NCBI GenBank assembly: GCA_003971905.1
Contig: RSEE01000160.1
Location: 1-64,000 of the forward strand
Length of the DNA stretch: 64,000 nucleotides
Direction of reading: 5' to 3'
Source: Moniliella sp. 'wahieum'
Taxonomy: Eukaryota
Of the stretch, positions 1 to 64,000 are shown one piece after another. The notes under the pieces were generated by a model that made no database searches, had not been told where the DNA came from, and saw nothing but the letters and a program-made list of their open reading frames with translations. The first letter of the stretch is position 1; each line of letters starts with the position of its first letter. The position numbers and the translations under genes were made by a program.

Positions 1-1482
1 AGAGCATAGACCAAAAGGGGAAACAGGGTCTACTAGAACAAGACAGGGTCCGTCATCTGGTAACATGGGTGACCAGGTGGTTCTGATCCCGACACGTAGA
101 AAGAGGAAGAAGGAGTAAAGGCGAAGGCTCTAAAATAGGAGCACAGATCAAGTCGAGAGGGTTTTCTTTAGGAATACGACCAGCCAAACATGGAAAAGGC
201 CAAATGTAATGGGCAGGTTCCCGCCCTCAGCAACAACCTACACCGCATGAGGGCGGAATTCCGCCACGAAAGCGGACGCCTGGATCAGGACATGGACGTC
301 CAGATCCGGCAGCTCAGTGTGAGCTCACTCTTGCGCTCAAGACCAAAACCAACTGATAGAGGTAGAATCAACCAGTAGGCACTCACAGCTCCCCACAATC
401 TCCTCGTCCTTACGCAAGGGACTCGAGCTTGGTTTAACGCATGCACTTAGTCTAAACGCAGTACCTGGCTTGTCCGGTGAGCCAGCCCGCAGTGACCAAG
501 AGCACCTGCAGAAATACCAGCAGGGTGCATATCCCAAGCACCCGACCCCTCCACACCACCTCAACCATCTGAGGGTGTGTGTTTTTGGCCGGCGATCATC
601 ATGTCCTCCACTCCCACCGCGCTCCAGTAATCAACTTCACGTGCAGTGGACAACAAGAAGGGGAACGCAAGCACACTACCTCGTACTCCGCGGCTTTCGC
701 ACCCATCTCCAGCAATGGACTCAGTCCAATCACTCAACAGCCCATTTGCCGCACATGTCCTTGCCCCCACAACAACCTGAAGCGGTACAACGGCATTTTA
801 AGCGACTTTTTGTGAACCGATGACACCCGTGACACAGAATCGGACGACCGTGTCGTGTCGTTGCCCCAGAGGTCCGCCGCCCTTGGTGACCGCACTTGCC
901 CCAGCTCCGGGCCCCCCAAAGAGCGCGAAAACGTAGAGCGTCAGGCTCGGCTCGCTCCCGAGAAACTACGTCGCCGTTTGGCGTGAGGCCCAGAGTGCCC
1001 ACACGTCGATGTTCGGATGATGAGACGTGCATCAGGTGGTGATGGAGGAGGAGGAGGAGGAAGAGGAGGAGGAGATGGGGCACTCACTTTTCTTCCCCAT
1101 TTGTTGTTTTTTGTTATCTTCTTTGCTCCTGGCCCCGATACCCAAAGCAACGGCTGCAGACTATACACCCCGCGGCTTCTTCCTACATTCTGTCTCACGG
1201 CAAAAAGATTACTGTTGCGCGGTCGGCTTCGTGTGGTGATCCGCCCCAATCACCACCCAAACTTTGGGTTAGGTCCTGACACCCTACTTGACGTGTCAGC
1301 GCACGCTACTACGGAACGAGGTATTCCGTAAAGGGAGCACCGACAGCGCATGCGCGACGATGGTGGACGCACGACGGTAGAAGAAGAGAAAGGATGAACC
1401 ACTTGCGTGAATGAGCAGAGTTACCAGAATTCTCCCTCCCATCTCCTTTATCGTGGCCAGGACTTCACTGATGGAGTTTTAA

Positions 1483-2678
1483 GTGGACCCACTCACTTGG
1501 AGTCGTAACAGTGAACTCACGACGGTTTCGTTCATGCGCGTGGTCGCGCATCCGCGCGGGGTTACAGCCAAAGAAGGGGCCACTGCTCGTACGGCAGAGG
1601 CGGTGATGTGCGAGCAAGATGCTACGTCCCGGGAAGGGCAGACGTACCGGTTTTTTGAAATCGTCCGTACTCGGGCACGGGAGAGGGACAGCAGCTGGGG
1701 TCAACGTGCCCAGGGTTAGACAGGAATGGGAACCAGAGACCGTAGTCAAGCTGAAAGGTTCGACAAGACGCGCGAGATAGTGGATAAGTGAAAGCCAAAA
1801 TACCGAGCTGTGAACAGTGGGTAACATAAAGCGGATGACAAACTGAGAGGCGCAAAGGCGGGGGCGCGGGGGAGCTGGAACATAAGAAACAAATAAATCA
1901 GGCGACTTGCCGACGAATCAATTGACTTTGCGGATGTGGGGACACTAATTTCATAGTTGTGGAGGAACGCGACAAGATATTTCACTCTCATAGGCGGAGG
2001 GCTAAATGGAACCAAAATCATGCATGGATATAATTGGGATAGACAAATAATTGGTAATTCCGTTCTCGCGGGGTACTAAGGAAACAAAAGGACGAGCTGC
2101 GCAACAGCAGTATATCATTGTGGAACTATACGTACGAACGTAAAATACGAAACAGCGAAGAGGTGACAATTAACCCATCTGATCAGTATGGTAGATGTGG
2201 GAGCAAATGAGCAAAAAGCATAGGAATCACAGGGCCTCAGACAAAGAATTGGATCTATGGTCGCGCCCATTATTCACAATCGATTACACACTACATTGAC
2301 GTCAAGCTGTGGTTATAGACCCTCATCTGGGGGTGACACAGTGTAGTAATAGACCCTATGTGGGAGCGACAAAGTGTGATTGGGTTTTTCCAAACAGACG
2401 GTCATGACTGGTACTGGATTCAGCCTTGCACTTGGCCAGATGATTGTGTACCAACGCTTAACAGTGACCAATCATGGCCCGGATATCAATTTCGGAGAAG
2501 TACACCACAAATATCGGATCGGTTCCCCCTCGGGGCGTTGGTTCGCCTAACGCAATGCCCCGCAATGCCCACAAAACCAAACGGCCCTGTGAGCTGGCTT
2601 AATCTGATATTGGATTTCTTTTATGAACTGGGATTGCCCCTTTCGTCGATGTTTCCCCCTCCAGTGTGCAGCAGTTAA
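1483..2678 (+). mobile_element. Degenerate CACTA/CMC-EnSpm-like transposase remnant
   Basis: The frame of ORF 1483..1719 continues through several stops to ...RNATRYFTLIGGGLNGTKIMHGY. An adjacent frame gives ISLWNYTYERKIR (~2113-2150), resembling the H..H...W.(F/Y)..ER C-terminal motif of fungal CMC-EnSpm transposases. The region is relatively AT-rich with many stops. Motif recognition only. Confidence 0.35.
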
Positions 2679-5599
2679 TGAGAGAGGACAGTTGGTTCTG
2701 CCATGAGCAAATCTTTGAGCTGAAAAGAATGCGTGGTACGTAACACTACCTTATCAGACACCATTTCACCCTTAAAATATATGGACAAAACAACAGGATA
2801 GGTCGCGACGATGCGAGCAGTTTCTTGCAATCGCCCGTGGCGCATCATGAAGAAAAGCAGACACAGATCGTCCATTTGAATGCAGCGTAATGTTTGGGGA
2901 ACTGCGACATGAGTTTCTACTGGTGGCAACAGCATCCTTCAGGCATGTGTTCGATTTTCTGGTTCCCAATAAAAAACTATCTTCTGATTAGAGCACATCG
3001 TAATGTAAGGGCATCTAGTAAACTCGTAACCAGAACGAGAAAATATATTTACAACCGATAGACTCGAGAAGACTGCTGCTTCAAACTCATAGGATACTCA
3101 TAAGAAAAAACTTGAAGGGGATTGATGTGGCGTTGATTTGTCAATCAAGATACCAACGTGAGTTGAGGCTGTGTCTACTCGCAATGCATGCGCTATTATT
3201 ACTCGCGCACAAGTCATAGCGGGAATTAAAAATCTATTATGTTAAGAGCCTGATTAATTTCACAATGCACACTACTTTGGACTGAGATACGCTAATAGAT
3301 TACATGTCGATGATATGTATATGCCTGTGGAGCGTCGGAAGACAACAATGCATCAGCTGTTCAAATTGAGTAGAAAGGTCCACTTAAGCCGAAAGCGAAA
3401 ACGAAGGAAATAGGGGAACCAGAAGGATACTCAAAGCAAAAGCGGAAGAAGCATGAAGACTGGGTAGAAGAAAGCAGTCAAAATGAAAGAACTCAGTTGT
3501 ATGTACTAACGAAGACGCATTCAAGTGCAGTGATTTTCATGCCCGGTTTTTATGAGCACCTCCCCACTTAAACTGTAACACTGCTTCCGGCATTGGCACC
3601 AACATACCGAACGGGCATGGGATGCCTCTTTCGGCACCTCTATACTTGCTCTTGTCGTCGACACCCAGTCAAAGGTAAAATGCAAGGCGGCGCAGATGTG
3701 CTAAAATTAGCTATTAGCAGCTCACCCAATAGAAACTTGTATAGAGCACCTAACCCGTCGATTGTAACCCCGCTGCCGCATTCAACAGGTACACAAATGC
3801 ATCTTCCTGTTGAACCACCTCCGGCAGCGCCTCATCTCAACCCCACTCCACCCCGCGTGGGAAAAAAGTCGGCGATTTCTGGAAGCTCTTGGTACTGATT
3901 CTACATGGGCGGAAGAATTTTAAGCTACCCTTTTGTGAAGGTGCACATGCCTTCGATTATGAAGCAGCTGTTCGTTCAGGCGAGTTGCCTCGGTGCTTCT
4001 GTCACAAAGTCCTAATGACTGGCAGAAGAGGGTGACGGTTGTCGACGAATCGTCACGACTGTGTGCAGCATCTGCAAGAGCATGAAAGTGCTCCTCCGTT
4101 GCGCAACCCGAGCGGGGTCATTATCCCAAAGAGATGAAAGGTTCGAAAGCGATTCAAGGTTCTTGGTATTAAAGTTTGTAGGTGTTCGAGTTACTTCGTG
4201 TGAGCCACACACCTAATTCGCTGGGCCTGTCCAATAATGAAAACAACGGAGGTGGAGGACAAAGAGACAACAAGTCAAGCAGGTCAAAAGTGACTTTCAT
4301 GGCGCCATACTCTTTTAACCCGTTCTAATCCTCGTGGCCGCCCCTTTGAAATATTTGCTGCCCAGGATCAGAGCAGCATTAAGGGGACCACAACGATAGG
4401 GGGCTCAATGCCCAGGGTTTTGAGGAATATCTCCTGCGTGAGGTCGGAAGAATGAACGCACGGTATGATCGTGCTTCGGCTTTTTGGTGAATCCGAGTGG
4501 GGGTCGGGACAAAGAAGAAGCCTCTTCACATACAGTGGAGGCGACTGCGTATGTGGAAACACTATGTAGGCCCTGTGCCCTGCATGTGCAGTAAGGGCCC
4601 AGAGGAGGACGAATATGACCCGAGCTTGAACTGCGGCGGGAGCTGTCCCGTATCGGCGATAAAGTCGACTTGCACCGCCACCTCTACCCCCTATCCTTGC
4701 TCTCGCGTCTCAAATTCTCTTCTTCTATCACTATACACAGTTCCCCCCTTTTTACTTTGTAAACCTGTTTAGTGGCCTCACTCCTTCTCTCCTTTTTTTA
4801 TTGTCGCACGGATACGTGGACCTGTACGCAATCGATGCAAGGCCCTTGTGCTCTTCTGCACATCAAAACACTGAACAGGGTCTGGATGCTCGGCACGCCC
4901 CTCCTTCCATTTTCGTCGTTGGTCATGTCATCGCCCAATGCGGCTCTTGCTCGCACACCCCCCTTCCTTCGAGCGACTGAGAAGCCAGCCAAACCTCGTC
5001 TCATTCGCGTGTCCCTCCTTCGTTCTTCAGTTATTGGAATTCCCAGTCCACTCAAGCCTTCTTGGAAGGTGAGAAACGGGAGGTGGTGTACTGGCTCTTT
5101 TGGCCCACCGTCCAATATTTCTCCCCACCGCTGCTTGTGGGTATATGGGGTTGGAAGGAGATCGGCGTGCTCCTGTGACTTGGCAGCTAGAGGTCACCCC
5201 TCAGAGCAACCCATCTCCAATGAGGCTGTTTCCAATAAGATGCTTCAATTGCTCAAAACATCTATCTAGTTAGCTTTCTGGTGGGGTGATATCAGCCCAA
5301 CTAACTGGCCCGGCCGTAGGTTCGATGGCCATCTCCGTCAAGTTCTCCTATGTTGGATTCTTAACACGTTCTTCTTCGCTATTAAAAGCCATGTTGCATT
5401 CTACGCTGCGGTGCGTCGAGCCGCACCCTCTGTCACTTCGCGGGCACTACATTGGCGGGAGCCTCCGGGGCGCTATACGAATTGACAGTACGAATGGGAG
5501 AGGAGGTTGGCCAACAACCTTCGAAATAGTTATTGTTGAAAGAGGGAGCGACGGGAAGTCAACTACGCGAGGAGGACCGTTGTTGACCCATTCCATGCT

Positions 5600-6545
5600 T
5601 TGGTAATCCCTTTCCTTCTGGACAGATCACCAATATAGAAAGGGCTCCTTATCAGCAAAGTTTTGGATTCTGGCCGACGCTTTCATGGCTGTGTTTCCCT
5701 TTCGGAGGCGTGCGCGGCCTTGTATAACACACCGTACTAGCCAGAAGGCGCATAACAACTTTCCTGTGAGACTTCCTCGGAAGGTCTTCTCACCACCTTT
5801 GCTGTTCTCCCAGATCCCCCCCAAACACTTCTTGTTCATATCAAAGCCTGGCGCACACCCACAATTCGAGAGTGGATGATGGCTGCAACTCGTGAGGCTG
5901 ATGAACTCCGACCATTGGATTAATCACTCTGTACAAAAAGGATGGGAAAGCTTATATTCAAAGTGCTCAGAACGTACCACCATCTCACACTTCCGACAAC
6001 GCATGCTAGACCAGGCCAGGTCCAAAAACACCCTTGACAGAACTTGAACTAACTGTGCGTCGCTACCGAAAAGATCCAAAGCTGTGGTCTGGCACAAAGT
6101 TAAGGTCTATAAGACCTCGAGAGTGGATGCCAGTTGCCCACGGAAAGACGCGGTCAAGTCCGCGAGTATTGCTTTCGACCTTACTGCCATCAGGATATAG
6201 GAATACACATACTGCAGCTGCCTGCACCATGTCTGTTGATCGCAATCCGTTCAATGAACCAAAAGAAATGTGTCAACAGTACCTTTTTAGGAAAACTTGC
6301 ATGCTTGCCCGGCGAATGATTGTGGCCAGTGACCGTGTGACATGAACTCCAACATGAAGAATCGTTCGAAATATACGGGCGTGGGTTGGACATGGAAATC
6401 CTTCGAAACAGTAGTGTTTTACTTACGGGTTGTAGTTGGGTAATACGAGGAGCGAGTAGTGCGGATACTAGTAGTGATGAGCGGCTCGAGAAAATCAATT
6501 TGAAGAGGCGAACCGGACAAGCGACTTCCGTCAGCAGGCTGACCC
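5600..6545 (-). mobile_element. Degenerate non-LTR retrotransposon (LINE) 3' fragment, interrupted by a solo LTR
   Basis: The minus strand gives CRKCEMVVRSEHF (~5960-6005; CxxC..H zinc-knuckle-like). Downstream is LLCAFWLVRC (ORF 5627..5839), like the W..R(N/C) motif at LINE ORF2 C-termini. No RT core motif was recognised. Confidence 0.3.
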
Positions 6546-7412
6546 TGTCACGGGCTGCGGCGGACACGAGATGGTCCGACCCAAGCTAAGGCCCGCCTGC
6601 TCCGCACATGCCCAGTAGAGCGTGCTCAGCAGGCCAACCAAGTGTGATGATGGTTGGCTAGTAAATTAAGCATCGTGGCCGAAGGGCCATGCATCCGCGC
6701 GGCAATAGTCGCCCCCCGCCCAAGTCCAGGTCAGCCGGCCTAAATAAGGCCACCGAGCTTCCAGTGCCGTGGCGACGTCTGTCGCCCCGGCCCCGTTTCC
6801 ATTTCCTTTCTCGGTCGCGCCTGCGGCGACCACCCCGCTTTTGACATGTCTTCCTTTCTACACCCCCTCTTGTATCCGTTTCCCTTTTGATCCTGCCTGT
6901 ACCCCTGGTCGATGGGGATCTTTTCCCCCACCTTCCATTCTCGGCATCTCTCGTCTCAACCCCTCGTCTACCCTCTCGCCTATCCTGTCCGACTCCTGCC
7001 CGTTTTCCAGACAATTGATCCAGTACAGGCAGCCTACTTTTGTTAGCGTCCGACTCTCCAATCTCGTCCTCCAGCCATTCGTCAGTCCAGTCGCGCGAGC
7101 CCTCCTCTGGCCGCGTCGATTTCCAGTTTCAGTTGAGGCAGTGTTTGTCCGCCGCTGTCTCCTCCTCCCGTCCCTAAGTCCCGGAGGCTTCAGACACGTT
7201 ACTACGGCCCAAGCCGGTGCAGACGCAGCCTTGCCACACGGGCAGCCGCCCCACCAAAGCCCTCTCTAACCTCTCCTCGTCCCTAGCTTCGCTCGGACAC
7301 ACCAACCAGCCTATAAGCCCGAAACTACCGTGAGTCGTCCCTACCGTCTCTAAGGGATTTTGTACCCCAAAAAACCCCAGGGCGGGTCCCCTGGCGGCGC
7401 CCGCCCGTGACA
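6546..7412. mobile_element. Solo LTR (867 bp) with perfect termini and 5-bp TSD
   Basis: Starts TGTCACGGGC (6546) and ends GCCCGTGACA (7412), a perfect 10-bp terminal inverted repeat with TG...CA ends. It is flanked on both sides by GACCC (6541-6545 and 7413-7417). Confidence 0.85.
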
Positions 7413-8373
7413 GACCCAGGCCTCACTGAGGCCTCACGCTCTGATTGTGACCCAATACACCCACCCGACCGCGGTATGGGTTTTTTCCCGTCTCCTGCGA
7501 TCGATCCGCCCAGATAATAGCCTCTAACCGTGCTCTGGTCAAAGGGGGCAAGGAACGGGATGCCCGAGGTGTCACCGAATGACTAAGCTCGCTCCAATTT
7601 CGAATTCTGCATCCTGTGTCTCTTGCTCTTCCCTTCCCTTTGCTTCGTTCTCTCCCGATGCCTTCTGTTCCTCCCACGAACGATCGTGCCTTTTCCCCGC
7701 CTCTGAAAGGACCTTGGCTCCCTTTCGTTTGGTCCCGACTGTTACGCCACTGCACAAGCATAACGACACTCCGACTCTTCTCGATCGCAGTGGGCTATTC
7801 ATAGAGGACATTTGGAAAGTACTGGGGACGTCGCCTTGCCCGGAGGTGGGCTCGGCGCAGCACCTCACGATGCCTTGCTCAGCAGCCCATCTCACACCAT
7901 CCACGCATCTCTTATTGACACACTGGGGACACTCTTCACGCTTCTTATTGGGAACTCTTGAGAGTGGGACACCGTCAAGCGATTGAAACAGTTAGTCTCT
8001 TGTTAATTGCTCTTGCTTCAATGAACTTCAAGCTTCAGCCCCCGTGCCTCTCTCTCTCATCAAGGCATCCTCTAAAGCAGGGGGGCGTGTTTTTGGCGGT
8101 GCAAAACCCCAGAAAAGACATCATGGAACATTGCATATACATATGCATTCTAGCCACAGTGGTAATTGGTAAAGAAACCATGTCCCAATGAACATGCCGT
8201 GGATCAAGCTTCAAGCGAACGTAGTGAACAGAACCCCCCACACACAGCAAAAATCAAAAAGCAAAACGCAAAACGCAGCGACGCGATCTGTAACGAACAG
8301 GATGGAAAAAAGACTACAGTCAACTCAGCCGTCACCGCCGCGTCGCGGTCCATCGTCCCAGGAGGTGGCTTTT

Positions 8374-11065
8374 TCAGGGTGGCTCTGAGGCCAGGGGGGT
8401 GAGATAAATCCGGCCTGGGCGGGATCGGTTGCGGAGCAGAGTCCAAGCGGAGGTGGAGGTTGTGCCGGGCATGGTGTGGGTGGGAGGGTGGGAAGGGGGC
8501 AAGGCTAAAGGTAAGGGTAAGGAAGTAGGCGCCAAGGGTGGTTGTCGCGTACGAATCGGAGTAGAACCCGATGGCGTAGGGGGAACAGGAGGGGCAGTGT
8601 AATGTGGAGGGTGCAAGGCCGGGCAAGAAGGAGGAACGTGAAGAGAAGAGCTTGGTTCCAGACGTTGTGAGCGCAACGTCGAGGCGACCAAGTGGTCGAG
8701 CTGGTCAGGTGTCGTGCCCGGAGGGACCACCGAGGCGAGCAAAGTGCGGACGCCATGTAGCGTGCCGTCGGATTGCAATATGGCCTTTCCGGTCCAGGTG
8801 GGGTGAGTGCCATGCTCTGGGCCGAGGGTGACAGTGGCGCGGTAGAGGAGCTGCTTGGTGTGGTGCTGTCCGACCAAGGTGTGGGCCGAGACGAGGTGGA
8901 GCGTAGTCAGGACCTGGTCGCGGTACGGAAGAAGGTCCAAGTAAACTACCGGCCGGGTGACGGAAGAGGCGAGGAGAAGGGTGATAGTAGGAAGGAGGAT
9001 AGGTGAGTTGAGCCAAGAGGGTAGGTGGCCGATGGGATCGTGGGGTAGGACAGGTCACTGCGATTCAAATGTTGTGAGTCAGTTTATCTCTGTGGCAGAT
9101 TTTTAGGCAAGGAGGGAGGGGGGCGAAGACACAGTCGCAGACGACAGAAACGCAACAGAGAACGAACGACGGTGGAAGGGGGGGTAAGACCAACCGTAAG
9201 AAGCGTCCATCAAAAAGAAACTTGCCGTCGTTGTCTTGCTGACCGAGAGCTGTGTTCCACACCACATCCCCTCGCCGAAGGAATGGCCAGACACCAGAAC
9301 GGTACAGTTCCTTTTCGCACGCTGCGAGTTCGTCATCCGATAGCCATCCCGCGTCCCACTCCTTGCCCGGCACCCACACTCGGAAGCACCCTGCCCTCCC
9401 GGGCTTCCAAGGCGCAGGCACGGGTCCCGGCACTTGTGAGCCCGCGACCATGTTGGCAGCTCGTCCATATGCAGACCGCGGGTTACCTTCTCCTCCTCCT
9501 CATCTTTCCTTTCCCCATTTCCCTGCTGCTTTAACGGGGCAAACGACTCGTCCTGCAAGCGTAAGCGCGCAAGGACTCGATTGTAAGCGCGCGTGCTAGC
9601 CCGGGCCAACTGCGGCACGCGCGGATCCAAACGGGGGCCATCCGACGTGGCACCCGAAAGGAAGTGAATAGCTGCCGTCTTGTATTCTGTTACCAAATCT
9701 TGAACAATCAAGAACCCCTCCACATCTTTCAATGGAGCGGAGCGGGTCGTGCTGATAGGGCGCATGAGGCCGCTGCGTGATGGGCACGGTGGCCAGGCAC
9801 GGTATCCCACCGGAGCGAGAAAACGATGGAGAATGGCGGAGCGACCCTGCTCGCTGTGCAGGTAGGTGCGAAGTGCGGTACAGGTATGGGACAAACTTTT
9901 GACTTCCATCACGGTGAGGTGTTGGAGTAGGGTGCGCAGAACGCGCGTGGACGGATGGGTAAGCGCCTGGGCAAAGCATCGCTGAATGGTCTTGGTCCGC
10001 TTGGCGCTTCTGCTCCTATCTTGGCAGAGGAGCAATGGAAAGGGGAAACGTCTCGCGCTTGGTGAGCCTGGCATGCGCTTGGGTCCTTGCGTTTCTTTTT
10101 GTCCTTCGTAGGACGAGAAGAAGACGATAGGGTCGGGGACGATGCTTAATGGGTTCATTCTTGCCTTGTCCGTCGGGGTTCTCTTCCCTAGCCTCTATCC
10201 GGCTTGGGTGCAAAACCCTGTTCCCCGCCCGAAGACTGCTTGTGGCTCTGCTCTGCTCTTCCCTGGTTCACGGGAGGTACCGCGTGGGGTTCGGCACACT
10301 TCTTCCCCGGCTCGGTCAAACGTACGCAGGGGCAAACCGACTGCGTCGCCTCCGCCCTTCTGTCTGGGGGTAGGAGCAGAGCAGAAGATGGGAACCAAGA
10401 GGTCATGTAATTCAGGAACAGGAGAAAGAGGAGGAGAATGCGGAGGAGGAGGCACAACATCCGAGACCGAGGTGGGAAGTAGGTGATCCGCTTGTACCCA
10501 AGTTGGGCCATGTGAACAAGAGGATGGTAGGGAGGGAACTAGCTCTGTAGAGAGAGGGTGCTTGCTCAGTGGCGCAGAGCGTGGTCTGTGTGGGTGGCGA
10601 TGGGTCGGCGGATGGGTCGGGACGGGGAGCGGGAGCGACGGGGGGGTCTAAAGAGCAACTGATCCAGCGCGCATCTTGGTGGCTCGAGGGAGTGGGACAT
10701 GGAGTGGAATGGCGCAGGCGGGGTGGCAGCTGGGGAAACGTCAGGGACAAAGGGCTGGTGGGGGCGCAAGACGTGGGATGGGGCGGTGTGGGCGGCGGTG
10801 CGTGGGAGGTGGTGCTCTGTTGGCAGGAGAGGAGGCACGAGGTGGTGGTAGGTGTGGTCGGGGATAGGTTGGAGACTGCTCAAGGCAGGTGCTTGCGGTG
10901 CGGTCTGTTGTAGACGGGGGGCGTGGAGATGGTTGTTGTGGGCTGAATGCGGGTGGGAAGGGCGCAGAGACAGGTAAGGGAGGGGACAGGCGAAGACGAA
11001 GAAGAAGACGAGGAGGCTGCGGCTGGACGCGTGCTGGTGCGCCGCGTGGGGATGGCTGCGGACAT
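8374..11065 (-). CDS. Conserved basidiomycete hypothetical protein with F-box-like motif (frameshifted, 1+ intron)
   Basis: Stitched ORFs 9103..10158, 9065..9451 and 8374..8940 give VLRTLLQHLTVMEVKSLSHTCTALR (F-box-like), GRAGCFRVWVP...WLSDDELAACEKELYRSG...LRRGDVVWNTA, PPSYYH and WTLLRNRSRPGRIYL. The N-terminus is Pro/Ser-rich; start approximate. Confidence 0.6.
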
Positions 11066-13065
11066 GGGAGAGAGGGAGGGTGTGGATCCACGAGGGAGAG
11101 AGAAGGATGAAGGGGAAGGAGGGGGGGGGAGGGGGGAAAAGGGAGAAAGGAGGGGGGGGATATTATATTGCCTTGCTCCGTGGCTGCCCGCATGTACGCG
11201 TGAAGCGTCGTCAAGCTCCAAGGGAAGCGGGGGCGGGGGGTGGATGAGGTAAGGCCAGCGTTACGTAACAACACGTGACGAGGGGGTGCGGCAGAAACAA
11301 AGAGGTTCTAAGACGTCTCCCCGACGTGACATGTGCCTAGTGACTAGTGAGCGCATTAGGCGATGTATGATGAACGTACGTTGAACATTGAACAATTGTT
11401 TCATCCAATGCTGCTTGGGTCAGAGCGCTAACCCTACCCCAAGTCTCACACTGAGTAATCAGGTAACCGGTGACTGGTGCCTTGTGCCCAGTAACCTGAC
11501 CAGGGTTGCACCTGGACCGGGACCACGCTCGGTCCGTTCGGGTGTGGGGGGGGAGTTGATAATCAGCCGCAGTGGGAGGGGGTGGTATCTATCAGACCAT
11601 TAGCGCATTCGCCATGGCCGATAGTGGGAGCGTAGTGCGAGTGCATAGATCACAGGGTGGATAGAGGTAGGGGATAGTGGATAGTGGATAGGGTGACCGG
11701 GTGACCGGGGAGTCTGAGAAGGCAACTGGTGATGGTGATGCGGTGATGCGGAGACAGGGGCCACCTGCCACCCCGAGGGGGGCGCGTGGCGAGAGAGGGC
11801 GCCAAGCTTGAAGCGGAAGCACATGGGGCCGGGGAATAGACATGCTGTGTGTTGCCTGCTGGATGTATCGCAGAGGGAGGGTAGGGGCAAGGGTGAGAGC
11901 CTAGAGAGAGAGCGTGTGCGAGGCGCCAAAGCAGGTGCAACGTGCATGCCAAGGCAGGCTGTTTCTGACGGGCGAGCGCACAGGCGAGGCGAGGGAGCTT
12001 GGAGGGAGGGTGGAGGGTGGAGGAGGGAGGGAGCATAGACTTCTACTAGTAACCGGTTAACTTACCAGTGTGGTAAAAATCAGTCATCATCACCGGCACC
12101 GGCGTTTTGCACAGGAGCGTCTTGGCAGCCTTTCTACGCACAGGCAGCGGTAGGTTGAGCCTCAACGTTGAGTACGAGTGCGCCACGCCAGCTCCGCGGG
12201 CGACCGCGCCACGTGAGGGAGGCAGGCAGAAGGGCATTGGGAATGTCACATGCCCGTCTACCGCGCACAGCCAGCAGCCAGGAGCGCTGTGCCTGTGTGC
12301 CTGCATATGCATGCACTTTCCTTCGAGGGGGGAGCGGCAAGCGCACGAGCTACTCTTTCGGGCAATGAGGCACGGGGCGAGCCACCGCAGCACACTGGTC
12401 GCTGCGAGGGGCGGCACGGGGCGACTGTCGGGCCTGCTCGATAAGTCGATAACCCGGCCAAATTCACCACGTGATAGCGGCGCACTGCCCCCCTGGGGCC
12501 CAGGAACGGCGCTGGCGCACCGCCAGAGTCAATGTGGCACACGACACTGCCCAAGGGCGCACGGGGCGAGTGTGGGCTGGACCGCATTGCCTGTCTCTGG
12601 CTGGCTTTTTGGCTGGTTTTAGGGCTTACTGGCCGTCTGCTGCGCTCCTTCCTCACAGGGGCCACATGGACCCAGTCCGCCGTCTCATCACGCGTCACGT
12701 CCCAGCCTAGCGTCTAGCCCAGCCCAGGCCCCGCACCGCCTCACTCTTCCCTCTGCACGCGCTTTTTTGCATCCGTCTTTTATCCCTTGTTGCCTGCGTC
12801 CGTGTCGCCACCACCACCCCTCCTCCGTCTCTCTCTCCCACCCACCATCTCCCATGGCCAGCGCGCCTGTCCCCACGTCCCTCGTACGTCCTCTTACCCT
12901 TCCCCGTGTCGTGCCGTGCCATGCCGTGCCGTGAAGCTCACACCTACGCTCTGGTGCTTGTGCCCGTAGCCCGCAGGGCCGACGGCAGACGTCAACTCGA
13001 TCGAGCCGCAGCCGTACTACCAACCCCCGCGCCACGCTGGCGAGAGCGACAAGGACTCGTCTGAG

Positions 13066-14987
13066 ATGGAGAAGGATCGAGTTCAGATGCCCGTTGTGGC
13101 GGAGCACCTTGCGCCCGAAGCGCCTGCGGACGCGCCGCCCGAGTACGACATTGGGGAGCCGGTGATCAACCGCAACCCTGTCTTTGGTCAGATCATGGCG
13201 TTTCTCCACACGCGCTATTATTATTATGCGGGACTTTGCGCTGATTGGCTTGTTGCTAGGGATTGGATTCCGTCGGTGGTGCGCAAGCAGCACCGGCACA
13301 AGTGGGTGATTACGACGATCATTTCGTGGTTTTTCATTCTGCTTATTTTGCTACCATTCCAAGTACATTCCCCAGCGGCCGTTTATCCGGATCATCAGTG
13401 CGGTGTGGATGACGTGTGTGGAGAAACCCTTTTTCCGCTTCCCGTACTATGCCCGCCTGGCATTTGGATGGGCATGTTTGTTCGTGCTGTACTTTGGTGC
13501 AGCGTTTGGCATCAAGGCTACTCACGAAGCACCTTACCGTCCGCGCGGCGTCGCGTTGGTTGGCATCTTCCTCAATTACTGTGCGTTCTGTGCGCTGAGC
13601 AGCAACTGGCGCGCCATCCGCGCGTCAAACGACGATTGTCGGCTTGGGACTGCAGATGATATTGGGCTTGCTGGTGTACAAGACGGGCGCTGGGTACAAC
13701 TTGTTTGGATGGATCTCGACCGCCTTGACTGACTTGCTGGAGCAAGGCCAGATTGGTGGTGCGACCTTTTCTGGGGCGCCCCCTTGGTGGCGGAAGGTAC
13801 GTTACAGTTCCTAGCTTTTTCTTGATCCTACCGTTTTTTTCTTGGTGGGGTGGTGCATGGCATGGGTAGTTTGCTGACACCAGACCGTGGCAGGCCACTT
13901 CTTTATCAACACGTTGAGCTGCATTCTGTGGTTTGTGGCGTTTGCCACGATGCTGTTTTACATGGGTGTGCTGGGCTGGATCATCAAAAAGTTTGCTTGG
14001 TTCTTCTACAAGCTGTTTGGTATCTCGGGTGCCGAGTCGGTCGTGGCGGCCGCCACGCCATTTATTGGGCAAGGCGAGAACTGTGTGCTGACGCGCCCGT
14101 TTGTGACCGAGTTCACCGACAGCGAGTTCCACCAAGTCTTGACTTCCGGTTTTGGTACGTCCCTCTTAGCGCGCAACCCCGACGATCAGCCTGCTAACGT
14201 TGTTTTTTGCTTCTTGTCTTGGCTGTTTGTGTCTCGGCAGCTACGATTAGTGGGTCGGTGTTCATTGCGTACGTGAATATGGGCATGTCGGGGCGAGACC
14301 TGCTGTTATCGTCGATGATGTCCATTCCTGGCTCGATTGCGGCGAGCAAGATTGTTGTTCCGGAGACGCAGCGTCCGCGTACGGTGGGCCGTGTGATTAT
14401 TAGTCGTGCGGCGTCGGAGGACGACACGGATGTGCCGCTGGAAGAGAGCGGTCGGCAAACACGTTGCATGCGTTTTCGAATGGCGCAGCGTTTGGTGTCA
14501 AGGTGGTGTGGATGGTATGGGCGAACGTGCTGTGCATTTTGTCGTTGGTGTACACGATCAATGGTGTGTTGGCGTGGATTGGCGAGTACTGGGGCATGAA
14601 CCAGAAGGGCCCGTATGCGTTGAACCTCTACCTGATTGGCGGGTACATTTTGTACCGTATGTGTGGCTACTGGGTGTGGAGGGGAACCAACTGATCCGCG
14701 TCTCGCGTCGTCGCACAAAAGATCATCGCCAATGAGTTTGCCGCGTACCAGGAACTCTCGGACGGATGAAGGCCGACCCCAACTACCTCACGCCGCACAA
14801 CAAGCGTGTCGCTACGTTGGCCCTGTGCGGGTTTGCCAACCTGGCCTCGATGGGCATCAACATTGGTGTCATGTCCGCCATGGCGCCCAAGCGCGCCGAC
14901 ACGATCATCCGCCTTACCCCCACCGCGCTCGTCACGGGCGCGGCGGTAACGTGCATGACGGCCGCGATTGGTGGTATTATTTCGTAA
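13066..14987 (+). CDS. CNT: Concentrative nucleoside transporter (CNT/SLC28; H+/nucleoside cotransporter)
   Basis: Motifs [45 protein letters not shown] and [19 protein letters not shown] introns start near 13797, 14155 and 14657. Several indels. Confidence 0.92.
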
Positions 14988-16186
14988 CCCCACCCGACCT
15001 GATGCTGTCCAACCGTCCCCTTCCCACCCTCCCCCCCGTACCTCACCGGGGTGGTCATGGGTCGATGGGCCACGGTTGGTACTTTATGGTCCCTAGTCTC
15101 TCCCCCACCTCCCACTCAAAAGGATGCCGGTGCGTCTCCCTGCCCATTTTCCCTGGGCGGGCGGGGACTTTTTTGTTGTGGATACAACCTCACCCCCCTT
15201 GCTCCCTCGCCCTTCTCCCCTGTCTTGCTCGCCGTGGCTCGCGCCAGGCGGGTGCACTCGTGATCTCTCTCTGTTCCTGATCTGTCTCTTGCCATGACCA
15301 AACCGTAATGATCATGTCTGCCTCTGTGCTTGCGATGGTGGAGGGATGGCGCCTGGATCGGATGATAGTCTCGAGTAGGAACGTTGAAGTTGAGCCCGCG
15401 AGGAAGGTGGAGATGCTCTCAGGGCGATCGGGACGCCGCCCCGCTGGCTGAGCGCAGCGGACTGCGGACCACAGCACTAATGTACTAATGACGTTGGTGA
15501 GTGATTTCCCGCGCGGCTGGGCAAGTGCCGCGAGGCGCGCAGGCAGGGGGCGCAGCAGCACAGGGGCCGTGTGGGACACAACCCTACCCCGCTGCGCTGG
15601 GCCGAACGGGGCAGCACGCCAGAGCGGGTGGGAAGGCAGGCGCGGCGGCAGTGTAAGTGCACCGCCACGCGTGGTGGTGCATGAGGGCTAGGCTCACGAG
15701 TGGGGGGGAGCACAGGTGCACTGGCGCAGTGCGCCTCCGCGGCATCCCCGGGTGCACTGCCCTGCTGGGGGAGCATCCCACACCCTGGCGCCCGAGCAGT
15801 GCACACAGCCGCAGTGCGTCGGTGGGCGGTCGGATCGGCAGGGCGCGGGCGAGTGGCGCCGTGCGGCGGGTGGGCGCTCGGTGGGCCGCCCGCGGGGGTG
15901 GGGCACGGGCGCAGTGTGCGGCGGGCGGCGGCGCAGGGCAGTGTCTCGGCCGCAGTGCGCGACGGCCGCCAACGACACTGCGGCGCCGTGCGCGGGTGCG
16001 AGAGCGGCGCAGTGCCGGGGCGTGTGGCGGCCAGCGCCGCGCACCGCCTCGTTTGGGCGGGCAGCCAAGCTAAGCTAAGCTACGCTACTCTACGCTCACC
16101 ACCACACCACCTACCCCAACGCCATCTCCTCCGCCTTCTTCCCCACCCGCCTCCGCCTCCACCCTGCGTGGCCACCCCCTGTGCCC

Positions 16187-19163
16187 ATGGCGACCACCGC
16201 CATGGCCTCCTCCCTCCCTGCCGCCGACGCGCCCCCGCCCCCGCGCCCTCTTCGGCCTCCAAGCCCCGCGGCACCAACCCCCTCGTCGATCTGTGGCCAC
16301 CGAGGAAACGCACCTCGCCGCGCTCCATGCGCTGATCCACAACGTTGCCCGCGCCTGGTCGCGCTCCCACCCTCCCCCGCGCGCGCTCGATGCCATGTTC
16401 CGCGCTCGAGGCGCTGTCCCGCGCCCACCGCACCTTCTTTCCCAGCTGCAGGCCATTGGTCCCCGCCCCGCCTCGCCCAAGGCGCTGGGCGACCTGCTCA
16501 TGCGCTGGGTCGACGACCTCGACCCGCCCTACGCCCGTTTCTTGCTGCCTTCACTGCGCCCCTCGATGCGCTGCCTGGCGTCGCGGACAACCCCAAGCTC
16601 GCGGCCCTCTTGGCCCAGAATGCGCCCCTCCTGCCCGCCTCGCTCGACGCCGCATTTGCCCTGCCGCTCACCCGTTGGGGTACTACAAGCGCCTCTATGC
16701 GCGTCTGCTCCGTTCCACCCAGCCGGCCGCTCGACCACCGCCTCCTGGTCACCGCCAACGGCAAGCTGGATGCGCTGTTGGCGCAGGCGGACCAGGCGCG
16801 CCAGTCCCACCCAGCCCCAGCCCCAATCCCAATCCCAATTCCAACCCCAACCCCAACCCCGCTCCAGGTCCTGGGGCAGGCGCTGCGCCCCGGCCCGCTG
16901 GCCAAGACCGACGACGGATGAGCAATGCGCCCTCGAGCCACTCGGCCGCGTCAGCAAGCAGCAGCCAAGCCTTTGTCTCTCCGCCCGTCAGTGCGACGCA
17001 CAGCAGTGCCAGTTCGCTTTCGCCGCCGCTGTTTGCCGCCCTCGGGTGGGGTGGCTGGTCTGTCGCTCAAGGGTGGGCTGGCCGAGTCCAACGGCGCTCC
17101 GCCATCTTTCTCAGGTGCGGAACCGGTACTTGACATGCGCACCGCGCCTTCCGGTACCTCTGTTCCAGCTCGCACCACTCTCCCGACCTGTCTTCTCCCC
17201 ATCTAGGTCCGCTGCCCAAGTTCGGTGCTTTATCGCTGGACAGCTCGCCCGCTCCCAACGCTGTGGCGCGGACCGAGTCGCCCGCGGCGCTCGCTGCGCG
17301 TCTGCAAGCGGAGCTAGACACAGTCACACCTTGGACCTGTTCACGCTCCAGCCCAAAGCGTGTGCACTCCATCTGGCTCGGCCTGACTTGCCTTTGAACG
17401 TCGTCTGCGCGCCGCGAGCAATGTGACGATCCGGCTGCTCCCGCGTGCGGGTTCGGCCGCCGCGGGAGGGCAAGGTGCGATATGGTCCGATGGGCATGCC
17501 GTGCTACTCACCGACCTGTTCCTCTTGGCGCTCAACCTGCCGCGTGAGGGACCCCCCGCCGCCACCCGCAGGTCAGGGCAGCGCAGCGCGATCCGGTCTG
17601 CTTTCCCCCCGCTGACAGGCAAACATCTTACCCTTGCCCCCCTGCCGCCGCAGGCGCAGCAGTCGGAAGCAGTTGCGCTCACGGTGCTGGGCAAAGAAAC
17701 GTTGTTGCTTACGTTTGGTCCGCGCGGCGACCCGATTGCGGCTGAGAACGCGGCGCTTTGGCGCGCTCAGATCCAAGATTGTCACCAGTTTGCCTCGGCT
17801 GTACGTCGCTCCTTTCGCTTGTGTGTGTATGTGTGTGGTGGCGTGGCGTTAACTTAGCCTACTTTGTTCGTGTCGTAGTGGCAGGGGGTCGTCCCCCGCC
17901 CGCTCCTGCTGCTGCGCCTGCGCCTGCGGCTACCATGGCCGCTCTGGGCCGCAGTACCCTCAATGGACCGCGGCAGCTGGACCCGTCGGCGTCGGCGTCG
18001 GCGCGTCGGGGCCTGTGCGTGGACAGCCTTTAGAACCGGTGCCGATGCCGTCGATTTCGGTCGATGGGAGGCAAGGGTTTTCTTCTCCGTCGCCTGTGCA
18101 CGGCAGCCTGCCTCGGGCAGTTTCCATGGCTGGGACCAAGATGCTCGTCCCAGCAGCAGCAGCACCTCGGCCCATCGTTCGTTCTAGCCCCTCAAGGCCA
18201 AGGTGCCGGCCAAGGGCCAGGTCAAGGTCAAGGGCAAGGTCCGCTGCCCCCTCGACTTCCTAGTCCTCTTCTTCCCGCGTCGCCCAATGGCTCGCACACG
18301 CTCTCTCCCTCGCCGCACAGTCCCGTGCCTGCGCCCGGCTTCCCTTCGGGGATGGGCATGGTACCTGTACCTGGTGCGCCGGGCATGGCTCCGATCGCCA
18401 GTCCTACCAGTTTAGCACATCGTTCCCGCCTGCGCTTGCTCCTGCGCTCGCTGCGCACTCGGCTCCGTCCAGTCCGGCCGTGCGGCCGCAGCCTGGTCCA
18501 CTGGGTGCGACGGGCGGTGGATCGGCCATGGCGCACCCGGCAAGCGCTCGACCGGGACTCTTACCGCGTTCGGCATCGTACTCGGCTGACGGGACGGCTG
18601 CTGGCCCCGTGCCGGGTGGTGCTGGTGCAACCACCAGCGAAAGTGGGGTAGCGATGCCGTCTGCGTTGCTCAAGTCGGGGCAGCTTGCCGAGAGCGGGGG
18701 GTGGCGAGTCGGAACGATATGTTGGCAGCCGCGTCGGACGAGTTGTTGCCTGGGGAGACGGTATCGAGTTCGGTGGCGGAAGATACTGCGGTCGCGTCGG
18801 GTGGGGGGGGCTGAAAGCGACGCGTCTAGTGGCGCAGATGCGGTCCAAGGTATTTCTGCGTGCTGGGTCGGGGTGGAAACCATTGGCGGGCACAGGTGCA
18901 GTTGTATGCGCTGGTGCCGCGCAGTGGGATCCGACGGGAACACCAAGCGCGCCAGCTGGTCGCGCAGGGTAAGTCGAAAACGTGATTTCGACCCTGGTCT
19001 TGACGGATGGCGGGGCGCATCGGATGGGGCGCACGGGGGTGGCGGTGGAATGCTCCTACGACGGATTGCGCACCGGCGTCGTCTACCTCCTCCAGCTCCG
19101 AGCGAGGCCAGTGCCGATGGACTGTACGCGGCCATCATGGAGGATGCGGGCAAGACGGCGTAG
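16187..19163 (+). CDS. DH (RhoGEF)-like/PH-like domain protein with low-complexity C-terminus
   Basis: ATEETHLAALHALIHNVARAWSRSHPPPRALDAMFR and DLLMRWVDDLDPPYARF resemble DH helices. A later segment (HAVLLTDLFLL...LLLTF...WRAQIQDC) is PH-like. Multiple frameshifts. Confidence 0.55.
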
Positions 19164-19274
19164 CTGGCTGGTTTATTTTTTGGCCTCTGCTTGCTTGCCC
19201 GCCCCAGGTTCTCGCTTGCATGATCCGATCTTTGTTCCCCCATTTCGCCATCGTCATCGCCAGTTCGCCATGAA

Positions 19275-20050
19275 CCTTCTCTCTTTCTCTCTCTCTCTCG
19301 CTCTCGCTCTATCAATCTCTATCCCTATCCCTCCCTCTCTCCTGGTTCTCTCTTCTCGCCCTCTCTCGCACCCCCCACTTGCCTTTGCCTTGCTGCGCCT
19401 GACTTCTCGCATCGTTTCCCCTTCCCCCTGGCATCCACACTGTATCGCATACCACCCCCCCTCCCACCTCTCACCTTCCCACCTTGCAAGGCACCAAGGC
19501 AGGGCGATGCGAGCTTGTTTGCGGCGCTTATCGAACAGTTCGGTCCAGTTCGGTCCAGTTCGGTTCGGTTCGATTAGGATCACTTTGCTCGCTCCTTCAC
19601 CCAATCTCGCTTTCGCTTTCCCACCTTATTGTCCGTTGGGCAACCACGCCCGCATTTTTTTTTTCTCTTCCGTCGCAATCACGTTCCCTCGTGCTCTCCC
19701 TCTGCTCTTCCTCTTGCTCTTCCTCTTGCTCTTCTCTTGCTCTTTCTTCCTCTTGCTCTTCCCCTTGCTCTTGCTCTTTCCTCTTTCCTCATCTTGCTTT
19801 CTTTTTTCGTCAGCTTCGTTTTCCCCCTCTCTTTACCTCTTACTCTTCACCCGTTTGGTTTCTTGTTTCCCTGTCCTGCTACTTGCTTTTGTTTCGGCTT
19901 TGGGCTTTCCTTTGGTTTTTTTTGCCTTTGGTTTTGCCTTTTTGGTTTTGGTTTTGGTTTTGGCTTCTAATGAGGAAGAGGAGGGGTGCACAAAAATGGC
20001 ATGGGTTCTCTGCAGTACGTGCACGTTGATGTTGATGTTGACGTTGACGT
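19275..20050. repeat. Pyrimidine-rich low-complexity tract (CT, CTCTTG, TTTTGG, GTTGAT repeats)
   Basis: Visible tandem repeats downstream of the DH-like gene. Confidence 0.8.
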
Positions 20051-21027
20051 TGGTTGGGAGCCAGTGGTCCGTTTCGTTTGGCTACAGCTACTAGTAGTAC
20101 CAGCCAGTACCCGTCGCAGTACCATCTACTACCGTCCCTACCATCGGGTACCATCGCGTATACCGTCTTCTACCGAACGTCTCCTGTCGCTATCGCTCCC
20201 CGAACCCATGCCCATTGCCAACCCACAAGGCGCACCGACCCAACACTGAACACGATGAAAGATGTCGACGATGCCTGCGAGTCCCTGGGGAATTGGATCC
20301 TGCCCGGCCCAGATGCGCATAGGACCAACCTATGTGCGGTACAGAGTGTGGGAACGTAGACTCCCACCAAGTTTCAAGCGTAAAGCCGATATGCGACCGG
20401 CCAACGGGTGGTGGGTTGGATGCTACATGACGCTAACCTACCTCTTTGCCTAGGCACAGTACCCTTTTCCTCAGGGCGGCTACAGACCCTGTACGCAGAC
20501 CGGACAACCAGCCCAACCCAACGCATCTGATCTGGGGTGCCTCTCCCCCGCTCCGTCTCTATCTCCATCTCCATCTCCATCTCCATCTGCCTCGGCACGG
20601 GCGCGTCTCCATGCTGGTGAAACCGGACCCCGATGCCAAGCGAGACAGCAATCAAGAACTGGAGGTCAGTAGACGATAGGGATGGATGATTGGTGAGCGA
20701 TAGGAGAGAGTAACGGAGAGGGAGGAGGAGGGAGTGGAAGAGAGGGAAGACTAAGCTACGACGGCCAAGGCTTCCAGAAGGAGACGCACCGGACAACTCC
20801 CCAACCACGCTTCCGTCTGAGCGGAACTAGCGACACTAGATGCTGGATAGAAGTTGCTGGGAGCACCAGAGTGCGGCTATGCCCTTGGCACACTGCACTA
20901 GTGCCCCAACACTGGTCTGCTACTCGTGTCATAAAGAAAGACGGACGGTCCACTGGTCTGCTCCTCGAACCACCAGTCATATATCACAGAAGAGACAGTC
21001 AGGTAAGCCATCGAGACAGACTTAAGT

Positions 21028-22571
21028 TTATCGCTGCGCGCGGGCGTTGGCAATGAGCTGGTCCATGGTCCAGAGCGTGAGCAGACGCGCATGCTGGGCC
21101 TCAGCAACCGAGAGGACCGGTTGGATCTGCGGCGTGGGCGGCGGGTCGAGCGGGCCATAGGCAACGACAAGCTGACAAGCATCAGGTTCGGACGTGCCCG
21201 TGCTGCTGCTGGTGGTACTGCTTGTGCCGGTGGTGCTGCCGGTGCTGGTTGCCGTTGCTGGTGGTGGCATTGGCCGCGTGGCCCAGAGGGAGGTGAATGC
21301 GGTAAAACGCATACCGACGTTCCGGTACGCCCTTGAGACAAAGCACCGCATCCCCATCCCCATTCCCATTCCCATCCCCATTCCCATCCCCATCCGCCTC
21401 CACATGCGCATCCCAAGCCCCGCGCGACCGTGGTGGGTCACTATGGGACGAAACAGAAGCCGAAGCAGAAGCAGAAGCAGAAGTGGAAGTGGAAGCCGAA
21501 TGAGGAGGCAGGGACGGAGGGGGCTGCGGTCGCGCGTGCGCGTGCGGAGGGTCAGAGGCCAGCCAGGCAGCGAGTTGGATCTGGGCAAAATCAAACCCGA
21601 GTCCGACGCCGAAATTCTTGGTGAGGGCTTCCTTGTGCGTCCAGAGGGTAAACAGGCGTGCGAGGGTTCGGGTTTCAGCAGGGTCAAGGGTGCGCGCGGG
21701 CGAGCCTGTTCAGCGCGGGAGAGTGCCCGTTGAGCCGACCTGATCATCGGACACATGGGACGCATGGGACGAGAGGGACGCATGGGATTGGGACGACGCA
21801 GGTGGGACGGGAGTTGTGCCACTCAGTATCCACGCGCGCTCCTTCGGGGTCAAAGTCAACTCCATAGCCTGGACAAACGAGGTGACAGAACGTTCGTACC
21901 GCGGCAACGCGACGCGCATCACGTCCACGCCCACCCTGGTCCGCTGGGGGGGAGCGGTAGGACATGCAGCCAAGGCGACCCAGTCGCCATCGTGGGTCAC
22001 GTTGTAGTCCCACTCCGATGCGGCTGCGGTAACGGGGCTGCTCTGTATCCGGCACACGTCAGCGCTCGGCCTGGGTCGGGCGGGGGAGGGGAGGGAAGGG
22101 GAAGAACGTGAACGTACCAGGAACGGACGACCTTCGCGCGTAGTAGCGAACTGGAGCTGGTCCCACGCCCAGCCGAGGTGGGAAGAGTAGAGCAGGCGCG
22201 GGAGCAGTTGGCCAGCCAGCGCGCCTGGGTGAAAAGCAAAAAGCAGCGCCGCAACACAACACAACACAACACAACGCAAAGTCAGTCCGAGCGCAAGTAG
22301 CGAGGGGGGGGGGAGAAAGGGCAAGGAAGAGGAAGGAAGAGGAAAGAAGAGGAAAGGTTGCTACGTACGGATCTGGTCGGGACGCGGTAAAAGGCGCGTA
22401 CTTTGCGGCTAGCGGGGGAGTCGGGGCCGAGCAGCTCGTCAGCCAGCGCGGCGAGCTCGGAGGCGGAGGTGCGGTCGAGCCAGGCGGACACGTCGACGGC
22501 CCAAACGAGCAGCGGCGGCGGCGGCGGCGCGACAGGGGCGGCGACAGGGGCGGCGACAGGGGCGACGGCAT
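21028..22571 (-). CDS. LYS5: Sfp-type 4'-phosphopantetheinyl transferase (LYS5/NpgA-like)
   Basis: Motifs ALAGQLLPRLL, TREGRPFL, YNVTHDGDWV and RVGVDVM. Another frame gives LFTLWTHKEALTKNFGVGLGFDF (WxxKEA motif, ~21580-21660). Two introns; start approximate. Confidence 0.88.
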
Positions 22572-22846
22572 TGCTTGCGCGGCGGCCAGCAGCCGTGGCG
22601 AGCGCGGGGAGCTCGGCGTCGGCGTCGGCGTTGGCGTTGGGCTCAGCCTCAGCGGTACTCGCGGGGCGCGAATAAGCGGCGCAGGCGGAACGCCGGTTCC
22701 GCCACGCCGGCGCCGGCGGGCTTCTTGGGCCGGAAGCGGGAAGAAGCGGGAAGGAAGGAAGGAAGGAAGCCGTGCGGAGGCCAAGTCGGCGGTGGGCCCA
22801 TGCGCCTTGGCGCGCCATCACCCCCACCCCCACCGCCGTCTGCGCC

Positions 22847-23960
22847 ATGGCTGCTCCCTCGCCCTTCCCGCCGCTCGGAGTGCCTGGGCATGCGCCTGGC
22901 GAGCCGCTGGCTGAGCAACTGCATCTTCCGCCGCAGTCGGACGGTGGCAGTGCCAGTGCCGCCGAGGGCGCCGCGGCGCGCTATGGGTTCTTCACCCCGC
23001 TCATCCAAGCTGCTGGCCGGCTACATGCTGCTCGGCATCGTCTCGACTTGCCGAACCCCGGGACGATTGAGCATCTGCAGCGGGAAGTCAAGGCGACGCA
23101 TTTGACCAATCACTTTTTCGATGGTGCGCGCGCCGATTTGACGAAGGTGTTTTCTGTCAACCCTGTGTTCCAGGTGACGCATGCGTTTAGTATGCCCGCG
23201 GCGCCCAACCCGCCAAGCTACAACTTTGGTGCGGTGTTGGGTGACCATCGGCACTTTCTCCAGGGTGGGGTGGACGATTCGGGGTCGGTGACGATGCGTG
23301 CGAATCGCGGGTGGGGGTACGGCCACATTTCGAAAGTGCAAGCGCAGTTGGTGAGTGGGTCAGGATCGTTTGTGCAGCTAGAGCATGACTACCAAGGTGG
23401 GGACCACAGTTTGAACCTCAAAGCGCTCAATCCATCGGTGACGAATGGCACGGGGATCTTTATGGCGAGTTACTTGCAATCGCTTACGCGTACCTTTGCC
23501 TGTGGGCTTGAGACGGTCGTCCAACGTCCCTCGCCCGAGGTGCAAGAAGCCACGACGGGCTACCACGCCAAGTTGACGGGTACGGAGAAGGAATGGATTG
23601 CGACGTTGTCCGCACAGGGGATGGGGGTACTGCAAGCGTCGTACTGGCACAAGTTGGCCGAGCGGGTAGAGGTGGCGGCGGATCTGCTCTTGTTGGCGGT
23701 AGGACCAAAGCGGGAAGCAACAGCCACGTTGGGTGCCAAATGGGACTTTCACATGTCCCCTGCGTACGCAGATTGACTCGGCGGGCAAGTTGGCGACGCA
23801 ACTGGAGCAGCGCTTGGCGCCTACTTTTTCGTTTACCGTCGGCGGGGAGATTGACCATGCCAAGGGGGCGTCGCGGTTTGGTGTTGGGCTCAACATCGAA
23901 TCGGGCGCTGAGATGGACCCAAATGCGCCGCCGCCAACACCGCCTTCTCTGCCTCTGTAG
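22847..23960 (+). CDS. TOM40: Mitochondrial import channel Tom40
   Basis: LDLPNPGTIEHLQREVK..HFFDGARADLTK, QLEHDYQG, ASYLQSLT and QIDSAGKL...FTVGGEIDH. There is one indel near 23760. Confidence 0.96.
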
Positions 23961-25534
23961 AGCGAGCACCCGCCGTTCGTTTCGACGCGTCGTTCAACGA
24001 GGAGTTTTGCTCCCAAAAAATAAAAAGAGGGCAAGCCGAGCATGGCCAAGGGGGCGGGGGGGGGGGTGCAGGAGCAATGCATTACATCGGCGTCTCGCCA
24101 GCTCGCGCGAGGACAAGAGAGAAGAAGTTGCTTCTGAAGCGAAGGGCTCTGTAATTGCGATGTGAATATTTGGGGCGTAGAGTGCGAGGGCAACGGTCAA
24201 CGTTCAACGTTCAACATTCAACTTGAACGGATGGGCGTCACATGACGGTGCGATGGATGCGGGAAGAATGGCGCATAACCGGTAACCGCCGCCTCTGGCC
24301 GGCTGTCTGGACACTTGAGCGACTGGATCGATCTGACGGATGATCGAGATGGATGGGTTGGCGACGTCACTCGCGTCACTTGCTAGTCCCTCAGCAGCTG
24401 GGCAGCTGGGCAGCTGAGCAGTGATCTTAGTGATCTTAGTGATCCTGAACTGGCTCCTCGGTTGAACGTGGTGAATGCAAACGATGGGTAGAGTAGGTTG
24501 ACGTTGAACTTGAACGTTGCGATTACTCACTAGTCACTAGCTACTATAGTCACTTCTGCCTCAGCGGCGCAAGCACTCAAGTTCGACTGGCGACAGTCTG
24601 TTTCAAGCTTGCGCCCAAACGGGATGGATGGTTTGGTTATACGTAGGCAGATGGGCTCATGCGCTCCAGCGCTCCTGGCCGCGAGCCTGCTCTCTGGCAC
24701 TCGGAACTCAGAACCCGCCGGGAGGCGCGGGTGGGTACGTAGCAGCCATGTTGAACGGCACGATAGATACGTTGACAGGGGGGGGGGGGCGTGTGGGCGA
24801 TGCCTTGTTCTTTTCTGTCGTCCCTGGAAGCGTGAGCTTGCCGCCGGACGCTTGCCGTCGAAAGCTGGACGCTTGAATTTGCTGCTGCCGTCGCAGCGTG
24901 GCGAAGGAGATGCCAATCAATAGCAATCTTACTCGGCCACCCGACGAATCGGACGACACGGGCGGCGCCAAACCCAGCGGGTAGCCAAACAAGGCAAGCA
25001 TCAGTGTGCGAAATGTGGCATCGACCACATATTTGCAGGCGCTCCGCATGCTCAGCCCGATCGCCAGTGTAGCTTCTGGTGAGGGCTGAGCCTCAGCGTC
25101 AGCCTGGGGATGGCCTCGCCTCAGCACCACGCACGCATCACCTCTTCTACGATCTAACCCCCAGAGTGGGACGAGGCTGGGAGGAATTTGGCAGCCAGAC
25201 AGGCAAGGTTTGGTTTGCGCCGGGCACGGACCACGCCAGTTGCGCGCCGCTGCCCCCGTGCCTGTGCTGGTCACGTGCGGCAGGCGGTCGTGCCACGTCC
25301 TGCGTGGGGGGGGTTTAAGTGTTGGTGCAGCGGCACGGCGGCAGTCTCCTTCTCGCCCAGCACAGCAAGCACCTCGACCGGGCTGATGTACTGATGTACC
25401 GAGTACTTGCGGATTACTGACGCCCGCCGCGATGTATATAACCCGCCCAGCTGTCCGGGCCTCCGCCCCTCTCTCCCCCATCTTTCCGATCCCCACCCCC
25501 CCTTCCCACCGTCCTCAACTCCACCAGAAGCACC

Positions 25535-27220
25535 ATGGCTCTCGCTCCCCAACGCCCGCATGACGCAGATCGAGTGGCTGGCCCACCTCAACCCGCTCGG
25601 CTTCCAGCAGACCGCGTCCAACCCCAACAACCGCAAGACGGCCATCGTCTGCACCATTGGGCCCAAGCAACAATGTGCCTACGCTCAAGGCGCTGCGTGA
25701 CGCCGGCATGAACGTCGTCCGTCTCAATGCGTCGCACGGCACGCACGAGTACTTCCAGTCGGTGATTGACAATGCTCGTGAGGTCGAGGCCAAGTACCCT
25801 GGCCGTCCGTTGGCCATTGCTCTGGACACCAAGGGTCCGGATGCGCACGGGCATGATGGTCAATGGGGAAGATGCGCCGATCGAGGCTGGCCACGAATTT
25901 TACGTGACGACCGACGATGCGTACGCTGAAAAGTCCAGCCCGAGTCACCTGTACATTGACTACAAGAACCTGCCCAAGATGATTGACGTGGGCAAGAAGA
26001 TTTACATTGACGATGGTATTCTTGCGCTGGAGGTGCTTGCGATTGAATCGCCTACGCTCGTCAAGGTGCGCGCTGTCAACGCCGGTGTGCTGAGCAACAA
26101 GAAGGTGTCAACCTTCCCATGACGGAGATTGACTTGCCCGCTCTGTCGGCCAAGGACGAGGCGGACATTCGTTTTGCCGTTTCGCAGAACCTCGACTACG
26201 TCTTTGCCTCTTTCATCCGTACCCCGCAGGACGTGCAGCACATCCGCCGCGTCCTCGGCGAGGACGGCGCCCACATCAAGATCATCTCCAAGATCGAGTC
26301 GCACCAGGGTGTGCAGAACTTCACCGACATTCTCAAGGAGACCGACGGTATCATGGTCGCCCGTGGTGACCTTGGTATTGAGATCCCGGCCGAGGCTGTG
26401 GCTGTGAGCCAGGTGTGTTTCTTTCTCCCGTCTTCCATTTTGTGCTTTGGTGTAGGGTTTCTCTGGGGATGTACTGACACGGGGTTGGTTGTTTTCCTCT
26501 TTTCGTCCGCAGAAAATGATGATCGCTCAATGCAACTTGGCTGGCAAGCCTGTGATTTGCGCTACGCAGATGCTCGAGTCGATGATCAAGAACAACCGTC
26601 CTACGCGTGCCGAGGTGTCGGACGTGTTCAACGCCGTCTTGGACGGTGCGGACTGTGTGATGTTGTCGGGTGAGACGGCCAAGGGACTGTACCCCGTGGA
26701 GGCAGTGACGACGATGGCGCAGACTGCTCGTCTTGCCGAATCGGCACTTGCCTATCCTGCGATCTTCAATGAGATGCGGCAAGTTGTGCAGACGCCTACG
26801 CACACGGAGGAGACTGTTGCTATGGCTGCTGTGGCTGCTGCGCTTGAGCAGAAGGCCGGTGCGATCCTTCTCATGTCTACTTCGGGTAACACCGCTCGCT
26901 TGGTGAGCAAGTACCGTCCCTCGTGCCCCGTGCTGGTGATTACGCGTAACGACCAGACTGTACGTGCGTGCCACCTGTACCGCGGTACCTACCCGTTCTA
27001 CTACCCGCACCCGCGTCCCGCCGTGGGCAAGTGGCAAGAGGACGTCGACAACCGGATCAAGTTTGGGTTCTCCGAGGCTTTGGCCCTGGGCATCCTCAAG
27101 CCCGGCGCTACCGTCGTCGCCCTCCAGGGCTGGCGCGCCGGTAAGGGCGCCACCAACTCGATGCGCATCCTCTCTGTCCCCACGCACGAGTCGGGTCTCG
27201 AGCTCGAGTCGGCCCAGTAA
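25535..27220 (+). CDS. CDC19: Pyruvate kinase
   Basis: [68 protein letters not shown] and MLSGETAKG. Intron ~26413-26512. Indels near the start. Confidence 0.97.
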
Positions 27221-27779
27221 ACGGATCCGCTCACCATCCCCAACGCGAACGTGAACGCACTGCTTACTAGTCGATGAACCACTGTGCCCGCCCACGTTTT
27301 TTTTTTTCTTCGTGGGTCCACCGTGCTTGTCTTCCACGCCCCCCATCGTTACGTCTTTGATGCTATGACAAATGAAAACTGTGCTCTTGCCATTCCTGCC
27401 GTTGCCTGCTGTTGTGGTAGTTGTAGTCTAGTCTTGTGTGCGCGGTACGATCCCGGTGTCGTCGTTAACATTGGGATCGCCTCGTATGCATATAGTGGAT
27501 GATATATCTCCGCACATGGGGCCCAGATGGGAGAGAAGCCTAACCGCGTTTGATTGCACGAGTCGTGGGGGGGAGGTGCTGGATGCTGGGAAAGAAGGCG
27601 TACCGGCAATCTGGAGCTGGAGCCAAATCCATCTGCCGACGGCTCGACGAGTGTGGCCCGTGACCAACTGGGAGAGGAAAGAGGGATGGAGGGATGGAGG
27701 GATGGGGAGCCTCATGATGGATGGGCATGAGGACGATGGATGAGTACGAAGGGCAAGGTGTGCAGTGAGCAACATCGGG

Positions 27780-28460
27780 CACACCGCACACAGCACATAG
27801 CACACAGCACCGAGCACCGAGCACCGAGCACCGAGCAAAGAGCATATTTGCAACCAAAAGGGTACCCGGTACGAGAGAGAGGCAAGCTAAGTAAAGTAAG
27901 ATCGGTGGATGATCGAGATGATCGAGATGATCGAGGATGATGCAAAAGTGGGCAACAAAAAGCAAAGTGCATATGTGGGGTACCTCATTATGTCGTGCGA
28001 AAAAGGAGTATTGGGCGGAGAGCAGAGCGGAGGAGAGGGGGAGGGGAGGAGAAGGGACGGGGGAGGGGGAGGGGAGGAGCAAGGGACGGGGGAGAGGGGG
28101 AGGGGAGGAGCAAGGGACGGGGGGAAGGAATGGGACGAAAGTAGAGGAGATAAAGGAAAGGAGGGATGAGAAGATAGATGAGAAAAGGAACCAACCCTTG
28201 TTCCTACAAAGCAAAACGCAAAATGCAAAATGCGAAAGGCAAAAAGCAAATGGCAAAACGCAAAGGGCAAGAGCCACAAAGCAGAAGGCAAGAGCAAAAA
28301 GCAAAAAGCAAAGAGCAAAAAGGCAAAAAGGCAAACAGCACCAGGCAAAAAGTTCATGCATGCCCAGCAGCAACCTCACCCGCTCACCCGCCTCACCCAC
28401 CTCGCCATCCAACGCAACCTGGGACGGAGGGAAGGGAGGGGGGGGGGGGGGACGCCCTCC
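27780..28460. repeat. Low-complexity/microsatellite block (AGCACCG, GA-rich, GCAAAA repeats) between PK and the C2H2 gene
   Basis: Visible tandem heptamers and hexamers. Confidence 0.8.
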
Positions 28461-28565
28461 CTTCTCCTCCTTCCTACCTCCTCATTCCTCCTTCCACCGC
28501 CCTGCACCCTGCACGTGCACCCCTCCCTCCTCCCCCATCCCCCCACTGCTCCCGCTTCCCGCAGC

Positions 28566-31143
28566 TCACGCATAACCATACGGCTCGTACTTATCCGAGC
28601 GCCACGCAGGCGGAGCGGGACTAACGTTAGCGTTAGCGTTCGAGTTCGGGTTGGGGTTCGGGGGCAAGCTGTAGGACACAGGGTAGTACGCAGCTTGGGA
28701 CAAGGGAGCACCCGAACTGGCGGGTGCGGGTGCGGTGCGGGTGGGGATGAGCATGAGCATGCGGGTGAGGGTGAGCATGCGGATGAGCGTGGGGGTGGGG
28801 GTAAGTGTGTGGGTGGGAAGCGGTGTCGAGGTGTGCGGTGGAGGAAGGCGGGGCTGTGCCTGGCGGGTGCAGCGGGGCGAGCGAGCCTGGGGCGCCAGTG
28901 CCAGTACCAGTGCCCGAGACGGAAGCAGAAGAAGCAGAGGTAAGCGGGGGTGGGGGGAGGGAAGAGCGCCAAGCCGGTTCGGGAGGTAATATGCGCGTGC
29001 GGGGGCAGAGGTCCAGGGTGCGACGGGAGGGTAGGTAGAAGTGGACGTGGACGTGGAACCGGGATTGGGATTGGAAACGGGATTTGGATTGGAAGTGGGA
29101 TTGGGAGTGGCGGGGTCGGGGTGGGGATGGAACGTAGCTGGGCCAGGGGCACGAAGGGGCGTAGTGGGCCCGAGGTAGAGGTGGAGAGGGGGGAAGAGGG
29201 GACGGCAGGTGGGCCCACGGGATCGGATAGCGGCACCGAGTACCGCGCAGGGTCCGAGGGGTAGTACAGCGTCTGGCCCTGGTTCGGGTTCGAGGTCTGG
29301 GTCTGGCTGTGGGTCTGGGGCTGGGTCTGGGTCTGGGTCGTGGGGCAAGGCGGTGCCAGCTGCGGCGCTGGGACCGGGGGCGAGGAAGACAGTGCCAGGC
29401 GGGATGAAACGGGATGTGGAAGAAGAAGAAGACGGGGTAGGGTGGAGCTGGGGTTGTCGAGGGTCGGATGAAGACGAGGAAGCAGCCAGTGGCGGGGCTA
29501 CGACAGCCAAGACGTGAGCGGGGAAATTTTTGTCCGTCTTGGTTTTGGGCAAGCGGGTGGCCAAGTCGGCGCCGACAGAACGAACGACCTGTTCTCCCAT
29601 TTTCTCCCATCTTCGCCCACCACATCCTCCACCACCGCAATTGCTGTCCCGTCCAGAAGAGATTGTTTGGCATGCGCCACATTCTCATCTTCCTGCATCA
29701 ACTCGGCGCGCACTCTTCAACAGATAGCCCAGCTCATTGTCCTTGGTGCGCGAAGAAATCACATGGGTCTTGTAATGTTGAAGACTGTTGTCCTGCCGCG
29801 AAAAGCGCGAGTTGCAGCCAGGAAAGGTACATACGTACGGCCGAGCCCCAGTCCCGTCTGAAGGCAAAGACAGACAAGCCGCAAAAGAGTCAGCAAAGCC
29901 CATCAACAAAGACAAGAAATATGGTCAGCAAGTCAACCAGTCAACCAGTCAACAGGCCAACAGGTTAACCAGTCAACAGATCAACAGATCAACCAGTCAA
30001 CAGGCCAACCACCAAGAGGACACGAGGGGGGGGGGACGATAGGGACTTACCCTTGTGCACACGGCTGTGCCGGGCGGCGTGGCCGGAAGTGGAAAAGGTG
30101 TGGGAACAAATTCCACAGGGGAACCGTTTTTGACCATCGATCATGACGGGGCCCGGACGGGCCGAGGGGCGGAACGTGCCGCGATGTCGTTTAGAGGGGT
30201 GCGCAGCGTCGTCGGTACTGCCCCCCGCGGGAGCCGGGGCGGGTACAGTACCTTCGGAAGCAGTCGCAGTCGCAGTAGCAGCTCCAGCCGCAGCAGCAGG
30301 CGTAGCAGTAGCAGTAGCCGAAGCGGCCGTGGACTGGTGCGCAGCCAGAGGTCTAGGTGCAGATTCGGTTCTGGTGGGGTCGGTCTCGTCGGCTCGACCC
30401 GTGTCGGGCGGAGCGGTAGCGGTAGCGGTAGCGGTAGTGGATGCGTCAGGCTCGGTGGGGCTGTCGGGAAGTTCGGTGCGGGAGGAAGCGCGTCGTCTTG
30501 CGGATCCCTCGAGGTCGCGACGGCGTTTGGCGCGGGGCTTGAGGAAGGGCGCAAGGAGGCGCTCAGCCTGGGGCGTGAGCATGCCGCCACCGGGACTAGA
30601 GGAAGGGTGGGAGAACGAGTGGCGTTGCGGGGCGAGGGAGCAAGGGGGGAGGGAAGGCAGGGGTAGCAGCAGTAGTAGCAGCGGTCGGGAGGCCCGAGCA
30701 ACAGTGGGGGAGGAGTGGGAGGCAGGGCCAAAGGAGGCTGTGGGCTCGCGACGGAGCAGATCGGAGGAGGGGCGAGGATGGGAAGTGAGTCGGGGTGGCT
30801 GACACTGGGCCCGAGCAGGGGGCAAAGCTGCTGGGAGCGGGGCGCTCGGCGACGGAGCGGGGTTGGGGCAGGTGGGAGCGGGTGAGGGAGCTGGTGAGGG
30901 CGGCGCGTGCTGGTGCTGCTGGTGCTGCTGGTGCTGGTACTGGAGGTGGTGGAGGTGCTGGTCGTGCGGGGGCGGCTGGGGCGGCTGGAACTGGGGGCGG
31001 CGGGGGGGCAGCGGGGCGGCGCGCTGGAGGGCACTGGCGCCGGCGCCAACACCCGGGGCAGGGAAGGCGAGGTGCTTGAGCGGGGGCGGGGGGCGGGTGT
31101 CGCGCAGCGGGGAGGGCGCCGGGAGCGGCTCGAGACGCGCCAT
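28566..31143 (-). CDS. Two-finger C2H2 transcription factor, Nrg1-like
   Basis: Finger 1 is FPCGICSHTFSTSGHAARHSRVH, then an intron (~30050-29858). Finger 2 is YVCTFPGCNSRFSRQDNSLQHYKTH. This matches the Nrg1-type TTSGHLARH / FSRxDNxxQH signature. The low-complexity C-terminal extent is uncertain. Confidence 0.8.
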
Positions 31144-32681
31144 GGCAAGTGTGGTGGTGGTGGGGGGGGGGTAGTGGATGGGAGGGTGGTAGGAGTGGGA
31201 GCGCGGGGTGGGGCCAGGGCTTTGGATGCGGGCGGGGGGCAGCAGGCGCCGCCCGCAGCAGGCCAGTGTGGGCGCGGCTGCTCGGCCGGGTGGCACGCGG
31301 CGAGTGTGGGCGGCGCGCGGCACAGACAGCGCGTGTGCGAGCGTGTGCCGAGCGTGCGCCGAAAGGGAGAGCGAGTGCTGGTCACCCGTCGCTAGTCACT
31401 ACAGTCACTGGCAGCCACGGGACGCACTCGGCTGCCGGCGGCCCTGCGTGCTGGGCACGCCACCATCTCAGGCGGATTGGGCCGGTGCAGCACGGCGCCT
31501 GTGTCGGACTGTGCTGCGCCTATGCAAGCCACAGGCCCACTGTGTGCCTGCTGCGCCCAGCTGCGCGCATCACCGGTATGTCACGCCCCTGTCACCAGCA
31601 TGTCACACTGCGTGTCATGCAAGTCACGTGCACATCAGCGTCCGACCGCTTTTACGCTGGCTCGCCTTGAAGCTTGAAGCTTGACCACCGAAAGCGGCGG
31701 CCCCTCGGCGTATCTCCATCCGCCCCGCACACCCGGCACTAGTGTGACCAAATCGCGTTTTTGGGTGACGGCAACGGACCACAGGTGACACAACCGTAGC
31801 ACCCAGCCAAGAGCTCGTCCAATATCCCGCCTTCACACACACGCTCGCCTTGCCCCACCACACGGCACGCGATAATCGATACATGGCCTCTTCGGCTGGT
31901 CCCTTGCGTTCGTTCTCCCCCCTCCTCCCCTCAAACCCCTCGCAATAAGGTGCCACTCCTCTCCGCTACCCTCGCCCCGAACGGTGCATGGCGGCTCCGA
32001 CCATAGTGAGACCCCGCGTCGGGGTTGACATGGTTGTGACAGGTGGGATGTGGGACTCACATCTGAGATGCTGACAAAGATACGAACGGTCAACTCACCG
32101 GTGAACGTTGAACCCCTCTCTCTTGAAGCTTCGGCTTCAGCGTTTCAGCGCTTCAGCTACACATGCATCATCGCATGTCACATGTCACAGCAAAAAAAAC
32201 CAGCGCTCGGCGCCACCTCGGGCAACAGCACCAAGAGCAACTGTGCGTATGCGGCCGCAACGCACCACCACCTGTTGACCTCTGGTCATTTATGGCCAAG
32301 GTCACTTCCAAGTGACAATCATGTGTGATGCGCGTGTGATGTTTTCTGACGTGGCGTTTCCGACTCCATGATGACTTGGATTCGCCACCGCCTTAGCAAT
32401 TTGATCTCCATCGACCACCATTTCCATTTGCTGCTCTTTGAGCTCTTCCTGGGCGTTAATACCACCAGTTACACATGTCACATGTCACCCCATCACATGT
32501 CACCTGCATCACATGTCACATGTCACAAAGGAGGTCAGACTCCAGGCCCCAGGAGAAGGAGGGTGGCACTACTCATCAGTACTCACACCAGAGGATAGGG
32601 AGGGATACACTCCTGTGTGGCATACATAGTGTCTGCACGTGAAGGAATTACTCATCCTGGTTACCCAGCGATGTCCTAAGT

Positions 32682-32815
32682 GAAGAAGAAGAAGAAAAGA
32701 AAGAATAAGAAGAAGAAAAGAAGAGAAAGAAGAAAAGAAGAAGAATAAGAAGAAGAAGAAAGAAGAAAAGAAGAAGAAGAAAGAAGAAGAAGAGAAGAAG
32801 AGAAGAATAAGGAAG
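32682..32815. repeat. Imperfect (GAA)n microsatellite
   Basis: Directly visible GAA/AAG tract. Confidence 0.9.
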
Positions 32816-34212
32816 AGTGGCCCAGGCCAGATCATAGGGATACTAGTGTGGTGCCCGGATATGCGTAAGAGGTTAGGCCGGTCGGGTGACCTCGGAGGGG
32901 GCTGGCCCTTAAGGCCCTCATGGTCAACAAGAATGAAGAAGATTAGACTGTTAATAGAGAATCTCTCGGCTGTCACATCTAACTAGTAGTTTAGCTGGTC
33001 TCACTCCTAGTTCCAATTCCTTCGTTTCGAGCGTCTCGCTCCTTTCCTGTTTCTTCCACTTGGCAACCATGTCTCTGCTCATGCTCATTCATCATGCTTC
33101 TTCCCAATACAAACTACGAACGATTGCTACACCCCTTTTTGGCCTAGTTCCGATTCTGGTCTTCTCGCCTTAACCCCGACGGTGACATCGGCGGTGGAGG
33201 TTGCTTGGCCCTCAGACCCATGGTGGTGGCCAACGTGCAACAGCCCATAACCCCCACCCACAGCCCACAGTCCAGCCATGCATCATGGGAAAAGGAGGGG
33301 AGGCTATTATGGGGGCGAAGAGTCTGTGTGAGAGTCTCGGGTGGGACCTGGTGATATTGATGGGGGGACTCGCCGCTGTATACGTATCCTTTTGAATCCA
33401 GTCTACTATACAGTTTTGTAATTCTACTAAGAGGCACAGAACCACCTTTTGGACGGACCGTCACAGCGACGCGGGAACGGTCCACCAAGGACTGCTTGCG
33501 ATCGTGGTAGACCTCAGCGGGAGTAGGAAGAGACAGACACCCGCAGTCCGGTTGGGGGAGCGTCAGATGACGGTCTGCGCGCAGATATAGATCAGGGAAG
33601 GCGAGTGTCTCGATTACAGAGGAAGTGGTACTCCGAGGGGAACACTGTTTCTGTCCGATCTGATTGGTATTGTGGCCGCCCATCTCTCCACGATGCCACC
33701 GTCGCAGGCAGACTCGGAACGAGTCCTTTAATAGTGGACCGGGAAGAGCAATCGCTGTCTGAAGTAACCGCGGAGTGGCAGGGTGGAACCGAGACGTGAT
33801 CAGTCAATTCGTAAGCATAAGCGTGGAATAGTCGGTAGAGGGAGAAGGGAGAAGGGAGAAGGTGGAATCAGGTGGATGATAGACTGGGGCAAAGTGCAAA
33901 CACATCCGGGGTATAGAGTGAGGGTTGGTATAGAGTAATACGCAACAGCAGGATACCTATCTATTCCATACGAGCAGCACAGCTATTAATATAATCAGAG
34001 GCCTTAGGCAGGCATGCTGGTACTAGAGTCTCTATACTGCACTACGCACTACGCATTGCATATCATTGACGGAGCGTAAGGCCGGGACAAAGAAACGCTG
34101 CGTCTATGTATACAGCGACCCGTTGAGATCCGGCGTGTGTTGCTTGCTAATAGCGTCAACCCCCCGTTTTAATAAACCAAGGGGATCGTCAGGAGATCAG
34201 GACGCTCTGGTA

Positions 34213-34989
34213 TTACCCGCCATCCGGTCCCATCCCCGAGGTGCGTGTGTGGATCCGTATGAACATGGTAGACATCTGAGCGGTTACGTGAACCATCTCC
34301 ATTAAGACTCTCTTAGCAATTCCTTCCGCCGGTCCCCACAAGTATCTCACCCGCGGTCTCGGTGGCATCGTATCCTTCTTGTCAAAACCAAGGGGAAAAA
34401 GCGGGTCTCGGGTACGTCCCTGGTACTTGATGACGTTCTTGTCGCATCCTGCTCGTTCCAGCACAGCCAAAAAGCTATTGCTGCTTCTCCCCTAAAGTGT
34501 CGCGGTAGTACTCTCTGATGTACCACCTTTTGGGGTACGCGTCCTGCGCGTCCTGCGTTCCCGCGTGGCGTATCTGAGCGTGAGGTCCACCTCCATTCCT
34601 GATTCTCCTATTGCCTCAGGCTCTATCACGCGGTAAACCCTGCGCAGTGCCTTCCTCCCACGCCTTGCCCTTTCATCTTTCTCCACGGGCGGCTCGTCGC
34701 ATAATGATGTGGGCAGGTGCAATATACAAGAGGTCACGTTGTTGGTTACATAAGGTTCCATCATGATGCCACCGGGCCCGTCCCGTGCTCATCGATCTCA
34801 TCTCCCAGGTGGTTGTGCTGGGCCGCCCGTCAGTACGCAGTCGCCGCCGTTGGACGGTTGCAATCTTGCCGTGTTCCACGCTGGCGAGGCGAAGTGCGAT
34901 GGCCAAAGATAATCGACAATCGTCCGCAGACGGGTGGCAACGGGGGTGAGCAACTGCGTAGTCAGTACGCGCGTCGCTCCGAGCATCAC
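34213..34989 (-). CDS. Possible frameshifted RRM-like protein (NCBP3/DUF2414-like)
   Basis: Fragments LRTIVDYL, VTNNVTSCILHL, LTLRYAT and REYYR loosely follow the order of DUF2414 motifs. The gene is divergent from the GT90 gene. Weak, by-eye similarity. Confidence 0.25.
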
Positions 34990-35168
34990 GCGTCGGGGGC
35001 GAGTCAGCGCTCAGCGCTAGCTAGTATTAGTATTAGTCCCCACCAGCGCGCCCCGCCACCGCTTACCTAACCGCGGGTGCGTATCCGGCCTGGGTTAGGC
35101 TGGTGGTGGTGGCTGCTCGCTGCTGGCGTGCGTGCTCTTCCCCACCGTGGCCGGGTCGTCGTCGCACC

Positions 35169-37005
35169 ATGTCCAACAAGTATGTCGAGGTGGCCACCGA
35201 GGAGCACGAGCTGCCCGAGATGCAGGAGCTGGCGCGCTCCCACTCCATCCAGTCCTTCGACGCCGAGTCCGGTCCGGGCCCAGGCAAGCGCCAGCGCCAC
35301 GTCTCTGACGGTCAGGGCGAGGGCCAAGGCCAAGGTCAAGGCCAAGGCGAGGAGGACACGTTGCCGCTGCCCATTGGTTTGGCCAGGGCACCTGATCGTC
35401 CCGACTACGGCGCAGAGCGTACGGCGGCCAAGTTCTTTCATACCCGGCGCATTCGCTGGGTTTTGCTCGGGCTGGCACTTATCCTGCTTTTGCTCCTCGT
35501 TTCCGCCGGCCGCACGTCGTCGGCCCAGCTGTTGCGCGCAAAGCTCAAGGGCGCAGCACAAGGGTGGGGGTACACCATCCCCCCTGACGCTCGCATTTAT
35601 GCACATACCAAGCCCCAGTACGACGACCCGTTCAACCCCGACGACCTTACCTTCACTGAAGAGGAGTGCGATGCCTACTTTCCCGGGCTGTGGAAGGACG
35701 TGGACCGGAGCGTGGCTTACTATACTGAGCACCCGTACGTTTGTTTACCTTCCTCCTCTTACCCCTTACCCCTTGCCCCTCCCCGCTGCGCACAGACGGT
35801 ACTGACACTCCAACAGGATGACCAAAGAGTACCTCGAGTCGTCGTGTGACGATCCAGACATGACGCATATGCGCGTGAAAGTGTACAACAACCGACTGTA
35901 CATTCTGTCCTACAAGCAATCGGACTTTACGCGTACGCAAGCGACCTTGGCTTTGCTGCAACAATCGATCATTACGGCGCGGGAGCCTTTGCCCAACGTG
36001 GAGTTCTGCATTGGGGTACAAGACTGGCCTGGGTCAGGCAAGTTTGGGTTGGACCGCGCTCCCGAGGTGGAAGATGTATGGCTTATGCCTGATTACGCGT
36101 TCCTGACCTGGCCCGAGCACGTGGGCACGTACCACGATGTGCGGCGTCGGATCGAGCAAGTGGAGCAGGCTACGCCCTGGGAGAAGAAGATCCCACGACT
36201 ACTGTGGCGCGGCGCAATGGGCGTCGGCACGGCCGATCGAGAGGCGATGGTCAAGGCCGCACAGGGGTACCCTTGGAACGACATTAAGGCCGTCAACTGG
36301 GCCACGGGCGAAAACAGTATCAAGATGGAAGACCATTGCAAGTGGAAGTACCAAGGTTTTGCCGATGGAAACTCCTACAGGTACGTCGTCCTTTTACTCG
36401 CTTGCCCTTTTCCCCGTAGTTTTTTTTTTCTTTGTTCGCTCCCGCGCCGTTGGGGTCACACCCGCACGGCGGGGCCTACGTCGCTTGGTCTGGTCCAAAC
36501 TAGTGGTACTGACACACGTTTGATGGCACGCACGCAGTGGTCGACTGCGGTACCTGCAAAACTGCAAGACGGTGATTGTCACCCACCGTCCTCGCTGGCT
36601 GCAGCACTGGACGCACCTGTACAACAGCGACTGGACACACCGGAGCAGAACATCGTGATGATTCCGGAGCCGGAGGATGCGCCCCCTCTGACGGAGGACG
36701 GCAAGTTGGCCGACGACCACGACCGGTTGTGGGAGCGGTTACCCGAGACGATGGGGGCGCTGCTGCAGGACGATGAACGTGCGAAGCGGATCGCAGAGAA
36801 CCAGTGGAACTTTTTCCGTAACCGCTATGTCTCCCCGGCGTCGGCGGCGTGTTACTGGCGCAAGGCACTCAAGGGCTATGGCTCGGTACAGAACTTTACC
36901 GTCTCGATGGCCGGGACGGAAACGTCGTACGAGTCGTGGGTCACGCGCGGCGGGCTGCGCGACGCGACTTGGCGCGAAGGCATCCAGCGCCGCGCGGACC
37001 TGTGA
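35169..37005 (+). CDS. Glycosyltransferase family 90 (CAP10/KDELC-like), type II membrane protein
   Basis: N-terminal TM segment (IRWVLLGLALILLLLLVS), ECDAYFPGLW, WLMPDYAF, LLWRGA, MEDHCKWKY...DGNSYS/GRLRYLQNC and AKRIAEN. Introns ~35734-35816 and ~36381-36537. Confidence 0.88.
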
Positions 37006-37659
37006 ACCTGCAGAACAGGCATCTGGCAACTGGGAGCTGGGAACGTGTGAACATGTGAACACTGTGTTTTTTGTTTTGTGTGCGTCTCCCCATGCTGGTG
37101 GAGACGTGAGGTTGGGGCGGCGGTGGGCATGGCGTGCTCTCCAGCGCAGTGATAGGGGAAGTGGTACCACTAGTGAGCAATCCTTAATCCAGCCAGCTGA
37201 GAGATTAAATTCAAGCGAACTCCAAGAATACATCTCACGCGGGTGGTATGTTGGATGGAATGGAAACGCACCCACTAAGGATTGCGTGCTGAAAAGGTAT
37301 CACGACAGATTGTGGCTTCACGATCGCACAGCTTCACTGGCTCTGTTATTCTCAGTTCGATTCTGGGCGCAGTCACTTTTTTTGTGGGATCCAGCAATGC
37401 AGGACTGCTAGTTTGAAATTGCAGGCGCCCCGCAACCCGTCCCGCTTGCCCTTCGGTTCGTCCCGTCTGGGGCACCCAAGCCACATCGTCATCAAGACAG
37501 CAGCACACAGGCATCCTCCTTTTTCTTCTCCTTTCCTTCTTCTTCTCCTTTCCTTCTTCTTCTCCTTTCCTTCTTCTTCTCCTTTCCTTCTTCTTCTCCT
37601 CCCCCTCCTCCTTCTCCTTCTCCTCCTCCCCCCTCTCCTCCTTCTCCCCCCTCTGCGCC

Positions 37660-39151
37660 ATGCCCACCGTGCGCGTGCTCGCCGGCGGCTCACGCGACAC
37701 GCTCTTTCCCGTGGCGGTGAACGACGACCTGCACCGCTGCCCATCCGCACTAGCCAATTCGATGGTCTGGTCACTGTGCGCATCAAAAACTACTCTGTCC
37801 CATCCACCACTGACGCGTCCAAGCCCGACGCGCTCTACTTCCACTCCACCTCGGCTACGGCACCCACGTCACCTGCAGTATCCAATTCCAAGGCCGCTTC
37901 CTCACTCCCGTCTCTGCCGACGACCTGCTCTGGGGCATGGAATTTGATGCCCCCATCCGTGTACGCTCTCTCTCCTCTTTCACCTTCTTTTCTTCCTCTT
38001 CACCATCACTTTTCTTCTTCTTTCTCTTCCTCTTCTTCTTCCTCTTCTTCTTCTTCTTCCTCTTCTTCCTCTTCTTCCTCTTCTTCCTCTTCTTCCTCTT
38101 CTCTCCTCCCCCTCCCGCACGCGCGCACTGGAACTAACCTAATCCGGACTACCACAGGACAAGCTACCCTCTGGCACGTCCTTATCCCTAGCGGTCAAGT
38201 CAGTGAGCATGATGGAGCCCAACCTAGCGCAAGGGTTGTACTCCGACACGCCCTGGGCGTTTGCGCCCTTAGTCACGGCCATGTCGCGGTTACGCGTCTC
38301 GGTCCTGCCCGAGGCAGAGGTAGCGTGTTGGCCCCCGTTCCCTAGCCCGCTCAACGGAACGACATCGAGGATAACGTAGATGCCCTCCTGCCCCGCACAG
38401 ACGACACGCAACGTGTACGTTGCCAAATGGCTGAGCCTACCTGCTCACATACCCCTCTGCTCTCTTCTACTCTGCCTCTGCCTCTGCCTGTACTTCTGCG
38501 TCTGCCTGTGGGTCTGGCTCTGCGTCTGCCTGTGGCTCTGGCTCTGGCTCTGCGTCTGCCTGTGGCTCTGGCTCTGGCTCTTCCTCCGTCCAGGCATCAG
38601 CTTCTAGCTGTACTTCTACTAATCTTGCAGCAGCGGCGCCCTGTGGCTGGATGCTCATACTCCTCATACTCGCCTATCGGGATTACAGGGGACCGGATCC
38701 ACCAATGGTGGGAAGGTGCGCCTGCAGCGGCAAAAACGCGTGTGGCCTACTTTCCAGTACGTCGCACCGGCAAGCCTGTACGTTTAGGCCCGAGATGCTG
38801 GTCACAGGCGACTTTGCACATGGGATGGTGGATGTGGCTGGGCTAACGTTGGAGGTACCTACGTTTGGCTTGGCGGCTCCGTGGGCATTGACGTTTGACT
38901 TGGCCCAGCACTGGACCAACGTACCGCTGTACTTTGTTGTGCGGCACAAAGCTCGGCCTGGCGCTCAAGGTATTTTTTTTCTGGTTCAGTACGTCGGGCT
39001 TGCCTTGCCTTGCTCCCCTAACACCTTCACCTTCTCTTTTCTTCCGTCCTCTCTTCCGCCAAACTCCCTCTGACCCTGACCCCGTCCGAACCCTCAATAC
39101 TAACCTACTTTTCGATCTAGGTTCACCCTCGTCGATCCATGTTTGAGCTAA
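37660..39151 (+). CDS. DUF1769 family protein
   Basis: MPTVRVLAG...VAVND, FDGLVTVRIKNY, FDAPIR/DKLP, DFAHGMVD..LTL and FDLAQHW..PLYFVVR. Two introns, one filled with a CTT repeat. Confidence 0.75.
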
Positions 39152-39354
39152 GGCACAATCCAAGGGGCGGTAGCGTGTTGTAGTGGACAGGCCAGGACAG
39201 ACCAGGACAGACCACAACAGCAAAGGCAAAAAAAAAAAAATGAATGCAATGCACACACAACGCAACGCCGCAACCAACCAAAACAAAGCAACCCCGAACA
39301 AACCTGGCACCCAGCAGGGTGAGACTATACCCATTCTGCTCGCGCGGGAAGGTA

Positions 39355-41571
39355 TCAGGGGGCCAGGTCAGCCAGCATGGCATAGGGGTCGGTCTCGGTC
39401 TTAGTCTCGGTGCGAGACGCCTCGGGCTCAGGTTGGGCACGGGCCGAGGCCGAGGCAGGCGAAGCAGGTAAAGCAGCTCCGCGCGCGGGCGCGGGCGAGT
39501 CGGGGTCGGTCGATACCAACTCCATCGGGCTGCACGAGGAGTAGCTGAGACCGAGGTACGGTCTCGCCAGCTCCCACTCACGCTCCCGCTCCACTCCCGC
39601 TCCCGCTCCCACTCCCTCCACGGTTCCAGTTCCAGTTCCAGTTCCAGTTCCAGTTCCATTCGCAGCCGCGTTTCCTGTCGCCGTTGTGTGGTCGTTGAAA
39701 GCCGGGTCGCGCTCCTGCTCTCGAGCTTGGGTGGGACCTTGGAGTACAAGTGTGCGCCGGCGGACTTGCGAGCCACCTCGTCCAACGCGGGCGAGTCGGG
39801 AAGGCAGCGTGGGCGTGCGCCGCGATGAAGGTTTGAGGCGGGCGGTGGAAGATGGATCCGAGGGTGGCGGCATGGAGGGAGTTGGTCGAGCAGGGCGGGT
39901 CCATGCGGTCGGTTTCGGTGTTGATGGCTGGTTTGGGGGCTAGGACAACTTGTTTTGCCGCGCTTGGGTCGGTGGAGAGCATACGCCAGTACATGAATCC
40001 TCGGTCGCGTACGTCAGGGTTTTCCACTTGTTCCGTAGCTGCTTTGAGCAGCTTGGGTACCATTTCCGATGCCACTGCGGGCCGTTTGAGGAAGAGCTTG
40101 ACGGTGGCTGTGAGCAGGGCCAACTGAACCTCTGCCGGTTCGTCCAGGAAGCCAAACAAAAGTCCTCTAGCAACTCGTCTGCATTTTCAATCCGTTCCGC
40201 ATACTCGCCCAAGATCCAGATCATGGCTGCCTTGGCCTCCATTTGGTCGAGCAAGTCGAGGTGGGCACAGAGACGTGGGATGGCGCCCTCGTATTGGTTG
40301 GGATACTTTCGGAAATGTCCTTGAGCACCACCACGGCCTCTTGTACTACGTAGCTCACACCCGTCTCGACGAGCTGGAGCAGAGTGTGGACACAGGCATC
40401 GGCGCCTGCTGCGATCTTGATGGCCAATCGGCCAATGGACCTAACGGCCTTGCGAACAAAATCAATGTCCACCTCGGTAGCGTACTCATGCAGTTCCACG
40501 AGCACTTGACGAATGTTGGCCTCGGTGGTGAGGCGGTAGATGATTTCGAGCTTGGCCATCTTGACGTAAATCGGGTCATTGTATTTACAGAAAAAGATGC
40601 GCACCTCGTTGCGGAGGACGAGTGGGCGGCGTTGGATGATGAGAAGAATGTTGCGCAAGGCGACATACTGTACCTCGGGTCCGCGGTTCAGCAGGGTCAT
40701 GAGCGGCGGACTCATCTTGCGCGCCAGCGCCTCCTTGACCTCGAGGCCGGGCAATGTAATTCATCAGGTACAGCACCACCTTGGCTGCTGTCAGCACCAC
40801 GGCCGAGTTGGCCGAGCTGAGCCGGACCGCGACGCGTTCCGCCAAGATTTCCGCGTCGGCCACGTCGGTAGGCACAAAACAGCATCGACTCGAGGATGTA
40901 CACTTGGCCCCACTCGGACGTGTCGGGAGCGCCGAGACGAGTTTGGAGGCGACAGTGAGGTTGAGTTTGAGCTGGATGTTGTCGCTGCGCTCGGAGATCT
41001 CGGTAAGGGCGGCGACCGCATTGGCCACGACGGTTGCGTTGGAGTCGGCGAGCAGATCGCGCAGGCGCGCAATGAGGTGGTGCTTGTCGGCCAGCTTGCG
41101 GTCGGCCATGTACACCTTGGCCACGGCGACGGCGGCAGTCTTGCGCACGTAGGGGTCGGCGTCGCGGAGGGAGGTCTGGAGGGGGTCGATGAGCGCGTCG
41201 GTGATGACGGGGACCTGGATGGAGGACATGGTGCGGATGGCGAGGGCGCGGATGAGGGGGTTGCGGTCATGGCAGTCGCTGAGGAAGGCGGGCACGGCGG
41301 AGTGGGCGAGCTCGTGGCGCGGGCGGGCGTAGTTGATGAGGTAGAGGTAGACCATCTTCTTGATGTCGAGCACCTGGATGTTCATGCAGGCGACGACGGC
41401 GGCAAAGAGGGAGCTCATGTCGTTGCCCATGGTCATGTTGGCGACGATCTTCTTGAGCGCGGCCTTGCGGCGCGCCCAGGCCTTGTCCTTCTTGTCGTCG
41501 GTGAGCTCGGCCTTGAGGTCGGCGGCGCGCTCGCGGACGAAGAACTTGGCGTCGCGCGCGGACTCGGCCAT
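39355..41571 (-). CDS. APL1: AP-2 adaptor complex beta subunit (beta-adaptin)
   Basis: [63 protein letters not shown] and [15 protein letters not shown]. The C-terminus is short with no appendage domain. Confidence 0.92.
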
Positions 41572-41777
41572 GGGGGTGGGGGTATTGTGGGGGGGGGGTG
41601 TTGTGGGGGCGGTGCGCAGGCGGTGGAGTCGGGGGGCGGCGGGCGGAACGAGCAGGGCGGAACGGGGCGGCGGGGCGGGCGGGTTTCTGTTTGTCGGCGG
41701 CGGGAAGAAGAAACGAAAAGGGCGCTTCATTCTCTCGGCCTCCTCCGCCTCCTCCCGTCCCCGCCGCTTCGTCCACG

Positions 41778-44309
41778 ATGGCTGGAGCTGTGCTGCGTGC
41801 TGCCGCCGGCCGCATCCGCCGCCCGCCCGCCGCCCCGCCACGCGCGCCCTCGCCACCGCCGCCCCCCCGCCGCCTCTCCCGCCGCCGCCCCGCCCCCCTA
41901 CCCCGCCCTGCTCGCCAGCTCGAGCGCGTCCGCGCCATCCTCGGCCGGCCCTCACCCTGTCCGAGAAGATCCTCTATGCGCATGTCCGCGACCCCCGTCG
42001 CCGCCTTCGAGGGCGCCGGCCCCGACCCCCGCGCCGTCCGCGGCTCCCGCTACCTCCAGCTCATCATCGACCGCCTCGCCATGCAGGGTGCGTTCTCTCC
42101 CTCCCTCCTTCCCCGATCTGACTCCCCTCCTCCGCTCCTTGCCCGTACGACTCCCCCCCGCCCGCGCGCAGACGCCTCGGCCCAGATGGCCCTGCTCCAG
42201 TTCATGACGTGCGGCCTGGAGCGCGTCGCGATCCCCTCGTCGGTGCACTGCGACCACCTGATCCAGGCCTACCAGGGCGCCGACGCTGACCTGGCTCGTG
42301 CCCAGGAGACCAACGCCGAGGTGTTTGCCTTTCTGCGCTCGGCCTGCGCCAAGTACGGCATCGAATTCTGGCCGCCCGGATCGGGCATCATCCACCAGAT
42401 TGTCCTTGAGAACTATGCTGCGCCCGGCATGCTCATGCTCGGCACCGACAGCCACACGCCAACGCCTCGGGTCTCGGCGGCTTGGCCATCGGCGTTGGTG
42501 GTGCAGATGCAGTGGACGCCATGACGAATACCCCCTGGGAACTCATGGCGCCCAAGGTACTCAATGTGCACCTGACGGGCGAGCTGAGCCCGTGGTGCTC
42601 GCCCAAGGACGTCATTCTCACCCTGGCCGGCCTACTTACCGTGCGCGGCGGCACGGGCAAAATCCTCGAGTACACGGGGCCTGGGCTACTGAACATGCCC
42701 GCTACAGGTCTGGCAACCATGTCCAACATGGGTGCCGAGGTGGGCGCCACGACATCGGCGTTCCCCTACTCGGCCAAGATGGGCGAGTACCTGCGCGCGA
42801 CCGGCCGCGAGCACGTGGCCAGCCAAGCGGAGCAAGCTGCTGCCCAGGGCTACCTTTCCGCCGACCAAGATGCGCAGTACGACGACGAGGTGCACATTGA
42901 CCTGTCGAAGCTCGAGCCGACGCTCAACGGTCCTTTCACCCCGGACCTGTCCACTCCGCTCTCGCAATTTGTCGCGCGCGCCAAGGAGGACAGCCGGCCT
43001 CACCCGGTCGAGCTGACCGCCGCCCAGATTGGTTCGTGCACCAACAGCTCGTATGCTGATCTGGCGCGGTGCGCGTCGCTTGCGCGTCAGGCTACCGCGG
43101 CGGGCCTCAAGGCCAAGGTACCATTTGATGTGACTCCGGGCTCGAGCGTGTGCGCGCGACAATTGAGCGCGATGGTATCGAGGGGGACTTGACCGCGGCC
43201 GGTGCGCGTGTGCTGGCCAATGCATGTGGACCCTGCATTGGCCAGTGGAAGCGTACGGACCACCAGGGCGAGCAGAACGTGATCCTCACCTCGTTCAACC
43301 GTAACTTCAAAGGTCGTAACGACGGTAACGTCCAGACATGGAACATGCTTACTTCGCCCGAACTTGTTACCGCCATGGCGTTTGCCGGACGGGTGGATTT
43401 CAATCCGATGACCGACTCGCTTCCCACCCCGAGGGGAAGCAGTTCCGCTTCGCCCCGCCCGAGGGGGACGTGCTGCCGACCAAGGGTACGACCTGGGTGA
43501 CCAATCTCTGACTCCGGCTACCAACCCGGCGCCTCAGCCCGAAGTGGCGATTGCCATCTCGCCCGAATCGGAACGGCTCGAGGTACTGCAACCGTTCTCG
43601 TCGCCGTTTAAGAATGGGCAGTGGGAGTTACCGCCCATGCGTACTTTGCTGCGCATCCGCGGCAAGTGCACCACCGACCACATTTCCGCTGCCGGGCCTT
43701 GGCTCAAGTACAAGGGCCACCTGTCGAACTTGGCGGAGAACACGCTGATTGGCGCGTCGAACGACCAGACGGGCAACGTCAACTCGGCGGTGGACTACCT
43801 GACGGGCGAGGAGGCGACTATTCCGACAATTGCCAAGCGGTACCGCGACCGTGGCCAGGCATGGGTCTTGGTTGCGGACCACAACTACGGTGAAGGTTCA
43901 GCGCGGGAACACGCTGCGCTCCAACCGCGTTTCTTTGGGTGCAACCTGGTTGTGGCTCGGTCGATTGCTCGGATTGCAGAGACGAACCTGCGCAAGCAAG
44001 GTGTTCTCCACGCTCCTCTTTGCCAACGAGGACGATTACCTGAAGATTGGGCAGGGGGATCTGGTCGAGACGGTCAACCTCAAGGACCTGATTGACCCGG
44101 TGAAGGGTTTGCTCGATACCCAGGTGCGACTCAAGGTGACCAAGTTTACGCCCTCGGGCGAGGTGAAGGAAACGCTAGAGATTCCTACCAAGCACTCGCT
44201 CTCTGCCACCCACCTTGCCTGGATCCGTGCCGGTTCGGCGTTGAACTTGATCCGTGAGCAGGCGGAGGCCAAGAAGTCGGTTCCGCCTGCTGGTGCGGTG
44301 CCCGCGGGG
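41778..44309 (+). CDS. ACO2: Mitochondrial aconitase-family protein, Aco2/AcoB type (homocitrate dehydratase)
   Basis: [81 protein letters not shown] and AGSALN. DASAQ and GSAREH distinguish Aco2 from Aco1 (DATAQ/GSSREH). Intron ~42088-42171. No stop right after the domain (see findings). Confidence 0.93.
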
Positions 44310-44319
44310 CGCGCGGGCG

Positions 44320-45014
44320 ATGAGCACGTTTGCGCGTGCGATGGGTACGCGCGGCCTGCACACCACTTCGGCCGCGTACGCGTTCCGACACAAACGCGAG
44401 ACGCGGGTCAGTTCGCTGAACCCTTCTGACCCACGGTACGTGGCGCCCGGACGGATTCGCGGACGCAGAGCATTGTCGACCTTACCTTCCCGCTTGTGCC
44501 GAAGGAGAAGAACAACATTGCGCATGACCCGTATGCCAAGCGCTTGGCCGTCGCCGAGGAGAAGCTGCCCTATGGTCCCGAAGTGCACGTGACGATCGTG
44601 CGTGCCTACCTGCTCCACCAGAGCGTTGAGCGGGAGAAGCTGCAGGCGGACCTGCTGACCAAGTACCATGCTATGAAAGCGGCGTGCGATGACCTCAAGG
44701 CGTCCTTCCCGCTCTTGCACCAGGCTGCCGAGCAACGTACCCGGCCGAACAACCGCTCGCCCGAAGGTGGCCCGGTTGAAGCGGTACGGTCTGACGCCCG
44801 GTGCCCAGCTCATTCCCGAGTCGGAATGGACCGAGGAGACCAAGGCCAACGCCCACCGTCTGCGTCCGATCTGGTCGTCCCCCTCGGCACGAGTCAAGGT
44901 GGTGCAGCAGGGCGGCCGCCGTCTGTCGGTCTCTTCCCGCGCGAATGGCGCCTGCCCACCAAGACGCCTCGCCGCGAAGGCTGGCCGTCCTTCTCGGAGC
45001 CGGACCAGTTTTGA
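44320..45014 (+). CDS. MRPL28: Mitochondrial ribosomal protein mL40 (MRPL28-like), probably C-terminal part of an Aco2 fusion
   Basis: A presequence-like MSTFARAMGTRGLHTTSAAYA is followed by EVHVTIVRAYLLHQ...LLTKYHAMKAACDDL...A and GLFPREWRLPTKTP...W, which are MRP-L28/mL40 hallmarks. Three small indels are needed. Confidence 0.8.
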
Positions 45015-45359
45015 GATCAGACGCCGGGGAGTGGGCCCCGAAAAGAGACGGAATCGATCGATGCGCTCGTTATGTGGTGTGGGTGTGGGTGGAAGAGGGT
45101 GGAGGGCAGGTAGGTAGATGGATAGTGGATGGATGGATGGATGGATGGATGGAGGGTACACAGGCGGGAGGGTGCTTTGCTTTTAGGTAGGTTGTAGGTT
45201 GATCAGTGACAAGTGCAGCACGTGCTGATGAAGATGATTCATGCATCATGCACCATGCATCATCCATGGCGCAAGAACAAGAACGTCGGCCGGGCGAACC
45301 GACGAGCGCCAGCGTCCAACCCATCGCCATCGCCATCGCCAGCTGCGTGTGGGCCATCG

Positions 45360-46173
45360 ATGCTTGGGCGCGTGGGTCGTGTGGCGACTAGGTCAGCGGT
45401 ACAACTTGCGAGTGTATCTGGTGCACAACGGAGCATGAGCCGCAGTGCCTCGTTATCGCACGCGTTCGACACGGGCATCCACCTCGCGGCGCAAGTGCAG
45501 CTCGAAACGCCCGGGCTGAACGGGCAGGGACTGACGGGGCACTGTGTGCCGTGCACCGCTGGAGCGCCCGCGCTCGGCACCGAGGAGACCAGCACGTTGT
45601 TCCGTGAGCTCAACCATCTCAGTGCGGGGCTGGGCTACGGCACACAGCCGCCGCCCAAGACCAAGAGTGGGAAACTGTCCACGCGTCCGCGGACCGAGGC
45701 TGCATGGCGGATCCTGCACCGCGCCCAGGCCCAGGCGGACCCTACGGCAGCCTACTTTGACCCGCTTGCCCTGGCTACCGAGGGGGATGGCGCGACGTTC
45801 CCCTGCTCAGCAAACAGTATTACTTTAAGAACTACGTGGCGACCATTGCGTTTACCAATGCTCTCGCCGTCCTGGCCGAGGAGAATGGTCACCATCCGCA
45901 GCTCGTGGTCGAGTGGGGCCATGTGGGCGTGGCGTGGTGGACGCATGCGGTGGGCGGGGTACGTGACATTCCGGTGTTGCTGGGATTCGCCCAGAGGGTG
46001 TGAGAGAGTGAGAGAAGGCGGGGGGAGGGGAGGGGAGGCAAATGGAACAGAGGACTGAGTTTTACTGACCCTCTCTATCTAACCTCGATCTGGCGTAGCT
46101 GCATAAAAACGATTTCATCATGGCGGCCAAGACGGACCAACTGGGTCAACATGTGGAGGGCATTCGGCTTTGA
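45360..46173 (+). CDS. Pterin-4-alpha-carbinolamine dehydratase with N-terminal mitochondrial-presequence-like region
   Basis: HCVPC, YYFKNYVATIAFTNA, ENGHHPQLVVEWGHVGVAWWTHAVGG, an intron at 45959-46098, then LHKNDFIMAAKTD. Confidence 0.9.
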
Positions 46174-46308
46174 GAATCTAAAATCCATCTCTGTCTCTTC
46201 ATTTCTCGGTGCTCGACAGGCAGGGCGGGTGGGGGTTAGGGGTTGGGGATTGGAAGTTGGACGTTGGGACAGGAGGCGGGGAGGATAGGGGCGTGGTCTT
46301 CCAGCGAC

Positions 46309-48388
46309 TCAGCGCGCCGGACCAGGAGCAGGGGGAGGAGAGGGCCGGTGGGCACGGTGCTCATGGCCTGGGACAGACGGAAAGCTTCGGCGACTGGACT
46401 GCTTCCGGGACCCAATCCGCCTCAAACGTCTCGCTCCTCCGCAGTTCGCGCGCCCCATGCCACTTGCCGCACTGCTGGCGCCGAGTGCGCGCGGACCGAC
46501 CAAGCGCTCGAGATCGCGCGCACTACTCGCCACACACTCCTCCAACGTCGTCCCTGGGTCCGAGGCGAACCGGATCAAAAGTCCCGGATCGACGCATGGT
46601 TCCGCACCGAGGCCGCCATGCCGGCAATCTGGTAAAGTCAGTACCACAAGTAACGAGAGCAGGCGCAAAAAGTGGGCTGGGGGAGGGGGGAAGGGGAGAA
46701 GGGGGAGGAGGAAGAGAAGAGGAAGAGGAAGAAGGAGAATCAACAACATACCCGTTCGTCGATCTCGGCAATTTCCCGCGACGCAATCGACTGGGCATCA
46801 AAGCCAGCATATACATCGTGTGCCCGACGGAGGTAGTCGAGGTTGTCCAGATCCATCTCAAGGTCGTAGGCATGTTCCGCCTCGTGCGCCGGCACATCGG
46901 TCCGGATCCAGTACTCGATCACCAAGGGGGGCACGGGCTGGAGGAGACGAATGATCATCTCGGGCAGATGATGGAAGGAGACTTTGGCCGTTTGAAACAG
47001 CTGCTGGAGCGCCTCGTCGCACTTGACCATTCTCCGATCTTGTTCGTCCAAGAGCTTGTGGTCGCGGATGTAGGCCCAAAGTGCTTCCATCACCTCGGTC
47101 CGCGTGCCCTGGCGCAGATCCAAAAGCTTGGCAAACGGCGGATGCAGAGCAAACTCTTCCCGATTCGAGGCGAGGTAGAGATGCACCTTGGCCTTGAGGG
47201 GTGCATCCCATTGCGCGTAATCTCAAACCCGTCCACGCCGGGCTGACCAAGCCCTCGGGCGTCTGCTCCCACTTGATCACATTGCCCCCGTCGTTGTACA
47301 GCGTCGCATCCCGCTCTAGCTCTACCACCACCATCTTGACCAGCTTGGAGAACTTGGGGGCTCCGCTTCGCTTACCCCTTCCTGCCCCTCCGGGGGGAGG
47401 AGACGGCCTTGGATCTTCAGCGTCCAAGAAGGCGCAGCGGGGGGCGGAGCCTGGTCTGGTTTTGACCCGGCGCCTCCCTCTGTGCTCAATCGGCTCTTGA
47501 GGTGCTGTGGGGGTTGGTCCTGGGGTTGCTCCTGGGGCTGGTCCTGAGGCGGCTCTTGAGGCTGATCTTGAGCCTGTTCCTGAGCCTGCTCCTGAACTTC
47601 CTCCTGCGGCTTGTTTTGAGTCTGCTCCTGCGCCTCTCTCTGATCCTTTTCTTGTGCCTGCTCTTGGGCCTGCTTTGGGCCCGCTCCTGCTCCTGCTCCT
47701 GCCTGCTCCTGCTCCGGCTCGCTCTGCTCCTTGCCCGATGGCTGAGGCTGAGGCTGAGGCTGAGGCTGGACCTGCCACGCCTGGCCAGCCACAGTGTTAG
47801 AGAGGAAAGACGAAGAGTGCGTCGTATATGCGGTGCCTGGCGCTGCTGCAAGCTCTGGAGCAGTTCAGCGCGTTTGCGCGCGACGGTCCAGTCGAGCTGG
47901 CGTTCAAGTGTACGCAGTTGAGCGTGCAGCTCACTTTCAGGCACGTATCCACGCACCTGCACGGCAACGACCGGTCACGTTGTCCGGCCCCGCGCTTGGC
48001 CACGCGCAACCCTTCGCCCATGAGACTTCGAGCGCACTGCGCTTGAGCACCTGCGCCGTACGCTGTTTCTGCTCCGCGGCCAGTTGCGCCGCCGCCGCCC
48101 GGTTGGCCGCCTCGGTTGCGGAGCTGGTGGGGCCACGGCGCGCGCCGGCTGGGCTTGGGCGTGGGATCGAGCCTGTGCCTGAGCCTGGGCTTGAGCTTGG
48201 GCTTGGCTTGAGCTGAGCTGGGCTTGAGCTTGAGCTTGGGTGGGCTTGGGCCTGGGCTGGATGGCCATGGCGCGTGGGCATGCTGTGCGTGGGCCTGGGC
48301 TTGGGCCTGGGCCTGGGCATGTGCCTGTGCTGTGCCTGCCTGCGGGCCTGGAGCTGGGCTGGTACTGCTGGGCCTGCATGGCGTTCAT
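46309..48388 (-). CDS. SNF12: SWI/SNF-RSC subunit SNF12/BAF60 (SWIB domain)
   Basis: VPESELHAQLRTLERQLDWTVARKR, WTLKIQGRLL, DGFEITR, EALWAYIRDHKLLD and CDEALQQLF. One intron ~46751-46632. The 3' end is approximate. Confidence 0.9.
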
Positions 48389-48601
48389 GGTGGCCAGCAC
48401 GGCGAGGACGTGTGCGGAGGTGGCGGGGACGAGGGTGGAGGCGGCCAGCGGGCGCGTCGCGCTGCTCGCGACGGGCAGAACCACTCGGCCTGCCGCCTGC
48501 CGCGCGCGAATTCCGCCCGGCCTTCCGCCTGGACGCGCTCCCGCTGTACCCTATGGCCGTCCAGCATCAGACGAAGGGTGATATGTATGTGACCGCACGC
48601 A

Positions 48602-48722
48602 TCACCGCTGTGTCACACGGCCGCAGCACAGTGCATTGGGGGATGCTGTAGGGCTCTCACTGGCCGTCTGCGGCTCCCACTTGTCCTTCGCATCGCCCTC
48701 GCTCTCGTCATCACCATCATCA

Positions 48723-48755
<33 letters not shown>

Positions 48756-50951
48756 AGAGTGTGTGTTGTCTCGCCCAAGTGCTGGCCCGCCAAGGACGCC
48801 GCGCATCGTACGCTCCGCCCTCGTACTCTGCGCCTGCATCCTCCAGCTCCATCTCGGTCGCCACTCCTGCGTAGCCGTCGGTCGTGGAGCGCCAGCGGAT
48901 GGGCCAGCAGCTGCCGCCGCCCCGCTGGGTAATCCAGTACATGGGCACGCCAGCCAAGACAAACGCGAACGCCGCTAGCGCCTCGAGCGGGGCAGCAAAG
49001 ATGGGCATCAGCAAGAGGAAGAGCGCGACGCTGCTGAATAGGATGGGTGTGGTGAGCCACGTCTGCACAAAAACAAAACACAGAAGGTAGTAGGTAGGTT
49101 AGGTGGCGCACCCGCATGCAAGGCCAAGGGAAGCAGGAGAGAAAGGAGAGAAAAGAGATAGAGACAGAGACCGAGGTGGACGACGTACCTTGTACGGCCG
49201 CTCCCATGCCGACTCTTTGACGCGCAGCACCAACAGTCCCATCACCGTAGCAAAGTACCCGCCCCAGGAACAGACGCCATAAAAGTTGACCATCGAACTG
49301 AACCCGTCGCCGACCAAGACAAAGATGCACATCAGTGTCATTTCCAGTAGGATGGCGCGAATGGCCGTCTTGCGCCGTGGGTGGACCGCGGCAAAGAACG
49401 GTCCGCCAGGCAGGTACCCTTCGGAGGCGGCGGTGGAAATGAGCCGGGCGGTGGTGATGAAGGACGCGTTGAGTGCGCCAAAGCACGAGAAGGCGACTAG
49501 CGAAGCGAACAACACGCCCCCGACACCACCTAGCACTGTTCGCCCGAAATCCAGAGCGACAGTGTTGGTCTTGGCGACCGCAGCGGGCGGCAGGACGAGA
49601 AAGTACGAGGTGACAGTCAGTAGGAAGACACCAAGACGACCGAGAGGGACCAGTGGATGACGCGTGGCAAGTCCCGCTTGACATTCTTCATTTCGCCCGC
49701 AATGTAGCACACTTGGTCCCACCCGTCAAACGCCCAGAGACCACTGTAGAGCGCAAGAGCATACGAGCCCCACGAGGTGCTGCTCCCGGCAAACAAGTTG
49801 TGGACACTGGAGAAGGCCACGCGCGACTCTTGTGGCATCTGGCCGCGTGCGACCTGGACAATCGCAAAGATTGGGATGGCCGCCAAGGCAAGCAGCTTCA
49901 GGGTCGTAGTGAGGTTCTGCAAGCGCGTGCCCAGGCGGGCCGAGAGGCAATGAACAATGGCGAGGAGGATGATCAGCGATACGGCAATCACTTTGGACAT
50001 CCAAACAGGCAGTTCCTCCACTGCCAACGCCGCGCGTGCACCCCAGCGGAGGCGGAAGCAGCAGCAGATGCAGAACCAGAGGCAGAACCAGAGTGCGAAA
50101 GTGGGGGCTGGTCGTGCTTGCGAAAGTGGAGGATGATGCGAGCAATGTACTCGCCAAAGATGATGGCAATGATCGCACCGCCGCCCGGCTTGAGGGCGGT
50201 GATGGCGGTCCAGCTAAAGAGGTAGGAAGGCAGGGCGCCCAAACTGAAGAAAAGGTAGCTCTGTGCGCCGCCGTTGAGGGGGATCATGGCGCCTAGCTCG
50301 GCAAAGGAAGCGCGCCGGTCCAGGCCAGAAAGCCGCTTAAAATCCAGACACACAGCGACGCACCCACCGATCCAGCACGCAGCGTGAGCACACCGGGCGA
50401 ACTAAAAATGCCCGAGCCCACTTGCATTCCGATGGTCAGCGCAATGCCATCAAACAGGTTGATGCGCTTGGAGGCGGTGGGGGAGGGGTGAACTCGGTGG
50501 GGGCAAAGCGGAGGTTGGGGCCGGCGCGTGCGATGCAGGGAAGGAGGAGGAGGAGGAGCCATGGGGTTCGGGGAGGAAGTGAGCCGGTCCGAGGCGTACG
50601 TCCTGCCGCCGTCCTCCAACGATTCGTCGGCAGCCGACAGGGATAATGGCAGGAGATGGTCGCGGAAATTGAAGCTGAGCGCATCGACACTGGCCCTGCC
50701 CAAGGCGGTGGCGGCATGGAGGACGTGGCTGTTGGAGGCGGGGGGGTGGGAGGCGCCGGGGGGCGGCGCTGGTGCGGACTGGGAGGCTGCTGGTGGGGCG
50801 GGAGGGGCGGATGGATCGGGTGCGTCAAAGACGACGAGGCTGTGGCGGCGGAAGGGGCGTCGAAGGCGTGGGGGGCAGCGCCGGCGAGGGAGGGCGTGTT
50901 GGGTATGTTGGCGTGTGCGATTGCCTCGCCCACCTCGTCGCGCGGGGGCAT
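48602..50951 (-). CDS. APC-superfamily amino-acid permease (LAT/MUP1-like)
   Basis: GIALTIGMQVGSGIFSSPG, SFAELGAMIPLNGGAQSYL, ALYSGLWAFDGWDQ, GEMKN and ERPYK. One intron near 49070-49190. Confidence 0.88.
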
Positions 50952-51230
50952 GTCTGGTTGGTGGAGGTGGTGGTGGAGGAGGAGGAGGAGGAGAGGAGGA
51001 GGAGGAGGAGGAGGAGGAGGAGGAGGAGGAAGGAGGAGAGGAGCCAGAGCGGCGCGGCGGAATTGGCGGGCGTCTTCGCTAACCCCCACAGGCCGGTGTG
51101 CTCCACGCTGTCCCAGTCACGCGTGCGAGCAGGCGAGGGCGAGGGCGAGTGACGTGGCCGCCGCTGCCTTCTTCTGGCAGCTCAACACGTGGCGTGCCCG
51201 CCGCTGCCCCCACCGCCTCGCCCGCCCGCC

Positions 51231-54200
51231 ATGCCCCCTCGCCGCCGACGCTCGCCCGGCCCTCGGCTCAGCCGCGGCGGCCGCAGCGCGCCGTCGCTCG
51301 CCTCGTCTGGGCCACCCTCGCCGCCCTCGTCTTCGTCCTGCTCATCGTCCGCCCCACCCGCGCCGCCTCGCCCTTCTCCTTCGACGACGACGACGACGCT
51401 GGGATGACGACGACGCCCCGCGCACCGCCGCCCCCCCGCCTGGCCCCACACCGCGTCCGCCGCCGCCGCCCACACGCGCAAAGCAGCTCCTCTGGGGCTC
51501 CTACCGCCCCCAAAACTACTTTGGCTTCCGCCCGCGCCTGCCCGAGTCGCTCTTCATGGGCCTGGCCTGGACCGACGCCAGCTCGTACCAGGGCCTCGGC
51601 CAGCTCCGCCACGCCACCAACGATCAGCAGCAAGTCCGCTACGCCTGGACGCGCCATGACGGCCGTACCTTTGGCGAGGAGCGCATCATCGACCCCGCGA
51701 CCAACATTGGCTTCAACGTCTCCTTTGTCAAGCAGCTGCTCGATGCCGATCACCTTCCCGGTGGCGGATCGTGGGCCGTGCGCGTCAAGGGCAAAGCCAT
51801 CGATTCCTCTCGTCCCGCTCAGGCTTCCTTCTTCTCTTACTTTGGCACCGAATCTCCCGACACCATCCTCGACTTTAATCCCGACACGGCCACCGCGCCC
51901 TCGCGGGGGTTCCCTCTGCACCAGCCCATCCAGCTCACCGGTACTTCCCCTGAACTGGGCGAGTTTGGCATCCGGATTGTCCACCCCACCGCTGCGACCT
52001 CAACGAGGACAACAATGTCGTGCTCAACAAGGGCGTCACGGGGCCCGGGGCCGACCTCAAGCCGACCAAGGTCGAAGAGACAGCCTACTTTTCTGCGCCC
52101 TTGCCCCATGCCGAAACTGGCGCGTGACAAGTGTGCTCCAGAACAGCCTGGCGATGGCCATGCAAGGTGCCTTGGAAGCTGCCATTCCTGGTCTGGGGCA
52201 ACAGGCTCGGGAGGACCAAGCGCGATGCGATGATTGAGTGGGACACCCATGGCCTACCGCATCCGGGCGTCGCGGGGCGCCTGCCCAACCTGGTCGCGCC
52301 AGGCGAACCAACCTTGACTGCGCTGCAGACCACGTACGAGCTCAACCCTTCCAAAGCCCGGGGTGCCACGACGCACGATGCCGACGCTGACGCCGACGCG
52401 CAGCACGTGTTTGCCTTTGACATTTTCTTTGATTCGCCCACGTCGGGGCCCAAGTTGACCTCTGCCCAACTTACGCGCGCATTGGACGATGCGCGGGAGA
52501 GCTTTGACCGGTCCTTTGCCACTGCGCTCCCGCTTCAGCACATCTCCGACTCGGAGGAGGCCAAGGCAGTGGATCAGGCATTTGCGCGCGAACTTGTCTC
52601 GTCCGTCTTGGGTGGGGTGGGATACTTTTATGGAACGGCGGTGGTGGACCGATCGCTCAGCGTGTCGGAAAGTGATACGGGCGATGAGGCTGCTGTTGAG
52701 GGCGATGGCCAGCCCATCGACCTGGATGCTGTGGACAATCTTCGTGCGTCCCGCAAGGCCGAGGCGGAGGAAGAAGACGAAGACGATTCGCCCATCCGGC
52801 GCGAGGGGCCTTACTCTCACCTCCGGCACCCCAGGACGCAGTTTCTTCCCACGTGGTTTCTACTGGGACGAAGGTTTCCACCTCCCGGCCATTAGCGTGT
52901 TGGACCCCGAGTTGGGTCTCGAGATCCTCCACGACTGGTTCTCGGCCGCCGATGACGACGGTTGGATCCCACGCGAGATGGCGCTCGGGACCGAGTCCGA
53001 GTCGCGTGTGCCTGCTGAATTCCTGCGCCAAGACCGGCCCACGCCAACCCGCCTACCCCGATCCTTGCGCTGCGTCTTGTGATTGACCGGCTCGGCCTGG
53101 GGCTCGACGCTAGCGTGGGCGGCGACAACCAGACGACGGTTCCTGTGCCGCACGCTGCGTGGGACTGGGACGCATCCCAAGTCCCTCTGGGCCAGACGGG
53201 CAACGCATCTGCCGACGCCGAGACGGACAAGCTGCGTCGTGCCGCGCTGGAACGGCTGGCCGAGTTCTACCCTACGCTCAAACGCCATTACGGCTGGTTC
53301 TGTCGGTCGCAGTTTGGCCTTGCCACCGCCGGTGGACGCACGCCCACGTCCGAGCTGCCCACCACGGGCTCAGGCGAGCCGGGGCAGTGCGCTGCCGCGT
53401 TCCGGTGGCGTGGCCGCTCACGTTCGGGCCATGTGTTGCGTCGGGACTGGACGATTACCCACGTGCGTCGGTGCCGCAACGGGCGAACTGCATGTGGACT
53501 TGCACGCTTGGATGGCCGCGTTTGCGCGCAACATGGCCTACGTGGCCAACGTCTTGGCGCACCATGCTGTCCCCGTGCCGGGGGAGGCGCCGGCGAAGGA
53601 TGCGCGGCCTTCGCGACCGACTTTGAACGGCTGCAGAGAAGAACTTGGATGGTACGTTGTCTTGTTCCCTTTTTGTGTTTGCATCGGGGCATGTGGTGCG
53701 TGCGCGCGGTCGTGGACGTGGACGGGAGTAGACGCTGACGCTGAGCTTCTGTGTGCTGCCGACAGCGCTGCACTGGTCGGAGGCGCACCAGGCATACTGC
53801 GACCTGACCATCACGGGCGGGCAGAGCGTGGCCGAGTGCCACGAGGGCTACGTGCCGCTGCTGCCGCTGTTCCTCGGCATCCTCGACCCGGCGAGCGAGC
53901 GGGTGGGGGCGCTGCTGGAGGTGCTGGGGGACGAGAAGGCGGTGTGGTCGGCGCACGGCGTGCGCAGCCTTTCCAAGCGCGACGCTGCGTACGGCACGGG
54001 CGAGGACTACTGGCGCGGGCCAGTGTGGATGCCGCTCAACTACTCGCTGGGCGCGCTGAAGCGCTACGCGTCCGTCGCGGGGCCGCACCAGACGCGTGCC
54101 GCCGACCTGTACGCGCGGCTGCGCTCCAACGTCGTGCGCACCGTCCAGACCGAGTATGTGCGCACGGGCTACACCTGGGAGCAGTACCACCCCGACACGG

Positions 54201-54282
54201 GCCATGGCCAGCGCTCCCACCCCTTCACGGCTGGACCGCCCTGGTCGCCCTCGCGCTCGGCGAGGTGTACTTTAGCACCTGA
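51231..54282 (+). CDS. CWH41: Mannosyl-oligosaccharide glucosidase (glucosidase I, GH63)
   Basis: LLWGSYRPQNYFG, RSFFPRGFYWDEGFH, GWIPRE, SGLDDYPR, YWRGPVWMPLNY and WEQY...GQRSHPF.GWT. N-terminal TM segment. Confidence 0.95.
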
Positions 54283-54604
54283 GCAATCCATCCATCCTGC
54301 CCATCGCCCTCGCGGCCCTCCTGCTCTTGCCCCGCGCTGTCCCGCTGCTGTAGATGCTAGACCGCCCCATGGCCCCGGCGCCACAGAGCACGGTGTTGAC
54401 GTAGTTCCCCCCGCCGATCGCACGCTTGCACGAAGAGGGCCGAGCGCCCGTCGCGTGACGTGTGAGGTGTGAGGCGTGAGGTGTGAGGGTGTCCCAGATC
54501 AAAAATTTACCTGCCAGCGCCAGAAGACGCCGACGCCACTGTCACCACTACCGCCACCAAAACTACCAACCACCACCACCACCACCCGGCCGGCCCCGAC
54601 CACC

Positions 54605-57600
54605 ATGGCCGCCGCGCGCCCTCCGCCACCGACCCCAGCCCATCTACCGCGCTCCCTCCGCCCGGGCCCGCCGTCGCCGGCACCACGTTCTTGCCCACAC
54701 CTTCCCCCGCCTCTGCCCTCACCTCGTCCCCCACCTCGTCCCTGATCCTCCACCTGCGCCTGTGCCTCCGCCACCCGTATCTCCGCCTCAAGCAGATCAG
54801 CCGCCGCCTTCTTGCCGGCCTCAAGCGCAAAAGGTCCACTGCCGCCACCAAGAAGTCACGGCCCAGGCTTCCACCTGTGCCTCCGCCGCCGCCGCCCGCC
54901 GCCGCCAAGGACGAGCGAGATGTGACGCTGGCCCACGTCCAGGCGCTTTGGCACCTCCCACCAGGCCAGGCCTGGAACGATGGGCTTGAGCCTCGCGCCC
55001 TCGCCTCCTGGGGACGAGGGGATAGAGGTGGAGGTGGCGTTGGCCAGCTTGGACCGGTCCAGGTTGATGGCGACCGCACCACCCGTCCCATCACCAACAT
55101 CCTTTATATCTATACTACCGGCGGTGCGCCTTTCCTTATTGCGTCCCTCGCGACTCTTCCATTGGACCCTACCGGTCCCGGATCCAGCAGCCCCAATGGT
55201 CCTTGGCTCCACTCTGCCGCCCGTCTGGCCCGGTCGCGTCATATTTCCCTCCAGGCTCAGCTGCGCATCGAGCGTCTCCCACCAGACGAGGACCCGGTAC
55301 CCCCCAGTGTGCCTTGCTTGCCGACCGTGCTCTGGCTCCTTCGTTTCAGCTGCGGCTCCAACTTTGTATCCACCTTGCCAGTCCAGCTTTCCATCCATCT
55401 TACCATGTCCACACGGCCAGCGACTTTGCCGAGCTGCTCCGCTTCGCCTCGCCCTCTCCCGCCCACGAGGTCGAAGAAGCGGACCCGGAGCAGGCGGCCA
55501 CGGCTGACGAGTTCCTTGCCCTTCTCCGCTCGCAGGGAAACAGGTTACGCCAAATGCGGCCGGACGCATCCTGGGTCTATCATGCACTGCGACATCCCCA
55601 GCCGCAAGAGGAGGATCATCTTCTCGCCCACACCCCTTGTCCGACGCTGCCTTACTTCCTTACCAGCAGCGTACCCTTAGTTTTCTGTTGGGGAGAGAGG
55701 GGATGCGTGTACGCCCCCGCACCGATGCAAGTCATGTCCCGCCCAAGATGGAAGACATCGCCCTTCCTTCTGGTGACTTGCCCCACCTGCCGAGTCCGAG
55801 CGAGTCATATCTGCGCCCTCTGCGGGCACAGAGACGGGGGGTGCGGGCGTGTTGGTTCCGTTGGCCGCAGGTGCTTCCGACCCCAGGTAATGACTACCTA
55901 TGGCCCTAATCGTCTGGGCATGTGGTGGGACGAGGTGGGGTTGGATTCCTTGCGGAGCCCCCTGTACTTTAACACTGTCTATGGCTATTTCACCTTGGAC
56001 CCAGCCAGTGCTGCGGGGCAAGACGTCAAGGCCAGTCTGCTAGCCGAGGAGATGGGGTTGGGCAAGACGGTGGAACTGTTATCGTTGATTCTGTGGCACG
56101 CAGCTCCGCGCCCGTGGCGGGACCAACCAGCGTACCACAGCGACCGGTTGCAAGCGACTGTGACGCCGTCCAAAGCGACGCTCATCGTGGTCCCCGAGAC
56201 GTTGCGGGAACAGTGGTTGGATGAGGTGAGGCGACACGCACCGGCATTGAAGGTCTACTCGTTTGAAACCAGTGTCCAAGCGGAGAAGGTGGCGCAGCAG
56301 ATCGGCTACACCCCCTTAGCCTGAGCGATGGAACGACACAAAGTGCTTGGGACCAGTACGCCCAGACGCTGGATGTGGTGATCACCACTTTCCACAAACT
56401 CAGTGCTGAGATTCACAAGGCGCGTGCCGAGCGGCCGCGCAGCCGCCGGACCGAGCGGAAGTACCCCCGACCGCGCTCGGGCTTGGTCACAGTACGTTGG
56501 TGGCGCGTGGCCGTGGACGAGGTGCAGTTGCTTGGCGGCGCGAGCCAGGCGTTCGCGACGGCCGCTCTGTTACCACGAGAGATGGGCGTGTGTGTGTCGG
56601 GCACGCCGGTGCAGTCGATCAAAGACCTAGAGGCCTGCTTGACCTTTCTGCGTGTTCCGGGCCTTGCCTGGCCCGAGGAAGGCGACACGACGCAACTCGG
56701 CCCCGTGACGGGCGCTGCTTCGTGGATGTTGGATCGGCGGATGAAGCCACAGCTTATGCGGTTGCTCGCTTGGATTGGTGTTCGTCACACTAAGAAGGAC
56801 GTGCAAGCCGAGATGGTCCTGCCACCTCAAACGCGGCGATTGATGCCGGTAGAGATGACCCGGGTCGAACGGGCATTTTACCACGACATGTTTCGACGAA
56901 GTAAGTGGTTCGTCTAGTAGCATGTCGACTGCCTGTACTGACTGTTGCCCTCCCTGAAGCGATGGAAGACCTGGGCCTGGCGGATCTGGGATGGACGAGA
57001 CACTGGCGCGTGTCTGGTCCGGGGAAGAGTCGTTGACCGTTGAACTAAGTGACTTGGTGCGTCGCTTGCGACAGGCGTGCACCCACCCCCAAGTGGTGGC
57101 CCGACCTAACCTAGGTGCATTGTGGAACCTACGGCTGCGGAGCATCGATGATGTGTTGGTGCTCATGGTTGAGCAGGGGCACAATGAGCGGGTCAATGCC
57201 ACCCTGCTCAACTTCCAAAGGAAGATCACCCGAGCCTCTCTCATCCTCCAGAACGTGGAGAACGAAAACCGTCTATTGGAAGCCCAAGGACTTTTGGGCG
57301 ACGTGGCGGACCAGCTGACAGAGTCAATTGAGGGTCTGGTGCACGAGGCCCATCGAGCTCATTTGGTCGGGCCGTTGTACAAGTTTACAGAGGAGACATT
57401 GGCGCATGCCTTGCGTTCCCAAAAAGGTGAACCGGACCAGGAGGGAAACGAAATGATTGGGAACGAGGAAGAGCATCATATGGCCGATCAGCTCAAGGCA
57501 CGCTCACATTACCTCAGTACCACTCGGGATCGCATCCTACGCTATCGTGAGCAGCTTCATCGTGTCTACCAGTTCCTGGGCAACACGTACTTCCAGCTCG

Positions 57601-59880
57601 GCGAAGCTTGGCACAAGAAACAGCAGTCTCAGGGGGTAGGAGGCTCAGTCGATCACAACCCGACTGTAACTAAGAGTGAGGGAGACAGCAGCGGCCCAGA
57701 TCCACCTGTCGAAGTCGCTGCAGGACTGGACCTGGTGGCACAGACCCGATCTGCGGAAGCGAGCCCAATCAAGTCGGAGTCGCTTCCCCCGCACGCAATG
57801 GAGAACGCGAATCCGTACAAGGCTGACGAGGATTATATGTACCAACAAGCCGAACAGATCCGCCGCATTTTGCTCAGCGAGGCGAGTGACTTGGTCGACA
57901 AGGCAGTCGAGAACATTTTCCCAGCGTCGCATGGACCGGCAACAGGCGTCGTCGGCACCGTACCATCAGAATGGCTTGTGGCCGAAGTGGAGGCGACGCA
58001 AGCAGTGCCCATGATGGGGCGGGCTTGGGTCACGATGTACCATCGGTGGATTGGCGTGGCGAACAAGCAAGCCAAATGTCTCCTCCGTTGGCGGCAGGAG
58101 ATTTACCATCGGATCAGCCAGGCGGTCAATCGCGAGGTCGATCTCGAAAATCAAGACGATGACCAATTTGCCGAGAACTTGGATCGACAACATGAGGCCG
58201 AGGCCTACCTCGATATGTACCGCGTCTTGTTGGCTGAACGCGAGTACCTGCTCACGGGGGTGGATGTAGTGGGAGCACGCCACCGTCCCTTGCTCTTCCA
58301 CCAGCTTGAGACGAAAGTGTTTCAACAACGTTGGGCGCGCCTGAACCAGCCGGAGATGACTGAGGCAGAGGAAGCCGAGGGCGAAGCTGCCCGACAGCAG
58401 TTGCGCGTTTTTCAACGCCTCGACGCGGAGCTAAAGGAGGTTATTCTTCCCCCGATGGTTCGCCCTCTTCGCCACATTGGAAGTGAGTTGCGCGGGGCAA
58501 TTGACCGTTCTCTGGCGTCCATGGATGCCCAGCTGATTGCTTCTGTTCAATCATCCATTCGCACCGTGCTGGCAGATCAGGGTAAGCTAGTGGAGCGAGC
58601 CAAGCGAGATTCAGCGCTCTTGATGGCCATTTACAATGCCCGTTCGACGTACTTTAAACGGATCCAGCAGCTGTCTGATACCGTGGCGGATGTGGCGGGT
58701 GAAAGATGTGCCGCGGGCAATCCAGGCGAGCATAAGGAAGAACGGGTAGCAGCCAAAGAATTGGCCGGCCTCATCGCCCGCGTTCGCTACCTCGAGCACC
58801 TATTGTCCGCCCAAACGAGTGGTACGCACCAAGGAGGATCCTCCCACGTACCCGAGTGCATTGTCTGTACCGAACGGATTTTCGGTGTTCTGCTACAAGC
58901 GTGTGGCCACGTTTTCTGTGAAGACTGTTTCCACGAATGGACCAAACGGAGATGGACATGCCCAGTATGTCGTACGAAGCTTGGCCGTGGGTCGGATCAG
59001 CTGCATCGCGTCTCGTATCATGTCGAGGAGAACGAGGAAGGAGCGTCAGGGCCCATGTCAAAAGTTCTGGACCAGACTTCGGTTGTGCTCGGGTTGAACC
59101 GTTCCAGGGGCGCGCAAGCCCCGGTTCCAGGGTTCTCGACTACCATTGTGCCAGGCGCACGGCATGTTAACCTGGATACGATGAACGTCATTACCGCCTC
59201 GCAACGGTTTGATTCTGGAGACGTCGGTGGTGGGCAGCCAAGGAAGCAAAATTGACCTGTTGGTCCGTCACCTACGACACATCATCCTCCACTCTACGGA
59301 CAAGGCACTGGTGTTTAGTAACTTTGCACGGGCCTGGATATGGTGGGGGATGCGTTGGCCCAGAACCAGATCCCCTTTGTTCGCTCGGATGTGGCAGGGG
59401 TACGAGGCGTGGGGGTGCCCGTACACTTGCTCGCCAAGGCGCCCGAGGGACTGGGACCAAACATTGTGCCTCGGTCTTTCAGAACGACGCGACGGTGCGT
59501 GTGTTTCTTCTGCATGCCGACTCGCAAGCGAGCGGACTCAACTTGACTGCTGCCACGCATGTCTTCCTCCTGGCTCCCTTGGCCAATAAGGGCATGGAGA
59601 TGCAGGCCATCGGACGGGTGCATCGCATCGGCCAGACCAAGCCCACCCACGTGTGGGGTACTTTGTCCTAGACTCGGTCGAAGAGACGCTGCTTCACCTC
59701 ACAGCTCAGCAAGGCCACTCGATTTTTTCCAAAGACCCCGACTTGGCAACCGCGACGGAAGAGGAGAGCGGCGCGGGCACAGTTGCCATGCCGGCTAGGA
59801 AAGATAAAGGCGGCGACTTGGTAACTTCACGGGACGATTTGATCGCTTGCCTCTTCCCCCGCTCCTTGCCAGAACCGTGA
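54605..59880 (+). CDS. SNF2-family helicase / RING E3 ligase (IRC20/SHPRH-like)
   Basis: LLPYQQR, LAEEMGLGKTVE, TLIVVP, WWRVAVDEVQ, VSGTP, RLRQACTHPQV, RING CIVC...CGHVFC..C...CPVCR, KALVFS, SGLNL and QAIGRVHRIGQ. Confidence 0.9.
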
Positions 59881-61430
59881 GGAATGGCTATTGTATCAAT
59901 TGCTTCTATTATCGTCAGTGACCCAAAACGATGGATGGGGGCAATCCATTTTTGTTGAGGGAGGGAGGAAAGAAGGGCAGGCATCGTGCAAATTCGGATT
60001 GATGATGTGTGAACTAAAAGAGGAACGCCGATAGCGGAGGGAGGGGTCAAGTTTCTGCCCTTTCAATCCCCCCCATCCGGTCGGGGCAGCCTCAGAGACG
60101 AGATACCTTCGAATTTAGCCCTCCGTAGCCACTGCAATGATCACCTGCAGCTCGATGCGACGGCTACTGGGCCATAGTAAACCTGCTAGTAAAAGGCAGA
60201 CGGTTACCGAGCCAGACTGCCGCAGTGGGGCACTGGGTTAATCAGGCCGAATAGCGCAGCTGGCCTGTCCTCTGGTGCCTGCCTCTAGCCGACCGGTCCT
60301 GCCCTCTGGTGCTTCCCTCAGAGAGACGCCTGGACCCTTGCGCTCAGGCTTAGTTGGCCACTGTACTGTCGAGCTCGTCTGCTCTCTGGCGCTTCGCACT
60401 TAGAGAGCCAACACTGGCTATCACCCTTAGTTAGTCAATGTACTGCCGAGCACTTAGTCACTGTATACTGCCGAGCTGGTCTGCTCGGCAGCGCTTCGCA
60501 CTGAGACCCCCCCCTGCCCCATCACCCCGTCCCCCTTTCACTGTCCGTGCATAGCTTCTGCCGTACGTGCTCATTCTTTCTTGCGCAACAGCGCGCCGTT
60601 GCTGACCTGGCCCTGCCGCCTGTATACACACCCCCTCGCGGGCCATCTTGTCCTCGTTTCATCTGGTCCGCTTCCTCAGCATTCCCCTCACTTCTGCTGA
60701 TCTTGTGGGTCGCATACGTGATAAGAATGCGCCGTCTCGCTCGCCTTCGACCCACCCTTGTCCGTCTGCTCACTTTGGCTGTCTTGCTCACATGGTTTGC
60801 CTCGCCTCTGGCCCTCTCGCTTGGCTGGGTCTGCCTTGCCATCGTACGTCCCCCGTACTTCGGGGTTGGAGTTATCCTGCCGCTGACACTGGGCCCAGCT
60901 GCTGCATGCACGGAATCCCACGGTTGGGCCGTCTCGCCTTGTTCGCCTCGACTCATCTGACCTGTTTCGCCGTCGTACGTCCCATCTGTCATATGCCGAC
61001 GCTGTTCCTGACCTCGTCCGCCCTACCCGTGTACATTCCGACTTCATCCCGCTTGTCCTCGCTATACTGGCTGACTTGATCGGCCCCTGAGTCCGTCGCA
61101 CATCTTCTGTATCTCTCGCTAGCCCTCTGTGCTGATGACTTGGCCAGCTTCTCTCCCTAGTGTGCGCTCCCCTAACACTAACCTACCACTTGCTGTGCAG
61201 CTCACTACTCTACCACGTTGTGGTGCTTCCGTCTCACATCGCATCTAACCGTGATGGTTACCGTGTAATCGCCTTCCCAGCGATCTTCGAATGCATTCTC
61301 TATATCTACAAAAATAACTGCCCTGCCTGTAAATTTCTACTAGTTCTGCATCGATGCCAGCCCCAACCAGCCAGCCGATTAGCGAGCCTACAAGCACGCA
61401 TCCAATCAACAGCTAAGCGTTTGGGCGCAT

Positions 61431-61508
61431 GTGGCCAAAGCGCTTGACCACACGTGGCCAAAGCCCTTGCTTCATGTGGCCAAAGGGCTTAACATGAGGT
61501 GGCCAAAG
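61431..61508. repeat. 4x GTGGCCAAAG direct repeat, 22-23 nt period
   Basis: Exact decamer at 61431, 61454, 61476 and 61499. Confidence 0.9.
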
Positions 61509-61624
61509 TGTCCAAACCTCCATCAGGAGAGTTAATTCATTTTTGGCTGATGAAGCAACATATTAACTTTTCATGACCGCCCGTGGATGATTCATCTGGC
61601 TACTCCAATATATCTGCAGTCATG

Positions 61625-62180
61625 CAGTGGTCTCCAACAGACCACAGTTTGTCCACTTACATTGCATAGTTCGCGGGCCTAATAGTAGTTTGCCTGTCTA
61701 AGTATATACTAAAAGACCCTTCTGTACTAAGTAAGAATGTATTGGAGGAAAGCGACCAAACGTCTTGTCCTATGTCCCCGCTCAACTTCGGCCTCGTTTG
61801 GACTCGGCTTGGAAACGCTATTCTACAGGCAAAGCATAGGGGCGACGACTCTTTATTTGGTACGAAAAGCGACGCCTCAGACCGACGTCTGGTCCCCTTT
61901 TGCCCGACGAGCCAGAGGACGGGCTCCCTCACGGCCCTCGCTCAGGCAAGGTTGTCTTCGTCCAAGACGCTACACCGGTACACGTTCCACCGTTATCACT
62001 GCTGGGTGGACATGCCGCGACAATTGTGTGTTTGCAGTTGCCCCCCCAAACCACACCATCCAACCCCAACCCCACTCTCCTTGATATCTGCGGTTTCACA
62101 AAGGTAACTAGTATGGCCGCCCAGCAGCTCCATGCGAAAACTGAGAGTTGGCCGTTCCCTATGAAAACAGGGTGGTGCAC
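61625..62180 (-). mobile_element. Degenerate Tc1/mariner-like transposon 3' end
   Basis: A CAGTG-starting TIR-like end CAGTGGTCTCCAAC lies at 61625. The minus-strand ORF stops next to it (61657) and contains PKLSGDIGQDVWSL, resembling SPDLNPIENVW. Upstream fragments include SVFAWSC and DEDN. No partner TIR was seen. Confidence 0.4.
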
Positions 62181-62609
62181 TTGTCATGTTTTTTCGGAAG
62201 GTCTCCGTTCAATCCCCACAGCCACCTGGCCCAGTGTCCCAGACGAGATCCTGGCGGTTTCAGGCCTGGACACTCGCTCTGACGGGCTCCAGCCCGTGGC
62301 GAACAGGGGTATATAGATCTTCGGCGTTTCTCTATCGCACGCTGTGCGTGCCACGCAACATGCTTTGAAATTTGCATTCGATCGTGCACGTGAGCACTTG
62401 AGTACGTGGATGAGTGTCTGAGACACCTCGGAACCATGGCCAGAGGGGCGCAGCGCCAGTGTGGCCCCGCTAGGGTTCGCCCCCCTTGCCGCAGCAGCCC
62501 AGGCAACCCTAGCGCTGCTGGAGCGCGGGCGCCGACTGCCGCCCGCCACGCCCCATGGAGAACGCAGCGTCGCCGTCGCCGCTGCCACACCAAGACCGCA
62601 ATCGTTGAG

Positions 62610-62795
62610 GTACGCAGGATGCTCCTCCCCTCTCCTTTGCCCTCTCCCTCTCCCTCTCCCTCTCCCTCTCCCTGGCCTCGCCTTCCCGCGCGCCGTTTCG
62701 CGCTGCGAGGGGCACGGCTATTTGCGAGGGATGATGTCCGGGCGGCCCGCGCAACAGTTGGGACCAAGGAAGGAGCCATACTGACAGCTGCGTAG
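62610..62795 (+). other. Probable 5'-UTR intron of RPS1
   Basis: GTACGC donor at 62610, CTGAC branch site at 62781 and TAG acceptor ending at 62795, 12 nt before the ATG. Confidence 0.7.
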
Positions 62796-62807
62796 TGTTG
62801 ATTCAAG

Positions 62808-63590
62808 ATGGCGATTGGCAAGAATAAGAAGCTGGGCAAGAAGGGGATGAAGAAGAAGACGGTGGACCCCATGTCGCGCAAGGTGTGGCACGATATTCGT
62901 GCGCCGACCTTTTTTGACAACCGGACGGTGGGCAAGACGATTGTCAACAAGTCGCAGGGCTTGGTCAATGCCAACGATTCGCTCAAGGGCCGGATTGTCG
63001 AGGCCTCCTTGGCCGATCTCAACAAGGATGAGGAACAGTCGTTTCGGAAATTCTCGTTGCGCGTGGACGAGGTGCAGGGCCGGTCGTGCTTGACCAACTT
63101 TCACTCTATGAACTTTACCACGGACAAGATCCGTTCGTTGGTGCGCAAGTGGCAGACGACGATCGAGGCCCACCAAGACGTCAAGTTGACGGATGGGTAT
63201 GTGGTGCGTCTCTTTGTGATTGCGTTCACCAAGCGCCGTTCCAACAGCGTGAGCAAGACGACCTATGCCCAGTCGGCCCAAGTGCGCGCGATCCGGCAAA
63301 AGATGTTCCAGATCATCAAGCGCGAAATCGAAACGTGCGACATCAAGGAGCTGGTTCAAAAACTCATTCCCGAAGTCATTGGCCGTGAGATTGAAAAGTC
63401 CACCCGGGGCATTTACCCACTCAAGGACGTGTTTGTTCACAAGGTCAAGATCATCAAGAAGCCCAAGTTTGACGTGTCGCGTCTCGTTGAGCTCCACGGC
63501 GGTGCGGCCAACGTGGTGGGCGCCGAGGACTTGGGTGCCAAGGTCAAGAGCGCCGAGTTTGTCGAACCCACGCCTCTCGCTAGTGTCTAA
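62808..63590 (+). CDS. RPS1: 40S ribosomal protein eS1 (S1/S3a)
   Basis: Intact 260-aa [43 protein letters not shown] and [12 protein letters not shown]. Confidence 0.98.
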
Positions 63591-63837
63591 GTGCATTGGG
63601 CTCGGTTCACTCTCTTCCTCCTTCCCAAAATAGCGCGACCCTCTCCCGAATCGAGAAATGGGCTCGCGACTGCACTGATGCCCACCACTTGCTCCTCCCA
63701 CGCCCCTCCTCCCCACCCATGCATCCATGTTGCGCTATACATATCCTTCGCTTTCCTCTGGACATAGACCTATGGAAATCCACCTCCCTAAATGGGGCAT
63801 GTAGGGACCAAGGAAGGAGTGCAATCTTCAAAACAGT

Positions 63838-64000
63838 TCACCTGGCCAAGTGGTAGTCGTCAATGCGAAGCAGGAGCGAAACCGTCTCGGTCGCCAGCTC
63901 AATGGCCGATGTGTTGACCAGCAAAGGCTGCAGGACATTCTCTTCGAGAATGTTGGTGATGGTACCCTTGCGCACGTTGATCCCAGCGGTCGTCGCCCTG
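63838..64000 (-). CDS. CCT4: T-complex protein 1 subunit delta, 3' end (partial)
   Basis: Minus strand reads [50 protein letters not shown]. Confidence 0.88.

Follow-up and report, generated by a model that had tools for sequence, protein, structure and literature searches.

The closest described counterpart of the locus presented here is the Schizosaccharomyces pombe fusion of Aco2 to the mitoribosomal protein bL21 (Aco2-Mrpl49), reportedly described by Jung et al. in 2015. An Aco2-only mRNA is formed from this fusion through internal polyadenylation, and MPP cleavage of the fusion is not described in the preprint that reports this (bioRxiv 10.1101/2019.12.16.879015); the fusion is also covered in sections of PMC8258696 and PMC11431987. 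In Atp25 and Arg5,6, MPP cuts at internal presequence-like stretches, and S. pombe Rsm22-Cox11 and rice RPS14 are further examples of tandem precursors (sections of PMC5063612 and PMC8734313). In many of these precursors, a mitoribosomal protein is joined to an unrelated one (section of PMC5063612). On the enzyme side, the Aco2p/AcoB subclade of aconitases is marked by a lysine at the position of K610 in yeast Aco2p, where citric-acid-cycle aconitases have an arginine. Yeast Aco2p acts on homoaconitate, and Aspergillus AcoB, a member of the same subclade, is inactive and dispensable (sections of PMC3556520).

Here, we describe a locus in a 64,000-nt window of the Moniliella sp. 'wahieum' assembly GCA_003971905.1 (contig RSEE01000160.1, positions 1 to 64,000, forward strand), to which all coordinates refer. 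Lying on the plus strand, the locus quite likely constitutes one gene for an MPP-cleaved tandem mitochondrial precursor, Aco2-linker-mL40, that arose independently of S. pombe Aco2-bL21. Two complete proteins share one frame in relatives, and they do so in the Moniliella sequence once one junction frameshift is allowed. The gene opens with a start codon and a predicted, Arg/Ala-rich N-terminal mitochondrial presequence (41778..41860, +; end approximate), which was read partly from the sequence directly and partly by inference, and which is frameshift-broken as written. The records of the closest relatives begin in exon 2 and do not extend over this presequence. Exon 1 (41778..42087, +) comprises the presequence and the start of aconitase domain 1, as judged from aligned relatives and the motifs TLSEKILY and DRLAMQ, which stand in different frames as written. 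It is followed by a predicted 84-nt GT-AG intron with a CTGAC branch-like site (42088..42171, +) that separates AMQ from DASAQ. These words are contiguous in relatives, the record P0029 has a read-through insert at the same position, and a divergent public contig omits net 84 bases there (95 skipped, 11 inserted).

The remainder of the Aco2-type mitochondrial aconitase occupies 42172..44262 (+), with five one-base frameshifts as written. In Pfam searches, three ORF pieces between 42174 and 43497 matched Aconitase (PF00330) and 43412-44092 matched Aconitase_C (PF00694), all above cut-off. The aconitase part is identical at 632 of 692 residues to the closest relative, P0003, which itself scores 1003 bits against the mitochondrial aconitase model TIGR01340 (cut-off 825). 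The Aco2-type active-site lysine, in WLKYKGH (near 43700-43720, +), is present here and in 57/57 long homologue records, where the pig enzyme has an arginine. Five aconitase motif checks (cluster-cysteine, Ser, His, Asp-His) all pass in 55/57, and the remaining two records have a single variant each. Foldseek against pig aconitase gave a TM of 0.92 by target length, and structural modeling suggests that the aconitase fold completes before the linker. Together, the sequence features support assignment of this half to the Aco2 type. The fused family shares the active-site lysine with the Aco2p/AcoB subclade and is extended at the C-terminus by about 200-310 residues; our tree of the aconitase-mL40 family covers fused members only. 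The original prediction had the fusion coupling a lysine-pathway enzyme to mitochondrial translation. The Aco2 identity stands, but a role in the lysine pathway cannot be taken for granted, given the inactive and dispensable Aspergillus AcoB in the same subclade (PMC3556520, in part). Named records are annotated merely as aconitase, homoaconitase, homocitrate dehydratase or hypothetical.

The downstream half (44380..45014, +; broken by three one-base frameshifts as written and ending in the stop TGA 45012-45014) was proposed to match the MRP-L28 model. It does so, but weakly: the frameshifted piece 44430-45011 reaches E 0.003 and 18.2 bits against Pfam PF09812, under the cut-off of 28.4 bits. 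Even the intact close relative P0004 stays under this cut-off at 25.7 bits, while the fused relatives P0007, P0008, P0011 and P0012 exceed it at 30-43 bits. The identification as mL40 (MrpL28) thus rests on a profile-profile match of the downstream piece to 21 mL40-like proteins (probability 99.9, E 3e-33). Searched against the PDB, the mL40-like family profile gave nine matches at E up to 1, all nine of them mL40 chains and the best one yeast mL40 (E 3e-14), and an HMM built from 12 aconitase-less records matches 57/57 fused tails at E 1e-18 or better. The mL40 part is identical to the P0003 tail at 161/204 residues, and in the ESM Atlas the Tilletiopsis tail scored best, at 0.80-0.81, to MRP-L28 clusters, which we regard as a lead only. 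In the Pfam and PDB profile searches, the tails gave no bL21 (Ribosomal_L21p) match and matched solely MRP-L28/mL40. These comparisons support mL40 as the identity of the tail, and with it the proposed independence from the S. pombe Aco2-bL21 fusion. Fused mL40 shares with stand-alone mL40/MrpL28 (PF09812; PDB 5mrc_2, 3j6b_2 and 6ywe_2; Rhodotorula P0040 and P0043; metagenome loci L001-L005) the long central helix H-x-T-I-x-R-A-W and the C-terminal motif F-P-x-E-x-R-x-P-T, whereas most fused mL40s have no start of their own and carry a longer insertion between both motifs. That fused tails score near or below the Pfam cut-off is probably why mL40 stays hidden in the annotation of named records.

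Between the two halves lies a presequence-like internal linker (44263..44379, +), consisting of an Ala/Pro/Gly spacer followed by an acid-free, Arg/Ser/Thr-rich stretch. All landmarks named in the original prediction were recovered: the aconitase frame contains AGSALNLI at 44229-44252 and ends at TGA 44427-44429 with a tail that has no Pfam match, and a GGGG run lies at 44306-44309. From 44251 onward, the +1 frame is open, leading through the presequence-like stretch into mL40. A one-base frameshift within 44298..44309 (+; CCC and GGGG runs; alignments to P0003 and P0106) masks the fusion as written. The indel had been placed at GGGG, and a one-base junction break is indeed present. However, alignments to P0003 and P0106 agree in putting the extra base at about 44298-44303, so GGGG was rejected as the certain error site, and the indel probably lies 5-10 bases upstream of the run. 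At the junction, P-R/K-G-A-R is conserved in two independent relatives, but Tilletiopsis reads P-A-G-A-R there, which leaves the precise base uncertain.

The junction frameshift is most likely an assembly error. Frameshift-aware alignment to P0003 (823/934 aligned residues identical) required nine one-base frameshifts, at about 42462, 43142, 43426, 43479, 44006, 44298, 44449, 44766 and 44926, and zero internal stop codons. In contigs from two public runs, indels fall on or close to four of these sites (42458, 44009, 44764 and 44926). At three of the four, the contig pieces are near-identical to the assembly (5 differences in 239, 6 in 287 and 4 in 213), and the piece at 44009 is divergent (19 differences in about 116). 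The same contigs leave 44157-44507 uncovered, so the junction itself is a single assembly reading. It could be argued from this, and from the sequence as written, that the frameshift is real, either re-separating Aco2 and mL40 as overlapping genes or marking the copy as a pseudogene, and that the record P0006 and the short record P0106 might reflect a split in sister species. We find this very improbable: a gene 88% identical to its relative is broken by eight more frameshifts without internal stops in the alignment, indels on or close to four of these additional sites are seen in public contigs, the neighboring beta-adaptin gene is also fragmented across frames, the closest relative is fused, and the N-terminus of P0006 may be intron read-through, as its AELT word also occurs in the retained-intron insert of P0036.

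In the closest relative, Aco2, linker and mL40 form one reading frame of 944-950 aa. The Aco2-type lysine together with an mL40 tail was found in 57/57 long homologue records, although the searches selected for fused forms and could return no others. P0106 (766 aa), which stops just within mL40, was excluded from the 57. Among further cluster members reaching the aconitase end, 62/62 have the mL40 tail (90% clusters, not independent of the 57). Named fused members, Moesziomyces antarcticus (GAC71761.1) among them, come from Ustilaginomycetes, Exobasidiomycetes and Malassezia, representing three classes of Ustilaginomycotina, and the fusion was confirmed separately for Ustilago maydis (XP_011389243.1). 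The predicted fusion of Aco2 to mL40 is thereby borne out, and the architecture is shared more widely than had been proposed. Two candidates for separate mL40 records were rejected: P0009, taken as a stand-alone smut mL40, is near-identical to the Moesziomyces fused tail and has a matching aconitase fragment (P0151), and P0032/P0033 are the tail of the Tilletiopsis fusion. In the close relative P0006, mL40 is preceded by a different N-terminus and aconitase is absent from the record, which counts against the tandem-precursor reading. Five metagenome loci, retained from 76 pattern matches, all encode mL40, with no aconitase in the available flanks and no close relative among them. In a quick mL40 tree, the fused-type mL40s form one group (SH-aLRT 94, with a long-branch warning), and a single origin of the fusion seems likely from these sequences. 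Among the titles and abstracts listed in literature searches, none describes an Aco2-mL40 fusion, though the fungal gene-fusion survey of Leonard and Richards 2012 may already list the pair.

The linker was described beforehand as Arg/Ser/Thr-rich and free of acidic residues, which agrees with 0 D/E and 4 R in 44302-44376 and with a D/E content of 1.2% in the linkers of the 57 relatives, compared to 12.3% in the enzyme. Linkers range from 18 to 81 residues and are flexible; in a Tilletiopsis model, the equivalent residues 814-846 have pLDDT below 50 and are predicted to be disordered. Two MPP-like motifs can be read here: R-A-M-S-T (44314..44328, +), containing an in-frame ATG at 44320, and R-G-L-H-T (44350..44379, +), which aligns with R-R-G-Y-A-T of relatives and takes the R-10 form here and the R-3 form in most relatives. 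When a stretch of fixed length (70 residues) was scanned, 54/57 linkers contained the generic R-3 motif, compared to 8.7 in shuffles and 8.6 in the enzyme body; the strict consensus published for Atp25/MPP was present in 16/57, against 0.8 in shuffles and 0.0 in the enzyme body. The R-10 MPP/Oct1 motif of the original prediction fits this lineage, but at 15/57 against 7.0 expected it was rejected as the signal of the whole family. Two or more MPP-like motifs are present in 15/57 relatives, by a broader motif defined after inspecting the sequences. The motif column is 56% conserved within a spacer that is 19% conserved, and the same kind of motif is found at 5/9 checked N-termini of stand-alone mL40s. 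Overall, these features support a resemblance of the linker to an internal mitochondrial presequence. The presence of the strict consensus in only 16/57 and the definition of the broader motif after inspection count against cleavage by MPP.

Could the two proteins instead be made from alternative transcripts, by internal polyadenylation or an internal start giving Aco2-only or mL40-only products, with proteolysis being minor? S. pombe sets a precedent (bioRxiv 10.1101/2019.12.16.879015), the ATG at 44320 begins a stretch resembling a complete presequence, and the open mL40 frame described above would accommodate such a start. Two in-frame linker methionines occur in the Moniliella lineage, and in 20/57 relatives a methionine lies at least 6 residues ahead of the last motif, which makes an internal start conceivable in these cases. 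By contrast, 34/57 linkers, including that of U. maydis, have no internal methionine, and AATAAA, ATTAAA and TATA are all missing from 44150-44500, where the linker is 27% A+T. The latter is weak evidence, because such signals are degenerate in fungi. We judge this explanation unlikely.

Another reading is that the fusion remains fully or partly whole and that Aco2, anchored through mL40, acts at the mitoribosome as an iron-sulfur or metabolite sensor; the motif would then be a relic or conditionally cut. Two independent fusions of Aco2 to large-subunit proteins speak for it, as does the flexible linker, which would permit it. In addition, unfused yeast Aco2 is said to bind the mitoribosome directly (bioRxiv 10.1101/2019.12.16.879015, where the sentence is uncited), and the Neurospora central protuberance has an NAD pocket formed by mL40 (section of PMC7560712). 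Yet a relic would not stay so much better conserved than its spacer across three classes, nor give a second motif in 15/57, and the comparable linkers of Atp25 and Arg5,6 are cut. Tethering is distinctly unlikely on this evidence.

According to the preferred reading of a cleaved tandem precursor, splicing of the one 84-nt intron would give a precursor of ~1050 aa, with an N-terminal presequence, Aco2-type aconitase, presequence-like linker and mL40, encoded on what we take to be a single transcript. The N-terminal signal would drive import of the whole precursor. MPP would then strip this signal and cut the linker at the conserved R-x-(Y/F/L/M), possibly at two sites in some lineages, after which Icp55 or Oct1 trimming may come next. 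The products would be an Aco2 of about 88-91 kDa and an mL40 of about 21 kDa (U. maydis arithmetic), the latter taking its place in the large-subunit central protuberance. In U. maydis, mL40 would begin directly behind R849/R850-G-Y. A single promoter and a single import event would thereby provide both proteins. The fusion most likely arose once, early in Ustilaginomycotina, through loss of the Aco2 stop and in-frame joining to an mL40 gene retaining its own presequence.

Like S. pombe Aco2-bL21, the fusion combines an N-terminal Aco2 paralogue, a fast-evolving linker and a C-terminal large-subunit mitoribosomal protein. However, the S. pombe partner bL21 is unrelated to mL40, that fusion is limited to Schizosaccharomyces whereas Aco2-mL40 spans three classes, and internal polyadenylation in S. 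pombe contrasts with a linker that holds a conserved motif of the MPP type and, in the Moniliella sequence, shows none of the canonical poly(A) signals. The comparison supports an analogous arrangement that arose in a separate event. With yeast Atp25 (Rsf plus M domain), Arg5,6, Rsm22-Cox11 and RPS14, the fusion shares serial complete mitochondrial proteins, MPP motifs (sometimes two) within a presequence-like linker, and a mitoribosomal partner, which is N-terminal in Atp25 and Rsm22-Cox11 and C-terminal in Aco2-mL40. Aco2-mL40 is a new protein pair among tandem precursors, and its cleavage is predicted from the linker motif.

The recurrence of Aco2 had been taken to suggest a specific functional link to the mitoribosome. 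This link is unproven; mitoribosomal proteins have unrelated partners in many tandem precursors. A literature search on Puf3/ACO2 co-regulation returned no match. It is a doubtful idea that Aco2 was recruited twice, in fission yeasts and smut fungi, as a carrier of large-subunit proteins owing to an unrecognised mitoribosome role, with MPP cleavage as a regulated step through which the folding of Aco2 or the supply of iron-sulfur would be coupled to assembly of the central protuberance; carrier-plus-ribosomal-protein precursors may then be lineage-wide in Ustilaginomycotina.

The small class of mitochondrial two-in-one precursors gains a widely conserved natural example, and the poorly understood Aco2 a second, independent fusion to a mitoribosomal protein. 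Why tandem precursors so often include a ribosomal protein is a standing question (section of PMC5063612), and the case is amenable to testing in genetically tractable smut yeasts. As named records carry only aconitase-type or hypothetical labels, their mL40 goes unnoticed, and deleting 'aco2' would take a mitoribosomal protein with it and mislead metabolic studies.

On the forward strand, a gene of basidiomycete type, Aco2-mL40, runs from an ATG at 41778 to a TGA at 45014, placing a mitochondrial aconitase ahead of the mitoribosomal protein mL40. Pfam finds Aconitase in three ORF pieces of the window, Aconitase_C in a fourth, and a sub-threshold MRP-L28 match at 44430-45011 (E 0.003, 18.2 bits). 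The enzyme scores above the cut-off of the mitochondrial aconitase model TIGR01340 (1003 versus 825 bits) and below that of the homoaconitase model TIGR00139 (153 versus 530 bits). It can be aligned with pig aconitase to within 3 residues of the pig protein's end, and its predicted structure resembles the pig fold (Foldseek); the whole aconitase therefore lies ahead of the linker. Where citric-acid-cycle aconitases carry Arg, it has Lys, the one residue by which extracts of PMC3556520 tell the Aco2p subclade apart. The original prediction of an Aco2-type enzyme is upheld; as the same extracts describe Aspergillus AcoB as inactive and dispensable, the lysine-pathway role attached to it is no more than a possibility. 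The second half is mL40, as proposed: in the PDB, every chain found with a profile of the tail family is an mL40 (best E 3e-14), and the match between this family and the window piece has E 3e-33. The mL40 chain 6ywe_2, presumably from the Neurospora mitoribosome, has 370 aa with its mL40 match at 280-320 (yeast: 147 aa), and its extended N-terminal region could be a further fusion partner. Neurospora mL40 is located in the central protuberance and contributes to an NAD pocket (extracts of PMC7560712).

The last aconitase motif, AGSALNLI (44229-44252), lies in the aconitase frame, which as written continues, as had been noticed, into a tail that matches no Pfam family and stops at 44427-44429. 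The +1 frame, open from 44251, leads through an Arg/Ser/Thr-rich, acid-free stretch into mL40. An assembly error is the most likely cause of this break. When long relatives of the mL40 piece were sought (2120 candidates), the sole protein returned was P0001, whose 944 aa, aconitase domains included, form a single ORF; its cluster has five members, of which four (944-950 aa) are uninterrupted across the junction and one consists of just the mL40 part and begins at the linker Met. A frameshift-aware alignment with P0003, the closest relative, gives 823 identical residues of 934 and requires nine one-base frameshifts: the aconitase has five, the linker one and mL40 three. Indels at or close to four of the nine also appear in the contigs of two public runs, three of them in near-identical pieces; these contigs span none of 44157-44507, which puts the junction outside their coverage, and there we infer the open reading. 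The frameshifts and indels make a genuine split or pseudogene in Moniliella sp. 'wahieum' very improbable. The sole record that could indicate a split is P0006, from a close relative of this lineage, with mL40 behind a different N-terminus and no aconitase, though that N-terminus may be intron read-through. The way P0006 and P0106 (a record ending just inside mL40) differ at the junction could stem from an intron, from the end of a contig or from a genuine split. The indel was originally placed in the GGGG run (44306-44309); alignments with both P0003 and P0106 favour an upstream extra base (~44298-44303) because these proteins retain P-R/K-G-A-R, but Tilletiopsis reads P-A-G-A-R here, so either run could hold it.

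The fusion is real and conserved. Among 50%-identity representatives, HMMER gave 23 matches, including one 1064-aa full fusion and three fragments whose aconitase end continues into mL40. A profile search limited to proteins of at least 740 aa gave 56 records; 55 of these (without P0106) plus P0029 and P0034 make up a set of 57, of which 27 bear species names. The Aco2-type lysine is present in all 57, as is an mL40 tail (E 1e-18 or better, with an HMM from 12 aconitase-free records only). Genera with the fusion include Ustilago, Moesziomyces, Testicularia, Thecaphora, Violaceomyces, Tilletia, Tilletiaria, Tilletiopsis, Exobasidium, Acaromyces, Jaminaea, Ceraceosorus and Malassezia, and a taxonomy look-up of one species per class places it in three Ustilaginomycotina classes, a wider spread than first proposed. 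The aconitase end is reached in 62 of 76 further cluster members, and all 62 carry the tail, these being 90%-identity neighbours and hence non-independent cases; U. maydis XP_011389243.1 (1048 aa) is one of them. Because the profile is weighted to mL40 it returns fused forms only, so unfused Aco2 is absent from the results and fusion in every species does not follow. One 1039-aa member of the Ustilago cluster, P0114, is labelled Cichorium endivia, probably through fungal contamination of a plant assembly. Outside Ustilaginomycotina, Rhodotorula mL40 records are stand-alone; at five Rhodotorula-like metagenome loci the available flanks of mL40 have no aconitase match, and both translated loci show an own presequence. 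Fused-type mL40s form one group in a quick tree (SH-aLRT 94, with a long-branch warning), and the window's aconitase groups with P0001 and P0106 (support 100), apart from all named genera.

The fused genes encode, in one frame, two complete proteins and a presequence-like linker under selection. Across the 57, the linker has 18-81 residues (median 50), with 11% R/K, 26% S/T and 1.2% D/E, against 12.3% D/E in the enzyme, in agreement with its original description as presequence-like and acid-free. A post hoc motif, composed after inspecting the sequences, occurs in 53 linkers (2.3 expected), at least twice in 15. A fixed 70-residue window is the fairer test: here the generic R-3 pattern typical of MPP, the protease proposed to cut the linker, is present in 54 of 57 (8.7 shuffled, 8.6 enzyme body). 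The consensus of PMC5063612 is matched in 16 (0.8 and 0.0). The R-10 pattern first noted fits this lineage and occurs in 15 (7.0 and 6.2), far less commonly than R-3, and is not the feature that the family conserves. Conservation is 56% in the motif column and 19% in the preceding spacer, and in the Tilletiopsis protein AlphaFold2 gives residues 814-846 a pLDDT below 50. The same kind of motif is found in five of nine stand-alone mL40 N-termini, which suggests that the linker is a former mL40 presequence.

Probably, a single mRNA would encode both halves, the precursor would be imported via its N-terminal signal, and MPP would cleave the linker at one or two sites to free Aco2 and mL40 (calculated masses in U. 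maydis 90.9 kDa, including the presequence, and 21.2 kDa). This plausible mechanism is modelled on Atp25, where two MPP sites excise an internal targeting signal (extracts of PMC5063612), and on Arg5,6, a second precedent for internal cutting (extracts of PMC8734313); the likeness is internal cleavage, which for Aco2-mL40 we infer. Alternative transcripts are unlikely, though the Aco2-L21 fusion of S. pombe, confined to Schizosaccharomyces, uses internal polyadenylation (bioRxiv 10.1101/2019.12.16.879015) and the window's lineage is among 20 of the 57 with a linker Met at least 6 residues ahead of the last motif: Met is missing from 34 linkers, U. maydis included, so an internal AUG is no general source of mL40, and 44150-44500 contains no canonical poly(A) or TATA signal, which is weak evidence. 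Slightly less likely again is an uncleaved or partly cleaved precursor in which mL40 would tether Aco2 to the mitoribosome.

Upstream, a beta-adaptin gene (Adaptin_N; 39581-41571, reverse strand, split across frames) lies head-to-head with the fusion gene, and the ATG-to-ATG distance of ~206 bases suggests a common bidirectional promoter. A short GGAT tandem repeat (45118-45152) lies a little way past the mL40 stop. Next, at 45210-46058 on the forward strand, a long N-terminal region without a Pfam match, presequence-like at its beginning, leads into a pterin-4a-carbinolamine dehydratase piece (PF01329 at 45761-46000); this gene could encode another composite mitochondrial protein. Part of a SWIB-domain gene (PF02201) occupies 46743-47222 on the reverse strand, beside ORF pieces that we take to resemble a SWI/SNF or RSC subunit.

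The S. pombe fusion is also cited in PMC8258696 and PMC11431987 (extracts); its partner, bL21, is unrelated to mL40, so the two fusions are independent, as first proposed. Aco2-mL40 is apparently undescribed, no description being found in literature titles and abstract beginnings, where subscription journals are thinly covered. Public records do contain the architecture in implicit form: in 14 of the 56 entries of at least 740 aa, precomputed Pfam lists Aconitase, Aconitase_C and MRP-L28 together, and none of the 56 bears a fusion name. Most tandem precursors pair a mitoribosomal protein with a functionally unrelated partner (extracts of PMC5063612), which tempers the predicted link between Aco2 and the mitoribosome; even so, the recurrence of Aco2 as carrier in two fusions is suggestive, though no proof, of a functional link.
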